Below are positions 1 to 64,000 of a stretch of DNA of 64,000 nt, piece after piece. The position numbers and the translations under genes were made by a program. Under the pieces are notes generated by a model. It made no database searches. It was not told the DNA's origin and worked only from the letters and a program-made list of their open reading frames with translations. The stretch's first letter is position 1; each line of letters begins with the position of its first letter. Source of the stretch: Treponemataceae bacterium (GTDB lineage: Bacteria > Spirochaetota > Spirochaetia > Treponematales > Rectinemataceae); the NCBI GenBank assembly GCA_963677895.2, contig CAXXGJ010000002.1, positions 288,001-352,000 on the forward strand, written 5' to 3'.

Positions 1-1
1 C

Positions 2-589
2 AAGGTGGGCATACTCGCCTACGCCGAGGACCCCTGCGGCGCCGAAAAAGGTTTTTCCGGCCGCGAGATCATGGCCGAGTTCAGGCGCGCGACAGGTCTC
101 CCCACCGCCACCAACATGATCGCGACCGACTGGCGGGAGATGGGGCATTCCATCGCGCTGCAATCGGTGAGCATCCCCCTGGCCGATCCGCATTTCTGGA
201 CCATGCAGGGCGCGGTGCGCGTCGCCCAGCTCTGCGATTCGTGGGGCCTCACCTGGGGCTGCCACTCCAACAACCACTTCGACATCTCGCTCGCCATGGT
301 GGCCCACACGGGAGCCGCGGCTCCGGGAACCATCGCCGCGCTGGATACGCACTGGATCTGGCAGGAAGGGCGCGAGCGCCTCACGCTGGATCCGCCTACG
401 ATCGTGGACGGAAACATAGTCGTGGACGAAACGCCGGGGCTTGGTGTCGAGCCCGATATGGGGCGCATCGACGCAGCGCACCGGCTCTATCTCGAACATT
501 GCCTCGGGGCTCGCGACGACGCGTTGGCCATGCAGTATCTCATTCACGGCTGGAAATTCGACAATAAAAAACCCTGCCTCATCAGGTAA
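2..589 (+). CDS. gudD: Glucarate dehydratase (enolase superfamily), 5'-truncated by the window edge
   Basis: Motifs [61 protein letters not shown] and FDNKKPCL; frame is open to the window start. Confidence 0.92.
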
Positions 590-616
590 GGCGAACATCA
601 TTTTGGAGGAAACACT

Positions 617-1501
617 ATGAAAGTAGGATTCATCGGTTTGGGAATCATGGGCAAGCCCATGAGCAAGAACCTTCTGAAGAAAGGCTATTCGATAATCGTC
701 AACGATGTGAACAAAGCCGCCGTGGACGAACTCGTCGCCCTCGGCGCCGAAACGGCGGAAAACCCGAGAGAAGTCGCCAAACGAGCCGATGTCGTCATCA
801 CGATGCTGCCCAACTCTCCCCACGTGAAGCAGGTCGTCCTTGGCCCCAATGGCGTCATTGAGGCGGCGCGTCCCGGTCTCGCCTTCATCGACATGAGCTC
901 TATAGACCCGCTCGTCAGCCGCGAAGTGGGAGCCAAGTTGGCCGAAAAGGGCGTCGACATGCTCGATGCCCCCGTTTCTGGCGGCGAGCCCAAGGCCATC
1001 GACGGCACAATGTCAGTCATGGTCGGCGGCAAACAGGAAGTCTTCGAAAAGTATTTTGATCTCCTGAAAGCGATGGCGGGTTCCGTCGTCAGGACCGGCG
1101 AGATTGGCGCGGGCAACGTGACGAAGCTCGCCAATCAAATCATCGTCGCCGTGAACATCGCCGCTATGTCCGAGGCCCTGGTGATGGCCACGAAGGCAGG
1201 CGTCGATCCCGAACTCGTCTACAAGGCGATCCGCGGCGGGCTCGCAGGCTCCACCGTCCTCGATGCCAAGGTGCCCATGGTCATGGATCGCAACTTCAAG
1301 CCCGGCTTCCGCGTCAACCTCCATATAAAGGACCTCAACAACGCTCTCGAGACCGCGCACGGCGTCGGTGCTTCCGTACCTCTCACCGCCTCGGTGATGG
1401 AAATCCTTCAAAATGTCAAAGCGGATGGCATGGGAGACTTGGATCACAGCGCTATCGCCCGATATTATGAAAAGCTGGCGAAGGTAGAGGTGAAGCGCTG
1501 A
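617..1501 (+). CDS. garR: 2-hydroxy-3-oxopropionate (tartronate semialdehyde) reductase
   Basis: N-terminus MKVGFIGLGIMGKPMSKNL, DAPVSGGEPKAIDG, KLANQ, FKPGFR..LHIKDL; GGAGG RBS; lies between gudD and garD. Confidence 0.92.
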   Translation: MKVGFIGLGIMGKPMSKNLLKKGYSIIVNDVNKAAVDELVALGAETAENPREVAKRADVVITMLPNSPHVKQVVLGPNGVIEAARPGLAFIDMSSIDPLVSREVGAKLAEKGVDMLDAPVSGGEPKAIDGTMSVMVGGKQEVFEKYFDLLKAMAGSVVRTGEIGAGNVTKLANQIIVAVNIAAMSEALVMATKAGVDPELVYKAIRGGLAGSTVLDAKVPMVMDRNFKPGFRVNLHIKDLNNALETAHGVGASVPLTASVMEILQNVKADGMGDLDHSAIARYYEKLAKVEVKR

Positions 1502-1523
1502 AATCGATAGTGAGTAAACACAT

Positions 1524-2846
1524 ATGAGGATTGTGAAAGGCGGGGCTGTCTCCGCCCTGCTAGAGGGAACGCCGATTCCGCTAATGTTTCGCGCCAGCCA
1601 GGTTTTCCCTCGGCCCCGAATCGACGCGAAGGATATTCCATCTTCTGTGGCTGCGGAACTGGGGAAATCGGACATAGTGGAGCGGATCAGACCAGGGATG
1701 AGGGTGGCGATCACGGCGGGGAGTCGGGGTATAGCCAACATCGCGGTCATCACGAAGGCCATCGTCGACTTCGCCCGCGTTCGCGGAGCCCGGCCTTTCA
1801 TAGTGCCCGCTATGGGGAGCCATGGTGGCGCCAAGGCGGAAGGCCAGCGGGAAATTCTCTCCAGCTACGGCATCACGGAGAAAGCCATGGGCTGCCCTAT
1901 CGATGACCGCATGGATACGATTCTTTTAGGGCATTCGTCCTTAGGGAAGCCCGTATATTGCGCACGCGCGGCCATTGAGGCGGACGGCGTCATCGTCTCC
2001 TGCAGAGTAAAGCCGCATAACGCGTTCCGCGGGACTTACGAGAGCGGCATTCTAAAAATGCTGGTCGTAGGACTCGGTAAGCGCGAAGGAGCGGAGAGCG
2101 TCCACCGCGAAGGCATGGGTCTGATCGCCGAGAACTTGGTGGCGAACGCGCGCGTTGTCTTGGACAAAGCGCCTGTCCTCTGCGCCTTGCCTTGTGTCGA
2201 AAATGCCTACGATGAAACATGCCTAATCGAGGCTATGCCTCCAAATCTCATTCTTGAGCGTGAACCCGAGCTTCTGGCATTGGCCTTCACGAACATGCCG
2301 CGCATACTCGTCGGCGAGGCCGACGTCCTCATCGTCGATGAAATTGGCAAGAACTTCTCCGGCACGGGAGTGGACCCGAATGTGACAGGCACTTTTTCCA
2401 CCGAATTCGCTTCGGGCGGTTTGAAAGTTCAGCGCACCTGTATGCTCCGACTCTCCGAATGTTCCCACGGCAACGGTTTGGGCACGGGGCTGGCGAGCGT
2501 GATCACGAAACGGCTTTTCGACGAACTCGAGGCCGAGATGATGTACCCCAATTGCTTGACGAGCACAGTCCTCAAATCCGCGATGATACCCATGGTTGTC
2601 TCGGATGAAAGGGAGGCTATTCAGGCCTGTCTTCGTACGTTGAACGGGGTCGAGCCCGGCGAAGCGCGCGTGGCGAGGATTGCCAACAGCCTCCATATCG
2701 GCCAGATTATGCTCTCCGAGGCTTATTACGCGGAAGTGCTTCGCGGCGCCTATCCCGGCGTGGAAGCCCTGAGCGAGCCTCGCATACTCGCTTTCGACGC
2801 GTCGGGAGATCTTGTAGAACCAACGATTTTTGAAGGCGAGGTATGA
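1524..2846 (+). CDS. Lactate racemase (LarA/DUF2088/DUF362)-like protein
   Basis: AITAGSRGIANI, PAMGSHGG, RVKPH..F, ESGILKMLVVGLGK and GKNFSGTGVDPNV motifs. Confidence 0.7.
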   Translation: MRIVKGGAVSALLEGTPIPLMFRASQVFPRPRIDAKDIPSSVAAELGKSDIVERIRPGMRVAITAGSRGIANIAVITKAIVDFARVRGARPFIVPAMGSHGGAKAEGQREILSSYGITEKAMGCPIDDRMDTILLGHSSLGKPVYCARAAIEADGVIVSCRVKPHNAFRGTYESGILKMLVVGLGKREGAESVHREGMGLIAENLVANARVVLDKAPVLCALPCVENAYDETCLIEAMPPNLILEREPELLALAFTNMPRILVGEADVLIVDEIGKNFSGTGVDPNVTGTFSTEFASGGLKVQRTCMLRLSECSHGNGLGTGLASVITKRLFDELEAEMMYPNCLTSTVLKSAMIPMVVSDEREAIQACLRTLNGVEPGEARVARIANSLHIGQIMLSEAYYAEVLRGAYPGVEALSEPRILAFDASGDLVEPTIFEGEV

Positions 2847-2993
2847 TGATCGATTTCCGAGCCAGAGTTGCGGACAATTACCGCTTTTTCAACGTATGGT
2901 CATGCTCGGTTTGGCCCTGGGCGGTGTCACTTCCTCTATGTTTTTTTTCTATTCGACGGCACCGTCGGCATCAGCTTCAGGAGGTACGAGGAT

Positions 2994-4535
2994 ATGGTCG
3001 ATAACGAAAAAATGGCTCCTCTCTATATCAAGGTGAACCCGGAAGATAATGTTGCCATCGTGGTGAACGAGGGCGGACTTGATAAAGGGGCGGTTTTCCC
3101 CGATGGTCTCGTGCTTCTCGAACATATCCCGCAGGGACATAAAGTTGCTCTCGTCGACATAGAAAAAAATGGCTTGATCCTGCGCTATGGCCAGACGATA
3201 GGCTATGCGAAGCGCCGACTTCCGAGGGGAAGCTGGGTCGAGGAATCTTCTGTCGTCCTGCCCCCCGCCCCCGATCTCGACAGCCTGCCGCTTGCCACGT
3301 TTCATGGCAGGTCGGCCGAAAAGCTCGAAGACCTGTTTTTCGAGGGATATAGGAACGCTGACGAAAGGGTGGGATCGAAGAATCTTCTCGGCCTCGTGCC
3401 GAGCGTCCAGTGTGTGGCTGGCGTCCTCCAGCATGTGGCCGCCAGAATAGAAAAAGAATTGTTGCCGCGTTTTCCCCATGTCGATGGGGTGGTAGCTTTG
3501 AACCATTCTTACGGTTGCGGCGTCGCAATCTCGGCTCCCTTCGCTGAAATTCCGATTCGGACGATACGGAATCTGGCCGCTCATCCGAACTTCGGCGGCC
3601 AGGCCCTCATCGTGGGACTGGGTTGCGAAAAGCTTCAGCCGGAATTGATCGCGCCCGCCTGCAGAGCTGGTGATGCCGCAGCCGTAATCGTCCGCCTCCA
3701 GGAAGAAGCCGGCTTTTCCGGCATGGTAGAGAGGCTCATGCGGCTCGCCGAAGAGCGCCTTCAGATTCTCGAGAAACGCCGGCGCGAACCTTGCCCACTC
3801 TCCGACCTCGTCGTTGGCCTCCAGTGCGGCGGCTCCGACGCTTTCTCGGGCGTGACCGCCAATCCGGCGATCGGCTACGCGGCCGACCTCCTCGTGCGCG
3901 CCGACGCCACGGTCATGTTCTCCGAAGTGACCGAGGTGCGCGACGGCATCCACCTCCTCACGTCGCGCGCCGCGACGCCCGAAGTCGGGGCCGCGCTGGT
4001 TCGCGAGATGAAATGGTACGACGAGTATCTCGAGCGCGGCGGCGTCGACCGCAGCGCTAACCCTACGCCGGGCAACAAGAAAGGCGGCCTGGCGAACATC
4101 GTGGAAAAGGCCCTCGGCTCGATCGCGAAATCGGGGACCAGCCCCATCGCGTCGGTGTTGGCCCCGGGAGAGCTTGTCGTGGGAAAAGGACTTGTCTTTG
4201 CCGCGACGCCCGCGAGCGATTTCATCTGCGGCACGCTCCAGCTGGCTTCGGGCATCCATCTTCAAGTATTCTCGACGGGAAGGGGAACTCCGTATGGCCT
4301 CGCCATGGCGCCCGTCATAAAAGTGGGATCGAGGAGCATCCTCGCGAGACAATGGCCCGACCTCATCGACATAGACGCCGGCCGCATCGCGACGGGAGAA
4401 TCCTCGATCGAGGAAATCGGTCGCGAAATCTTCAACTTCATCATCGACGCCGCCAGCGGCCGGAGACAGCCTTGGGCCGATCGTCATGGGCTGCGCAACG
4501 ATCTTGTCCTCTTCAATCCGAGCCCGGTCACCTGA
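2994..4535 (+). CDS. garD: Galactarate dehydratase (SAF + GD_AH domains)
   Basis: [58 protein letters not shown] at 2994 follows AGGAGG. Confidence 0.92.
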
Positions 4536-4581
4536 ACTAGGTCGCCTGAGCTCGGTCTCCTGAGTCCGACTACCTGAAACT
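4526..4581 (+). repeat. Four degenerate 14-bp tandem repeats with an invariant CCTGA core
   Basis: GGTCACCTGAACTA / GGTCGCCTGAGCTC / GGTCTCCTGAGTCC / GACTACCTGAAACT; the first unit contains the garD stop codon. Confidence 0.6.
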
Positions 4582-4641
4582 CCCGAGGGAACTCCTCATT
4601 GGGAAATCCGCATGCCCGTCCTCTGGACAAATGACGTTGGC

Positions 4642-4712
4642 TGAAAGATTATTTCTTTACAGCCAGGTTTTGCCGTGATATTGTGTAATAGAATTTCAAG
4701 CTTAGAATTTCA
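4642..4712 (+). promoter_or_regulatory. Putative sigma70 promoter flanked by two TGWAA-N5-TTTC operator-like sites
   Basis: TTTACA(4656)-17 bp-TATTGT(4679) with extended TGn; TGAAAGATTATTTCT at 4642 and TGTAATAGAATTTCA at 4684; direct repeat TAGAATTTCA at 4689 and 4703. Confidence 0.55.
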
Positions 4713-4722
4713 GGAGGCGGTT

Positions 4723-5967
4723 ATGCAGTTCAAACGGACGGCGGTGGCGGTACTTCTCGCGCTTCTCGCCCTGAGCTCGGTTTTCGCGCAGAAAACCACG
4801 ATCAATTTCTGGACCTGGCGTCCCGAAGACGTCGAAACCTACGACAAGCTGATTGCCATATTCGAAAAAGCGAATCCAGGCGTCAAGATTGTCCAGACGG
4901 CGCACAAGAGCACCGACTACAACACCATACTCTCCGCGGCGCTCTCGGGCGGCTCGGGTCCTGACATCTTCCAGAGCCGCGCCTATGGCGGTCTCGAAAC
5001 CTTCGCCCAGTCGGGCTTCCTCGAACCCGTTGAGAAATGGGTTCCCGAAGTCAAGAATTTCGACAAAGGCCCGCTCCGCGGCGCCACGTCGATCAAGGAC
5101 GGAAAGATCTACGGCGTACCCTTCGCCAGCCAGACCCTCTTCGTGTTCTATAATAAAGCTCTGTACAAGGAACTCGGCCTCTCCGTGCCCGAGACATGGG
5201 AGCAGTTCATCGGCAATCTCCAGGCCATGAAGAAAGCGGGAATCCAGCCCCTCGCCAACGGCGGCAAGGACGGATGGACGCTCGAAGTCATGATGGGATC
5301 GATGTGCCCCAACTTCTACGGCGCCAATGACTTCTTCGACGCTGTCGTGGCGGGCAAGACCACCTTCCAGGATCCGCGTTTCGTGGGCGCCATCGCCAAG
5401 CTCAAGGAACTCACGCCCTTCATGCCCGACCTCTACATGGGCGTCGCCTATACCGACGCGCAGTCCTCCTTCATCAACGAGGTCGCCGGCCACTTCATCG
5501 GCGGAAGCTTCGAAGCTGGCTATTTCTCGGCCCAGAACCCCAAGCTCGACTATGACGTGTTCGCTCCTCCCGTCGCCAAAAAAGGCGATCCGCACTACGT
5601 CTCCGTCTACGCCGACGGCAACTTCAGCATGAACGCCGCGGGCAAGAACAAAGAAGCGGCCGCGAAGTTCCTCCGTTTCCTCGCCGGCAAAGATACCGGC
5701 AACGCCTTCATCAAGGAACTGAAGCAAGTCTCCGCCGTCCCCGGCGTCGATACTTCGACCTCGCCCTATATTTCCAAGGTTCTCTCGCTCCAGAAATACA
5801 ACACGCCCTACCTCATGCTCGTCGGTTTCAGGTATCAGCAGCCCACGGGATCCGTGCTGATCCAGGCCGCTCTCCAGGGCTTCATGGCCGGCAAATTCGA
5901 CGCCGCCGAAGTCGCCAAGCAAGTTCAGGAAGGCATCGCCACCTACTACGCGCCATTCAAGAAATAA
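4723..5967 (+). CDS. Carbohydrate ABC transporter substrate-binding protein
   Basis: Signal peptide ending VFAQ, FWTWRPED, GSGPDIF, DGKIYGVP..FYNK; AGGAGG RBS. Confidence 0.88.
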   Translation: MQFKRTAVAVLLALLALSSVFAQKTTINFWTWRPEDVETYDKLIAIFEKANPGVKIVQTAHKSTDYNTILSAALSGGSGPDIFQSRAYGGLETFAQSGFLEPVEKWVPEVKNFDKGPLRGATSIKDGKIYGVPFASQTLFVFYNKALYKELGLSVPETWEQFIGNLQAMKKAGIQPLANGGKDGWTLEVMMGSMCPNFYGANDFFDAVVAGKTTFQDPRFVGAIAKLKELTPFMPDLYMGVAYTDAQSSFINEVAGHFIGGSFEAGYFSAQNPKLDYDVFAPPVAKKGDPHYVSVYADGNFSMNAAGKNKEAAAKFLRFLAGKDTGNAFIKELKQVSAVPGVDTSTSPYISKVLSLQKYNTPYLMLVGFRYQQPTGSVLIQAALQGFMAGKFDAAEVAKQVQEGIATYYAPFKK

Positions 5968-5985
5968 CAGCCTGACCAATTTCCG

Positions 5986-6022
5986 GCCGGAGACTTTCCT
6001 TTAATAAAGGGAAGCCTCCGGC
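5986..6022 (+). terminator. Intercistronic stem-loop after the SBP gene (mRNA stabiliser or attenuator)
   Basis: GCCGGAGACTTTCCTTT-AAT-AAAGGGAAGCCTCCGGC imperfect inverted repeat; no clear U tract. Confidence 0.55.
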
Positions 6023-6060
6023 GCCTTCATTTCCCAATCCGGCATCCTTCAGCCATTGCC

Positions 6061-7014
6061 ATGGCGAAAGCGATCGGCCATGTATCCAGGAGCAAGAACT
6101 TGACGAGAAAAGACGCGCGCAAAGGTTTATGGATAGCGTTTTTCGTAACGCCAGGGCTGACGATAGTCGCGGTAGTCATCCTCCTGCCGCTTTTCATGTC
6201 GCTCTTCAACAGCCTTTTCAGCTGGACACAGCTTCTTCGGAGCGACTTCGTGGGATTCGAGAATTTCAGGAGGGTGTTCTTCACCGAACCCTATAAAACG
6301 AGATTTTTCAACGCGCTGGGCAACAACGCGAAATGGTTCGTCTTCACGATGCTGATCCAGAACAGCCTGGGCCTCCTCTTCGGCTATCTGCTTTCGCGGA
6401 AAGTGCCGGGCCATGAGTTTTTCAAGCGCGTGATTTTCATACCGGTCCTGTTCTCCATCGTCGCCGTAGGCTTCCTGTGGAGCCTCTACCTGCGACCCAA
6501 CGGCCTGCTCAATGGCGTGCTGAAGCTCGCCGGCCGACCCGATCTCATGCGGGCATGGCTGGGCGAAGAGGCCATAGCCACATTTACGATTATTTTAGTC
6601 AACATCTGGCGCTGGGTAGGCTTTCCAAGCCTGGTATTCCTCGCCGCCATCGACAATGTGCCCACCGACTGCCTGGAAGCGGCATACCTCGACGGAGCCA
6701 AAGAATCCACCGTTTTCAGGAGGATCGTGCTGCCCCTCATCATCCCGTCCATCACGGTCATCACGGTGCTCACCATCATCGGAAGCCTCAATGTCTTCGA
6801 GCAGATCTACACGATGGCCGGTCTCGACGGCTCGCCCAACTTCTCCACGGATACGATAGGAACGCTTTTCTACAGGACAGCCTTCGGATCGGTGGATTCG
6901 GGCAGTCCCGAAATCGGCATAGGATCGGCGATAGGCGTCATCATCTATGGCCTCACCTTTTTCGCGTCGGTGTTCTCCATTTCGGCGCTCTCGAAAAAGG
7001 AGGTGGAGCTGTGA
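6061..7014 (+). CDS. Carbohydrate ABC transporter permease 1
   Basis: Multiple transmembrane segments; EAA loop LEAAYLDGA. Confidence 0.88.
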   Translation: MAKAIGHVSRSKNLTRKDARKGLWIAFFVTPGLTIVAVVILLPLFMSLFNSLFSWTQLLRSDFVGFENFRRVFFTEPYKTRFFNALGNNAKWFVFTMLIQNSLGLLFGYLLSRKVPGHEFFKRVIFIPVLFSIVAVGFLWSLYLRPNGLLNGVLKLAGRPDLMRAWLGEEAIATFTIILVNIWRWVGFPSLVFLAAIDNVPTDCLEAAYLDGAKESTVFRRIVLPLIIPSITVITVLTIIGSLNVFEQIYTMAGLDGSPNFSTDTIGTLFYRTAFGSVDSGSPEIGIGSAIGVIIYGLTFFASVFSISALSKKEVEL

Positions 7015-7865
7015 CCACAGATTTCCGCTTCCGCGGCGCCGGAACAGGAAGGAAGATCGCCATCGCGGCGATAGAAGTCGTCCTCGCTTTTTATGCCCTC
7101 CTCATCTTCTACCCCCTCGTCAACATGGTGCTTTCGTCGTTCAAAAGCACGAGGGAAATACTGCGTACGCCCTTCGCCCTGCCGAGCACATGGGATTTTT
7201 CCAACTATGTGACAGTATGGGTCAAGAAAGGATTTGGGCGCTACTTCTTCAACAGTCTCTGGATAACCACAGTATCGATGGTCTTCGTGCTGATCTTCGG
7301 CTCGATGGCGGCATTCGGCCTGTCCCGCTACAAATACAAATTATCCACCCTCGTCTACATGCTCTTCCTTTCGGGCATCATGCTGCCGCTCAAGGCAGCG
7401 ATCATCCCGCTTTTCATACTCATGAAAAAAATGAACCTCGTGGACAAGCCCCTCTCGGTGATCCTCATCTTCATCGGCATGGGGCTGCCTTCGACGGTTT
7501 TTATACTTTCCGGATTCATGAAGGCCATACCGATCGATCTCGAATACGCCGCCCGCATAGATGGCTGCTCGGACTGGGCCATCTATCGCAGGATCGTGAT
7601 GCCGGTCGTGGCGCCCGCCATCACCCTCGTCACGATCTACAACGCCGTCCCCATCTGGAACGACTTTTTCTTCCCTCTCGTCTTCCTGCAGAACAACAAA
7701 TGGAAGACGCTTCCCGTGGGGCTGACGAGCTTTTTCGGCCAATACAGCACGGACTGGAGCCTCTGCTTCACCGGACTGTCCATAGCCGTCGTCCCCGTCC
7801 TCATTCTCTATCTTTTCATGGCGAAATATTTTATCCGCGGCATGACGGCTGGCGCCGTGAAATGA
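7011..7865 (+). CDS. Carbohydrate ABC transporter permease 2
   Basis: GTGA overlap with AGGAGG RBS; LEYAARIDG, WNDFFFPL, C-terminal GMTAGAVK. Confidence 0.88.
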   Translation: MTTDFRFRGAGTGRKIAIAAIEVVLAFYALLIFYPLVNMVLSSFKSTREILRTPFALPSTWDFSNYVTVWVKKGFGRYFFNSLWITTVSMVFVLIFGSMAAFGLSRYKYKLSTLVYMLFLSGIMLPLKAAIIPLFILMKKMNLVDKPLSVILIFIGMGLPSTVFILSGFMKAIPIDLEYAARIDGCSDWAIYRRIVMPVVAPAITLVTIYNAVPIWNDFFFPLVFLQNNKWKTLPVGLTSFFGQYSTDWSLCFTGLSIAVVPVLILYLFMAKYFIRGMTAGAVK

Positions 7866-7890
7866 AACCGCGCGGAGCACGGAGCTTTAC

Positions 7891-9108
7891 ATGACCAAAG
7901 GCGAACTGACGGCGTTCAGAAAATTATATGAAAAAGAACTCTTTGAAAGCGTGGTCCCTTTCTGGGAGCGCCACAGCCCGGACCGCGAGGCCGGGGGATA
8001 CTTCAGCTGCATGGATCGCGACGGGACGGTTTTCGACAAAGACAAATTCATGTGGATGCAGGGCCGCGAAGTCTGGGGATTTTCCCACCTCTACAGGACG
8101 GTGAGACAGGAACCCCGCTGGCTTGACATGGCGAGGCTGGGCGCCGATTTCCTCCGCGAGAAGGGAAGGGCGCCGAACGGCGACTTCTGGTTCGCGGTCG
8201 ACCGCGAAGGGAAACCCCTCGTGCAGCCCTACAATATCTATTCGGACTGTTTCTGCGCGGCGGGTTTGGCTGAATACGGCCGCGCGTCGGGCGAAACCTG
8301 GGCGACGCGGATGGCGGTCTCCACCTGGAACCGCATACAGGAGCGCAAGGCCAACCCCAAGGGGCAATGGAACAAGCAGATCGGCGCGAACCGCCCGATT
8401 CTCGCCATGTCCTTCCCGATGATGCAGGTGTGGATGGCGGGCGTTATGGAAGGCCTCGTGCCCCAGTCCGAACTGGACGCGATCGTGGACGCCGCGATAC
8501 GGCAGGTGCTGACGCTTCACCTGGATCGCGAGCGCAAGGCTCTCTTCGAGAGAGTATTCGCCGACGGTACCCGCCCCGACTGCATGGAAGGCCGGCTGCT
8601 GACGCCCGGCCACGCGCTCGAAACCCTGTGGTTCATCATGAGCGTGGCGGAGAAGCGGGGCGATGTCGCCATGATCGAGACGGCGCGGGACGCCATGCTC
8701 TGGACTGTCGAACGCGGCTGGGACCAAACCTATGGCGGCATCTACTACTATCAGGATTTCGAGGGCTTCCCCACCGATAAAATCGAGGCGGGCATGAAGC
8801 TGTGGTGGGTCCACGCCGAGGCGCTCTGCGCCTTTCTCCTTGCATACAAGCTGACGGGCGATCCGGCCTGCGAAGCCTGGTTCAGGAAGATACATGACTG
8901 GACATGGAAGAGATTCCCCGATCCCGAACATGGGGAGTGGTATGGCTATCTGGACAGGAGGGGCGAGGTGGCGCTCACGCTCAAGGGCGGAAAGTGGAAG
9001 GGCTTTTTCCACATACCCCGCGACCTTCTCGCCTGCATCGGATGGCTGAAGGAGATGGAAGCGTCCAGCGGGGACGAAGAGCGGAAAGACGGGCGAAGCG
9101 ATGGATGA
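7891..9108 (+). CDS. N-acylglucosamine 2-epimerase (AGE family)
   Basis: DKFMWMQGR.VW, QPYNIYSDCF, EGRLLTPGHALE..WF, KLWWVHAE, LKGGKWKGFFH. Confidence 0.9.
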   Translation: MTKGELTAFRKLYEKELFESVVPFWERHSPDREAGGYFSCMDRDGTVFDKDKFMWMQGREVWGFSHLYRTVRQEPRWLDMARLGADFLREKGRAPNGDFWFAVDREGKPLVQPYNIYSDCFCAAGLAEYGRASGETWATRMAVSTWNRIQERKANPKGQWNKQIGANRPILAMSFPMMQVWMAGVMEGLVPQSELDAIVDAAIRQVLTLHLDRERKALFERVFADGTRPDCMEGRLLTPGHALETLWFIMSVAEKRGDVAMIETARDAMLWTVERGWDQTYGGIYYYQDFEGFPTDKIEAGMKLWWVHAEALCAFLLAYKLTGDPACEAWFRKIHDWTWKRFPDPEHGEWYGYLDRRGEVALTLKGGKWKGFFHIPRDLLACIGWLKEMEASSGDEERKDGRSDG

Positions 9109-9979
9109 AATAGGCAATCTCGACGGCGCCCTGACGGCCATTCGCGTCCGCCTGGCCAGCCTTTCGGAGGCCGAGCGCAAGGTGGCCGATTATGTCTTCA
9201 GGGAGCCGAAGAAGACGCTGTACTACAACGTGGGCGAACTGGCCAGGCAGAGCGGCGTCAGCCAAGCGGCGGTCATCAGGTTCTGCAAAAGGACGGGCCT
9301 CGGAAGCTACAATGACTTCAAGATGCGACTCGCCCAGGACGTCTTCAGCGATTTCGACGAACGATTCATCCCCGACCTCGACCTGGAGTCCATGACGCCA
9401 CCCGAGCAGGTCATCCGGAGCGTGATCGCTTTTTCCCAGCAGGGACTTTCCCAGCTGAGCGCGCTTTTGGATCCGAAAGTGATGGAAGCGGCCTCCAACG
9501 CCATCATCGGGGCTTCCTCCACGGCCCTCTTCGGCGTCGGGGCTTCCGGCATCGTCGCCAACGATTTCCTCCAGAAGCTCCTGCGCATCGGTCTCCATTC
9601 CTTCTTTACGGCAGACATGGACCTGCAGGTGACGGCAGCCGCCTCGCTCAAGCCGAGCGACGTCGCTTTCGTGATATCCTATTCGGGGGAAAACGCGGGA
9701 ATGCTGGAAGCGGCGAAACAGGCAAAGCTGCGCGGAGCGAAGGTCATCAGCCTTACGATGGACAGCGCGAACAGCATACGCGCCGTAGCGGACATTAAGT
9801 TGCTTGTGCCGGCCTCGGAACGGATTTACAGGCAAGCCGCCGTCACGTCGCGCATCAACCAGCTGACGGTCGTCGATATCCTCTATTCCATCATCGTCTC
9901 GAAAAATCTCGACATGTCGATCGCGGCCCTGGAGCGCACGATGGCCGCGACCCACCAGAGGAAAGGAAAAGTCCCATGA
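9101..9979 (+). CDS. MurR/RpiR family transcriptional regulator (HTH + SIS)
   Basis: LSEAERKVADY, ELA..SGVSQAAVIRFCKR.G...Y.DFK, FGVGAS, ISYSGE. Confidence 0.92.
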   Translation: MDEIGNLDGALTAIRVRLASLSEAERKVADYVFREPKKTLYYNVGELARQSGVSQAAVIRFCKRTGLGSYNDFKMRLAQDVFSDFDERFIPDLDLESMTPPEQVIRSVIAFSQQGLSQLSALLDPKVMEAASNAIIGASSTALFGVGASGIVANDFLQKLLRIGLHSFFTADMDLQVTAAASLKPSDVAFVISYSGENAGMLEAAKQAKLRGAKVISLTMDSANSIRAVADIKLLVPASERIYRQAAVTSRINQLTVVDILYSIIVSKNLDMSIAALERTMAATHQRKGKVP

Positions 9980-10911
9980 GCATAGTATTGGGGGTGGACG
10001 GCGGCGGGACGAACACGCGCCTGCGCCTCGCGGACGAAAACAACAAACCGCTGTGGGAAGGCAAGGGCGAAGGCATCAATCCGAACGCGGTCCCGAAGCC
10101 CTTGATCGTCGAGAGGCTCGGGAGGCTTTTCGCCGAAGCCTTCGGCGCCACCGGCATTGCCGCGGGGGATCTGAGCGCGGGCTGTTTCGGCGTCGCGGGA
10201 ATGGATCGGCCTTTGGAGCGTCTCGAGATGGAGTCTCTGATCAGGGAAGAATTTGGGATTGGCTGTCCCCTCGCGATGCTTTCGGACCCGGACATCGCCC
10301 TCGTAGGCGGCTTGAAACGCCTGGAGGGATACCTTCTCATAGCCGGCACAGGATCGATCGCCATCGTGCGCCTGGCCGACGGCACTCGATTCCGCGCCGG
10401 TGGCCTCGGCCATTACCTCAGCGACGAGGGATCGGCTTTCTTCATCGGCTTTCAGGCCATCCGCCGCGCCCTGCGCTCGGCCGAAGGCCGCGACCTTCCG
10501 ACGGCCATGCTAGAGCCGCTCCTGGAAAAGTTCGGCCTCGAGAAGGGCGGCGATTTCGTGCGATTCGTCTACAAGGGCTTTGACAAGGCGCGGATCGCCG
10601 GCGCGGCCGACCTCGTGGAACTCCACCGCGCCGCCGGCGATCCGCTGGCCATAGCCATCATGGAGGAATCCCGCGACGAACTTGTGCGCCTCGTCGCCTC
10701 CGTCCGCGATCGCGCCCAGGACCGCATCGCCGATCCATCCATACTGCTGTCGGGGGGGCTCCTCGAACACAACCCCTGGCTTCGCGGCTCCATCCTCGAG
10801 AGGCTGAAGACCGAGTGCCCCGGCCTGAAACCGGTCGAGCCCGCCGAAAGCGCCTCGTTCGGCGCCTGCATGCTGGCCATCAACCTCCTGAACCGGAGCG
10901 GGGATCGATAA
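9976..10911 (+). CDS. BadF/BadG-type N-acetylglucosamine kinase
   Basis: LGVDGGGTNT, IAGTGSI, RAGG.GHYLSDEGSAFFIG; ATGA overlap with the RpiR gene. Confidence 0.85.
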   Translation: MSIVLGVDGGGTNTRLRLADENNKPLWEGKGEGINPNAVPKPLIVERLGRLFAEAFGATGIAAGDLSAGCFGVAGMDRPLERLEMESLIREEFGIGCPLAMLSDPDIALVGGLKRLEGYLLIAGTGSIAIVRLADGTRFRAGGLGHYLSDEGSAFFIGFQAIRRALRSAEGRDLPTAMLEPLLEKFGLEKGGDFVRFVYKGFDKARIAGAADLVELHRAAGDPLAIAIMEESRDELVRLVASVRDRAQDRIADPSILLSGGLLEHNPWLRGSILERLKTECPGLKPVEPAESASFGACMLAINLLNRSGDR

Positions 10912-11090
10912 CACCGCCCTCCCTCGCCGGTGCTATGTGTGTTTCCGCACAGATCATAACGAGCTCATGGCTTATCTTTGTTCCAGAAAGCTGGGATAAA
11001 TACGTCTCAACCAGCCGACTCACCCGTCGCTCGACGGAGGGAGTGTTGGTCCCATAGGACTGCGCCTCCTCGGTCAAAGGGAACCGCAGC

Positions 11091-12035
11091 ATGGAGTACA
11101 AAGATTATTACAAGATCCTTGGCGTTGAGAAAACCGCGGGAAAGGATGAACTGAAGAAACAGTACAGGAAGCTGGCGCATAAGTATCATCCCGACGTCAA
11201 CACCGCCGACAAGGACACGGGGGCCAGGTTCGGCGAAATAAGCGAAGCGTACAATGTACTGGCGGACGATGAAAAACGCCAGAAATACGACATTCTCGGC
11301 AGCGATTGGGAACAGCACCAGAACACCGATCGGCCAAGCGGTTTCGACTGGTCGAAGTATGCTTCGCCGGGAAACGGGGAAACACGGGGCCGCACGATGA
11401 ACTGGGAAGACGTCTTCGGAAGCGGGGCTGGAAGATCGGATTTTTTCAGGACAGTATTTGGGCAGGAATTCGGGGACACCGAAAGCTCAGGCTTTGCCCG
11501 GAAGGGACAGGACTTGAACGCCGAACTCACCCTGAACCTGAAGGAAGCCTACGAAGGCGGCACCAGGATCCTGTCGACGGGCGCAGGCAAGCTCCGCATC
11601 AAACTGCTGCCGGGGATATGGGATCGCCAGAAGATAAAAATCGAAGGGAAAGGATTGTCGGGGTATAACGGAGCCGCGAATGGGGATCTTTTCATCACGT
11701 TCCTTCTCCAGCCAGACCCAGAATACAGACTCGAGGGCGTGAACCTTTTCAGGGACATACCATTGAGCATTTATGTCGCCGCGCTCGGCGGCGATCTCGT
11801 CGTTCCGACTATTTCCGGAAATTTCGAGCTCAAGATACCTCCGGAGACGAATAACGGTACGGTCTTCAGGCTGAAGGGGCGAGGCTTCCCCGTCTATGGC
11901 AAGCCGGGGCAGTCTGGAGACCTTTTTCTGAAAATGGCGCTGAAGCTGCCCGGGAAGTTGACCGAGCGCGAAAAGGTTCTCTTCCGCGAACTGGCGGCCG
12001 CCAGGCAAGAAAATGTCGAGGGGGAAAAGCAATGA
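11091..12035 (+). CDS. cbpA: DnaJ-class co-chaperone CbpA (J domain + C-terminal domain, no zinc finger)
   Basis: MEYKDYYKILGV, YHPD motif, SDFF..FG, G.DL, FRLKGRGFP; followed by a cbpM-like gene. Confidence 0.85.
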   Translation: MEYKDYYKILGVEKTAGKDELKKQYRKLAHKYHPDVNTADKDTGARFGEISEAYNVLADDEKRQKYDILGSDWEQHQNTDRPSGFDWSKYASPGNGETRGRTMNWEDVFGSGAGRSDFFRTVFGQEFGDTESSGFARKGQDLNAELTLNLKEAYEGGTRILSTGAGKLRIKLLPGIWDRQKIKIEGKGLSGYNGAANGDLFITFLLQPDPEYRLEGVNLFRDIPLSIYVAALGGDLVVPTISGNFELKIPPETNNGTVFRLKGRGFPVYGKPGQSGDLFLKMALKLPGKLTEREKVLFRELAAARQENVEGEKQ

Positions 12036-12391
12036 ACGTTCGAAACGCGATCCCGCTGGATCAAGTATGCCGCTATTTCAATATTGAGGTCGAAGTCGTG
12101 CGCGATTTCGCCGAATTTGGCCTCTTTCCGACTATTCGCGACGATGGAGAGACGGGTATCGAACCGCATCAGCTGGAGAAGGTTGCCAGGATAATCTCCC
12201 TGTATCAGGCGCTTGGAATCAACAAGGAAGGCATAGAAGTCATTTCCGCGCTGCGGGATCGAATCCATGGGCTGGAGGATGAGATCGAGCGCCTGCGCTT
12301 CGAGGTGGAGAAACTGGAAGGTCATCTGCGAGGCGAGGCTCCCGAAGCGCTCAGCCGCCTTGGCCTGCTTATAGATATCCAATATCGCTAA
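12032..12391 (+). CDS. cbpM: Chaperone modulator CbpM (MerR-like HTH + coiled coil)
   Basis: ATGA overlap with cbpA; LGINKEGIEVI..L.D.I..L..EI..LR pattern. Confidence 0.78.
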   Translation: MNVRNAIPLDQVCRYFNIEVEVVRDFAEFGLFPTIRDDGETGIEPHQLEKVARIISLYQALGINKEGIEVISALRDRIHGLEDEIERLRFEVEKLEGHLRGEAPEALSRLGLLIDIQYR

Positions 12392-12454
12392 TGCGTTCCA
12401 GTACGGATCGCCGAAAGTCAGGCTGGGCACCAAGCCCCCAACCTGCGGGGCAAT

Positions 12455-12490
12455 AAAAAAGCCGCCCGGGCTTGAGGCCCGGGCGGCTTT
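12455..12490 (-). terminator. Rho-independent terminator of hsp20 (possibly bidirectional)
   Basis: AAAGCCGCCCGGGC-TTGAG-GCCCGGGCGGCTTT with an A6 run on the left (U tract on the minus strand); lies between convergent genes. Confidence 0.8.
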
Positions 12491-12589
12491 CCACAGCCTT
12501 CATCAAGAAAATCGCGCCTGCGTTGCCGCGCGACGGCACTATCGTGCCGACGGCGCTGGAGCGCCGCAGCGCGCGGACGCCGCCGCCGC

Positions 12590-13171
12590 TTATTCGCCTT
12601 CCCTCACGATCTCGATCTTGATGCCTTCGTTGGATTCGGCTTCTTCTCTGGGGGGAACGGTCACTTTCAGGATACCGTTCCTGAAAACGGCCTTCACCTT
12701 TTCCTGATCGAACTTGTCGGCGGGAACGTAGTACTTCTGCTTCTCGATATCCTTGAGCTTGAGCCTGCGCTTGAAATAGCGGATGCCCTCGAGGGGCGGC
12801 TCCATCTCGATCTTGGCGGAAAACACCATGTAGTCGCCCTGGAATGAAAGGCTGATGTTTTTCTCCTCGAAGCCGGCCACCGCGAACTCGAACACGATGC
12901 TGCGTTCCGTGGTGAGATAAATGTTCATCGGCGGATAGGAAAAATTGGGATAATAATCGGCGTTCTCGTCGGACTGGGCGTCGAACCAAGCCCCTCCCGT
13001 CGCGCCGCCGCCATGGGCTTCGCCGCCGGCGCCAAAGCCACCCATAGGGTTGGGGCCGCAGCCGTCGAATCCGGGCGCGAAATCTTTCATTTTCTCGCCG
13101 AAATCCTTGGCCGCCTCGAACACATCGTCCAAAATGGAGCCGATGTCCACATAAGTTTTGTTGCTTTTCAT
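12590..13171 (-). CDS. Hsp20/alpha-crystallin small heat shock protein
   Basis: YPPMNIY, FEFAVAGF..K.I, KAVFRNGILKVTVP, C-terminal IxI (IKIEI); GGAGG RBS. Confidence 0.88.
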   Translation of the reverse strand: MKSNKTYVDIGSILDDVFEAAKDFGEKMKDFAPGFDGCGPNPMGGFGAGGEAHGGGATGGAWFDAQSDENADYYPNFSYPPMNIYLTTERSIVFEFAVAGFEEKNISLSFQGDYMVFSAKIEMEPPLEGIRYFKRRLKLKDIEKQKYYVPADKFDQEKVKAVFRNGILKVTVPPREEAESNEGIKIEIVREGE

Positions 13172-13326
13172 CGTTTCCCTCCTTAAAGGAAACCGGAATG
13201 CCATTCCTATGGCTCATCCCGTTTTTATTCGCCGGTGGCCGAAGCCCCTCGCGGCTTGGGCTGTTTCCCTTTGGGGCGGAACAGCCTCATCGAATGTAAA
13301 ATACCATTATTATCATCAAAAAGCAA
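13172..13326 (-). promoter_or_regulatory. hsp20 promoter and four-hairpin 5' UTR (RNA thermometer candidate)
   Basis: TTGCTT-17 bp-TATTTT with extended TGn (13326-13298); hairpins at 13259-13286, 13242-13257, 13200-13213; SD-occluding hairpin GTTTCCTT-TAAGG-AGGGAAAC at 13193-13173. Confidence 0.5.
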
Positions 13327-13361
13327 TAAAAAGCCGGCCGCCCTGGTTAAGGGCGGCCGGC
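13327..13361 (-). terminator. Rho-independent terminator of the nucleotidase gene
   Basis: GCCGGCCGCCCT/AGGGCGGCCGGC stem followed by TTTTTATT on the minus strand. Confidence 0.8.
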
Positions 13362-13391
13362 CGGATCACAAAGCTGGATCGAATCGGTACA

Positions 13392-15239
13392 TTACTTTTT
13401 CGGATAGAGCAGCGGATAGTCGTTCGCTATGCCTACCGCCACAAGCTCCTCGGGGATCACCGACCAGTTGCCGATGGGGGCCACCGTCACGGTTTCGGTC
13501 TGGCTCTCGAACCACTTGAGAAGGAAGAAGCGCAGGTCCTTCGTGGTGGCGCCGTTGACCAGCTTCATCGTCCTGATGGTCGTCGCGTCGATGCCAGCGC
13601 CCTTCTCGAGATGGCCGCCGCCGCCCGAACCGCGGTAGGAGTTGATGGCTACCGTGTAGGTCGCGTCGGGGTTGAAGGCTCTGCCGTCCGACATGGAGGT
13701 GATGTTGACCTTGCTGCCCACCGGCTGCGTCACGTCGACGAAGTAGTTGATGCCCGCGGCCGAGTCGTAGTTGTAGTAGCGGGTCTGCGTCTGGGCGGTG
13801 TTGTATCTGGCGTCGAACACCAGTTTTCCTTCCTTGTCCTTCTGGAAGGCGATGAGGTGGTTGCCGTCGTTCGGCATGGTGTCGAACCAGAATCTGTAGG
13901 AATATTCGAGGAAATCCTGGATCTGCTTGCCGGTCATCGTCATCGTGTAGAGGAAGTTTTCGTACACATAGAGGTTGAACATGTCGCGGACATAGAGGGT
14001 GCCGTCGGCGCTCGTCGGGATCTTCGCGTCCGCCGAGAGCGGGGCCACGAAGGAAATGTCCGCCGCGGCAAGCCCCATGGCGGGGTCCTTGGAGAGGTCG
14101 AGCTGGATTCTGTGGATGAGGTCGACGAAGGCGGAATCGCCGAACATGGATTCGCGGGTGGTGATGACGCCTTCCATCTTGCCGATGGGGCGGTCGACCC
14201 ATTGCTTGATCTCGTCATAGCCGGGCTGGAACTGGGCGTTGAAGTCGGGATCGGCCTTGTACTGGCCTACATCGACGAGACCGCCGCGGACGCGTTTTTC
14301 CCATTTCCCGGTCGCGTCGTTCCAGTCGAGCGTGAGGTTGACGATGGGGACTTTCCTGGCCGCGTTGAGGGCGCCGTAGATGTAGACGGTTTTGCCGTTG
14401 GGATCCTTCACTTCGATCTTTTTCTTGGTGGCGGGGTCCCATCCCATGCCGTCCCAGCCGGAATGGTCGTGGCCGACGAAGATCATGTCGAAGCCGGGAA
14501 CCTGCTCGGCGACGATCTGCGAAGCGTTCTCGTTGAATCGGGTGTCTTTCTTGACATTGCCGTAGCTGTAGTCGACGCCCGCGTGGAAAAGGCCGACGAT
14601 GACATCGGGTTTTTCCTTTTCTTGGATGATGGGAATCCACTTCTTGGCGCTTTCCACCATGTCCTCGAACTCCATGCCCGTCCAGAACTGAGGTGGCAGC
14701 CAGTCGGGGACTTTCGGCGAAATCATGCCGAGGACGGCGATCTTCACGCCGCTCTTTTCGATGATGGAGTAGGGGGTGAAGTAGGGGCTTCCGTCCGGCT
14801 TCACGGCGTTGGCGCAGAGCACCGATGCCTGTACTTCCTCATAGAGCTTGTCGTAGACATTGTGGCCGGCTTCGATGTCGTGGTTGCCGACGCCGATCGC
14901 GTCGAACTGGAGATAGTTGAGGGCCTGCGACCAGATATGGGGGCCGTTTGTCTTTTCAAAGTTGTAGTAGTAGACGGTGGGCTGGCCCTGGAGGGAGTCG
15001 CCGTTGTCGAGGAGGACGACGTTCGGATTGGCCGCTCTTTCCTCTTTGATGAGGCTGGCGACTTGGGCGAGCGAGGTCGCCATCGGCTTCGCGTTGACGA
15101 AATCGTAGGGGTAAATCGCCCCATGGATGTCCGATGTCTCGATAAACGTGAGCGTAACGCTCTTTTCCGCCGGTCCGCCCTGGGCGAAAACGGACAGCGA
15201 AAGCAGCGCGACGCATAGTACCAATGCGATGCGTTTCAT
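13392..15239 (-). CDS. Periplasmic bifunctional metallophosphoesterase/5'-nucleotidase (CpdB-like)
   Basis: Signal peptide; TSDIHG, LDNGD.LQG, GNHD, H.G, GHDH motifs; 5'-nucleotidase C-terminal YVYEN and NSYRGSGGG. Confidence 0.9.
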   Translation of the reverse strand: MKRIALVLCVALLSLSVFAQGGPAEKSVTLTFIETSDIHGAIYPYDFVNAKPMATSLAQVASLIKEERAANPNVVLLDNGDSLQGQPTVYYYNFEKTNGPHIWSQALNYLQFDAIGVGNHDIEAGHNVYDKLYEEVQASVLCANAVKPDGSPYFTPYSIIEKSGVKIAVLGMISPKVPDWLPPQFWTGMEFEDMVESAKKWIPIIQEKEKPDVIVGLFHAGVDYSYGNVKKDTRFNENASQIVAEQVPGFDMIFVGHDHSGWDGMGWDPATKKKIEVKDPNGKTVYIYGALNAARKVPIVNLTLDWNDATGKWEKRVRGGLVDVGQYKADPDFNAQFQPGYDEIKQWVDRPIGKMEGVITTRESMFGDSAFVDLIHRIQLDLSKDPAMGLAAADISFVAPLSADAKIPTSADGTLYVRDMFNLYVYENFLYTMTMTGKQIQDFLEYSYRFWFDTMPNDGNHLIAFQKDKEGKLVFDARYNTAQTQTRYYNYDSAAGINYFVDVTQPVGSKVNITSMSDGRAFNPDATYTVAINSYRGSGGGGHLEKGAGIDATTIRTMKLVNGATTKDLRFFLLKWFESQTETVTVAPIGNWSVIPEELVAVGIANDYPLLYPKK

Positions 15240-15318
15240 GATACCTCCTATGGCGAATATAGTGCGATACGACGGAATATATCGTACCGCACTTCACCCA
15301 GGCGCGCAAGGCAAAAGC

Positions 15319-16569
15319 TTATTTCTTGATCAGCCTCAGGAGCATGTCGTACACCTGCTGTCCGCCGGCGGCCGGGCCGATCTGGCCGAAGGCCACTTTC
15401 TGGTAGATGAGATAGAGCGTGCTGTTCAGCTCGGTGTCGTTGGGCAGATGGGCCGTTTCCTTGGACGAATGCGGTCCGGCGCTCTTCAGGTATTCTACTA
15501 CCTTCTGGTCGTTGATATCGGCCAGGCCGGCGGCTCGCGCCGTCGCCGAGGCTGAGGCGCCGCGGTCGTTGCCGAGCACCTTCGCGGCTTCGGGGCTGTT
15601 GACAAGGAAGTTGATGAACTTGACCGTCGTCTCGGGATTCTTGGAATCCTTGTTGACGGTGTAGAACTGGCTCGGGGCCTGCCACAGGGCCTTGGTGGCC
15701 GCGGCGCCCGGGAATTCCATGAGCTGGAGTTCGTCTTTCGTGGCGGCCTGATAGCCCGAGAGTCCGTTCGTGAAAATGTAGCCGATCGCCACCTTGCCGG
15801 CGATGATGGCCGATGTGTCGGCGTTCGTCTCGGCGAAGCCGGCGGCGATGTCGGCGGGCGGGATCAGCCCGTTGTCGCGGTAGTCCTTGAACAGCTCGAG
15901 ATATTTCTGCGCGTCCTGAGCCCTGACCGCCGTCGTGTTGCTGACCGCGTCATAGATCGGCGTGCCGTTGTAGCGTGCCCAATAGCTGAAGGGTGTGGAG
16001 TTGGAAGACATGGCGCCGATATCCTGCATCGGATAGACGCCGGCGGGAAGCTTCGCCTTGAGGGCCACGAGATAGGCGCGGAACTCAGCGTAGGTCATGG
16101 AGATTTTGGGCAGGGGAGCGCCGATCCTCTGGAGCAGGGATTTGTTGTAGACAAGGGCCGGCATGGTGACGCCGGTGGAGACGCCGTACAGGTGCCCGTC
16201 GATGGTGCCCGACTCTATGGCGCTCGGATCGATGACCGAGGCGTTGAGGATGCCGCCGACATATTTATCCAGCGGCAGGAGTACGCCTTTCTTGACATAA
16301 TCGTTTATGTTGCCGCCCATCTGGATGATGTCGGGACCGCTTCCTCCGGCTATCTGCGTATCGACCTTCGTGAAGTGATCGCCGGCTCCTCCCGATACTT
16401 CCGGGTTCACCGCGACGCCCGTGGCCGCCTTGAAGAGGTTTATCGCTTCCTGGCTTCTCTGTATACGGGCCGCGCTGCCCCAATAGGCCCAGCGGAGCGT
16501 GGTTGCCTGCGCGAAAACCATCGCCGTACCCATCATTAGGATTAAAAATGCCACGCCAATTTTCTTCAT
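15319..16569 (-). CDS. Carbohydrate ABC substrate-binding protein (TogB/YesO-like)
   Basis: Signal peptide; LRWAYWGS..R, TQIAGG..PDIIQM, DGHLYG, NFLVN.PEA...LG.DRG. Confidence 0.82.
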   Translation of the reverse strand: MKKIGVAFLILMMGTAMVFAQATTLRWAYWGSAARIQRSQEAINLFKAATGVAVNPEVSGGAGDHFTKVDTQIAGGSGPDIIQMGGNINDYVKKGVLLPLDKYVGGILNASVIDPSAIESGTIDGHLYGVSTGVTMPALVYNKSLLQRIGAPLPKISMTYAEFRAYLVALKAKLPAGVYPMQDIGAMSSNSTPFSYWARYNGTPIYDAVSNTTAVRAQDAQKYLELFKDYRDNGLIPPADIAAGFAETNADTSAIIAGKVAIGYIFTNGLSGYQAATKDELQLMEFPGAAATKALWQAPSQFYTVNKDSKNPETTVKFINFLVNSPEAAKVLGNDRGASASATARAAGLADINDQKVVEYLKSAGPHSSKETAHLPNDTELNSTLYLIYQKVAFGQIGPAAGGQQVYDMLLRLIKK

Positions 16570-16600
16570 TTCGAACCTCCTGTATAAATCGGGGATGCGA

Positions 16601-17449
16601 TCATCCCTTGATACCCGTTGTGGCGATTCCCTGCACGAAATATTTCTGCAGCGCGAAAAAGAGGACGAGGCAGGGAACGAGGGAAAGGACGGACATGGCG
16701 AACATCGGTCCCCAGGACGACATACCCGAAGCGTCCAGGAAGAGTCTCAGGCCCATGGGAACCGTATATTTCGATGGCGAGTTCAGGTAGAGCAGCTGAT
16801 TGAAAAAATCGTCCCAGGTCCACAGAAAGGTGAAAAGCACGGTGGTGATGAGGGCCGGCATGGTGAGGGGCATGACGATTTTCGTGTAGATGCCCAATTT
16901 GCCGCAGCCGTCGATCAGCGCTGATTCGTCCAACTCCTTGGGCAGGCTGCGCATGAACTGCACGAGCAGGAAGATGAAGAACGCGTCGGTCGCGAAAAAC
17001 TTCGGCACTATCAGGGGCAGGTACGTGTCGATCCAGCCGAAGGAGCGGAAAATTATGTACCGGGGAATGGTCGTGACATGGGAAGGCAGCATCAGGGTCA
17101 CCATCATCACGGTGAACCAGAATTTCTTGCCCGCGAAGCGCAGGCGGGAGAAGGCGTAGGCGGTAAGGGAGCAGAAAATGACGTTGCCCACGACGCAGAG
17201 CGCGCAGATGAGAAAGGAGTTCTTGAAGAAGCTGCCGAAACCGACGATGCCGATTCCTTTCCAGCCTTGGACATAGTTTTGCAGCGTGAAGGTTCTGGGC
17301 AGCAGCCTCGGATCGCCGAAGATCGCGTTGCTTTCCTTGAAGGACGCGGCGATGAGCCAGACGATCGGATAGAGCATCGCCGCGCCCAGGACGATGATGA
17401 AGAGGTTGGCGATGCCCGAGCTCACCAGCCTTGAGGTCCGGCGCCTCAT
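16601..17449 (-). CDS. Carbohydrate ABC permease (TogN/YesQ-like)
   Basis: PLIVPKFFATDAFFIFLLVQF, LDESALIDG, QGIATTGIKG; ATG overlaps the upstream stop. Confidence 0.88.
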   Translation of the reverse strand: MRRRTSRLVSSGIANLFIIVLGAAMLYPIVWLIAASFKESNAIFGDPRLLPRTFTLQNYVQGWKGIGIVGFGSFFKNSFLICALCVVGNVIFCSLTAYAFSRLRFAGKKFWFTVMMVTLMLPSHVTTIPRYIIFRSFGWIDTYLPLIVPKFFATDAFFIFLLVQFMRSLPKELDESALIDGCGKLGIYTKIVMPLTMPALITTVLFTFLWTWDDFFNQLLYLNSPSKYTVPMGLRLFLDASGMSSWGPMFAMSVLSLVPCLVLFFALQKYFVQGIATTGIKG

Positions 17450-18372
17450 TCTCCGCTCCCGTAATTGACCAGCGAGCCCGACGCCCGGAAAGCCAGGGCG
17501 GTCAGGACGGCTATGATGACGAGGAGAACCCAGGCCATGGCCGAGGCATAGCCCATCTCGGAGAAGCCGAATCCTTTCAGATAGAGGTAGAGGCTGTAGA
17601 ACATGGTGGAATCCAGCGGCCCGCCCTGTCCTCCCGATACGATGTAGGCCTGGGTAAAGGACTGGAAGGCGCTGATCATCTGCATCACCAGATTGAAGAA
17701 GATGATGGGCGAGAGGCTGGGCAGGGTGATGGCGAAGAACTGCCTCGCCTTTCCCGCGCCGTCCACGCTCGATGCTTCGTAGTATTCCTGGGGAATCTGC
17801 TTGAGTCCCGCGAAGAAGATGATCATGGGCGATCCGAACTGCCAGACCGCGAGCAGCATCAGGGTATAGAGGGCGTATTTGGGGTTGGAAATCCACGCGG
17901 GAGGATTGAGGCCGAAGAGTCCGCGGAGCAGGGTGTTCAGCACGCCGTCGCCGGCGAAGAGCCTTCGCCAGAGCACCGCGATCGCCACCGATCCGCCGAG
18001 GAGGGTGGGGATATAGTAGAGCATCCGGTAAAAGGAAATCAGCTTCAGTTTCCTGTTCATCAACATGGCGATGGCCAGGGCGAAGGCCAATTTCAGGGGC
18101 ACCGAGATGAAGACGAAGCGGAAGGTGACGGAGAGCGAGTTGAGGAAGCGCTCGTCCCTTGGGTACTCGGCGTTTCCCGCGAACATGATGAAATAGTTTC
18201 TCAGGCCTATCCATTTGGGAGGCTGCAGTATGTTGAACTGGGTAAAGGAAAGGTACAGTGAATAGATCATCGGGTAGAGGGTCAGCACGAAAAAACCGAG
18301 CAGCCAGGGAATGAGAAAAGCATAGGATGAGAGGTTTTCCCGCAGCGCCTTTTTCCTGGCTTTTCCGTTCAT
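17446..18372 (-). CDS. Carbohydrate ABC permease (TogM/YesP-like)
   Basis: SVPLKLAFALAIA, YYIPTLLGGSVAIAVLW, WQFGSPMIIF.AGL..IP..YYEA; GAGG RBS. Confidence 0.88.
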   Translation of the reverse strand: MNGKARKKALRENLSSYAFLIPWLLGFFVLTLYPMIYSLYLSFTQFNILQPPKWIGLRNYFIMFAGNAEYPRDERFLNSLSVTFRFVFISVPLKLAFALAIAMLMNRKLKLISFYRMLYYIPTLLGGSVAIAVLWRRLFAGDGVLNTLLRGLFGLNPPAWISNPKYALYTLMLLAVWQFGSPMIIFFAGLKQIPQEYYEASSVDGAGKARQFFAITLPSLSPIIFFNLVMQMISAFQSFTQAYIVSGGQGGPLDSTMFYSLYLYLKGFGFSEMGYASAMAWVLLVIIAVLTALAFRASGSLVNYGSGE

Positions 18373-18441
18373 GACACCTCGCCGACAGGCATGGGCAGTT
18401 GCGCCTTCGCGGCATTTAATGGTGAGTCGCGATTTTTGAAT

Positions 18442-18464
18442 TGTCAATGAGACAGTTATTGACA
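18442..18464. promoter_or_regulatory. Palindrome TGTCAAT-N9-ATTGACA in a divergent promoter region
   Basis: Perfect 7-bp arms giving back-to-back TTGACA hexamers between the ABC operon and the GH43 gene. Confidence 0.5.
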
Positions 18465-18582
18465 TTTTTTGCCAGTAATTGATTTTCGCGCCTCCGACTG
18501 CGCCCGCGGCGGGGCGCGGATTGGCCGCAGGTTCCGGAGATGCGGCGAAAAATCCGTGGTACAATGGGGGCAAGGAGCCGTC

Positions 18583-19470
18583 ATGATTCGATCACCCCAT
18601 CTGCGCGATCCTTTTGTCCTGGCGCGGCCCGCGGAGGGCAGGTACTACCTTTTCGGATCGACCGACGAGGATATCTGGAAGGGACCGGGCATGGGTTTCG
18701 ATGTCTATGTGGGCGCTGACCTCGAATCCTGGGAGGGGCCAGTCCCCGCCTATAGGCCCGAGCCCGGTTTTTGGGGCAAGGAAAATTTCTGGGCGCCAGA
18801 GGTGCGCGAATACGGGGGCGCCTTCTACATGTTCGCCAGTTTCAATGCGCAAGGCCGAAAGCGGGCGACCCAGATTCTCCGGGCCGAAAAGCCCATAGGC
18901 CCTTACCGGATCCATTCGCCCGAGCCGGTGACGCCGTCCGAGTGGGAATGCCTCGACGGCAGCCTTTTTGTGGATGCCGCGGGGAATCCCTGGATCGTGT
19001 TCTGCCACGAGTGGGTGCAGGTTGTGGACGGGGAGATCTGCGCCCAGAGACTCAGCCCGGACCTGACAAAGGCGATAGGCGAGCCCGCGCTCCTTTTCCG
19101 GGCATCCGAGGCTGGCTGGTCGCGCCCTCCCCGCCGAAAAGACGGTTCCATGAACCCCCTCTCGCGGGTGACCGACGGACCCTTCGTGCACAAGCTCGCC
19201 ACGGGCGGCCTTGTCATGCTCTGGTCTTCCATCGCAGAGAAAGGCTATGCCATGGGCTGGGCATTTTCTAAGGATGGGATACTTGGTCCCTGGATACAGT
19301 CAGAGAAACCCATCATCGATACCGACGGCGGACACGGCATGCTGTTCAGGGACTTCGAGGGCGCTCTCTGCCTCACCTATCATTCTCCCAACGATACGCC
19401 CAACGAGCGCTTCAGATACCGGAGGGTCGTCGAAACCGTTAATGGGCTGAAGCTCGCCGACGGGGGATGA
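18583..19470 (+). CDS. Glycoside hydrolase family 43
   Basis: RDPF, FWAPEV, CLDG.LF.D, HEW.Q, TDGPF and GGHGMLF motifs; AAGGAG RBS. Confidence 0.85.
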   Translation: MIRSPHLRDPFVLARPAEGRYYLFGSTDEDIWKGPGMGFDVYVGADLESWEGPVPAYRPEPGFWGKENFWAPEVREYGGAFYMFASFNAQGRKRATQILRAEKPIGPYRIHSPEPVTPSEWECLDGSLFVDAAGNPWIVFCHEWVQVVDGEICAQRLSPDLTKAIGEPALLFRASEAGWSRPPRRKDGSMNPLSRVTDGPFVHKLATGGLVMLWSSIAEKGYAMGWAFSKDGILGPWIQSEKPIIDTDGGHGMLFRDFEGALCLTYHSPNDTPNERFRYRRVVETVNGLKLADGG

Positions 19471-19474
19471 GGAT

Positions 19475-21604
19475 ATGTCTATAGACCGCAAGGCTCTGGT
19501 TTCCCGTCATGACCCGGTACTCACAGGCCTGGATCCCTTCTCGCCCCTTTCTGTGGGCAACGGCGAATTCGCCTTCAGCGCCGACGCGACGGGGCTGAAG
19601 TCCTTCGCGACGATACCCGAAGGGGCGACGCCTCTCTGCACCATGGCTCAATGGGGCTGGCACTCCTACGCCCTCGCGCCGGGGGAAATCCGGGACCGCG
19701 AGCGCCTTCGCCTCGAGGAATTCGACTCGGAGGGGCGCAGTGTGGGTTACATGACGGCCTCGTCGGGCCAGGAAGAGCTCTTCACCTCGCTGCGGATCAA
19801 CCCCCATCGCCTGAATCTGGCCAGACTGGGATTCGCCGGATTGCTTCCCTCCGGGATCGGAGCTGTTTCCCAGCGCCTTAGCCTGTGGGAGGGCCTTCTC
19901 CGGAGCGAATTCACCTATCGTGGCGAGATCGTGAAGGTGATGACGGCGGTCCATCCCGCCCGCGATGTTCTTTCCTTCAGGGTTGAGTCGCGCGGATTGA
20001 GATCCGGAGCGCTGACGTTCCGGCTCGATTTTCCTTATGGATCCCATGAAATAGGCGCTTCGGATTGGGGAGCACCGGAAAAGCACTTCACCGAAGCGAT
20101 GACTGGAAAGGGCGGGGCCCTGCTTTTCCGGCGCGTTCTGGACAAAGACCGCTATTTCGTCGCTGTCCGGCTGGGACCGGATACTACGATGGAAAGGACA
20201 AGCGCGCATGAGTTTATCCTGCGCTCGTCGGGAGAGGCTCTGGAAGCATCCCTCGAGTTTTCGCCCGGCGAAATAGCCGATATGCCGCCCTCCTGGGGTG
20301 AATGTCGTTCGGCTTCTTCCCAGCATTGGGCGCGGTTCTGGGAAGGCGGCGGGGCTGTCGAACTGGCGGAAAGCGCCGATCCGAGGGCTTTCGAGCTGGA
20401 GCGGAGGATAGTCCTGTCCCGGTACCTGACGGCCATCCAATGCTCGGGCAGCCTTCCTCCCCAGGAGACGGGCCTCACCTGCAATTCCTGGTACGGCAAG
20501 TTCCATCTCGAGATGCACTACTGGCATGCCGCGCATTTTGTTCAATGGGGGAATCCCGAGCTCCTCGAGCGCAGTCTGGGCTGGTATCGAAGCGTCCTGG
20601 ATGGCGCGCGGAAGCGGGCGGCTTCCCAAGGCTACAAGGGAGCCCGTTGGCCCAAGATGACCGATCCCGGCGGCGAGGACAGCCCCTCGGCCATCGGCCC
20701 TCTGCTCTGCTGGCAGCAGCCCCATCCGATAATGTACGCGGAGCTCCTGCGGCGTTCCGGGGCCGGGCGCGAAATCCTCGAGCTTTGCGCCGAGCTGGTC
20801 TTCGAGACGGCCGAATTCATGGCCGACTACGCCCGCCCCGAGGCGCGCCTAGAGGCGCACTCCGATGGCGGGGACCGGCGCTATGTCCTGGGACCTCCCC
20901 TGATTCCCGCGCAGGAGTCCCACGCGCCCTTGGATACTCTGAACCCCACCTTCGAGCTGGAATACTGGCGCTGGGGCCTGGAGACGGCCCTCGCCTGGGC
21001 TGATGAGAGTAGCGGTCACCCCTCGCGGCGCGGCGCCTGGGCGGTCGCCGCGAGACGCTGGAAGGCTGTCCTTGCCGGGCTCGCGCACTTGCCGGTAGGT
21101 TTAAGCTCAGGCTCAGACGCTGTCTCGGACCCGGGAGCCCGCCCTGTCTACCTCGCCCATGAAAACTGCCCCGATACCTTCACGCGCTTCAACATCGACC
21201 ACCCATCCATGCTTTTCGCCCTGGGAATGTTGCCCGGCCGGTCGGTGGACAGGGCAACGATGTCGTCCACGTATGATGAGGTGCTGAGGCGCTGGGATTT
21301 CGAAACCTGCTGGGGCTGGGATTTTCCCGCCATGGCCATGACGGCGGCGAGGCTGGGACGGCCCAAGGACGCCGTGGACATCCTTCTCATGGATACGCCT
21401 AAGAATACCTGGCGCCCCAATGGCCACAACGCGCAAGGCAAAGACGCGCGCCTTCCCCTCTATCTCCCTGGCAACGGCGCCCTTCTCCTCGCGGTCGGCC
21501 TGATGGCCGCGGGTTGGGATGGCTCGGGCGACAAGCCCGCGCCGGGCTTTCCCGACGACGGGTCGTGGAAGGTCAGCGTCGAGGGGATCGCGAGGCTTCC
21601 ATAA
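19475..21604 (+). CDS. GH65/GH95-like (alpha/alpha)6-barrel glycoside hydrolase of uncertain specificity
   Basis: LSVGNGEFAF..D.TG, ELERRIVLS.YL, PPQETGL..NSWYGKFHLEM..WH, LCWQQPHP, WGWDFP, YLPGNG. Confidence 0.65.
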   Translation: MSIDRKALVSRHDPVLTGLDPFSPLSVGNGEFAFSADATGLKSFATIPEGATPLCTMAQWGWHSYALAPGEIRDRERLRLEEFDSEGRSVGYMTASSGQEELFTSLRINPHRLNLARLGFAGLLPSGIGAVSQRLSLWEGLLRSEFTYRGEIVKVMTAVHPARDVLSFRVESRGLRSGALTFRLDFPYGSHEIGASDWGAPEKHFTEAMTGKGGALLFRRVLDKDRYFVAVRLGPDTTMERTSAHEFILRSSGEALEASLEFSPGEIADMPPSWGECRSASSQHWARFWEGGGAVELAESADPRAFELERRIVLSRYLTAIQCSGSLPPQETGLTCNSWYGKFHLEMHYWHAAHFVQWGNPELLERSLGWYRSVLDGARKRAASQGYKGARWPKMTDPGGEDSPSAIGPLLCWQQPHPIMYAELLRRSGAGREILELCAELVFETAEFMADYARPEARLEAHSDGGDRRYVLGPPLIPAQESHAPLDTLNPTFELEYWRWGLETALAWADESSGHPSRRGAWAVAARRWKAVLAGLAHLPVGLSSGSDAVSDPGARPVYLAHENCPDTFTRFNIDHPSMLFALGMLPGRSVDRATMSSTYDEVLRRWDFETCWGWDFPAMAMTAARLGRPKDAVDILLMDTPKNTWRPNGHNAQGKDARLPLYLPGNGALLLAVGLMAAGWDGSGDKPAPGFPDDGSWKVSVEGIARLP

Positions 21605-21673
21605 CAGCGCGGCTTCCATAACCGCGAAGTTTTTAGGCTCGGCCTCACCGCGACATTCGGCATTGTCCTCAAT

Positions 21674-23047
21674 CTATCGGATCTGCTTTCCTCCGACCCA
21701 TACCGACGCGATGTTGGGCCGGGTCGTGGTGTAGACGATCTTCTGCAGTATTTTTTCGCCCGTGTCGAGATCGTCCCAGAGCCGGATCGAGCCCTCAGGC
21801 GCCCTTGTGTCCACGGCGATGGCGTCGAAGTGGAAGCCGGGGGTAAAGTTGCCTATCGGAAGATCGAGGGCGATGCCGCCTCCTGTCGTCGCGATGTAGA
21901 AGGCGTCGCGGAAATCGACCCTGCTGAAGGGCCGGCCGCGTCGTTCCTCCGGCGGGAACCTCGCGTCGTTGCCTGTCTCGAGCATGCGGGAGGCGGCGAT
22001 CGACTCCCGCATCGCCTCGAACATGGAGCTGGACGGCCCGCCCGAGACGTCGGTGCCGAGGGCCACATGCAAGCCACGCTCAAGGGCCGCGCGCAGCGGA
22101 AACACGGCGCTCGAGAAGTAGGCGTTCGACAGGGGGCAGTGCGAGACCGCCGATCCGCGGGCCTTGAAAATGTCCATGTCGCCCGAGGTGAGGTGGGGGG
22201 CGTGGCCGAGCACGCTCTTACGGCCGAGGAAGCCGAAGCTGTCCAGGGTCTCCGTTCCCGTCATGCCGAAACGCTCGATCACGAAACGATGTTCCCAATC
22301 GCCCTCCGAGCAGTGCGTCTGCACATGACAGCCGAGCTCCTTCGCCAGGGCTCCCAGGCCCTTCAGGGAAGCGTCCGTACAGGAGGGGATGAATCGCGGC
22401 GACACCACGGCTAGGACCCTTCCCTCGGCGTTGTCGGGATTCGCCTTTACATAGTCGAAGAGGTCGGCCGTCCCACGGATGGCCTCGTCCGCTGAGGCGT
22501 CCCGATAGTAGTCGGGGCACTGCTCCCTGTGGTCCATCGCGACCTTCCCGACGAGAGCCCTCTGCCCTTTTTCCAGACAAATATCCGCGAGAATCCTGGT
22601 GGCGTCCTGGTGGATCGTGGCGTAGTAGAGGGCCGTCGTCGTGCCGATGGCGATGAGGTCGTCGACGAGAAGGGAATAGGTCGCCCGCGCGAAGGCTATG
22701 TCCGCGTAGCGGGCTTCGAGGGGGAAAGTGTACTTGTTCAGCCATACCTCAAGGGGTACGTCAAGGGCTTGTCCGAGCTGCGGGTACTGGGGGGCGTGCA
22801 CATGGGTATCGATAAGCCCGGGCAGGAGGTAAGTCCCTTCGGGAAGCCTGACGAGGGTCCCGCCATCCTGGGCCGATCGCCGCCTCGCTTCGTAGCCGGG
22901 ATCGCCCGGCCTGAGGAGAGATTCGATCATGCCGTCCTTGTCGATCGCGATGAGCGCGTCAGCGAACACGTCGACGGCCTCGCGGCGCGGCATGTGGAAG
23001 CCGTTCGCCAGGATCGTCTTGCCTCTCAGGTGATTCATGGAAGTCAT
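21674..23047 (-). CDS. guaD: Guanine deaminase
   Basis: PGLIDTHVHAPQYP, WL.KYTFPLE, PRFIPSCT, QTHCSE, HCPLSN, LGTDVSGG; GGAGG RBS. Confidence 0.9.
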   Translation of the reverse strand: MTSMNHLRGKTILANGFHMPRREAVDVFADALIAIDKDGMIESLLRPGDPGYEARRRSAQDGGTLVRLPEGTYLLPGLIDTHVHAPQYPQLGQALDVPLEVWLNKYTFPLEARYADIAFARATYSLLVDDLIAIGTTTALYYATIHQDATRILADICLEKGQRALVGKVAMDHREQCPDYYRDASADEAIRGTADLFDYVKANPDNAEGRVLAVVSPRFIPSCTDASLKGLGALAKELGCHVQTHCSEGDWEHRFVIERFGMTGTETLDSFGFLGRKSVLGHAPHLTSGDMDIFKARGSAVSHCPLSNAYFSSAVFPLRAALERGLHVALGTDVSGGPSSSMFEAMRESIAASRMLETGNDARFPPEERRGRPFSRVDFRDAFYIATTGGGIALDLPIGNFTPGFHFDAIAVDTRAPEGSIRLWDDLDTGEKILQKIVYTTTRPNIASVWVGGKQIR

Positions 23048-23069
23048 GGTACGCCTCCGATTCGGCCCG

Positions 23070-24083
23070 TTATTGTCGTTCCCGGACAAGGCCATGCCGG
23101 TCAAAGTCTCGCGCCTTCGCCGCGCGATGGCAGGCCACGCGATGGCCCGGCGCCACTTCAACCAGCCCCGGCTCTTCGGCCTCGCAGTTAACCCCAACCA
23201 CGGGGCAGCGCGTGTGGAACCTGCAGCCATTCGGCGGATTCGACGCCGAGGGCAGGCTTCCTGAAAGGATTATCCTGGCCGTTTCCCGCCTGGGATGGTC
23301 CCTCGGAACGGACGAAAGCAGGGCCTGCGAGTAGGGATGCAGGGGTCCGGCGAAGAATCGCGCCGTGTCGGTTTCCTCGACGAGCTTGCCGAGATACATC
23401 ACCGCTATCCTGTCAGTCACGGTGCGCACCACCGCGAGATCGTGCGAAATGAAGAGATAGGTGAGGGAATACTCGGCCTGCAGGTCCTGGAGGAGGTTCA
23501 GGATCTGGGCCTGGATGCTCACGTCCAGGGCGCTCACGGGCTCATCGGCGACGATGAAGCGGGGTTTCGTCACGAGAGCTCGCGCGATGACGATCCTCTG
23601 TCGCTGGCCTCCCGAGAACTCGCTGGGGAAGCGGCGCGCCGAGCCTTCGGGGATCCCGCAGCGGTCAAGGATCTTCCGCGCCTGGGCAGCCGCCTCCGCC
23701 CCGGAAGCGAGGTGGTGCACGATGAGGGGCTCGGCGACGATGTCCTGGACGCGCATGCGCGGGTTCAGCGAGCTGTAGGGGTCCTGGAAGATCATCTGCA
23801 TCTCGCGCCTCATGGACCGCATCTCGACGCGGGAAGCGGCCATCACGTCGCGGCCGCCGAAACGGATCGTTCCGCCCGTAGGCTCGACGAGACGGAGGAT
23901 GGAGCGCCCCGTCGTCGACTTGCCGCAGCCCGACTCCCCGACGAGAGCGTAGCTTTCCCCGGAGGCTATCGAGAAACTGACGCCGTCCACGGCGCGGACA
24001 TCAGGCCTTTTCTCGCCGAAGAGCTGGCGGTGGCCGCGGAAGTATGTGCGAAGATTCTCTATCTCGACGAGTGGCGCGCTCAT
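23070..24083 (-). CDS. Peptide-type ABC transporter ATP-binding subunit (OppF/DppF-like)
   Basis: GESGCGKST, FSGGQRQR, DEPVSALDV, HPYSQALL, GCRFHTRC. Confidence 0.92.
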   Translation of the reverse strand: MSAPLVEIENLRTYFRGHRQLFGEKRPDVRAVDGVSFSIASGESYALVGESGCGKSTTGRSILRLVEPTGGTIRFGGRDVMAASRVEMRSMRREMQMIFQDPYSSLNPRMRVQDIVAEPLIVHHLASGAEAAAQARKILDRCGIPEGSARRFPSEFSGGQRQRIVIARALVTKPRFIVADEPVSALDVSIQAQILNLLQDLQAEYSLTYLFISHDLAVVRTVTDRIAVMYLGKLVEETDTARFFAGPLHPYSQALLSSVPRDHPRRETARIILSGSLPSASNPPNGCRFHTRCPVVGVNCEAEEPGLVEVAPGHRVACHRAAKARDFDRHGLVRERQ

Positions 24084-25126
24084 GATTTCTCTCCATGGAG
24101 CCAGCAGGCGACCTCCTGGTCGGGCCCGAGGAAAGACCTGGCCGGCCGGGCGCGCGTACAGATGTCAAGGGCGCGGCCGCATCGAGGGTGGAAGGGGCAG
24201 CCCGCGGGGCGGGATTCCAGCGAAGGCACCTGCCCCGGAATGGCGCGCAGCCTCGAGCGCTCCCTGTCCAGCGCTGGCCGCGCCTCGAGCAGGGCCTGAG
24301 TGTAAGGATGGGCGGGCGCGTCGAAAAGCCGCTCCACTTCCGTGCGTTCCATGACTTGTCCGCCGTACATCACCATCACCTCGTCAGCGATCTCGGCGAT
24401 GACGCCGAGGTTGTGCGAGATGAAGAGCACGGCTATCCCCCGCTCTCGCTGGAGTTGCTTGAGCAGCTCCAGGATCTGGGCCTGGATGGTGACGTCGAGG
24501 GCCGTGGTCGGCTCGTCGGCTATCAGTAGCTCGGGATCCGGAGCCAGGGCCATGGCGATCATCGCCCGCTGCCGCATTCCGCCGGAGAACTGGAAGGGAT
24601 ATTCGTCGCAGGCCAAATCGGGCCGCGGGATGCCCACCGTGGCGAGCAGTTCCACCGCCCGCGCCCTGGCCTGTTTGGGGCCGAGCCCCGAGTGCTGGCG
24701 GACGCTCTCCGCGATCTGGTTCCCGATCGTGTAGAGGGGATCGAACGATGTCAGGGGCTCCTGGAATATCATGCCTATCCGGCGTCCGCGCACGCCGCGC
24801 AGCTCGCGTTCGGAAAGAGCGCACAGGTCCATGCCGCCCAGGAGCGCTTCCCCGGCCTCGATCCTGGCCTTACTCGGCAAAAGCCCCAGGAGGCTCAGCG
24901 CGAGCATGGACTTGCCCGAACCGGACTCGCCCACGATGCCGAGGACGGCCCCGCTCTCGAGGACGAAGCTTACATCGTCCACGGCGGGGAACGTCCCTCG
25001 GGCCGTGTCTATTACGGTCCGCAGGTTGCGCACCTCGAGGAGGGGCTTCGGCGACGCGCCGCTCACCAAGCCGCTCGCCGTGCCGCCCACCTTGCCGTTC
25101 ACCTTGCCGTTCACCTTGCCGCTCAT
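24080..25126 (-). CDS. Peptide-type ABC transporter ATP-binding subunit (OppD/DppD-like)
   Basis: GESGSGKS, FSGGMRQR, DEPTTALDV, HPYTQALL, GCPFHPRC; ATGA overlap. Confidence 0.92.
   Translation of the reverse strand: MSGKVNGKVNGKVGGTASGLVSGASPKPLLEVRNLRTVIDTARGTFPAVDDVSFVLESGAVLGIVGESGSGKSMLALSLLGLLPSKARIEAGEALLGGMDLCALSERELRGVRGRRIGMIFQEPLTSFDPLYTIGNQIAESVRQHSGLGPKQARARAVELLATVGIPRPDLACDEYPFQFSGGMRQRAMIAMALAPDPELLIADEPTTALDVTIQAQILELLKQLQRERGIAVLFISHNLGVIAEIADEVMVMYGGQVMERTEVERLFDAPAHPYTQALLEARPALDRERSRLRAIPGQVPSLESRPAGCPFHPRCGRALDICTRARPARSFLGPDQEVACWLHGEKS
25088..25123 (-). repeat. 12-bp tandem repeat x3 encoding (S/N)GKV at the OppD N-terminus
   Basis: Plus strand reads CACCTTGCCGTT CACCTTGCCGTT CACCTTGCCGCT. 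Confidence 0.8.
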
Positions 25127-26034
25127 CTCGCGCCCTCGCCGCTCGGGTCGTAATAGTCGCGCAGGAAGTCTCCCGCGATGTTGATCGCCAGGATTATCGC
25201 CATCAGGGCGAGGCCGGGAAAGACCACGATCCACCATGCGGCGAAAAAGGTCTGCTGAGCGTCGCTAAGAATGCCGCCGAGGGTGGGCGTGGGCGGCGGA
25301 ACGCCAAGCCCGAGAAAACTGAGCGTCGCCTCGGAGATGATCATCTGCCCCATGGTGAGCGTCGCGTTGACGAGGATGATCCCGCTGGTCTGGGGGAGGA
25401 TATGGCGGAAGAGTATCCGCGTTCCGCCGCAGCCTATGGAGTGCGCCGCCTCGATGAAGCTGTATTCCTTGATCCTGAGTACCTCGCCCCGCACCAGCTT
25501 GGCGAAGGTCACCCAGCCGGTGAGGCCGAGCACGAGGGCCACGTTGGTGAGGCCCGGCCCGATGGCCGCCACCACCGCTATCGCCAGGACGACGAAGGGC
25601 AGGGAGAGGAGGGCATCCACAATCCGCATGATGACGCTGTCCACGATGCCGCCCGCGTATCCCGCGACAAGCCCCAGGCAGACGCCCACCACCGTGGCGA
25701 TGACGACGGCCAGGAAGGAAACCGCGAGCGAGATCCGGATCGCCAGGATGACGCGGGAGGCGAGGTCACGTCCCAGGGCGTCGGTTCCCATGAGGGCTGG
25801 CATGGTCGCCTGGCTTCCGGGGAAACTGTCGACCTTGAGGCTCGGCGGCATGAGGGAGCTCATGAGGTTCTGCTTGAGGGGATCGACGGGGTAGACCGAG
25901 GCGAAGACGGCCGCGATGACGGCCAGGGCCAGCACCACATGGGCGGCGAGCGCGAGAGGGTGCCGCAGGAGGGTCGCGAAGTACCGCCGCCTCAGGGGAG
26001 GGGCTTCCTCCCGAACTTCCGCCCGAACTTCCAT
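25123..26034 (-). CDS. Peptide-type ABC permease (OppC/DppC-like)
   Basis: MGTDALGRD, IEAAHSIG, LSFLGLG..PP.P..G; start at TAATG overlap (alternative ATG at 26043). Confidence 0.9.
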   Translation of the reverse strand: MEVRAEVREEAPPLRRRYFATLLRHPLALAAHVVLALAVIAAVFASVYPVDPLKQNLMSSLMPPSLKVDSFPGSQATMPALMGTDALGRDLASRVILAIRISLAVSFLAVVIATVVGVCLGLVAGYAGGIVDSVIMRIVDALLSLPFVVLAIAVVAAIGPGLTNVALVLGLTGWVTFAKLVRGEVLRIKEYSFIEAAHSIGCGGTRILFRHILPQTSGIILVNATLTMGQMIISEATLSFLGLGVPPPTPTLGGILSDAQQTFFAAWWIVVFPGLALMAIILAINIAGDFLRDYYDPSGEGAR

Positions 26035-26954
26035 TATTTCCATATTCGTACCCGCGGATCGACGATGCCATAGGCCAGGTCGAGAACCATGCTGAAGGCT
26101 AAAATGAAGAGGGCGATGAAGAAGGTGGCGGCGATGACGACGGGATAATCGCGCCCGTAGGCGGCCTGGGCCAGCAGCTGCCCGACGCCGGGCCAGCCGA
26201 AGACGGATTCCACGACCACCGACCCGCCGATGACGAAGCGCATCTGCAGGGTCAGCTGCGTCAGCACGGGGATGGAGGCGTTCCTGAGGACGTGCTTGAA
26301 CAGCACGAGGCGCTCGTTGAGGCCTTTCGACCTGACCACCGTCACGAAGGGCTGCTGCAGAACTTCCAGCATGCTCGCCCTCGTCACCCTGACGATGCCC
26401 GCCAGGAGGAAGATGGCTATGGAGACGCTGGGGAGGACGAGATGGGCGAGGGTGCCGTAGCCTGATGGCGGCAGGATGGGGATCATCACGCCGAAGACGA
26501 AGATGAGGAGGAGGGCTATCCAGAAGACGGGCATGGATTGTCCCACCATGCTCACCAGCACGGCGGCCGTATCGGCTGCTTTACCGCGCTTCACGGCGGC
26601 CAGCATGCCTAAGGGGATGCCGAAGATCGTGGCGAGAGCCAGGGCGGTAAAGGCCAAAAGGAGGGTTGCCGGTAGCCTTTGCAGCACCATCCGGAGGGCT
26701 GGCTGTTGGGTGTTGATCGAGTCGCCGAACCTCAGGCGCGAGACCTGCGATAGAAAATCCCCGTATCGCAGGACAAGCGGCTTGTCGAAACCGAAGGCTG
26801 TGCGCAGTTCGGCCACTTCCTCTTCGGAGGCCGTGGGCGACGCCATCATCCTGATAGGATCTCCCGAGAGGTTCAGAACGAGGAATACCACCGACACGAT
26901 GACGAGGATCGTTATAACGCTCTCCACGACCCTGCGCAGCACGAATCTAAACAC
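26034..26954 (-). CDS. Peptide-type ABC permease (OppB/DppB-like)
   Basis: GDP, RLPATL.L, SMPVFW, RSKGL, HVLRNA, VESVFGWPGVG, DPRVR. Confidence 0.9.
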   Translation of the reverse strand: MFRFVLRRVVESVITILVIVSVVFLVLNLSGDPIRMMASPTASEEEVAELRTAFGFDKPLVLRYGDFLSQVSRLRFGDSINTQQPALRMVLQRLPATLLLAFTALALATIFGIPLGMLAAVKRGKAADTAAVLVSMVGQSMPVFWIALLLIFVFGVMIPILPPSGYGTLAHLVLPSVSIAIFLLAGIVRVTRASMLEVLQQPFVTVVRSKGLNERLVLFKHVLRNASIPVLTQLTLQMRFVIGGSVVVESVFGWPGVGQLLAQAAYGRDYPVVIAATFFIALFILAFSMVLDLAYGIVDPRVRIWK

Positions 26955-28764
26955 GGTCGGCCGCCTCCGGGAAACAGGATATCAGGGTACCTTTTTCGGT
27001 GTCGAAAAGCCCGCGGTCCGTGATGCGGAAGAAGGGCGCGACCTCCATTCCCAGCCAGAAAAGGAAGAAGAGCGGCTGGTTCCAGGTGGCTCCGCCTGAG
27101 CGCAGCCTTCGTTCCAGGTCCTCGATCCGGGCCACGGTTTCCTCGAGGGGCAGGTCGGACATGAGCCCCGCCACGGGAAGCGGAAGCTCGGCGGTCACCC
27201 GGCCTTTCTCCACGAGGACGATGCCTCCCTGCAGCTCGATCACGCGATTGGCCGCCTGGATCAGGTCGGCCTTCCGCCGGCCGAGGGCGATGACGCTGTG
27301 GTGGTCATGGGCCTGGCTGACGGCTATGCCGCCCTCGCGCAGTCCGTAATTTCGCAGGAAGCCCTTTCCGAGAAGCTCCTCATGCCGCCTGTTGGCGCAG
27401 ATGAGATAGGAAAGGTTCTCGTCCGAACCGGGAAGATCGACGTCGCCCCCGCTGACCGGCACCCTCGTCTCGACGAGGCGGGTGAAACGGGTGGCCTCTT
27501 CCAGCTCTATAGCCCTGATGAGGGCCGTGTCGCCGCCATAGCCTTCAGGCAGGAAGCGGAGATCGGCCTCGGTGATCGGGGAACGGAGGATGGTCCGCGT
27601 CAGCCGGTGTGAGTAGGCGTGCCGGGAGGCTTGCGCTTCAGGTCGGGGGCTGGGGCTTCCGTAGCCGTCAATAGGTTTGCCCGAGGCGAAGGTGCCTTCG
27701 AGCCTCAGGGAGTCGGGGGAATCGAAGACGAGGATGTCGGCGTAGGCGCCGGGGCGCAGGGCGCCGATGAGCTCCCCGAGTCGGTAGTGTTCAGCCACGT
27801 TGCTGGAGACCATGCGCAGCGCGTCAGGCACTGAAATTCCGGCCTTGATCGCGAGCCGCACCTTCTTCAGCATGTAGCTTTCAGGCTTCATGTGGGTGAT
27901 CAGGATGTCGTCGGTCACGAGCCCCACCCGGGCGGTGGGCAGGCCTTCGCGCGGCAGGACCTCGACGAGGCTTTCCACCTCGCGGGTTATCGTGCCGTTC
28001 CGGAGCATGACGAAGATACCTTTCCTTATCTTCTCCGCCACCTCGTCCTGCCTGCGCGGCTCGTGATCCGAGCTCAGGCCCACAGCGAGGCAGGCGTCGA
28101 GCTCGGCGCCGCGGATATGGAAGAGGTGACCTTCCGGCGTCCGCCGGTTCTTCACCGCGTGGGTGATAAGGGAAAAAGCGCTGGGCCTGCCCTCCGCGAG
28201 AAACTTCACGATCTCCTGGCCGTTGACTTCCGCGAGGCCGACCGTATCGGGCTCCCGCAGCAGCGTGAGGGCTTCGACCTGGGTGAGGGTGCTCAAGGTG
28301 TGCTGGACCTCGGGGAGGAAGGGAAGCTCCATCGGGGTCATGAAGAGGACTTTCAGGTCGGTGCCGCGCAGGGCCTCGAGCATTTCCCTTAAGCCCGGCT
28401 CCCCAGCTATCGCGCCGACCTCGTGGAAGTCGGTGAAGATCGAGGTGACCCCGCAGCGGAGCGCGGCCTCGGCGAAATGAGGGGGATCGGCGAGGGAGCT
28501 TTCGACATGGATGTGCCCTTCGACAAAGCCGGGCGCGAGGAACTTGCCGCCGACATCGATCACCCTCGTCGCGAAAAGGCAGGGCTCCTCGGTGATCCTG
28601 GCGATGAGCCGGCCCTTGATCCAGATATCGCCCGCGAGCGTTTCCCCCGTGAAGACATTGAGATACCTGCCTCCGCGGAGGATGAGGTCGGGCGGCTCTA
28701 TCCCTAGAGCCGCCCGACCCGTCGCGAAGCGCTCGCCGTCATCGGGGAAAAAACCCTTGTGCAT
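26947..28764 (-). CDS. ade: Adenine deaminase (divergent)
   Basis: PGFVEGHIHVESS, D.HE, SDHE, TDD, AHD.H, LP.AGLMS, RITDRGLFD. Confidence 0.78.
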   Translation of the reverse strand: MHKGFFPDDGERFATGRAALGIEPPDLILRGGRYLNVFTGETLAGDIWIKGRLIARITEEPCLFATRVIDVGGKFLAPGFVEGHIHVESSLADPPHFAEAALRCGVTSIFTDFHEVGAIAGEPGLREMLEALRGTDLKVLFMTPMELPFLPEVQHTLSTLTQVEALTLLREPDTVGLAEVNGQEIVKFLAEGRPSAFSLITHAVKNRRTPEGHLFHIRGAELDACLAVGLSSDHEPRRQDEVAEKIRKGIFVMLRNGTITREVESLVEVLPREGLPTARVGLVTDDILITHMKPESYMLKKVRLAIKAGISVPDALRMVSSNVAEHYRLGELIGALRPGAYADILVFDSPDSLRLEGTFASGKPIDGYGSPSPRPEAQASRHAYSHRLTRTILRSPITEADLRFLPEGYGGDTALIRAIELEEATRFTRLVETRVPVSGGDVDLPGSDENLSYLICANRRHEELLGKGFLRNYGLREGGIAVSQAHDHHSVIALGRRKADLIQAANRVIELQGGIVLVEKGRVTAELPLPVAGLMSDLPLEETVARIEDLERRLRSGGATWNQPLFFLFWLGMEVAPFFRITDRGLFDTEKGTLISCFPEAADRV

Positions 28765-28795
28765 CCCTCTGCCGCCCCCAGCGCTATCAGCGCTC

Positions 28796-30328
28796 TCAGC
28801 GCAGCTTGGCATCGTACATATAGAGGAATTCGTCCGATCGCGGCTTCCAGTCCAGTCGGCTCGAAAGTCCGTAGAGTACGGGCTGCTTGTAGAGGAAGAT
28901 AGCCGGGGCGGCTTCGTTGATCAGGGCTCCCGCCTTGGCGTACAGGCTCTTGCGCAGGGCCTTGTCCGTCGTCTCGTTCGCTCCGGTCAGCAGCTTGTCG
29001 ATGGCGGGATCCTCGATGGTCCTTAAGAGGCTGCCGGACTTAGTGATGAAGTTGAAGACATAGGAGGCGTCGAACACCGGATTGCCCCAGCCGACGAAAT
29101 ACATCGGCGATGTCTTGTGGGAGAAAAGGGCTCCGTTGAACGCCCCGAATTCCAGGGTGTTGATTTCGGCCTTGACCCCGACTTCGCCGAGATAGCCCGC
29201 GATGGCCTGCACCACGGCGCTGTCGTTGATGTAGCGTCCGCTCGTCGCGTCCAGCTTGATGCTGAATCCATTCGGGTAACCGGCGTCGGCGAGGAGCTGG
29301 CGTGCTTTCTTGGGATCGTAGGGATAGGGCTTCACGTCCGGGGTAAATCCGAAGTCGTGGGAGGTGAGCAGGGTAGCGGTTTCCTCGCTGGCGGGGCCGA
29401 TCAGCCTGCTGATGATCGTCTTCTTGTCCACCGCGTAGTTGAGGGCCTGCCTGACGCGCACATCCTTGAGCGGGGAGTCCTGGACGGTGTCCAGTCCGAC
29501 GAGGAGAACGCGGGTTCCGGTAACTGAGGCGAAGCTGGCCTTGGGATTGGCGTCGATCTGGCTCTTCGCAGTGACGGGAGGATCGACGATGAGGTCGGCC
29601 TTGCCGCCCAGGAGGGTGGCAACCCTGCTGGGCGCCGAGCTCACGGTCTGGAACTCGACGTACTGCGCGGGAGCCGGGGTCTTCCAGTAATTGTCATTAC
29701 GCCTGAGCACGATCCTGTTGCCCCTGTCCCAGCGGACGAACTGATAGGGACCGGTGCCGACGGGTTCTTCGTTGAACTTCTGGGCCCCGACTTTTTCCCT
29801 GTAGAGGGGAGGCACGATCTGGAGTTCGGAGAAGTAGTGGTCGGCGAGGGGGAAGGGGCGCTTGCCGATGATGCGCAGCGTAAGCTTGTCGATGACTTTC
29901 ACCTGGTCGATCCAGTTGAGGTCGTTGGCCCTGGTGGACTTGCTCGCGGGGTCGAAGATCTTGTCGACCGTGTATTTGACAGCGTCGGCGGTCAGGGCTT
30001 CGCCGTTGTGGAACACGACGCCCGGCCTGAGCTTGAACAGCCATGAGGTGTCGCTTTCGCGGACATAGCTCTCGGCGAGCGCCGGCACTACCTGTCCGTC
30101 GGGGGTTTTCAGGAGAAGCGAATCGAAGATATTGAGGGTCACGTTGTACGCGGGAACGGTCCGGTTCGTCACGGGATCCAGCCCCGTGGGCTCAGCGGAT
30201 TGTATGACGACGAGGGGATCCTTCTCGCTCCCTGCCTGCGCGAAGAGGCCGGCATTGGATCCGAAGAGCATAGCCACGATAGCCGCCATGATGATAAGAC
30301 GAAGACTTGTACCGCCGCGACGAAGCAT
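28796..30328 (-). CDS. ABC substrate-binding protein, peptide/nickel family 5
   Basis: PALAES, FKLRPGVVFHNGE.LTADAV, PVGTGPY, D.RVRQALNYAVD; AGGAGGTG RBS before ATG 30328. Confidence 0.88.
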   Translation of the reverse strand: MLRRGGTSLRLIIMAAIVAMLFGSNAGLFAQAGSEKDPLVVIQSAEPTGLDPVTNRTVPAYNVTLNIFDSLLLKTPDGQVVPALAESYVRESDTSWLFKLRPGVVFHNGEALTADAVKYTVDKIFDPASKSTRANDLNWIDQVKVIDKLTLRIIGKRPFPLADHYFSELQIVPPLYREKVGAQKFNEEPVGTGPYQFVRWDRGNRIVLRRNDNYWKTPAPAQYVEFQTVSSAPSRVATLLGGKADLIVDPPVTAKSQIDANPKASFASVTGTRVLLVGLDTVQDSPLKDVRVRQALNYAVDKKTIISRLIGPASEETATLLTSHDFGFTPDVKPYPYDPKKARQLLADAGYPNGFSIKLDATSGRYINDSAVVQAIAGYLGEVGVKAEINTLEFGAFNGALFSHKTSPMYFVGWGNPVFDASYVFNFITKSGSLLRTIEDPAIDKLLTGANETTDKALRKSLYAKAGALINEAAPAIFLYKQPVLYGLSSRLDWKPRSDEFLYMYDAKLR

Positions 30329-30426
30329 TCGACACCTCCTGCTGCATATAAATGCAGAATATGAATGGTAAACCGGTTTCGGAGAGGATTCTCCGCGATC
30401 CTGGTTTAGAGCAGTCCAGATATTTT

Positions 30427-30466
30427 TATTGCACTGACAATATCGCCAATGGAAAAGCTCTGTCAA
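30427..30466 (-). promoter_or_regulatory. Putative promoter of the purine operon with an overlapping palindrome
   Basis: TTGACA(30466-30461)-18 bp-TATTGT; TATTG-N6-CAATA palindrome at 30427-30442 overlaps the -10. Confidence 0.5.
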
Positions 30467-30541
30467 TAAGAATATTTATGCAGAAACCGGCCCCGCGAAG
30501 TGTCTCGCCTTCGCGCCTCCTCCGCTGTATACTCTCCACCC

Positions 30542-31771
30542 ATGCGGAACAGCGAAATCTCCGAAAAGCGACTGATGCACGATATCGAAACCATAGCCAG
30601 CTGGAACGAATCCGACCCCGCCGCCGGATACGACCGCCCCACGTTTTCCCCGTCCTGGAAGGCGGCACGCGATTATGTCATCGAGGAAGCCCGGAGGCTG
30701 GGCTGCTCGGTGCGGACGGACCCCATCGGAAACGTCCACGCGCGTCCATCAGGGCTCTCCTGGGACGAGCCCGCCTGGCTCTGCGGCTCGCATATCGATA
30801 CGGTGCCGAGCGGGGGGAAATTCGACGGGGTAGTCGGCGTGGTCGTGGCGCTCGAACTCCTAAGGACCCAGCCCGACGTCGCCATGGAGTTGGTGATCTT
30901 CGCCGAGGAGGAGGGCACCACCTTCGGCATCGCCATGCTGGGCAGCCGGGCCTGGGCGGGAACGATAGATATAGAACAGATTAAAAAACTGAAGAATCGC
31001 GCCGGAATCGATGTCGAGACCGCCGGCAAGGCTTTTGGCGTCGCGTTGGACAAGATCAACGCACAGAGCTTCGGCTTTCCCCTCGACCGCTACAAAGGCA
31101 TGCTCGAAGTGCACGTCGAACAGGGATCGGGCCTGTGGAAAAAGGGCTTGCCCGCCGCCGTGGTCACCACGGTCAACGGGCGGAGACAGTATTCGGGGCA
31201 GATCCAGGGGCTTGCCAACCACGCGGGCTCGACGGCCATGTCGGACCGATTCGACGCCCTCGCTGGAGCCGCCGAGCTCGTCCTCGGCCTCGAGGCTTTG
31301 GGAAGGGAAATAGACCGCGTCCACCCCGGATCGACCCTGACGACAGGAGCCTTGACCGTGTCGCCCAACGCGGTGAACGTCGTCCCGGGGAGGGCTGACT
31401 TCATGCTCGACTTCCGCTCGCCTTCCAATGAAGCCCTCGCCTCTGGCGACACCTCGATCCGCCGCCTCCTCTCTTCCATCGGGGAGAAGCGGGGCCTTCA
31501 GACACGGATCGAATGTTTCGAGAACCTGCCGGCCCTGCCCTTCGACTCCGGTCTCTGCGATCGCCTGCGTAGGGCTGGGGCCGAATTGGGAATTCCTCTG
31601 CCCGACGCCTCGAGCGGTGCCTTGCACGACAGCGCCATCCTCGCTCCCTTCCTGCCCACGGCCATGCTCTTTGTGGCAAGCAAGGACGGAATAAGCCACA
31701 ACCCGGCCGAGTTCAGCCGGCCTGAGGACATCGCGGCCGCGGCGCGCATCGTGGCCGCCGCCATAGCTTGA
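30542..31771 (+). CDS. M20 Zn-dependent hydrolase (allantoate amidohydrolase / N-carbamoylase family)
   Basis: GSHIDTV..GGKFDG, AEEEG, EVHVEQG, NHAG, SGALHD, GISHNPAE. Confidence 0.88.
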   Translation: MRNSEISEKRLMHDIETIASWNESDPAAGYDRPTFSPSWKAARDYVIEEARRLGCSVRTDPIGNVHARPSGLSWDEPAWLCGSHIDTVPSGGKFDGVVGVVVALELLRTQPDVAMELVIFAEEEGTTFGIAMLGSRAWAGTIDIEQIKKLKNRAGIDVETAGKAFGVALDKINAQSFGFPLDRYKGMLEVHVEQGSGLWKKGLPAAVVTTVNGRRQYSGQIQGLANHAGSTAMSDRFDALAGAAELVLGLEALGREIDRVHPGSTLTTGALTVSPNAVNVVPGRADFMLDFRSPSNEALASGDTSIRRLLSSIGEKRGLQTRIECFENLPALPFDSGLCDRLRRAGAELGIPLPDASSGALHDSAILAPFLPTAMLFVASKDGISHNPAEFSRPEDIAAAARIVAAAIA

Positions 31772-31841
31772 AAGTTAACTTCGGAGTCAGAGCTCCCGCG
31801 GCTCGTCGGCCAGTGAAGTCGCGCCGGCGCGACGATAATCC

Positions 31842-33524
31842 CTAGCGCCGCGCCTCGAAGGTCGGCAGTGGCTTGCCTTCGCAGGTGGTCAGGCGCGGCG
31901 GCTGGGTACCATAAAGCAGATATTCGGCGATCGGCCTGTCGACGCTGTCGTCCCCGTAGGGTAAAAGGACGAAATGCTGGAATTCGCGTTTCACGACGAT
32001 CAGGCTGGCGTTGGGCAGAGCCGCGAATGTTTTCAAGGCCCCTTCCAGGATCGTATAGGGATCGTACTCTGACTGCAGCATGACGAAGCCCCCGGCTCGG
32101 GCTATGGTCTCGACGGGCGGTCGCTTTACCCTTTGACCGCCCCAGTACAGACAGGGATTCTCGATGCCGGAACCTCCGAAAAGGGGATAGAGTTCGGCGT
32201 TGAAAGCGCTTGCCAGAACCCAGGCATCCGCGTCGTACGAGGTTCCCGCGTCATTGCACTGCACGGCCCATCCAACGGCGTCAAATGAATCCATGTCGAC
32301 AATGCCGGTCTCCATCCGCAACTTTTGGAAATAATTCTTGCTGATCGTCTTGGCTCTTTCGAGCGCCAGATCGCGGAATTCAGGCGGGACTCCCCATTCA
32401 TTTTTATCTAGCAAAGCGTTGAGCGATTCTTCTGTTTCGGGCGAATGGGTGCCAAGCAAGCCTTGCACTGTCTTCGCGGCATAAAAGGTGAACAGTGTGA
32501 CGTGAGCGTTGACGGATTGAGCGATAGTCTCGTGCAGGAGAGCCGATGTAACATCCAGAAGATTCCCCCGCAGTGAACGGAAGATCTGCCGCACTTCTTC
32601 GGCGGAGCCTCCTAGTTTGAAGATTTCCGGATTTTCGGCGGCGTAGGGGGCCAATATCTCGTCCATCACCCGCTGCATTCCCATTTCCTGCGACAATAGC
32701 GTATCGTTGAGCTTTACGGTTATATCGGTGTTGCCGATCATCACCATGCGCCCGACCCGCTCGGGGAACAGGCCCGCATACCAGGTGCCGAGCCATGTTC
32801 CGTATGAAATACCCAGATAGTTCAGTTTGTCGTCGCCCAGCACGCACCGTATGATATCCATGTCGCGGGCGGTGGCGTCGGAGTTAATATAAGGCGTCAA
32901 CGGATTGCTCAGACAGGCTTTCGCTTTCAAGCGGGCGTTGAGCAGGTTGTTTTGTATGTTTTCCGCGGCGCCGTCGGCGACGAGAATGCTGGCGGACATG
33001 AGTTTTTCGGCTGACGTACAGCGCAATTGGGTGCTGGAACCGGTTCCCCGCGGCGAGAAACCGACTAGGTCGTAGCATTGCGCGATTTCCCTGAAAAGCT
33101 TGCCGGATTCGCTGTTCGTGACGGGGTTGGCCTCTCCCCAGAGATACCCGAACAGCAGGCTGTAAGGCAGTCCGTCATCTCCCGGCCCGCCCGGGTTGAT
33201 GAGGATGGCGCCTCGGCGTCGCTGTGGATCCCCCGCCGCCACCTTGAGCAGGGCGACTTCAATGTCGCCGCGCGCGGGGTCGGTGTAGTCAAGAGGAACC
33301 TTTATGGTGGCTCGGCGCGCCCTCTCGCCGAACAGGGTCAGCAGCCCTTTGTAGTCGTCGCTCAAGGTGCCGGGGTCGCAGGCTATCCATGCCGGAACCT
33401 GGTTTTCATAGACGGCCAGCAGGTTGGACGCTTCATCCGCGCCGCTCGCGGTCACCAGAAGAAAACCCATTATCAATAGCAGTGTTCCACGGACTAAAAA
33501 CCTTGATCGTTGTTTCATCATCAC
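31842..33524 (-). CDS. Exported alpha/beta hydrolase, TAP-like peptidase
   Basis: Signal peptide; VPLDY..P, INPGGPG, F.PRG.G.S, ARDMD.IR..LG..KLNYLGISYGT, YDPYT. Confidence 0.85.
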   Translation of the reverse strand: MMMKQRSRFLVRGTLLLIMGFLLVTASGADEASNLLAVYENQVPAWIACDPGTLSDDYKGLLTLFGERARRATIKVPLDYTDPARGDIEVALLKVAAGDPQRRRGAILINPGGPGDDGLPYSLLFGYLWGEANPVTNSESGKLFREIAQCYDLVGFSPRGTGSSTQLRCTSAEKLMSASILVADGAAENIQNNLLNARLKAKACLSNPLTPYINSDATARDMDIIRCVLGDDKLNYLGISYGTWLGTWYAGLFPERVGRMVMIGNTDITVKLNDTLLSQEMGMQRVMDEILAPYAAENPEIFKLGGSAEEVRQIFRSLRGNLLDVTSALLHETIAQSVNAHVTLFTFYAAKTVQGLLGTHSPETEESLNALLDKNEWGVPPEFRDLALERAKTISKNYFQKLRMETGIVDMDSFDAVGWAVQCNDAGTSYDADAWVLASAFNAELYPLFGGSGIENPCLYWGGQRVKRPPVETIARAGGFVMLQSEYDPYTILEGALKTFAALPNASLIVVKREFQHFVLLPYGDDSVDRPIAEYLLYGTQPPRLTTCEGKPLPTFEARR

Positions 33525-33658
33525 GCTCCGCTCGCTTTCATCGTCTAAAAATGATAGAAGTCTCCATCCTCACTCCTCCGATTGTCAAGCGCATTTTTTT
33601 TGCATGTGTCAAACCCAAAAGTTCTTGATGTTCCAGGATCAGGAGCTAGTGCGGTTCA

Positions 33659-34372
33659 TCAGCGAGAGGGGGCCGTGTTCAATTGTTTCTTGATCTGCCG
33701 CCATTGGGGAAGATGGAGCGTCATGAGTCCCTTGAATCGCGCATCGTGGCGCCGCTCCAGCAGATGGACCAGCTCATGGACGACGACATACTCGAGGCAT
33801 TCGGGCGGTTTTTTCGCGAGTTCAAGGTTGAACCAGAGGCGCCTGGCTTTGACGTTGCAGCTGCCCCATCTGGTCTTCATCTTTCGTATGCCCCATGCGG
33901 TGGTTTTTACGCCGAGCATAGGCTCCCACTTCGCGATCAAAGGAGCTATCTCGAGCTTCAGCTGCTTGCGGTACCAACGGTCGAGGACATCCCGACGATG
34001 CGCGACATCAGATCCGGCGCGCAGGGCCAGCTCCATCGTGTCGATCCCTTTTAAAACGACGCCTTCGCGTCCCACTACTTCCCGGATCGCGAGGCTATAT
34101 CTTTTCCCTTGAAACCAATGCGTTTCGCCCTCAGCCATCTCGCGTTCCGGTGGGCGAACCTGGCTCGCGAACTTTTCCCGGTGGCCCTTGATCCACGCGA
34201 GGCGCTCGATCACCGCGAGCTTGATGGCCTCTTCGCCCACCCAGAACGGCACGGCCAAACGAACCTTGCCATCCGGCGGGTAGACGGTGATATGCAGGTG
34301 CCTGATCACCTTGCGGACCACCTCTACCTGGATGCCGGCGACTTCGATCCAGGTCGTCTTGTTATTCTTCAT
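33659..34372 (-). CDS. DUF45/YgjP-like M48 family metallopeptidase-fold protein
   Basis: HITVYPPDG.V, MKTRWGSC, LEYVVVHELVHL (HExxH), H...F; start overlaps the hipA 3' end by 11 nt. Confidence 0.88.
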   Translation of the reverse strand: MKNNKTTWIEVAGIQVEVVRKVIRHLHITVYPPDGKVRLAVPFWVGEEAIKLAVIERLAWIKGHREKFASQVRPPEREMAEGETHWFQGKRYSLAIREVVGREGVVLKGIDTMELALRAGSDVAHRRDVLDRWYRKQLKLEIAPLIAKWEPMLGVKTTAWGIRKMKTRWGSCNVKARRLWFNLELAKKPPECLEYVVVHELVHLLERRHDARFKGLMTLHLPQWRQIKKQLNTAPSR

Positions 34373-35702
34373 CGATACCGCTTCGAAGCCTTTCAACCGC
34401 GGCTTGAATTCCTTCAAGGATCGGCTCTGAAACCGCAGCGGGAAAGTCCGTCGGTAGCGCCGACGACACGGACTCGATCATTTTGGGAGTAACTTCTACA
34501 AGTTCCTGAAAAATTCCTTCAATCTCGCCCCGAGCCCTGCATTTCGACGCGGTGGATCGCCAGCGGCCTGCCGTGATCTGCCCCCATTTGTTGTGTCGAG
34601 CCTTCCCGACAACCGACATGGCCATTGTAAGCTTCTGAGGTGCCAGCTTATTTACCCCATGACCCAAGATTGGATACGCGGACAGTACATCGTAGAAAGG
34701 GGTAAGCGAGAAGCGGCTTTGCGGTTCGAGGAATATGCTGAAATTCTTCGCGTGTCCGTCCGGTGCGGCCAGAATCCAATACAGCACCTGGGCTTTCAGG
34801 AAGTTTTTCCTGTCGACAAGAGCATCTCTCGATCCAAGCAACAGTTCCATAATTCTGATGATCCCAGGCCCGCCCTCATTTTCATATTTCGCCCCTGGCG
34901 GAGTGCCCGTCGCTTGGCACATATCTTCCTGTGGAAGGCGAATCCACCACGTACCATCTGATGAAAGCCTTCTGTCGAAACGCTCTACGACAAGCACATG
35001 CTGATCTTCAAAATCGGCTCTTTCGCAGCGAGCCACCGGGAGGCCATATGCCTCCACGATTCGTGCGCAGAGCCACTCGTTCTCCACCGATTCCTTCATA
35101 TCAGCCTGCATCGACCCGACCAGGCCTAAGGGCAATTTGAATATATGGGACGAAGGGGTTGTTCCTATTGGCATGCACCATCGGCCTTCGTGCCAGAGGA
35201 ACGCTGTCTTTTCCTGGGCTCCAGCGATCGAAATGCGAAAATTGTCATCGAGGGGCTGGCCGAATCCGGGAGAAGCCACCGCTCGCTTAAGAGCTCGCGC
35301 TACCCCGGCTTCATCGAGTGACTGGGCGGAGATGGTTCTGATCTCCGAAGGCGATTCCTCATCAGGTAGGAGCTGAATCGCGCCCACGCAATCTCTTCCA
35401 ATTTCGGCGAGTAGATCAAAGGCTGAGTTTTTCTCGACGGAGAAACGTCTCTGCAAACGCCTACGGATGTCCGCGCTGTCGGGCAACAGATTCTCAAAAA
35501 AGGCTTCAACCACCTCTCCCATATAAGCTGATTCCGCGTTAACTACGGGCATCGAGAGCGAAAGTGGCCGGACCTCTGGGTATTCTAGCCATTCTGCGTT
35601 GTAACGGAACTCATGGATGCCCGAAGAAAGGACTGACCAGGTTCCAACGCGCTCGCCGTTCATCCAAACCCCGAGGCGTTTCATCTTCGATTGCCGGCCC
35701 AT
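34362..35702 (-). CDS. hipA: HipA family toxin kinase (Couple_hipA + HipA_C)
   Basis: LSLSMP, FFENLLPD, ISIAGAQEK, HIFKLP, VERFDR, QEDMCQA, DGHAKNFS, TPFYD. Confidence 0.93.
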   Translation of the reverse strand: MGRQSKMKRLGVWMNGERVGTWSVLSSGIHEFRYNAEWLEYPEVRPLSLSMPVVNAESAYMGEVVEAFFENLLPDSADIRRRLQRRFSVEKNSAFDLLAEIGRDCVGAIQLLPDEESPSEIRTISAQSLDEAGVARALKRAVASPGFGQPLDDNFRISIAGAQEKTAFLWHEGRWCMPIGTTPSSHIFKLPLGLVGSMQADMKESVENEWLCARIVEAYGLPVARCERADFEDQHVLVVERFDRRLSSDGTWWIRLPQEDMCQATGTPPGAKYENEGGPGIIRIMELLLGSRDALVDRKNFLKAQVLYWILAAPDGHAKNFSIFLEPQSRFSLTPFYDVLSAYPILGHGVNKLAPQKLTMAMSVVGKARHNKWGQITAGRWRSTASKCRARGEIEGIFQELVEVTPKMIESVSSALPTDFPAAVSEPILEGIQAAVERLRSGIDEE

Positions 35703-35704
35703 AA

Positions 35705-35956
35705 TTACCACTCCGCCGCGCGAACCGCGCTTGCGCTCTCATCCTTCAGCATGAGTGTCAATTCGAGTTTCAGGGCTACAAGGAGCGTCCGCAGGCTCTC
35801 GACGCTGCAACGATCCGGGTTTGTCTCCAGGGCGGATACCGTCTTGGGGAGCAGCCCGACCAAGCCCGTAATATCCTTCTGAGTAAGCCCAAGCGCTTTT
35901 CGTCGCCCTCGCAGCATGGCCGCAAGTTGTTTCGACGTGTAGATCGCTGTCTGCAT
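35705..35956 (-). CDS. hipB: HipB-like XRE HTH antitoxin
   Basis: L...LRGRRKALGLTQ......GL....VSALE; ends 2 nt before hipA; alternative start at 35968. Confidence 0.88.
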   Translation of the reverse strand: MQTAIYTSKQLAAMLRGRRKALGLTQKDITGLVGLLPKTVSALETNPDRCSVESLRTLLVALKLELTLMLKDESASAVRAAEW

Positions 35957-35958
35957 AT

Positions 35959-36030
35959 TTTCCCCCATAAGGTATATATAGATAATATACCCTGTAAGGG
36001 CTTTATTTGCAATATGCCTTATAGGGGTTT
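35959..36030. promoter_or_regulatory. Three HipB-type operator sites
   Basis: TATACCTTATGGGGGAAA (minus, 35959-35976), TATACCCTGTAAGGGCTT (35986-36003), TATGCCTTATAGGGGTTT (36013-36030); 27-bp spacing; resemble TATCC-N8-GGATA. Confidence 0.65.
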
Positions 36031-36150
36031 TTATAGATCAATATCATAGCGCCTTCATTTTGGCCAAGTTTTGTCTGGCAACTCAACATAACCAGGTGAG
36101 GGCGTATCTTTTCAACCTGTTTAAATGTGCAAAAGATAGTTTAGGTTATC

Positions 36151-36264
36151 GGCTAACGCCTAGTTAACCTGCAAGCCAGCTCGCGAAGCGATTTGAATGT
36201 AATTTGCTATCTTATATCATAATAAATTATAAATTTCGCTTTCAGGTTGAACTAGATGTTAGAC
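36151..36264 (-). mobile_element. Integron attC site (114 bp) ending the DUF262-Schlafen cassette
   Basis: Minus strand: R'' GTCTAAC overlapping the stop codon, L'' CTAGTT[C]AACCTG, L' CAGGTTAACTAG, R' GTTAGCC; one unpaired base; internal AAGCGA/TCGCTT pairing. Confidence 0.85.
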
Positions 36265-38033
36265 TAGAAGCGCTTTGCTATGGCTGCTATTGTCTTCGGG
36301 TCGACGGCCTTTGTTGTTTGATCGCCTTCACGCCAATATAGGTCTGACCCGACAAATGTTAAGTCGGTTTGTTGCGGGATTTCAATCACCACTAGACCAA
36401 GGCCATAGTAGTCGTGGAAATCAATGTGCGACAGAACACTCGATTTCGTTGGTTCGGTGAGACTTGAATTCTTTATTTCATCCCTGATTCGCGTGACGTA
36501 TTGTTCGAGGGTCATACCGAGAGCCTTTGCCTCCCTCCCAATGCCAACAATGTATCGACTGCCAACGAGGATCGGTTTCACACCATCCAACTTCTCAATT
36601 CTCTCGGCGTCAGCGACTTTGTCGGCGACACCTACCAAAATAGTCCCTTCAGACTCTGAGCCGTTATTAGCAATTGCAGCTATTGTGTGAATTATTTTCG
36701 TGAGAACGCTTGGTTCAATCTGACGTTTTCCTGACAGCTCTGTCAGCCCTTGCTTGAGCTCGTAGTTTGCGAGCTCAATGGACGACCTTCGAATCGTTAC
36801 GTCGATGTCTGGGATCGTGCTACCGGAATATGTTCTCGGATTCTTGTCATTTGGCACAAATATGCTCTGAATTAGCCCTTTGATCTGGTCAATACTTTTT
36901 CGCCTCTCCTCAGGAGAAGCACCTTTCTGGCCAATCTCAATTCGTTTATTAAGTCCGCGCATGAGCCTTTTTACTTCGCTGTAACTACTGATCTTGAGAT
37001 TGTTCTTAATGAGCAGTTCGTGAAACGCGAGGAAAATAATGGCAAAGACCGAAGGATATGCGTTACTTGTCTTTGATTCAAAAACCACATCTCTCAAAAT
37101 CTCGCTCTTTCCGTCGGCACAGACCTTCATAATCTCGTCTATACAGAAACTAAACTCCTTCTCGAACTTCTCAGAACCATAAATCGTGAGTGCGGTTTCG
37201 ATTCGATCACTTTCTGCGTCTGCCGTATCATACACCTTATCAAGTGCTTCCTTGGAACGGTCTAGACAAGTCCCCCCAATAGTACAGGCGGTGATGTCTG
37301 CGACACACTGCTCGTCCATACTGTCCCTAAGGTCGGTGGCGCGAAGAATTCCATGTTCGACCCAAAATACGTCTTCTGCTTGAATCTGGTAGCCATGCTT
37401 CGTCTTTGGTAAGTCAATACTTATGGAATGCATTGCATGAAGCGGCAATACGGTTGCCGATCCGTCGCCGCGAATCGTACAGGAAATCTTCCTGACGGCT
37501 TCGGAGAATGAATTCTGAACCCCCGCCTGTCTCCTCTCCTGATCGCTTAGCCGATGTCCGTAAGTGTTAATTCGATCAAAAACATCGTTAATTTCGGTTT
37601 CAGTTGCCTTTCTCATGACCGACAACGCTATGGAGTAGTCAAGTAGCGTGCTCACATCCGCTGCACCAAGTTTAGGCTCTCCATCCCGAATTAAAAATTT
37701 CCCTTCTTCAGAGGCTTTCTTTGCAGTGGGAAACCGATCAACGTCAAAGACGGCTCCGTTTGCTGTTGGAAATGCCATTTCAATGAATGAGAGTACGGCC
37801 TGTAATCTTTGGAGGCCATCAATAATCTCATAGGTTCCAGGCGCTTCTTCGCGCTCAGCGAGCAATATGGCTGGAATTGGATACTTCTTCAGTAATGACT
37901 CAACGAGTTTCTGCTTTTCTTCTAGAGTCCAGACAAGCTTTCGCTGGTACCGGCGATTCACAAAGATTTTTTCTTCTCTGTACATAGAGTACAAGGACTG
38001 CACGGAACTCGTTTGAGATGTCAATTCTGCCAT
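36264..38033 (-). CDS. DUF262 (GmrSD N-terminal/ParB-like) domain fused to a C-terminal Schlafen AlbA_2 domain; putative defence protein
   Basis: YQRKLVW, IIDGLQRL, FDRINT.G.RL (DUF262); IELANYELK, IAAIANNG, GTILVGVAD (AlbA_2); AAGGAG RBS; GC below host level. Confidence 0.8.
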   Translation of the reverse strand: MAELTSQTSSVQSLYSMYREEKIFVNRRYQRKLVWTLEEKQKLVESLLKKYPIPAILLAEREEAPGTYEIIDGLQRLQAVLSFIEMAFPTANGAVFDVDRFPTAKKASEEGKFLIRDGEPKLGAADVSTLLDYSIALSVMRKATETEINDVFDRINTYGHRLSDQERRQAGVQNSFSEAVRKISCTIRGDGSATVLPLHAMHSISIDLPKTKHGYQIQAEDVFWVEHGILRATDLRDSMDEQCVADITACTIGGTCLDRSKEALDKVYDTADAESDRIETALTIYGSEKFEKEFSFCIDEIMKVCADGKSEILRDVVFESKTSNAYPSVFAIIFLAFHELLIKNNLKISSYSEVKRLMRGLNKRIEIGQKGASPEERRKSIDQIKGLIQSIFVPNDKNPRTYSGSTIPDIDVTIRRSSIELANYELKQGLTELSGKRQIEPSVLTKIIHTIAAIANNGSESEGTILVGVADKVADAERIEKLDGVKPILVGSRYIVGIGREAKALGMTLEQYVTRIRDEIKNSSLTEPTKSSVLSHIDFHDYYGLGLVVIEIPQQTDLTFVGSDLYWREGDQTTKAVDPKTIAAIAKRF

Positions 38034-38081
38034 TGTAATGACTCCTTTTTGGTCATGCTCTTTCGTGCGCCGAAGGCGTCA

Positions 38082-38197
38082 GCCTAACATTGGCTTAACC
38101 TTTAAATCCGTGCCCGAAGGTTTTGGCTTGGTTTTTGCATTGTTGTTCCTGCAAAAACCATGACAAAGGATTTATAAGGTCGAAGCATTTGTTATAT
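38082..38197 (-). mobile_element. Integron attC site (116 bp) ending the OLD-like cassette
   Basis: Minus strand: R'' ATATAAC, L'' GCTT[C]GACCTT, inner TAAATCC/GGATTTA and perfect TGGTTTTTGCA/TGCAAAAACCA arms, L' AAGGTTAAGC, R' GTTAGGC. Confidence 0.85.
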
Positions 38198-38216
38198 AAA
38201 TTTCCATATATTATTA

Positions 38217-40136
38217 CTAAACAAAAGTTTTATTAATTTCTTTAAAAAGCAGCTCAAAGTGGTCAAAGGTAGTATTTGAAAGCCTTGGTAATATTTCATC
38301 ACGTTTTCTTAAAAATAGATCAGCGGGTTTACCATGATCAAATCTTTCAATTCCAAGGTGCCGTGCTATCTTCCTAACAATAGGGTCAGAACCATTTAGT
38401 TCATTTAGCATAATATTACCACTAAATGCGATATTGTATAGCTCTAAATATTCTTTAGGATCAAACAAATCTTCTATATCTGCTTCTGTTAATCTTAATA
38501 TAGCACCTATAGTAATAATCTTATTTGCTTTTAGTATTCCTTGCTCAACTATTTTTTTAAGCTTTTGATTTCCTCCTTTTTGTGAATCAATAACAACTGT
38601 AACGTCAAGATGATTTCCCAATAGCGCAACAAATGTTGGGACTAAATCTACTCCTCCAACAGGTACAAACGACCATTTTTCATTCAAAAACTCCCTTTTA
38701 CCATCATTTTTAAAATAGTCAGATATAACCTGGAGGTAAGTAAAATCAGAAGTCCCTTCTACAATTAGGTTGTTAGGTGCAATAAATAGATTTTGCACGA
38801 GATCATAACCAAGTGCTCCTTGTAGAGGAAATAAAGTATCTGCATCAGTAGTTGTTACATCTTTCGATACTATTGTTCCTAGCTCTTGTCCTTTATCTTC
38901 AACAAGACGAACTCTTTCCAGTTTCCCCGGTTGTATCATAAAAGGAGAATGGGTTGTATATATTACTTGACATTTTTTTGCTAACCTATCTTCAATGAAC
39001 CTTAAAAAATCTGCTTGAGCCTTCGCATGTAAACCTAGAGCTGGTTCATCCAAAAGAATAATAATTGAATCATTTCTATATTCATATTCCGAGAATGCTG
39101 CAAGAAATGAAAAAAACCATTGAAAACCTGTTGAATGTTCGTTAAATGGTAAGGATAGTTGATGCCTTTGATCCCATATTCTTATCTTTAATTCATCAAC
39201 AACACTTGTTCTCCCTGAAGGTTCGTTTATAGTTTTTAAGGTAATATCTGGCAGTACTCTCAGTTCAGGATTTTGTGTCCAATATTTAAGAACATCTTGT
39301 GTTAATGCATTAGCAACATTTTCAAGTTCTCTTTTCCTTCTTTCATAATCTGGGTTAATAAGGTAGTCTTTATCTGCAGCAGCAAGATTAAGAAGTGCTT
39401 TTGCCGTTATCTCTTTGTCATTTAGCTGATTTTGATCTGTTGTTAATAGTTTTTGAATTTGAACAGAATACGGTAATGTACTATATTCAGACATATACAA
39501 AAACTTTGGCATAATTTTTTTAAGATAGATAATTAGCTTATCATCTAGTGTCTTTCCTTGAAGAGAATTTTGAATTACCTCAACAATTTTACTTGATACA
39601 GCTTTTTGCTCTACAGTATATTCTTCATTAATTCTAATTTTTTCAGAATACTCCTTAAGTTCAGAAATTGTTTTACACTTTGTTGCATCTGTCTTTGTAC
39701 CCTTTGGCCAATCAATTTTATTAATAAGATTGGTCACAAAATAGTTTTCATGTGATTCAATAATGAAATTTTGTTTTCCTGAGTATTCCATATTAATGCT
39801 AAATGGTTTTTTGCAGTTTATAAATCCTTCTCCAAATATTTCTTCGATTTCTTTCGTTTCTTTATCTGAAAAAGAAAATACTGCATTAATAGGTGTAATA
39901 TTTTCAAGAACTTTGCCTTGAATTCTATCTTTTTTTTCAAGCCATGCTGGATATTGATCCGGAATCGAAAATGATACATTTGTTCTTGAAGGATTCAACC
40001 TATATAGAGCATGAAGAAAAGCAGTTTTACCTGATTCATTCTTTCCAACTAGACATGTAATATTATTCTCAATGTCTACATTATTGGAATTAATAATATT
40101 TCTAAAACACTGAACATCAACAGATTTTAGTAGCAT
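38217..40136 (-). CDS. OLD-family-like ATP-dependent nuclease (ABC ATPase + TOPRIM-like domain)
   Basis: Walker A GKNESGKT, STG signature, ILLDEP, TTHSP, then LIVEGTSD, PVGG, DIEDL; very AT-rich; AGGAGG RBS. Confidence 0.8.
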   Translation of the reverse strand: MLLKSVDVQCFRNIINSNNVDIENNITCLVGKNESGKTAFLHALYRLNPSRTNVSFSIPDQYPAWLEKKDRIQGKVLENITPINAVFSFSDKETKEIEEIFGEGFINCKKPFSINMEYSGKQNFIIESHENYFVTNLINKIDWPKGTKTDATKCKTISELKEYSEKIRINEEYTVEQKAVSSKIVEVIQNSLQGKTLDDKLIIYLKKIMPKFLYMSEYSTLPYSVQIQKLLTTDQNQLNDKEITAKALLNLAAADKDYLINPDYERRKRELENVANALTQDVLKYWTQNPELRVLPDITLKTINEPSGRTSVVDELKIRIWDQRHQLSLPFNEHSTGFQWFFSFLAAFSEYEYRNDSIIILLDEPALGLHAKAQADFLRFIEDRLAKKCQVIYTTHSPFMIQPGKLERVRLVEDKGQELGTIVSKDVTTTDADTLFPLQGALGYDLVQNLFIAPNNLIVEGTSDFTYLQVISDYFKNDGKREFLNEKWSFVPVGGVDLVPTFVALLGNHLDVTVVIDSQKGGNQKLKKIVEQGILKANKIITIGAILRLTEADIEDLFDPKEYLELYNIAFSGNIMLNELNGSDPIVRKIARHLGIERFDHGKPADLFLRKRDEILPRLSNTTFDHFELLFKEINKTFV

Positions 40137-40415
40137 AATATATCCTCCTAATTCTTCTAGCTTTTATTTATCACGTAAAAATATATTATTCTTTACAATA
40201 CATTGTATTATTTTTTGCGTCGAAGGCGTCCATCTAGCAAAAATTCGCTTGTTCCGTATATCTCCTAAATCATCATTTTACACCACTCCAGAATCAGCGC
40301 AAGTCTTAATTCCAGTTTTCAAAAGAAAATATCTTGACTTATGTAATCAATATTTTAGTCAAGCATTAGTATTAACACTTTTATTGGTGCTACATGAATG
40401 CTATATTCCCAATAT

Positions 40416-41243
40416 ATGCCCCTCCATATCGGCACCTGTTCCTGGAACTACGACTCCTGGGTTGGGCTGGTGTACGACCAGCCTGAATCGCGATCGGTCG
40501 ACTACCTCGCCGTCTACGCGAAGCGCTACAGGATGGTCGAAGTCGATTCCTGGTTCTACAAGATTCCGGCCATCAGGGAAGTTGAGGAATACGCGGCCGC
40601 CATCGATCCGGGCTTCAGCTTTGTCGTCAAAGCGCCACAGGACATAACGCTCACGCATAAGCGGGGCGGCATTGAACCGAATCCCGCCTTCCTCTCAGCC
40701 GAGCTCTTCGGCCACTTCCTCGAAAGGCTCGCGCCGATCAAAGGCCAAGTCGGTGCTATCATCCTCGAATTCGAGTACCTGAACCGCCAGAAGATGGTTG
40801 GCCAACAAGCCTTCATCGATGCGTTGCGCGCCTTTCTCGATCGCGTGCCCAGGGACATTCCCATCGCTCTGGAGCCGCGGAACGGACCTTACCTCGACGA
40901 AGCTTGGTTCTCCTTCCTGGCTGAAGCCAAGGTCTCCCATGTCTTCTCGGAAAAGCAGTTCATGCCGCCCATCGTCGATCTCTACGCGCGCTACTCAAGG
41001 CTTCTCAACGATCTTGTCATCATCCGCCTGCTCGGCGGCGGCCGGAAAAAGATAGAGGAAGTTTCGGGGGGACGCTGGGACAAGATCATCGATCCGAAGC
41101 CCGAGCTTCCCCATATAGCGGCCATGGTTTCGGATTTGGTCGCGTCGGGGCGCGAGGTCCGGATCGACGTCAACAATCATTATGAGGGATCGGCGCCGGA
41201 AAGCATCGAAAGGTTAAAAGGTTTTCTCTTTTCTCCGTTGTGA
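40416..41243 (+). CDS. DUF72 (YecE-like) domain protein
   Basis: IGTCSWNY.SW...Y, VEVDSWFY, F.VKAP..ITL, ALEPR, IRLLG, VNNHYEG.AP. Confidence 0.88.
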   Translation: MPLHIGTCSWNYDSWVGLVYDQPESRSVDYLAVYAKRYRMVEVDSWFYKIPAIREVEEYAAAIDPGFSFVVKAPQDITLTHKRGGIEPNPAFLSAELFGHFLERLAPIKGQVGAIILEFEYLNRQKMVGQQAFIDALRAFLDRVPRDIPIALEPRNGPYLDEAWFSFLAEAKVSHVFSEKQFMPPIVDLYARYSRLLNDLVIIRLLGGGRKKIEEVSGGRWDKIIDPKPELPHIAAMVSDLVASGREVRIDVNNHYEGSAPESIERLKGFLFSPL

Positions 41244-41330
41244 AATCCCCCTGCGTGGATAATACTATTAAGAACGAGAGCATTCATCGTCTACGATGTA
41301 TGCCACTCTCATAAACCAGGAGACACCAGG

Positions 41331-44300
41331 GTGAAAGCGAACCGTCCACATTCACAGGCACGTTATGCGATCATAATCGCGCTTCTGCTGTTCATAGGCG
41401 GCTTGTTGCCGGCGGCGGCCGAGCAGGGCGCCCTCCCCACATCGTCATTCACGCCACGTCAGCTTGCCGTTATAGCCAAGGAAGCGAGCGAAGCGGTAGA
41501 GCAAGCCCTGCAGTCCACGGGAGCCTCGGCCGCGAGCGTCGCACTGGGCGATGGCGGCGGCACGGTGTGGTCCGCTCAATTCGGATTGGCCGACAAGAAA
41601 GCGAAGAAGGCGCCCGAGGCGGAGACGATGTTCGGCATAGGCTCCACGAGCAAGATGTTCGCCACCGCCGCCGCCATGATACTTGTGGACAGAGGCCTGA
41701 TCGGTCTGGATATGCCCCTCGTCACCTATCTTCCCGAGTTCCGCATGGCGACACCGGGCTACGAAAAAATAACCGTACGCATGCTGCTCAACCATTCCGC
41801 GGGATTCCCGGGAACGGACTACCGCAACGCGATGACGCGCGCCCCGATTCCCGGCTATGCCGATCAGGTTCAGGCGACCCTCGCCGAATCACGGCTGAAA
41901 CACGAGCCGGGATGGATGAACGTCTACGCCAATGACGGCTTCACCATGGTGGAACTTCTCGTCAAGAAAATGACGGGCCTCGATTATCCCGCCTTCATCG
42001 AAAAGGAAATTCTTTCGCCCTTGGGAATGAACCATTCGCTCTACCCGCTCGACTCCTTCCGCGAAGGAAGCTTCGCCAAGCCCTATGCTGGGGAACAACC
42101 CCTCCAGCAGGAGTACGTGGGACCATTGGCCTCGGGCGGGCTCTACTCCACGCCTTCCGACCTCACGCGCTTCGCGGCGATGTTTATAGGGAAAGGCAGT
42201 CTGCTGGATAAGCGGATTCTCTCCCCTGAATCCGTAGCCGCCATGGCTCTGGACCAGACCGCGGGAAGATTCAGTCCCTTGTCCAGCGGCTATTTCCGCA
42301 ATGGTCTCGGCTGGGACACCGTCGATCATGAAGGAATGGCGGCCTTCGGGATAAAGGCTTGGCAGAAGGGTGGCGACACCAATTCCTATGGTTCGACGCT
42401 TATCGTCCTGCCGGAAGAAGGCCTCTCGGTAGCGGTGACCGGCGCCTCGGGCCTGCATTCCGACAGCGCGAACGCGATCGCCGAAATAGTATTGGCTCGC
42501 GCCCTCGTGGAAAAAGGAAGGCTCGCGGCCATGCCGGTCGCGGTTCCGGCGGCAGCCCGGCAGACGGCGGCTGTGCCCCTCGAATTTCTCCAGAATATGT
42601 CAGGCGTCTACGCTTCCTTCAACGCGGTCAATAAAATCGAACTCCGCGCCGACGGCAGCCTTTCATTGTATTCATACAAGAATGACGCGTGGGTGCTGGC
42701 CCTTCAGGGGATGAGCTACCGCGATGACGGATGGTTCAGCTCCAGCGATGCCGGCGCTCCTCCTGTCGACGTTACCAGAATCGTGGCGGACGGCCGCGAT
42801 TACTTGGCGATCCGCATGCCGAGCGCGCATGGGTGGTATCGATCGGCCATGCCGCTCGCGCAAAAAATCGCCCCTCGGCCTCCTCTTTCTGCCGCGTGGC
42901 AGAAACGCGTGGGCAAGACCTGGCTTCCCGTAAATTACGCGGCCGAAGACGATTACCTCGCCAAGGGCGCTGACCCCAGGATCTGGCTCAAGACGATAGA
43001 AGGCGCCGAAGGCTATGTGTTCTCCCGCGGTACCGATGGCTGGATGGCGACGATACCCGCGACCGGAAACGGGGATTATGAATCCCGCTCCTTCATTCTC
43101 ATCCCGCAAATAAACGGTAGGGATCTCTACGACGTGAAGGTTATCCAGCGGGACGGAGAGGAATGGCTTCGCGAAACGAGCACCCTGTATCGGCCCCTCG
43201 ATTCCGTGCCCGCGCTAAGTCTCGGCGAGAGTCGCGTAACGACAGGCACCGAAGGTTATGCGGAATGGCGCCGCCTGCCTGCCGAAGCCCAATTCACCGT
43301 GACCGGGGCGAAAACCTTCAAATTCTACGACGCGGATTTCGCGTTGCGGGATGCCGATTCCCTCACGACGGGCGCAGGCGGCGGGTATCTGGCTGTCTTC
43401 GGCGCCCCAGGCGGCAGCGCGCGAATTTCGGTGCGCTCCATCTCGAAATCTCAGGCTGCGATTTCCGTCCCCTTCTCCCCCGAGCAGAAGGCGCGGATCG
43501 CCGAAGCCGGCCGCAATGCAGCCGAGTCCGTCATGAAATCCTCGGGCGGATCAGCCCTGACCGCCGCCATTGTCGATGAAAGCGGGCTCATCTGGGCCGA
43601 GCAGTTCGGATTCGCCGACAAAGCGACCAGCAGCCCGCCGGAAGCTACCACCATGTTCGGCATCGGCTCGGTGAGCAAGATGTTCGCGGCCGTCTCGGCG
43701 ATGATCCTCGTCGACCGTAATCTCGTGGACCTCGACGCGCCGCTTACGGACTACCTTCCCGAATTCCGGATGGCCGATCCGCGCTACAAAGCGATCACCG
43801 TGCGGATGATTCTGAACCACAGCGCGGGCCTGCCCGGCGCCGACCTGCGCAACGCCGTAACCCTCGTCCCCTACACCGAAATGGCGGGTCAGGTCCTCAG
43901 GACAATCCAGACGCAGCGCCTCAAGCACGAGCCGGGCTTCATGTCCGTCTACGCCAACGATGGTTTTACCCTTACCGAACTCCTTGTTGAGGCTGTGTCG
44001 GGAATGCGCTTCCCCGATTTCGTGCAGAAGGAAATATTCTCGCCTCTAGGGATGGCGAACAGCCGCTACCCCACCGTGGAGTTCCCCGCCGATTCCTATG
44101 CCCACGTCTATTTCGGCGAGGAAGGCGCTCCCTGGTTCTTCTTGAACATGTATGGCACGGGCGCGCTTTTATCCACACCGACTGATCTGGCGAATTTTTC
44201 GATGATGCTGGCCTCGGGCGGCGAATACAAGGGGAAAAGGATATTGTCGGAAGCCTCTGTCCGCGCAATGGGGCAGGACCAGACCGCCGGCACCTTCAAT

Positions 44301-45509
44301 CCCCTGCCCTCCGATTACATGCGCTTCGGCCTTGGCTGGGATACGGTCGCCCAGCCCGGCTTGAAGGCCTTGGGCATCCGCGCATGGCAGAAGGGCGGCG
44401 ATATTTCCGGTTTCTACGGCGCCACGATGATCGTGCTGCCTGACGAGGGCATGGCCGCGATCGTGGCCGGCGCTTCCGGGATCGATTCGGGCCTCGCCAC
44501 CAAGGTGGCGGAGACCCTGCTTCTGCGCGCTTTAGTGGAAAAAGGACGGCTCGCCGAAATGCCCGCGCCTATCGTCGGCACGGCTTCGGCCCGGCGCCCG
44601 ACAGGCATCGCTGAACGCGTCGCGATCGAAGGGTACTATGCCGGTTCAGGCAAGCTTTATAGGGCCAGGTTCAACGCGGACGGCGGCCTTTCCGTCGAGC
44701 AGATGAGCGGCGGCGCCTGGACGCCTTTCGGTTCCGGCCTTACGGCGCGCGCCGACGGCTGGTATTCATCGGAGGACCCGGCTTTATTCTCCCTGCGATT
44801 CATCGATGCCGATGGCGGCCGCTATATCAGCCTCCGGAAAACATCAGGCTACGGCCACTACACGATCCATCTGCTCTATGCCCAGAAGCTCGAGAACGCG
44901 CCGCCTCTTTCCGAAGCCTGGAAGGCCAGAACGGCCGAGACCTGGCTCCTTTCGAACGAAACGCCTTCTCTCGCCATGCCCGACGATTCCGCCGATCCGC
45001 GCCTGAAGGTCAGCGCCCCGCCTGAGCTCCCCGGCTATATCGACTACGGATGGGACGGCGGACTGAACACGGTGCGGCCCGTCAATGATTCGCTGGCCGC
45101 CATGTTCCTCCTCATCCCTGGCGCCATGGGACGGGATCTCAACGACCTCGTCTCCGAAACGATAGGCGACGCCGAATATCTACGCGTTGGCGGACCGCGT
45201 TTCAGGATTGCGTCTTCGGTGCCCAGGCTCGGCGCCGCGCCCAAAGATCCTCAGGCCGCATCTTCGCGGAGCGTTCTCATCGGGGACAAAGGCCTTGGCG
45301 AGTGGACGAGAATAGTGGCGCCTTCGGAGGGGATCCGCGCCGTTTCCATAAAGAATTCCACGCTCTGGCGCCTCTACGACGAAGGCTTCAACCTCATCGC
45401 CTACGGGACGGAGGCCGGTACGGCCGATCTGCCCAAATCCACGGGCGGATTCTGGCTCGTGACCTATGGAAAGCCTGGTTCCGCGGTGGAATTGACGCTT
45501 ATTCCTTAG
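41331..45509 (+). CDS. Large exported serine hydrolase with two tandem beta-lactamase-family modules
   Basis: Signal peptide; two copies of FGIGS(T/V)SK, LNHSAG, YANDGF, GLGWD, WQKGGD; GTG start after AGGAG. Confidence 0.85.
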   Translation: MKANRPHSQARYAIIIALLLFIGGLLPAAAEQGALPTSSFTPRQLAVIAKEASEAVEQALQSTGASAASVALGDGGGTVWSAQFGLADKKAKKAPEAETMFGIGSTSKMFATAAAMILVDRGLIGLDMPLVTYLPEFRMATPGYEKITVRMLLNHSAGFPGTDYRNAMTRAPIPGYADQVQATLAESRLKHEPGWMNVYANDGFTMVELLVKKMTGLDYPAFIEKEILSPLGMNHSLYPLDSFREGSFAKPYAGEQPLQQEYVGPLASGGLYSTPSDLTRFAAMFIGKGSLLDKRILSPESVAAMALDQTAGRFSPLSSGYFRNGLGWDTVDHEGMAAFGIKAWQKGGDTNSYGSTLIVLPEEGLSVAVTGASGLHSDSANAIAEIVLARALVEKGRLAAMPVAVPAAARQTAAVPLEFLQNMSGVYASFNAVNKIELRADGSLSLYSYKNDAWVLALQGMSYRDDGWFSSSDAGAPPVDVTRIVADGRDYLAIRMPSAHGWYRSAMPLAQKIAPRPPLSAAWQKRVGKTWLPVNYAAEDDYLAKGADPRIWLKTIEGAEGYVFSRGTDGWMATIPATGNGDYESRSFILIPQINGRDLYDVKVIQRDGEEWLRETSTLYRPLDSVPALSLGESRVTTGTEGYAEWRRLPAEAQFTVTGAKTFKFYDADFALRDADSLTTGAGGGYLAVFGAPGGSARISVRSISKSQAAISVPFSPEQKARIAEAGRNAAESVMKSSGGSALTAAIVDESGLIWAEQFGFADKATSSPPEATTMFGIGSVSKMFAAVSAMILVDRNLVDLDAPLTDYLPEFRMADPRYKAITVRMILNHSAGLPGADLRNAVTLVPYTEMAGQVLRTIQTQRLKHEPGFMSVYANDGFTLTELLVEAVSGMRFPDFVQKEIFSPLGMANSRYPTVEFPADSYAHVYFGEEGAPWFFLNMYGTGALLSTPTDLANFSMMLASGGEYKGKRILSEASVRAMGQDQTAGTFNPLPSDYMRFGLGWDTVAQPGLKALGIRAWQKGGDISGFYGATMIVLPDEGMAAIVAGASGIDSGLATKVAETLLLRALVEKGRLAEMPAPIVGTASARRPTGIAERVAIEGYYAGSGKLYRARFNADGGLSVEQMSGGAWTPFGSGLTARADGWYSSEDPALFSLRFIDADGGRYISLRKTSGYGHYTIHLLYAQKLENAPPLSEAWKARTAETWLLSNETPSLAMPDDSADPRLKVSAPPELPGYIDYGWDGGLNTVRPVNDSLAAMFLLIPGAMGRDLNDLVSETIGDAEYLRVGGPRFRIASSVPRLGAAPKDPQAASSRSVLIGDKGLGEWTRIVAPSEGIRAVSIKNSTLWRLYDEGFNLIAYGTEAGTADLPKSTGGFWLVTYGKPGSAVELTLIP

Positions 45510-45510
45510 G

Positions 45511-46734
45511 TCACCGGGCAGGAGCGAACTGATGGGGATAGCCGGCCAGTGTCCTCGCTTCCTTGCCGATATCCACCATGAAAGCCAGGTGATCGGAGAG
45601 TTTCGAGTAGTCTATGAAGGGTGTGGCGACGACGACGGCAACGTCGTCGTCGGGGTTGTAGACGACAAGGTTGACGTAGCCGGGGTGAGCGCCGCTATGC
45701 CCCAGCCCTATCGGGGTGCTTCCGATTCCAAGGGCGTAGGTGGCGTTACCCGCCGGAACCTTCGTCATCCTGGCTATCTGTTCTTTACTTAGCGGGCCTC
45801 TTCCCGAGAGGAGAGAGCGTATCCATCGCGCCATATCGGCCGGAGTGCTGATTATGTTGCCGGGGCCGACCTGCGAGGACATATTGTCCTCGACGACTTC
45901 GATAAACCCGGTTCCGTCACTCGCATGGCCGGTCAAGTAAGGCTGGGGCAGTCCCATATCGTTCCCGTTCCAGGGCGCCGACGTATGCTCAAGCCCGAGC
46001 GGCGCGAAAAAATTCTCCTTCAGGAATCGATCATAACTCATCCCCGCTACCCGCTCGACGATTTTCGCCAGCAGGGTGAAGCCGGTATCGCTGTAATGAT
46101 ACTCGGCTCCCGGCTCAGCCGTCGAAAGCCTGTTGGCCGCCACGACGCCAATAAGCTCGTCGGCGGTGAACGTGTGGTCCGGTTCGTTCAATTCGTAGTA
46201 GATATAAGCGTTGTAGTACTGGCCGGCATAGGGATGCTCGCTCGACTCGGGCACCGGATTGTTGAAAACGTCGAAGATGCCCGCTCTGTGCGACAGAAGC
46301 TGTCGTATCGTTATGCGATCTTTATTGGGTACCGCGTAATTCGGCGAATCCGCGAGGTAGGGAACATCGGTGCCGGGAATCGTGTCGGTAAGGACAGCTT
46401 CTATATCCAACTTTCCTCGTTGATCGAGGAGCATGATGGAGGCCGCGGTGAAAGTCTTGCTCACCGAGGCTATGCGATAATGCCATGTCTCGTCGGCGCC
46501 GTCCGGAAGGCCTGCCATAGCCGCGGCGTTGCCCCTGGGAGTCTCGAGATAGACAACGACCCCCGCGCCGTCCGGCAGATCGTGCGACGCTTTATACGCC
46601 GCGTATTTTTCGGAAACCATCGATTGAATCGATGGTTGCGCGATATTGATCGCCTCTTCGCTGCCCGCTTCCGCTGAAGCGAAAGAGAGGACCAGGAGGC
46701 CGAGAAACGCGGCGTAGACGAATCTTTTATTCAT
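45511..46734 (-). CDS. Exported serine hydrolase (beta-lactamase/D-Ala-D-Ala carboxypeptidase family)
   Basis: Signal peptide; RIASVSK, LLSHRAG, YHYSD, GHSGAHPGY. Confidence 0.85.
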   Translation of the reverse strand: MNKRFVYAAFLGLLVLSFASAEAGSEEAINIAQPSIQSMVSEKYAAYKASHDLPDGAGVVVYLETPRGNAAAMAGLPDGADETWHYRIASVSKTFTAASIMLLDQRGKLDIEAVLTDTIPGTDVPYLADSPNYAVPNKDRITIRQLLSHRAGIFDVFNNPVPESSEHPYAGQYYNAYIYYELNEPDHTFTADELIGVVAANRLSTAEPGAEYHYSDTGFTLLAKIVERVAGMSYDRFLKENFFAPLGLEHTSAPWNGNDMGLPQPYLTGHASDGTGFIEVVEDNMSSQVGPGNIISTPADMARWIRSLLSGRGPLSKEQIARMTKVPAGNATYALGIGSTPIGLGHSGAHPGYVNLVVYNPDDDVAVVVATPFIDYSKLSDHLAFMVDIGKEARTLAGYPHQFAPAR

Positions 46735-47600
46735 GTTGCCCTCTCGTTTCGACGAAGAAAATCGCTGACTATAGCCTTGAATAGTTCAGGCTGCTCTATG
46801 TGATGAAGATGTGAGGCCTTGGGTATCACCGCCATGTCGGCGCTTGGGAAGGCCATCTGATACTCTTTCACGGTCCTTGGATCGGCTTCGTCGTTGTCCC
46901 CGCAGATGAGGAGCGCCGGAACCGAAAGCCGCGGCAGCGAAGGAACCAAATCAAGATCGCGCAACGTTCCTGAAATGGTGAACTCGCTTTTTCCCCACAT
47001 GGAATTGTAAACCTCGGGATTGAGCCGGGAAAAAGCTTCCTGCACGAAGTCGGGCCAGGGGGAAAGCCGGCACACGTGCCGCGCGTAGTACGCCATCATC
47101 GCGTTTTGGTACGCTTCCCCGAAATCGCCCGAGCGCTCGCCATCTTCGATCGCCCTTCGTTCCGCTTCGGGCATCCTCGCGATATTGGTTCTCTGATCCC
47201 TGTCCCAGCGCGCGGTGCTCAGGTAGGGGCCGCAGAGAATTAAGCCCGCGATCCCGTCCAGTCCCCTTTGAAGCGTGTAGGCGCAGGCGAGGGCGGTGCC
47301 CCAGGAAAATCCCATGAGGTAGACCGATGTCAGGCCCAGCCGCTCGCGTACCTCGGCCAATTCTTCCACATAGTTATCCAGTGAATACTGGGATGGATCC
47401 GAGGCCCTGTCGCTCCTGCCGCAGCCGAGCTGATCATAGAAATGAACAGGTCTTTCCTCCGCGAGCTCGCAGACGACCTCCGGCATGCTTAAAAAGCCCG
47501 GCCCGCCGTGGATGGCCAGGATAGGCGTGCCCTTACGGTCTTCCCCATAGGCCGAATGCCAAATTTTCCCTTCATCCAATTCCAGAAAGCCTTCGCGCAT
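46731..47600 (-). CDS. Proline iminopeptidase-family alpha/beta hydrolase
   Basis: HGGPG, YDQLGCGRSD, GFSWG, MWG.SEF, G..DEA, ASH. Confidence 0.88.
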   Translation of the reverse strand: MREGFLELDEGKIWHSAYGEDRKGTPILAIHGGPGFLSMPEVVCELAEERPVHFYDQLGCGRSDRASDPSQYSLDNYVEELAEVRERLGLTSVYLMGFSWGTALACAYTLQRGLDGIAGLILCGPYLSTARWDRDQRTNIARMPEAERRAIEDGERSGDFGEAYQNAMMAYYARHVCRLSPWPDFVQEAFSRLNPEVYNSMWGKSEFTISGTLRDLDLVPSLPRLSVPALLICGDNDEADPRTVKEYQMAFPSADMAVIPKASHLHHIEQPELFKAIVSDFLRRNERAT

Positions 47601-47779
47601 GTTGCCCCCTATTCAGGAACACCGAATTTTGGCGCGGGATTTTCGCCGCCGAAACCAAGTATATCTACCTTGCGGTATGGGAGCCAGCGGCGCTGTTTGG
47701 ATATTGACACTTTCGGCTTCCCTCCCCACCATTGCGGCGTAGCAGAAGCGAACGAAGCATAAAGCGCAGGAGTTTTCCG

Positions 47780-49189
47780 ATGAAGAATCTGTTCCGCATC
47801 AGTGTTTTTACCGTCATCGTCCTGAATCTGGGCGGAACACTTTTCGGATTCGCGCCGGGCTGGCTTCTGTTCCTGGCCGCCACGGCGGCCCTCGTATCGG
47901 GCTTTCCCTTGATGAGCAAGGGCTTCCAGAAAGCTACCATCATTTTTCTTGGCCTCGGGATAGCCATGCTCGCCCTGGGGCGCCAGCCCTTCGATGTTTG
48001 GATGAAGTCAGCTTCCTCCATGACCAACATCATCGCCATCGTGGCCGTTATGCAGACCTTCACCGTCCCGATAAAGGTGGGCGGCTACGATATAGCCATC
48101 AAATCCTGGATGGAAGGCAGGTTCAAGCGCACATCTTCCCTCTTCCTCTTCATGACCTTCACGATCCACATCCTGGCCAGTTTCCTCAATCTGGGCGCGC
48201 TCCCCGTGACGGTGGGCCTCTTCGAGACGACCCTGAAAGCCCGCGTCTCCGACTGGAGGCGTTTTTACGCCAGAGTATCCACGCGGGGTTATGTTCTCGC
48301 CGCCCTATGGTCGCCGGGCGCCGTAAACCTCTCTCTCGTCGTGCAGGCCAGCGGGCTGACATGGTCAAAGGTCTTCGTGCCCGGCTTCATCCTGGCCTGT
48401 CTCGGGATGGGTGTATCCTATCTCGTGGAAGTTTTCGGTACGCGTGGAAAGGAAGAGCTGCCGGCGGAGCGCCGCGACACCGAAGACCTCGTCGGCGCCG
48501 AAGCGCTCGTCAGCCAGCTGCCGGGACCTGAAGCGAGGGCCGAGGGCGGCAGAATCATTCATATACTCATCGTCGCGGGTTTCTTTGTTCTGGCAGCCGC
48601 TGTCCTGGAATGGCTGCATATCGGAGCCGCCTCGGGGAGGACGGTATTGGCGGGCGCTCTCATTGTCATCTGCTGGATTTTAAGCCAGGCCAAGCGGCCG
48701 GGCATGAAAGAGGCCCTCAAGGCACAGTGGCTTCAGGGCACGCTCAAGGTGGCCGATATAGCGCCTTTCTTCGTCGCCATGGGAGCGTTCTCGGGCGCCC
48801 TCGAGGTATCGGGCCTGCTCGAGCAAGCCGCGCCCTTTCTCAAAACCGCGGCCGGCTCCCTGGGAGCCGCTTCCATCGTCTTCATCGCCTTGGGAATCGT
48901 CGCGGGTTCCATTATCGGGTTGCATCCCTTCATCACGATCCTGTTGTTCGGGAAGGTGCTGGCCCTCATCGCGCTTCCCATCCCGCCCATCACCGTGGCG
49001 CTGTCCCTGGCCGTCGGCGGGGCGGCGGCTTATATGGTCACGCCCTTCGCCGGCGTCATCATGACGATATCCAGGCTTATCGACACCAAGGCGGCCGACG
49101 TGGCCCTGCGCTGGAACTGGCGCTTCAGCCTTCTCTTCCTGGCGGCGGGGCTTCTCTACGCTTTCGGCTGGGGGGCTTTGTTCGGTTGA
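47780..49189 (+). CDS. Polytopic membrane protein, probable secondary transporter
   Basis: About 12 hydrophobic segments in two halves; RGY....WSP and G.HP motifs; AGGAG RBS. Confidence 0.55.
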   Translation: MKNLFRISVFTVIVLNLGGTLFGFAPGWLLFLAATAALVSGFPLMSKGFQKATIIFLGLGIAMLALGRQPFDVWMKSASSMTNIIAIVAVMQTFTVPIKVGGYDIAIKSWMEGRFKRTSSLFLFMTFTIHILASFLNLGALPVTVGLFETTLKARVSDWRRFYARVSTRGYVLAALWSPGAVNLSLVVQASGLTWSKVFVPGFILACLGMGVSYLVEVFGTRGKEELPAERRDTEDLVGAEALVSQLPGPEARAEGGRIIHILIVAGFFVLAAAVLEWLHIGAASGRTVLAGALIVICWILSQAKRPGMKEALKAQWLQGTLKVADIAPFFVAMGAFSGALEVSGLLEQAAPFLKTAAGSLGAASIVFIALGIVAGSIIGLHPFITILLFGKVLALIALPIPPITVALSLAVGGAAAYMVTPFAGVIMTISRLIDTKAADVALRWNWRFSLLFLAAGLLYAFGWGALFG

Positions 49190-49281
49190 CCGGCTAGAGG
49201 CCGTAGAACTCCGGCTGGCGCTCCGCGAAGACCTCGTTCATGGCGTTGACACGCTTATTCCTCGCGATGAGCGATTCGACG

Positions 49282-50283
49282 CTACTCATCCTTGTCGAAA
49301 GGCATGCCCAGCGCCGCGGGGGGCGTGGCGTTGAGCGCCATCAGGACCTTCGCCACGTCGCGCCGCACGGATTCGGGCAGCCTCGCGAGAGTTCTTTCCA
49401 CCCACTCGGCGTTGCTGATGTTGACGAGGAGGAGGGTGAGGATCATGAGGGGGAAGGGCGCGACCTGCAGCACCTGAGAGGGAACGTTGGGCATGAGAGG
49501 CTGCAGCACGAGGCCGAGCCACTGCAGCAGCGAGAAGAAATACGCCCCGATCGCGGCCCTGAAGGGCGTCCAGCCTCCGAATATGGTGATCGAAAGGATG
49601 ATCCAGCCTATGCCATCCAAGCCCGAAATCGTGCCTTTCCAGCCCGCCTTCACCGAGAGCGAATAGATGGGGCCGGCGAGGCCGGCGATCGCTCCGCCCA
49701 GGATCGTGTAGACGTAGCGCAGGCGGTTAACGTTCGCACCGCGCACATAAGCCGCCTTGGGATTCTCCCCCAGGCCTTTCAGCATGATGCCGGGCTTCGT
49801 TCGCTCCATGTAGAACCAGGAGAGGATGATGAGGAGGAAGCTCGAGTAGGTGACGATGTCGTGGCGGAAGAAGAGTGTGCCGATCACGGGGATGGCGCTC
49901 AGGCCCGGAATGGGCAGGAGGTTGAGGCGCGGGCCGGGCATCCCCATGATGGGATTGCCCAGGAAATAGGCGAGGTCACGGCAGAGCATGGCGAGGACGT
50001 AGCCGACGGCCACCTGGGACTGCTTGAGGGTGATGCTCGTGAAGGCGACGACGAGGGCTACGGCAGCGCCGATCGCCGCTCCCGCGAGGAATCCCAGCGC
50101 GAGGCTTCCCGTGGCGAGGGAGGCGGCGAAGCCGCCCATGGCCGAGAGGAGGATCATGCCGTTCATCGCCAGGTTCGAGACGCCGGCTTTTTCGGTGATG
50201 GTCTCGCCGAGTACGCCGAAGAGGATGGGCGCCGAGGAACTCAAGACCCCCGAAAGGCCGAATAACAGCGCGTCGTTGGTCAT
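49282..50283 (-). CDS. Nucleoside/simple-sugar ABC permease 2
   Basis: LGETITEKAGV.NL..NG, GENPKAA..RG.NV, G.GWI.L...IFGGW, PAALG.PF. Confidence 0.85.
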   Translation of the reverse strand: MTNDALLFGLSGVLSSSAPILFGVLGETITEKAGVSNLAMNGMILLSAMGGFAASLATGSLALGFLAGAAIGAAVALVVAFTSITLKQSQVAVGYVLAMLCRDLAYFLGNPIMGMPGPRLNLLPIPGLSAIPVIGTLFFRHDIVTYSSFLLIILSWFYMERTKPGIMLKGLGENPKAAYVRGANVNRLRYVYTILGGAIAGLAGPIYSLSVKAGWKGTISGLDGIGWIILSITIFGGWTPFRAAIGAYFFSLLQWLGLVLQPLMPNVPSQVLQVAPFPLMILTLLLVNISNAEWVERTLARLPESVRRDVAKVLMALNATPPAALGMPFDKDE

Positions 50284-51329
50284 GGATTCCCTCTCTTTTT
50301 CTGGAACTTCATCCTCAGGCCGTTGCCGATGAGGACGAAGAGGACGAGGAAGCCCTGTATCACGCCCGCGAGGGACGAATCGAGCTTGAGCACGATAGGC
50401 AGCTGTATCGAGCCCACGGTGAGGGCCGCGAAGAAGAGGGCGACGGGGCCGGCCCAGACCGGGCTGAAGTTGACGAGCATGGCGACCATGAGGCCCGTGT
50501 AGCCGTAGCCGCTCGAAATCGAAGGGATGAGTCGGTGGTAGACCGAGGTCACCTGGACTGCTCCGGCGAGGCCCGCGAAGGCGCCGCAGAGGGCGAAGGA
50601 GAGGAGCATGTGCTGCCAGGTGGGAATGCCGAGGAGATATGCCGATTTCGGATTCTTGCCCACCGCTTTGAGCTTGAGGCCGAAATAGGTGCCCTTCAAC
50701 AGGATCAGGGCGATGACGATGGTGACCGCGGCCATGGCGAGCGGTATCGGGGCGAGCCGCGACTGGGCCGAGAGAGTCGGCATCCACAAATCCGGCTCGA
50801 AGGGGAGGGTGCCCGACATGGAAGCGACGCCGGGGCGTTTCCATGGCCCAAAGATGAGCCAGAGGTTGAGGGCCGTGGCCACGAAGTTGAGCCCCAGGCC
50901 TCCGAATATCTCGTTCACGCCGCCGAAGGTCTTGAGGACGCCCGCGAGGAGGGCCCATAGGAGGCCGCCCAGCATGCCTGCCGCCACAGAAAGCGCGATG
51001 ACGGCGCCTGGCGGGAGGGCCGTGCCCTGAAGGACGCGCATGGCCCAGGTGCAGAAAATGGCGCCCAGGGTTATCTGCCCTTCGATGCCGATGTTCCACA
51101 AGCCCCCGGTGAAGGTGAAGAGGAGGCCCGCCGTGGCGAGGAGGAGGGGCACCCAGGAGACGAGGACGTTGGCCGCTACGTTGGGCGACCCGACCGCGCC
51201 CTGGATTATGTTCGTGTACGCAAGGAAGGGGTCGTTGCCCGTCAGGGCGACGATAGCTGACGTCAGGAGAAGCGCGAGGAAGACGGATCCCGCGCCGAAA
51301 GCGAGTTTCGCGCTTTTGCCGTCACGCAT
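50280..51329 (-). CDS. Nucleoside/simple-sugar ABC permease 1
   Basis: GLWNIGIEGQ, VNEI, G.N..SA..LGI, GYGYTGL.VA.L. Confidence 0.85.
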   Translation of the reverse strand: MRDGKSAKLAFGAGSVFLALLLTSAIVALTGNDPFLAYTNIIQGAVGSPNVAANVLVSWVPLLLATAGLLFTFTGGLWNIGIEGQITLGAIFCTWAMRVLQGTALPPGAVIALSVAAGMLGGLLWALLAGVLKTFGGVNEIFGGLGLNFVATALNLWLIFGPWKRPGVASMSGTLPFEPDLWMPTLSAQSRLAPIPLAMAAVTIVIALILLKGTYFGLKLKAVGKNPKSAYLLGIPTWQHMLLSFALCGAFAGLAGAVQVTSVYHRLIPSISSGYGYTGLMVAMLVNFSPVWAGPVALFFAALTVGSIQLPIVLKLDSSLAGVIQGFLVLFVLIGNGLRMKFQKKRGNP

Positions 51330-52818
51330 GGCACGCCTCCTCGAAAGATTCCCAGCCGACGCCACCGATAAGTTCGCCCAACTTTTGGACGTTAAGCGAC
51401 GCGGCGTCGATGGCGGGGGAGACTTTGCCCGCGAAAAAGACGAGGACCTTGTCGCTGTACTGGAGAATTTCGTCGAGATCAGAGGACAGGAAAAGGATGG
51501 CCGTTCCCGATGAGCAGCGCTCTTTCAGCTTGCCCCAGATATAGATGGTGGATTCGATGTCCAGACCCCGCGTGGGATGCTCCACGAGGATGAGGCTGGC
51601 GGTTTCCGGAAGGAGGGAGAGCAAGGCTCTCTGCTGATTGCCTCCGGAGAGGGATTCCACGGGGCTGTCGGGCCGGCCCTTTATGTTGAAGGCTGAAATC
51701 CGCGCCTCGGACAGGGCGCCGGCGGCCTGCCTGTCTATGAAGGCGCCGCCCATCTTTTTGGACAATATAAAGTGTTCGCAGAGCGTCAGGCCGGGCACGA
51801 GGCCTTTTTCGAGCCGCGCCGCGGGCAGGTAGGCGACGCCCATCCGCTTGTAGTCGTGATAAGTTTTTCCGTTCATCGGGCGTTCGTCCTCATCGAGGCA
51901 GAACTGTCCGCCGGCGGGTTCGACGAGACCTCCGCAGGCTCTCAGGAAGAGATCCTGGCCCGAGCCCTCCATGCCGGCGATGCCGATGATTTCTCCCGCC
52001 CTGACCTGAAGATTCACATCCTTTATCCTGAGGCGGATGGAATCCACGGAACCGGTTTTGACGGTGAGCACTTTCCGCCCCGGAGATGTCCTGGACTTGG
52101 GCGCGAGCTCCACTTCCTTGCCGAACATCATACGCACCAGGGCTGCCTTGTCGAAGGGCGCTTCCACGGAGCCTATAAGAGATCCCTGCCTGAGAATGGC
52201 GGCCCTCGAGCAGAGGGCTTCCACATCCTCGAGTTTGTGGGAGACGAAAAAGACCGTCATGCCCTCGGAAGCGAGCTTGCGGAGGGCCGCGAAAAGCTTT
52301 TCCTTCTGCGTCTGGCTAATGCCGGTGGTGGGTTCGTCCAAGATGAGGACCTTGGCGCCCAGCCAGAGCAGGCGCAGGATCTCGAGCTGCTGGCGCTCGC
52401 CGACCGTCAGCGACGCGACGCGGGCGTCGGGGGAGAGGCTGAAATCGAAACGGGCCGAGAGGGCGGAGAAGTCGGCGAGCGCCCTGCGGCGATTCGGCAC
52501 GAGGCCTCCCGGGCTCCCGAGGAGAAAATCGTCGATGATCCTGAAGGGGGGAAAGTCGAGGGGGTCCTGGTGGAGCATTCCGATGCCGTTCTTTATCGCG
52601 TCATCGGGGGAGTCGATGCGCAGGGCTTTTCCGTCGAAGAGTATTTCGCCCGAGTCGGGGCGGAGAAAGCCCGAGAATATTTTCATCAACGTGCTTTTAC
52701 CGGCCCCGTTTTCGCCCAGGATGCCCTGGATGCTGCCGGGGGGAATCGTCAGGGAAATCGAGTCGTTGGCCCTGAGGGCGCCGAAGGTTTTGGTTATGCC
52801 ACGCAGTTCGATCGTCAT
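51322..52818 (-). CDS. CUT2 ABC ATP-binding protein (two nucleotide-binding domains)
   Basis: AND.ISL, GENGAGKST, LTVGERQ, DEPT, LSGGNQQ, PTRGLD. Confidence 0.9.
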   Translation of the reverse strand: MTIELRGITKTFGALRANDSISLTIPPGSIQGILGENGAGKSTLMKIFSGFLRPDSGEILFDGKALRIDSPDDAIKNGIGMLHQDPLDFPPFRIIDDFLLGSPGGLVPNRRRALADFSALSARFDFSLSPDARVASLTVGERQQLEILRLLWLGAKVLILDEPTTGISQTQKEKLFAALRKLASEGMTVFFVSHKLEDVEALCSRAAILRQGSLIGSVEAPFDKAALVRMMFGKEVELAPKSRTSPGRKVLTVKTGSVDSIRLRIKDVNLQVRAGEIIGIAGMEGSGQDLFLRACGGLVEPAGGQFCLDEDERPMNGKTYHDYKRMGVAYLPAARLEKGLVPGLTLCEHFILSKKMGGAFIDRQAAGALSEARISAFNIKGRPDSPVESLSGGNQQRALLSLLPETASLILVEHPTRGLDIESTIYIWGKLKERCSSGTAILFLSSDLDEILQYSDKVLVFFAGKVSPAIDAASLNVQKLGELIGGVGWESFEEACHA

Positions 52819-52844
52819 TGAGCACCTTTGAAAAAAATAAATAT

Positions 52845-52881
52845 GGCAGCCTGAGGAAATCTCTCGATCCCTCAGGCTGCC
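52845..52881 (-). terminator. Intercistronic stem-loop/terminator after the BMP gene
   Basis: GGCAGCCTGAGG/CCTCAGGCTGCC 12-bp stem followed by ATATTTATTTTTTT on the minus strand. Confidence 0.7.
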
Positions 52882-52903
52882 TCTGTTTCGCTCTATCCTT
52901 TCG

Positions 52904-54115
52904 TTACTTGGAGACGCTCTGTCCCGTCATGCCTTCGAGAAGCTGGGGCAGGTACCAGATCTGCTGGTCGGTAGCCTTCTGGCCTTTCTTGAGATAGACG
53001 GATCCGTCCTGAAGGTTCAGCGGACCGCTCCAGAGGTTCAAACCCTTGGCGAGTTCGCCGACGAACTTGTCGACGCCGTCGGAAGCGGCTTTGCCGAGAG
53101 CGCCCTTGTTGAAGCCCACGGCCGAGGTGTCGGGATTGTTGATGTTTTTCCAGTCAGGGCTGTTCCATTCGAAGTGGGCCTTCCAGGTTCCTGCCATGGC
53201 TTCTTTCACGGTCTTGGCATAGGCGGGACCCCAGTTGAAATAGGGAACGCCGAGGGAAACGCCCTTGCCCTCGTCCATGGCCTTGGAATAGTCGTAGGGG
53301 ATGGCCCAGACCTGCTTGCCCTGAGCGGTGAACTTGGCGGCTTCGGCCACGGCTTCCGTGGTGTCGATGCCTGAGATGACGACGTCGCAGCCTGAGTTGA
53401 AGAACTCGTCGGCCACCTGGGTGGGGTCGGCGGTGACGCCGGGGATATTGAACCAGAAGCCGATCCAGGTGACGCGGAACTTGAGCTGGGCGGGATCCTT
53501 CTTGAGGTAGTTGACCCAGGCGTATTTCGCGCCGAGGTAGGCCGAGGCGGCCAGGCGCCTGGTCTCGTCGTTGATGAGGGGGCCGAGGAAGCCGATCTGG
53601 CCGGTCTTGGTGGTGAGGGCGGCGGCGACGCCGGCCGCCATCTTCATGTATTCCATCTTGCCCATGATGTTGATCATGTTGGCCATGGGCTTGTAGGCCT
53701 TGCCTTCCTTCCACTGCTGGTCGCCCGTGGTCATGATGACGAAGATATCGGGATGGGCGGATGCGAATTTGACCGCTTCGTCCATCATGTCGTCCGAGGA
53801 GAAGCAGATGAGCTTGGCGCCCTGCGCCACGAGGCTTTCTCCAAGCTGGGATACCGTGGTGCCCGGCCTGTCGGCGGAGTTGGCTTTGTCAATGTAGACG
53901 AGCTTGGTGCCCGGTACCTTGGCGAGGACATACTGCATGCCGTCGTAATTGGCCTGGCTCCAGCCGCGATCGTTGTAGGGACCGACCATGACGAGGCCTA
54001 TGGTGAGATTCGCGCCGGCCGCCTTGGGGGCCGCCGAAGATACGGCCTGGGCAAAGGCCGGCATGCTTAGGACGGCGATCAGCGCCGCCAGGATGAGGAT
54101 GCGGAAGCTTTTCAT
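52904..54115 (-). CDS. BMP family ABC substrate-binding protein (purine/nucleoside-type)
   Basis: VGPYND.GWSQA.Y.G, W.G.W, G.DV, NWGP.Y; signal peptide ending AFAQ. Confidence 0.85.
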   Translation of the reverse strand: MKSFRILILAALIAVLSMPAFAQAVSSAAPKAAGANLTIGLVMVGPYNDRGWSQANYDGMQYVLAKVPGTKLVYIDKANSADRPGTTVSQLGESLVAQGAKLICFSSDDMMDEAVKFASAHPDIFVIMTTGDQQWKEGKAYKPMANMINIMGKMEYMKMAAGVAAALTTKTGQIGFLGPLINDETRRLAASAYLGAKYAWVNYLKKDPAQLKFRVTWIGFWFNIPGVTADPTQVADEFFNSGCDVVISGIDTTEAVAEAAKFTAQGKQVWAIPYDYSKAMDEGKGVSLGVPYFNWGPAYAKTVKEAMAGTWKAHFEWNSPDWKNINNPDTSAVGFNKGALGKAASDGVDKFVGELAKGLNLWSGPLNLQDGSVYLKKGQKATDQQIWYLPQLLEGMTGQSVSK

Positions 54116-54220
54116 CTGTGTCTCCTTGGCCGCGTGCGGTTTTGTCGTGCGGAACCGGCGGCCTCGCTCTTCTTCTGGATTATAGGGCGTCGCCGCGCTT
54201 TGCGGAAGCGGAAAACCGCG

Positions 54221-54535
54221 TCAATCCATATGAAATACGGGAGAGAGCGGTTTCGATGCCGGAGAATGGTCGGGATTCGTCTCCATTATGTCCCCCATGT
54301 AGTCCCACCACTTCCGAACGATAGCCTTGCGGGGGAGATCGTCAGCGGTGGAATTGTCGGCGCGGGTCTGGACGGCGAAGAGGAAATGGCTTTCCGGGTC
54401 GAGATAGATCGAATAATCGGATATGCCCGCGGCCTTGAGTTCGGCGAGCATCTCCGGCCAGATGGCGTCGTGGCGGCGTTTATATTCGGCTTCGTATCCC
54501 GGTTTCAGTTTCATGACGAATGCTTTGCGTTCCAT
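54221..54535 (-). CDS. rhaM: L-rhamnose mutarotase
   Basis: AFVMKLKPG..AEYKRRHD.IWPE, GISDYSIYL, WW.YM.DIMETNPD.SP, VFHMD. Confidence 0.95.
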   Translation of the reverse strand: MERKAFVMKLKPGYEAEYKRRHDAIWPEMLAELKAAGISDYSIYLDPESHFLFAVQTRADNSTADDLPRKAIVRKWWDYMGDIMETNPDHSPASKPLSPVFHMD

Positions 54536-54576
54536 GCTTTTCTCCTGTACAACATAAATCTTGAAATCGACTCCAG

Positions 54577-54604
54577 ATTATATACTCAGGAAGTCCCGCG
54601 ACAA
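54577..54604 (-). promoter_or_regulatory. Putative rhaM promoter
   Basis: TTGTCG-16 bp-TATAAT, 41 nt upstream of the ATG. Confidence 0.5.
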
Positions 54605-54709
54605 GCCGGGCCAAGGCAATCCGGCACCCCATCATCATTCGCGTGCGACTTTCTTGCTAATTAATTAAATAATTATGATATTAGCATAATCCTATACAAG
54701 GAGGATCCC

Positions 54710-55099
54710 ATGAAGAAGATAGCTTTTCTCGCTTTGCTGATTCTATCGGTAATGCTTCCGATTTCCGTTTTCGCCGAAACCTATGACAAGGATGCGGTCG
54801 TTTCCGCCATGCGCGCCAACCAGGCGAGGATAGGCGTCGTCAAGACAGCGGTCGCCAACAACGACTTCTTCAAGGCCGGCCAGGCGTTTTTTGATTACGC
54901 CAGCCTGGCCGCCAGGATGCAGGCCATGGATCCGCCCAAGGGTTCCAAGGATGACTGGGTGAGGCTATGGAATCTGTTCCAGGACAAAGCGTTTCTGGGG
55001 ATAGGAGCCTGCGGGGAGCGGGACGCGGCCAAGGTCCTGAAGGCGCTGGACGAGCTGGTAGCCGTGAATAAAATCGGTCATCCCGAGTTCAGGTTCTGA
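54710..55099 (+). CDS. Small exported four-helix protein, cytochrome b562-like
   Basis: Signal peptide, AAGGAGG RBS; Met near the mature N-terminus, central PPK, C-terminal H..FR as in b562. Confidence 0.55.
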   Translation: MKKIAFLALLILSVMLPISVFAETYDKDAVVSAMRANQARIGVVKTAVANNDFFKAGQAFFDYASLAARMQAMDPPKGSKDDWVRLWNLFQDKAFLGIGACGERDAAKVLKALDELVAVNKIGHPEFRF

Positions 55100-55118
55100 A
55101 TTCGCCTCGATAGAAGGG

Positions 55119-55160
55119 AAAAAAAGGAGGGCGATGCGGTTGCATCGCTCTCCTTTTTTT
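55119..55160. terminator. Bidirectional Rho-independent terminator
   Basis: A7-GGAGGGCGATGC-GGTT-GCATCGCTCTCC-T7 between convergent genes. Confidence 0.88.
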
Positions 55161-56370
55161 AGCGGGCCGGGAGGGATGCCCGATACTGTTCCACTTCCCA
55201 ATTTCGTATGAATGCCACCGACTCGGGGCTCATGGGGCGGGGGCCGCCGAAAGCCAGGCTGTAGACCGCCACCTTGCAGGAATCCACGAAGAGTTCGAGT
55301 GCGCGCGACGCGGCCGGGACGGCTGCTTCGCGCGAGCCTTGGCCTATCGCGAACGCTCCGATGTTCTTGGCGAGGACGATGCGCGGAGCCTTGCCGTTCC
55401 GTTTCAGATAGTCGGCCCAGGCGTCGATGAGGCCTTCGACCTCGTCGACGCGCAGGTATTCGTGGCCTGCGTAGACGATATGGTCGGGGCTGAAGGGCCT
55501 TGAGAGCGGCGCGAAGGCCGCGGCCGAGGCGGCGAATCCAAAGATCATCCTGTCGGCTCGATGCAGTATGGCGGCGTCGGCGCCCGCAAGTGCGCGCAGC
55601 GCGGCCTGGAATCCGGCGATGGCGCCCGCGTCGGCGGCCACGGCTCTTTCGTCGGGCTCTGCGATTGCGGCGCCGGCGCCGGCTTTGGTTCCAGGGCTAG
55701 CGATTTCGGCCTTGAGTTTCGCGATGATCGAATTCGATATGGCAACCACCTCTTCCGGGCTTCCGCCCGCGACCAGAAGGCCGTGGTTCTGCATGAACAT
55801 GAAGGCCGGCGCCCTGCCTTTCAGCTTCCTGAATTCGGCGAAAATGCCGCTCACGGTTTTCGCGAGGATATAGCCGGGATCGACCAGGGGCACCCAGATG
55901 CCCTCGTCGCCGAAGAGGCGGCGAAAGGCGGCCTCGCCGCCCTGGCCGCAGGTGAGGCCGTTGACGATGGCCGGATGCGTATGCACGACGAAGGCCTGCG
56001 GAAAAAATCCGTGGAGGAGGGTTTCCACAGAGGGGCGTTTCGTCTCGCCGGGAACCCTGGCGGCCATCAGGTCGGCGAGGGCTTCCTTTTCGCGGGCGGC
56101 GCTGTCGGCCGGGTAGGTCTTTTCCCATATGGCGTCGAGGCGGGCGCGGTCCATTTCGCAGAAGCCTGATTCGTCGATGGAACCGAGGGCGAAACCCGAG
56201 GCCTTCACGTAGAGCCTGTCGGCCGTCTTCCAGGAAGTGTTGCCGCCGCCGGCGAGGACCCATGCCGGGTCGCCGCCGAAACGGCGTGAGATGAGGACGA
56301 GGCGAGCGAGCGCCGCCGCTCGCTCGGCGTCCTTGTTTTCATTTGGGGAATTGTTGTGGGTGTCGGCCAT
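55159..56370 (-). CDS. Class II aldolase, probable rhamnulose-1-phosphate aldolase (no SDR domain)
   Basis: GGGNTS.K, VKASG..L, RPSVET.LH, V.HTH, QNHGL, PDHIVY, W..E.YR; directly downstream of rhaA. Confidence 0.75.
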   Translation of the reverse strand: MADTHNNSPNENKDAERAAALARLVLISRRFGGDPAWVLAGGGNTSWKTADRLYVKASGFALGSIDESGFCEMDRARLDAIWEKTYPADSAAREKEALADLMAARVPGETKRPSVETLLHGFFPQAFVVHTHPAIVNGLTCGQGGEAAFRRLFGDEGIWVPLVDPGYILAKTVSGIFAEFRKLKGRAPAFMFMQNHGLLVAGGSPEEVVAISNSIIAKLKAEIASPGTKAGAGAAIAEPDERAVAADAGAIAGFQAALRALAGADAAILHRADRMIFGFAASAAAFAPLSRPFSPDHIVYAGHEYLRVDEVEGLIDAWADYLKRNGKAPRIVLAKNIGAFAIGQGSREAAVPAASRALELFVDSCKVAVYSLAFGGPRPMSPESVAFIRNWEVEQYRASLPAR

Positions 56371-56375
56371 GACGC

Positions 56376-57644
56376 TCAGCTCCTCGACGCGAGAACAGTT
56401 TTCGAATATGAAGCCACTTCGCCGATGAATTCGCGGTCGGCGGGCTTGTCCGCGCGCCGGCAGAATTCGTCCCAGACGGCTCCCCAGGGCAGGCCGCGTT
56501 CCTCCTCGAAGAGGGCGAGGCGCGCGAATCCGTCGCCGCGGGCCTCGGCGGCGGCCAGAACTTCGCGCGGTTCGAGGAAAGCCTTGAGGAAGGCTTTGCG
56601 AGCCGCCCGCGCCCCTATAGCCCAGGCGCCGATGCGGTTGATGGACGCGTCGAAGTAATCGAGACCGAGCCTGATCTTGTCGAGGCGGCCTGAGCGGACC
56701 ACTTCCTCGGCCACTTCGGCCAGTTCGTCCCCGTTGACGAGGACGTGGTCCGAGTCCCAGCGCACGGGACGGGAAAGGTGGATGAGGAGGCCGGGAACGA
56801 AGGGCAGGACGGCCGAGACCTTGTCCGCGACGCTTTCCGTCGGATGGAAATGCCCCATGTCCATGGTGAGGAATATTCGGCGCGTGGCGGCGTAGCCGAG
56901 GTAGAAGTCGTGGGAGCCCGGGGTGAAATATTCGGCCCCGATGCCGAAAAGCTTGCCTTCGACGGCATCCTCCACGAGGTTGGCGGAGAGCTTTTCCTCA
57001 TAGACGCGGTCGAGCGACTCGACGAGCCTTGCCCTATAGTCCCCGCGCGAGGCCGTCTTGTCCTTCGAGCCGTCGGGAATCCAGGTGTTGTTGACGCAAG
57101 GGGAACCCTGGGCGGCTCCCATGGCCGCGGCGACGCGCCGGGAGCGCTTCGCGTGCTCGACCCAGAAATCGCGCACGGAGGTCTCGGGGCTGCAAAGGGT
57201 CCATCCCGAAGCCGCCAGTGGATGGGAAAAGAGGGTGGGATTGAAGTCGAGGGGGAGCTTCCGGGCCTTGGCCCAGTCCATCCAGCCCGCGAAATGGGCC
57301 GGTTCGAGGGCGTCGCGGTCGACGGCCTTGCCGCCGAATTCCCCGTAGATCGCGTGGAGCGAGAGCCGCAGGGCGCCGGGCACCAGGGCGCGCACCTCGT
57401 CGATGTCGGCCCGCAGTTCGCCTATGGTCCGCGCCTTGCCCGGAAAGTTGCCCGTCACCTGTATGCCGCCGCCGTCGAGGGAGGCGCCGGCGCGCTCGAA
57501 GCCGCCCACGTCGTCGCCCTGCCAGCAGTGGAGGGAGAGGGGCAGGGAGGCGGCGGCGGCCAGAGCCGCTTCGATGTCGACACCCAGTTCCCCGTATCGC
57601 TCGACGGCGTTTTCAAAGGCCGCTTTGTCATTTTTCCTGTTCAT
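56376..57644 (-). CDS. rhaA: L-rhamnose isomerase
   Basis: SLHCWQGDDV.GFE, GGIQVTGN.PGKAR, DFNPTLFSH, WIPDG.KD, GHFHPTE, SRPVRWDSDHV, DYFDASINR. Confidence 0.96.
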   Translation of the reverse strand: MNRKNDKAAFENAVERYGELGVDIEAALAAAASLPLSLHCWQGDDVGGFERAGASLDGGGIQVTGNFPGKARTIGELRADIDEVRALVPGALRLSLHAIYGEFGGKAVDRDALEPAHFAGWMDWAKARKLPLDFNPTLFSHPLAASGWTLCSPETSVRDFWVEHAKRSRRVAAAMGAAQGSPCVNNTWIPDGSKDKTASRGDYRARLVESLDRVYEEKLSANLVEDAVEGKLFGIGAEYFTPGSHDFYLGYAATRRIFLTMDMGHFHPTESVADKVSAVLPFVPGLLIHLSRPVRWDSDHVLVNGDELAEVAEEVVRSGRLDKIRLGLDYFDASINRIGAWAIGARAARKAFLKAFLEPREVLAAAEARGDGFARLALFEEERGLPWGAVWDEFCRRADKPADREFIGEVASYSKTVLASRS

Positions 57645-58699
57645 CGTTTTACTCCGCTTCGCGCCCCGGATTTCGCCCGTCCCGCCCTCAGCCTGGCCCT
57701 TAGTCCGTCGGTGAACTTGGGCAGGAGGATGGCGACGACCAGGAGGACGCCCGTGATTATATTCATCACTTTTCCGGGCACATTCAAGACGCCCATGCCG
57801 AATTTCATGTAACCGAGGAGGAAATTCGAGATTATGACGCCGGCTATGTTGCCCTTGCCGCCCGTAATGGCAATGCCGCCGAGGACGACGATGGTGATGA
57901 CGTCCGTGTCCCAGCCCGAGGCTATGTTGGGCCGCGTCGAGCCGATGCGCGAGGTGAGCATGACGGCGGCGATGCCGGCGGCGAGCCCGCTCGCGGCGAA
58001 GGCTATCATCCGGACCTTGTCGACGGGGACGCCCGAGAAGCGCGCCGCCGTCTTGTTGTTCCCGACAGCGTAGACGTGGCGGCCGTACACCGTCTTGTTG
58101 AGGACGACGCCGCAGAAGACGGCCGCCACGAGGAAGACGAGGAGTTCGAAGGGCACGAGGCTTTTGCCCAGGTAACCCTGGCCGAAATAGGCGAAGCTCG
58201 CGGGGTACTTCGTGTACGCCTGGTCGCCCAGCACAGCGTTCGCTATCCCCCTGAAGAGGGAGGAAGAGCCGAGGGTCACGGCGATGGAGGGAATGGCGAG
58301 CTTCGTGATGAGAAGGCCGTTGAAGAGGCCGGCGATAAGGCCGACGCCCAGGCCTATGGCCACGATGGTGAGTGTGTCGGCGCCGCCCGCGCTCGCCATG
58401 CCCATGAAGAGGCTCGAAAGGGAAATGATGGACGATACGGATATGTCTATGTCGCCGAGGAGGATGACGAACATCATCGGCAGCGACATCACGGCCTTTT
58501 CCATGAAGTTGAAGGTCGTGTCGAAGAGATTCACCGGATCGAGGAAATAAGGAGAGAGAAGGGAGTTGCCCGCGAATACGAAAATGAAAATGAGGAAGAG
58601 CATCGATTCCCAGCGGAGAAGGAAATCGGCCAACTTTCTGGGGCCGCTCAACTTTGTGAGCCTCGTCGTCTCGACGAATCCCGTGCCTGAGTCGCTCAT
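57641..58699 (-). CDS. rhaQ: Rhamnose ABC transporter permease
   Basis: LRWE..L, GDIDISV, A.GNN..AARFSG, SRIGSTRPNIA.GW, VVLGG. Confidence 0.82.
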   Translation of the reverse strand: MSDSGTGFVETTRLTKLSGPRKLADFLLRWESMLFLIFIFVFAGNSLLSPYFLDPVNLFDTTFNFMEKAVMSLPMMFVILLGDIDISVSSIISLSSLFMGMASAGGADTLTIVAIGLGVGLIAGLFNGLLITKLAIPSIAVTLGSSSLFRGIANAVLGDQAYTKYPASFAYFGQGYLGKSLVPFELLVFLVAAVFCGVVLNKTVYGRHVYAVGNNKTAARFSGVPVDKVRMIAFAASGLAAGIAAVMLTSRIGSTRPNIASGWDTDVITIVVLGGIAITGGKGNIAGVIISNFLLGYMKFGMGVLNVPGKVMNIITGVLLVVAILLPKFTDGLRARLRAGRAKSGARSGVKR

Positions 58700-59669
58700 C
58701 GTGCCCTCCCCGCCGCGAAGGCCTTCTTGTTGCGCCGGTCGATGATCGTGTTGGCGACCACCGCCGTCAGGATGATGAAGCCCTGGATGGCCATCTGGAG
58801 GAAGGGAGAGAGCCGCAGGACCGGGAGGGCGTTGTTGACGACGCCGAGGAAGAGGGAGCCCAGGACGACGCCGAGAATGGTTCCGGAGCCGCCCGCGATG
58901 TTGACGCCACCCAGGACGGCGGCAGCCACCGTCTGCATCTCGAATCCGGAAGCCGTCTCGTTCTGGGCTATGCCGTAGCGTGAGACGTAGAGTAGGCCGG
59001 CGAGGCCGGCGAGGGCTCCCGAAATGACGAAGACGATGATCTCGACCTTTTTCTGGCTCACCCCGGCGAATCGGGCCGCCGTCGGGTTGCCGCCTATGGC
59101 GTAGATGTCCCTGCCCGACCGCGTGTAGCGCATGAAGAGGTGCGCCAGCAGGGCGACGGCGAGAGCCGCCCAGAACATGTGGGGCAGGCCGAGGCTCAAT
59201 CCTTCGGGGATTTTACGGAAGCCTTCGTCATCTCGTTGGCCGTCACCCACTGCCCCTTGGAGAGGAGGAATACGAGGCCTCTATAGGCGCTCATCATGCC
59301 GAGACTGGCGATGAGGGGGGGCAGTTTTCCGAAGGCGACGAGGATGCCGCCGAGGCCTCCGAGCGCCGCGCCCGCCGCGATGCTGAAGGGCATGAAGAAG
59401 GCCGTGGGCAGTACCGGCTGGAACTGGTTGAGCATGGCCGCCGCCATGCCCGCCAGGGCCATCGTCGAGCCCACCGAGATGTCGATGCCGCCGATGAGGA
59501 TGACGCCGAACTGCCCGATGGCCACGATGATGAGGATGCAGGAGTCGACGACGATGTTGAGGAGGCTCTTGGGCGCCACGAATCCGGGGGCCCGCAGGGA
59601 TACCGCCAGCGTGAGGATGACGATGAGGAGACAGAGCGTCGTCTCCTTGCGCTTCAACAGTTTTTTCAT
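58696..59669 (-). pseudogene. rhaP: Rhamnose ABC permease with a 1-nt deletion frameshift (pseudogene or sequencing error)
   Basis: N-half (MKKLLKRKET..GGIDISVGS..WVTANEMT) and C-half (GFRKIP..YAIGGNP.AA..G.E..VAA.VLGG) are in different frames; span is 974 nt (3n+2); break at ~59224-59226. Confidence 0.85.
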
Positions 59670-61183
59670 GCCGCTTCCCCCGTCGCGCCCTTGGCGGCGC
59701 CAGTCGCGGCCTTGAGGATTTTCTCCTCCGAGGCCTCCGCACGGTCCATCACGGCGACAAGCTCGCCTTCGTGCATCACCGCAACGCGATCGGACATGCC
59801 CAGGATCTCGGGCAGTTCGGAGGAGATCATGATGATGGCCATGCCCTCGGCCGCCATGCTCGACATGAATTCGTGGACCGCAGCCTTCGTCCCCACGTCG
59901 ATGCCCTTGGTGGGCTCGTCGAGGATGAGGATGCGCGGCTGGGTGGCCAGCCACTTGGCCAGGACCACTTTCTGCTGGTTGCCGCCCGAAAGCGTTAGCG
60001 CCTCGACATCCCAGCCCGCCGCCCTGATCTCCATCTTGGCGCCGTATTCGCGGGCGAGGGCGGCTTCCCGCTTCATCGCGACGAAACCGGCCTTGGAGAG
60101 GCTCGCCGTCTGTGGCAGGCAGATATTGTTCGCTATGGAGAGAGGCAGGACGAGGCCCTGGCCCTGCCTGTCCTCGGGCACGTAGGCGAGTCCATGGGCG
60201 AGCGCGGCGCAGGGATCGGCGAAACGGACTTTCTTGCCTTCGAGGAAGATTTCGCCCGAATCGAGGGGGTCGAGGCCGAGGAGGGACTTCATGATCTCGC
60301 TCCTCCCCGCGCCCACGAGGCCGAAAAAGCCGAGGATTTCGCCTTTCCTGAGCGAAAAACTCACATCTTTGAAGGATCGCCCGGAACTGAATCCCTCTAT
60401 CCTGAGGATTTCCTCGCCTATCTCGGCCTCGCGCTTGGGGAACATCTGGCTCAGTTCGCGGCCGGCCATGAGGCGGACGAGGGAATCGATCGTGGCGTCT
60501 TTCATGAGGCCGGCGCCGATCAGCTTGCCGTCGCGGAGCACGGTGTAGGAGTCCGCGATGGCGAAAAGTTCGTCGAACTTGTGGGAGATGAAGAGAATGG
60601 CCGTCCCGCTGTCGCGGAGCTGGCGGACGATCTTGAAAAGATCCTCCGTCTCGCGTATCGAAAGCGCGCTCGTCGGCTCGTCCATGATGAGAAGACGGGC
60701 GTTCATCGAAAGGGCGCGCGCTATGCCCACCATGTGGCGCTGCGCGACCGAGAGTTCCGAAACCATGGCGTCTGGATCTACGTCCAGCTCGATGCGCGCG
60801 CATAACTCCCTGGTTTTGGCCCGCATGCCGGGCCAATCGAGGAGGCCGATGCCGCGCTTCCTCAGCATGTGGCCCGAGAAGACATTCTCGGCGACCGACA
60901 GATCGGGGAACATGATGGGTTCCTGATGGATGGCGACGATGCCCGTCAGCTGGGCTTCGACCGTGGAGGAGAATTTCCGCTCGGTTCCCTCGAAGTCGAT
61001 GCGCCCGGCCGTCGGCCTGTAGAGACCGGTGAGGACTTTCACGAGGGTAGACTTCCCCGCTCCGTTCTCGCCGATCAGGGCGTGCACTTCACCCGGCCGG
61101 ACCGAGAGGTCCACATCGTCGAGGGCTTTGATGCCGGGGAAATACATCGAGATGCCCCGCATCTCGAGAATGTTCGAGTCCAC
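59666..61183 (-). CDS. rhaT: Rhamnose ABC transporter ATP-binding protein
   Basis: GENGAGKST, LSVAQRH, DEPT, VPEDR, LSGGNQQKV, DEPTKGID; GTG start after AAGGAGG. Confidence 0.88.
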   Translation of the reverse strand: MDSNILEMRGISMYFPGIKALDDVDLSVRPGEVHALIGENGAGKSTLVKVLTGLYRPTAGRIDFEGTERKFSSTVEAQLTGIVAIHQEPIMFPDLSVAENVFSGHMLRKRGIGLLDWPGMRAKTRELCARIELDVDPDAMVSELSVAQRHMVGIARALSMNARLLIMDEPTSALSIRETEDLFKIVRQLRDSGTAILFISHKFDELFAIADSYTVLRDGKLIGAGLMKDATIDSLVRLMAGRELSQMFPKREAEIGEEILRIEGFSSGRSFKDVSFSLRKGEILGFFGLVGAGRSEIMKSLLGLDPLDSGEIFLEGKKVRFADPCAALAHGLAYVPEDRQGQGLVLPLSIANNICLPQTASLSKAGFVAMKREAALAREYGAKMEIRAAGWDVEALTLSGGNQQKVVLAKWLATQPRILILDEPTKGIDVGTKAAVHEFMSSMAAEGMAIIMISSELPEILGMSDRVAVMHEGELVAVMDRAEASEEKILKAATGAAKGATGEAA

Positions 61184-61300
61184 TGGAGATCCTCCTTGAA
61201 AAGTTGAACCGCTGAAATGAAGAGTGCCTCGTCGCGCGGCGCGTCGGGAGGCCCGGCGCGCCGCGGCAAAGGCAGTAAAAAATCGAAGTTGTTGCGAAAC

Positions 61301-62302
61301 TCAGAACATCTTGGCGAACTTGGCGACGTTTTCCTTCGTGAAGACGAAGGGAACGCCCATGACCGCGTTGCCGTCCTTGCCGATCGCGATGTTGCCCATG
61401 CGTCCGGCTTTTACCACGTCGCCGTCATTGCCTTTCACCTGTCCTTTCACGAGGGCGTAGGCGATGTAGGTGGCGGAGTAGCCGAGGTCGATGGGATTCC
61501 ACAGGGCGAATTTCCTGGAGATGTCCTTTTCGGTGTAGTACTTCATCTCGGAGGGGAGTCCGAGGCCGGTGAGTTCGACCTTGCCCTTCAGTCCCTTGTC
61601 CTCGATGGCTTTTCCCGCGGCGGCGACGCCGACCGTGGTCGGGGAGATGATGCCGCGGAGGTTGGGATAGGATTCGAAGAGGCCCAGGGCTTCGCGATAG
61701 GACTTGTCGGAGAGGTCGTCGCCGTAGACGGTCGCGACCAGTTTCATCTGGCTGTATTCGGGTTTCTTCAGCTCTTCCTTCATCCAGCCGATCCAGGCGT
61801 TCTGGTTCGTGGCCTGGCTGGTGGCGGAGAGGATGGCGATCTCGCCTTTCTTGCCGATGAGTTCGGCGATCAGCTGCACCTGCTGGCGGCCGATGAGGTC
61901 TTCCTTGGAGGGAACGAGATCGACGAGGCGGCCGTCCTTGGCCACGCCGGAGTCGAAGGAGATGACTTTGATGCCGGCTTTCATCGCTTTCTTGGCGATG
62001 GGAACGAGGGCGTCGCGGTCGTTGGCGGAGATCGCGATGGCGTCCACGCGCTGGGCGATCAGGGAATCGATGATTTCGATCTGTCCCTCGGCGGTCGGCG
62101 TCGCGGGACCCTGGTAGATGAGCTCGACGTTGCCGAGTTCCTTGGCCGCTTCCTGGCCGCCGTCGCGGCAGGCTTCGAAGAAACCGTTGCCGAGGCCTTT
62201 GACGACCATGGCGATGCGGATTTTCTGCTGGGCGAACGCGGCGCCCGAGGCGAACAGGGCGAAGACGAGCAGCAACGCTACAAAACGAAACGCTTTTTTC
62301 AT
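61301..62302 (-). CDS. rhaS: Rhamnose ABC transporter substrate-binding protein
   Basis: VKGLGNGFFEA, TAEGQIE, SAT..ATNQN.WI, YGDDLSDKSYREA, GLGLPSEM, WNPIDLGY. Confidence 0.9.
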   Translation of the reverse strand: MKKAFRFVALLLVFALFASGAAFAQQKIRIAMVVKGLGNGFFEACRDGGQEAAKELGNVELIYQGPATPTAEGQIEIIDSLIAQRVDAIAISANDRDALVPIAKKAMKAGIKVISFDSGVAKDGRLVDLVPSKEDLIGRQQVQLIAELIGKKGEIAILSATSQATNQNAWIGWMKEELKKPEYSQMKLVATVYGDDLSDKSYREALGLFESYPNLRGIISPTTVGVAAAGKAIEDKGLKGKVELTGLGLPSEMKYYTEKDISRKFALWNPIDLGYSATYIAYALVKGQVKGNDGDVVKAGRMGNIAIGKDGNAVMGVPFVFTKENVAKFAKMF

Positions 62303-62410
62303 GAAAAGCCTCCTGGGAGATTTTGAGTACTATCACATGATGAGGGCGTTTCCAGAAACGCGAAATAGCATGGGTCTACGATTCGGGTGTGCTGGTTCTA
62401 CGATCCCGGA

Positions 62411-63112
62411 CTATTGCCTGCCCTCAGGCTTGCTCTCCGAGGGGTAGGCGCCCAGGAGTTCGCGGTAGCGCCTCGAAAAATGGCGGACATCCGAATAGCC
62501 CACGGCGCGGGCGGCCTCGGCCACGGAGAGTCCGCCTTCCAGGAGGAGCCGCCTGGCCTCGTTCACCCGGAATCGTGTGAGGTAAGACATGAAGGTTTCG
62601 CCCATTTTCTTGTGGAAGAAGGCCGAAAGATAGTTGGGCGTGAATCCCGTCATCTCCGCGAGATCGGCGATGCTCACGTCGGCGTTGAAATTGCGCGCCA
62701 CATGTTCCAGGACGCGCGCGATCACCGGATCCTGTTCCGGACTGGAAGGCAGCATCCTGAAACGTTCGAGACAGGCGTGAAAATCGCCGGGATCGACGGG
62801 CTTGACGAGGTATTCGGTGACCCCCAGTCTCAGCGCCGCGCGCGCGTATTCGAACTCGCTGTAGCTTGAAACGATTGCCCAGGAAGTTCCGGTCGCCGCG
62901 GGAACGCAGCGGCGCAGCGCCTCCAGCCCGTCCATTCCCGGCATGCGGATATCGACGAAGCAGAGCCGCGGCTTTTCCGCCATGACCATGTCGACGAGTT
63001 CCAAGCCGTCGCCCGCTTCCCCGATGTCCTCGGGCGAAAAACCCTCGTCCAGCAGAAAAGATTTCAGCAGGAACCTGGCCGGAGCCTCGTCGTCGGCAAC
63101 GATTACCTTCAT
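62411..63112 (-). CDS. Response regulator (REC + AraC HTH, YesN-like)
   Basis: ADDE, DIRMPGMDGL, YLVKP, YLS..F.K..G..F..YL...R, VGYSD..HFSR. Confidence 0.9.
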   Translation of the reverse strand: MKVIVADDEAPARFLLKSFLLDEGFSPEDIGEAGDGLELVDMVMAEKPRLCFVDIRMPGMDGLEALRRCVPAATGTSWAIVSSYSEFEYARAALRLGVTEYLVKPVDPGDFHACLERFRMLPSSPEQDPVIARVLEHVARNFNADVSIADLAEMTGFTPNYLSAFFHKKMGETFMSYLTRFRVNEARRLLLEGGLSVAEAARAVGYSDVRHFSRRYRELLGAYPSESKPEGRQ

Positions 63113-63999
63113 TTTCTTTCGCGTTCCTCCAGAGGCATCGAGACGATGGCGGTGAAACCTTGACCTTCGGCGCCCGCGAGATCCAGCCTCGCGTCCTTGT
63201 ACAGCAGTTCCAGCCGTTTCCTCACGTTGCCCAGCCCCACTCTTTCATGGAGGAGGCTCCCGTTCCCGACAGCCTCGAGCGATGCCGGATCGCATCCTAC
63301 GCCGTCATCCTGCACCTTCATGACGAGCGTGTCTTTTTCGATCCGAGCCCCGATAAAGAGCCTGCCCGGACCCATCTTGGGCTCCAGCCCATGGATGAAG
63401 GCGTTCTCGACGAGGGGTTGCACGATGAGCTTGGGAATATGGATGTCGTCGGTGCTTTCGTCGCTTTCGAACACGAAATCGAAGCGGTTTCCGTGTCTGA
63501 GTTTCTGCAGCTCGCAGTACTTTTCAAGGAAAGCGAATTCTTCGAAGACGGTGGTCCATTGGTCGTGGCCCAGCGCGTATCTCAACATATCCTTGAGCGC
63601 GATGATGGCAGTCTCCAGCTTTTCGGACTCGCCCATGCGGTTCAGGGCCATCAGCGAGGTGAGCACGTTGTATATGAAATGCGGCTGGATCTGGGCCTGC
63701 AGCGCCTCCAGTCCCGCGTCGTGCCGGGCGGCGAGGGCGGCGTGGACTTCCACGCTGTCCAGAACCTGGGCGGCGTAGTCGGCTATGGCGGTGAGCCGCG
63801 AGAATTCGAGGTCGGTAAAGCCTCGGTCGTCGCGCGCGAAGAGGAAATAGCCCGCGTTTTTTCTGCGCACCGTCATCGGCACCACGAGAAGGGAGGCAAT
63901 GGAGGTCGCGAATCCCAAGGTTCCGAGGCTGAAATTCTCGGCTGACAGTTCCTTGACGAAGAAGGTGGCGTTGGGCGTCGGCAGGATTCTATGGAACTC
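63109..63999 (-). CDS. Sensor histidine kinase (YesM/LytS-like), 5'-truncated by the window edge
   Basis: ALQAQIQPHFIYNVL, MLRYAL, QPLVENAFIHG, DDGVG, GLGNV..RL; frame is open to the window end. Confidence 0.9.
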   Translation of the reverse strand, partial: EFHRILPTPNATFFVKELSAENFSLGTLGFATSIASLLVVPMTVRRKNAGYFLFARDDRGFTDLEFSRLTAIADYAAQVLDSVEVHAALAARHDAGLEALQAQIQPHFIYNVLTSLMALNRMGESEKLETAIIALKDMLRYALGHDQWTTVFEEFAFLEKYCELQKLRHGNRFDFVFESDESTDDIHIPKLIVQPLVENAFIHGLEPKMGPGRLFIGARIEKDTLVMKVQDDGVGCDPASLEAVGNGSLLHERVGLGNVRKRLELLYKDARLDLAGAEGQGFTAIVSMPLEERERK

Positions 64000-64000
64000 A

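Follow-up and report, generated by a model that had tools for sequence, protein, structure and literature searches.

The window, meaning the whole 64-kb stretch of DNA that was analyzed, carries on its minus strand a gene (positions 36264 to 38033) for a 589-amino-acid (aa) fusion of a DUF262 domain to a Schlafen domain. The open reading frame (ORF) starts with ATG, has AGGAG 8 nt upstream, and has a G+C content of 46.6%, below the 59% of the window and the 56% of the assembly. Upstream of it lies a separate cassette with a 639-aa OLD-family ABC-ATPase/TOPRIM gene (38217 to 40136, minus strand; 31% G+C). Its product matched Pfam AAA_15 with an E value of 3.6e-28, an OLD-like TOPRIM domain with a below-cutoff E value of 0.0016, and the PADLOC Old model with an E value of 1.3e-21. 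A conserved leader (40238 to 40400, minus strand) heads this two-gene array. No tRNA genes were found within the 64-kb window, and Rfam searches gave nothing credible between positions 30000 and 44000.

A DUF262-Schlafen protein without a DNase domain

The ParB-like NTP-binding domain GmrSD_N/DUF262 (PF03235) occupies residues 14 to 169 (37527 to 37994, minus strand; E value of 1.3e-21, 78 bits, cutoff of 33.2). It contains the three motifs QRxxxW, DGxQR, and FxxxN that define DUF262 in PMC12065111 (this and the other cited papers were available as excerpts) in the form of QRKLVW (residues 30 to 35), DGLQR (72 to 76), and FDRINTYG (152 to 159). The C terminus forms a Schlafen/AlbA_2 nuclease domain of approximately residues 411 to 589 (36267 to 36803, minus strand), within which SLFN_AlbA_2 (PF04326) matched residues 423 to 575 (E value of 2e-7, 32 bits, cutoff of 25.3). 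It includes the sequences IELANYELK (419 to 427) and GVAD (468 to 471), the former of which holds the Schlafen active-site motif Ex4(E/D)xK as E420-LANY-E425-L-K427, a motif defined as catalytic in PMC13056530. Between the two domains is a region of ∼240 aa (approximately residues 171 to 410; 36804 to 37523, minus strand) that belongs to no Pfam family. No GmrSD_C/DUF1524 or HNH family was found in the protein at an E value of ≤0.1, and a motif search showed that the DHIYP-type motif of DUF1524 HNH nucleases, [DE]H[IVL]xP, is absent. An earlier note made from the sequence alone had described an N-terminal DUF262 domain, a C-terminal AlbA_2 domain, and no DUF1524/HNH motif; both domains score above their Pfam cutoffs, and every motif that it quoted was found. 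The middle region that it reported is also present but spans ∼240 aa (170 to 410) rather than ∼200 aa.

An AlphaFold2 model built from a 28-sequence alignment had a mean pLDDT of 71 and a pTM of 0.61. The C-terminal domain was modeled with confidence (pLDDT mostly >85), residues 170 to 410 were helical, and the DUF262 half was of low confidence, with pLDDT of <50 over much of residues 1 to 216. Foldseek matched the C-terminal fold to DIP2311 (3lmm, the best at an E value of 9e-4, probability of 1.00), SAMD9 (7ksp, 1.00), and the SAMD9 tRNase domain (9o0d, 0.99), which bears out the predicted Schlafen fold; the E values of these AlbA_2/SAMD9 matches are modest, from 9e-4 to 0.026. Over the whole length, the model resembled BrxU (7p9k, E value of 2e-3, probability of 0.87), and SspE was matched at an E value of 0.033 and a probability of 0.25 (6jiv). 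Noc was also among the first twelve rows, with low-probability RNA polymerase matches intermixed. Searching the PDB by sequence, with either the protein or the 28-sequence profile, gave nothing meaningful, and no Atlas match to the middle region reached 0.9. In NsnA, GmrSD, and SspE, DUF262 is followed by a helical DNA-binding region (PMC12065111), and by analogy, the middle region plausibly corresponds to the ParB-associated DNA-binding region in GmrSD, SspE, and NsnA. The window protein thus shares with GmrSD, BrxU, and SspE a DUF262 domain that contains DGxQR and precedes a helical region but differs in lacking a DUF1524/HNH DNase and in having a Schlafen domain as its effector.

The gene lies in an integron cassette

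The earlier note had proposed that the gene moves as a cassette, and the term is literally true, as attC-like sites flank the gene on both sides. The site at 38082 to 38197 (minus strand) is the attC of the upstream cassette, and at its crossover (G at 38088), the DUF262-Schlafen cassette begins, spanning 38087 to 36157 (1,931 bp, minus strand). It was matched by nhmmer (E value of 9.7e-25) to the attC family of the chromosomal cassette array that makes up the whole of contig C39 of this assembly (G000; 46 kb, 33% G+C; 49 plus-strand attC matches, one of them partial), and its hairpin had a z score of −6.95, with 0 of 200 shuffled sequences as good. The same attC family has >100 copies in G001, a genome of the same genus. 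The cassette is closed by a 114-bp site at 36151 to 36264 (minus strand) whose R'' box overlaps the stop codon. Its L boxes are complementary at 7 of 7 positions and its R boxes at 6 of 7, and its bottom-strand hairpin had a z score of −2.36 (5 of 200 shuffles as good). This second site was not matched by the model built from the C39 sites, is called with less certainty than the first, and falls outside the main attC family of the host, which suggests that the cassette was made elsewhere. The unit therefore has the organization of an integron cassette, with one ORF, an attC closing it, and a recombination crossover before it. A strict attC scan found 18 sites, all on C39, and missed both sites in the window because their R boxes are noncanonical. 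Further single attC matches occur on contigs C4, C5, C6, C13, C18, C28, and C30.

The cassette form is atypical of the family. None of the 55 homologue loci that held the complete gene plus 250 downstream bases (30 of the 85 were dropped) had an attC-type site, while 5 of 1,100 shuffled sequences passed the same test. No report of a pSlfn7 gene (the class discussed below) as an integron cassette was found in the literature searched. Next to the downstream attC, the 107 bp from 36044 to 36150 are 87% identical to a stretch that directly follows an attC in G001 (L033:2949-3054) and may be what is left of the start of another cassette.

A docking site shared by three chromosomes

The leader ends at an attI-like docking junction at 40238. 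It can be aligned with the corresponding locus of G001 (G001:C3:2195300-2195500, L032) and with contig C5 of this assembly (G000:C5:7609-7717, L116; 80.9% over 110 bp), and a DUF72 gene adjoins it. In both of these loci, the leader ends in a GTTAG junction, after which different cassettes follow. The leader is thus a reusable docking site without an integrase, occupied by different cassettes in three chromosomes: no integrase gene lies beside it, and the 40238 junction is unlike the attI regions that adjoin intI in G001. The flanks are syntenic in G001, where the leader and junction are followed by a single cassette with a short attC and a product that, from reading its sequence, we take to be acetyltransferase-like. 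Contig C5 has the same flanks and two other cassettes at the dock, which encode proteins of 477 aa (L116:6157-7590; weak match to PDC-M36A) and 1,262 aa (L116:2130-5918; weak match to PifA at the N terminus). Neither has a Pfam family at an E value of 1e-5, and both large cassettes are candidate defense genes. The assembly holds two diverged versions of the locus (C5 and positions 30500 to 43000 of the window); its contamination is estimated at 5.5%, and C5 is probably from another strain or a co-binned relative.

No IntI above the cutoff was found in this assembly, which is 92.8% complete, while IntI is present in both of the same-genus genomes (2 of 2). In one of these, an intI gene (L034:5878-7110; G001:C5) is oriented in the same direction as its cassettes. 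This is the arrangement of the Treponema denticola integron. With two attC sites and no IntI above the cutoff in the assembly, the array fits the definition of a CALIN, a cluster of attC sites without an integrase (PMC4889954). Cassette clusters without an integrase are known as CALIN and SALIN, insertion by integrase outside integrons has been described (bioRxiv 10.1101/2022.09.11.507474), and defense genes in integrons have been reviewed (PMC13434031). The array resembles these clusters in its two attC sites, the lack of a nearby intI, and its defense cargo but differs in that the docking leader is conserved and reused in three chromosomes and in that the cargo is a pSlfn7 gene. Different cassettes occupy the same junction, which is at most an indirect sign of possible excision and insertion by IntI.

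The gene belongs to the pSlfn7 class

The earlier note had presented the fusion as a candidate new architecture, but it is a described one. Perez Taboada et al. (Nat Microbiol 2026, PMC13056530) sorted prokaryotic Schlafens into 55 architectures, in which DUF262-Slfn fusions are pSlfn7 ("DUF262.pSlfn"; 109 sequences, defense score of 0.76). A blastn search with the window gene matched 30 of 5,426 Escherichia coli genomes, including NZ_CP104472.1, a record named in the plasmid table of that paper. EcoSlfn7 of E. coli UC4224 (WP_028985442.1, 589 aa), the 3' end of whose gene matches the start of the pAN251 insert given in the supplement, is identical to the window protein at 331 of 589 residues (56%; 75% similarity) with one gap. 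Identity amounts to 110/170 residues in the DUF262 half, 127/240 in the middle region, and 94/179 in the Schlafen part, so that the DUF262 half is the most conserved (65% versus 53%). A second E. coli relative, WP_063081156.1, is 54% identical to the window protein and is listed as pSlfn7 in the same supplement. By its sequence, the window gene is an intact member of the described pSlfn7 class. It shares with EcoSlfn7 the domain order, length, end-to-end similarity, motifs, and single-gene form and differs in coming from a distant host and an attC-bounded integron cassette, whereas EcoSlfn7 is carried by a P2-type prophage, with rep on one side and portal on the other.

According to the excerpts of PMC13056530, EcoSlfn7 protects as a single gene. 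It lowered plating of T7 538 ± 194-fold (range of 389 to 778), of T5 17- to 18-fold, of T4 10- to 20-fold, of T2 10-fold, of T3 ∼3-fold, and of T6 ∼2.5-fold, and it had no effect on T1, lambda, P1, M13, MS2, or Qbeta. The second pSlfn7 protein assayed, EluSlfn7, protected against none of the phages, and membership in the class therefore does not guarantee activity. The excerpts describe no mutant, trigger, or substrate of EcoSlfn7 and no RNA cleavage by the class. Three protein accessions were not mentioned in the papers searched, and a literature search that left most subscription papers outside its range found no later work on the class.

A check against PADLOC, which the earlier note had suggested for finding out whether the system was catalogued, gave matches to the DUF262 part only (residues 5 to 184), to Menshen NsnA (the best, E value of 1.6e-29) and to PD-T4-2; it is PMC13056530 that catalogues the class. 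PADLOC-DB 2.0.0 (2023) has no model that covers the whole protein, which is no sign of novelty because this release predates the pSlfn7 paper. NsnA and PD-T4-2 are alike in having a DUF262 domain without DUF1524 but differ in that the match is confined to this domain and that NsnB and NsnC partners are missing here. NCBIfam gave only a subthreshold match to ParB.

The family is large and tight, with 1,906 matches among 8,000 candidates scored. The best 120 of these 1,906 matches were 56 to 100% identical over 97 to 100% of the length, and QRxxxW, DGxQR, FxRxN, and Ex4(E/D)xK were found in all 120 of these best-listed proteins, the query included. The relatives P0002 to P0004 are 76% identical. 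The Atlas contained three DUF262+AlbA_2 clusters at 0.98 to 0.99. Gene neighborhoods were compared at 85 homologue loci (80 from metagenomes, 3 from E. coli, and 2 from GTDB; flanks of up to 3 to 8 kb, many shorter). No recurring partner was detected by Pfam among 56 of the 70 nearest flanking proteins, a set that excluded duplicates, edge-cut ORFs, the annotated E. coli neighbors, and one bad coordinate. The E. coli copies stand alone in cargo slots of P2 prophages and P4 satellites, and the DUF262-Schlafen gene in general stands alone, without a conserved partner gene. It is rare among the kin of the host: 60 relatives gave two weak DUF262-only matches and no full-length match, and 400 genomes of the phylum, in overlapping samples with some bases not covered, gave one full-length match (43% identical).

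Proposed mechanism and alternative explanations

The findings as a whole are probably best explained by a cassette-borne pSlfn7 anti-phage protein in which a phage cue leads to tRNA cleavage by the Schlafen domain. This agrees with the reading in the earlier note of a single-gene defense protein with a DUF262 module and a Schlafen-fold effector in place of a DNase, as supported by Pfam, the fold, and pSlfn7 homology. From the homology, we infer that the window copy is active against phage. It would be expressed from the leader ahead of the docking junction and stay off until a phage infects, when the cue would be read by the half made up of the ParB-like NTP-binding DUF262 domain and the helical region. 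The DUF262 NTPase gates the fused nuclease in SspE and BrxU (PMC10952713), and as in GmrSD, BrxU, and SspE, an NTP-gated change in this half may activate the Schlafen domain. RorSlfn5 (PMC13056530) and Cash (PMC13462974) cut tRNA on activation, which makes tRNA cleavage the likely output here; it would starve the phage of translation and reduce its progeny. Both have a Schlafen domain with the Ex4(E/D)xK motif, mutation of which abolished defense by RorSlfn5 (PMC13056530), but in neither does this domain follow a DUF262 module; sensing is by an Ig-like domain in RorSlfn5 and by Csx15 in Cash. As the cue, a general feature of lytic T-phage infection, such as the state of the phage DNA or of the nucleotide pools, is more likely than a particular base modification.

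The earlier note had instead proposed a modified-DNA or nucleotide sensor and abortive infection; neither modified-DNA sensing nor abortive infection is supported. In this form, a pSlfn7 protein would sense modified phage DNA through its DUF262 half, as GmrSD and BrxU do, and the cell would die, a course of events to which we give a rather small chance. To our knowledge, T7, T3, and T5 have no hypermodified bases, and because T7 is the best target, a modified-DNA cue fits the spectrum badly. Indeed, T7 was restricted 20- to 200-fold more than the T-even phages (PMC13056530). Such sensing does have precedents in DUF262 proteins, namely, of glucosylated hydroxymethylcytosine (glc-hmC) or phosphorothioate DNA by GmrSD, BrxU, and SspE, with methylated DNA proposed for Dazbog (PMC10952713); the likeness to BrxU in fold extends over the whole length, and EcoSlfn7 does restrict T2, T4, and T6 (PMC13056530). 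As for cell death, abortive infection was reported for an enterococcal Schlafen (PMC13552941), but in the excerpts of PMC13056530, RorSlfn5 lowered burst size by 81% with infective centers unchanged in a center-of-infection assay, i.e., without aborting infection. The GmrSD-like half could also serve as a decoy: phage anti-restriction or DNA-mimic proteins would trip it and thereby free the Schlafen nuclease, in the manner of PARIS with Ocr. We consider this improbable. The Ocr protein of T7 is a DNA mimic. The EcoSlfn7 spectrum peaks at this phage, the N-terminal two-thirds of the protein looks like a type IV restriction enzyme that lacks the DNase, and RorSlfn5 is triggered by a phage protein (PMC13056530). 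A decoy sits poorly, however, with the restriction of six unrelated or distantly related phages and with the strong conservation of the DUF262 half, whereas the protein-sensing domain of pSlfn5 is its variable part (PMC13056530).

Two further explanations concern the window copy and its neighborhood. That it is a silent or inactive passenger without a current defense role in this host appears very unlikely to us: its reading frame, ribosome-binding site, and all motifs are intact, and the docking site keeps collecting defense-like cassettes in related chromosomes. The gene does hold the second position in an integrase-less array, and one of the two pSlfn7 members assayed was inactive (PMC13056530). 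RNA-library contigs (two runs from one study) covered a relative of the OLD gene (95 to 97% identical) and not the DUF262-Schlafen gene, but such contigs cannot show absence. A promoter and terminator scan was at chance level (16 found versus 14.1 expected). A two-gene system was considered because the OLD ATPase lies upstream and the DUF262 part is matched best by NsnA of Menshen, a system in which DUF262 goes together with an ABC ATPase. The two genes lie side by side in the same orientation, but an attC separates them, and their G+C contents differ (31% versus 47%). Relatives of the OLD protein were absent from the 85 homologue loci within their limited flanks, no NsnC-like gene was found, and EcoSlfn7 protects without a partner (PMC13056530). 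Furthermore, a contig from another run that ends at the cassette borders carries a 97%-identical copy of the OLD cassette. This reading is largely refuted and has next to no probability left, and on this sequence evidence, the OLD gene is a neighbor and not a partner of the DUF262-Schlafen gene.

The preferred explanation, a phage-triggered pSlfn7 tRNase, can be extended to a broader proposal that we regard as doubtful in its entirety. In pSlfn7 proteins, a tRNase would have taken the place of the DNase of a type IV restriction enzyme, with the GmrSD-like half as a guard that senses the effects of lytic T phages on restriction systems, host DNA, or nucleotides and not a modified base. The window copy would then be the first pSlfn7 gene seen as an integron cassette, with an attC of foreign type, at a reusable integrase-less defense slot.

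Implications

DUF262-Schlafen fusions were catalogued, and their restriction of phages published, in 2025-26 (PMC13056530). The question worth work is what the DUF262 half of pSlfn7 senses and what its Schlafen domain cuts, for which EcoSlfn7 is better suited, as it already works in E. coli; the window copy contributes a divergent orthologue that could be used in domain swaps. The integron cassette is a third vehicle for pSlfn7, besides the P2 prophage and P4 satellite slots, and a modest addition. The chromosomal docking site may be mined for more defense genes.

A hipB-hipA pair lies directly downstream of the array (34362 to 35968, minus strand). In G001, hipB is kept at this position and hipA is missing, and neither ORF was seen on C5. 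In one metagenome locus (L091), too, a HipA gene is found, ahead of the DUF262-Schlafen gene.
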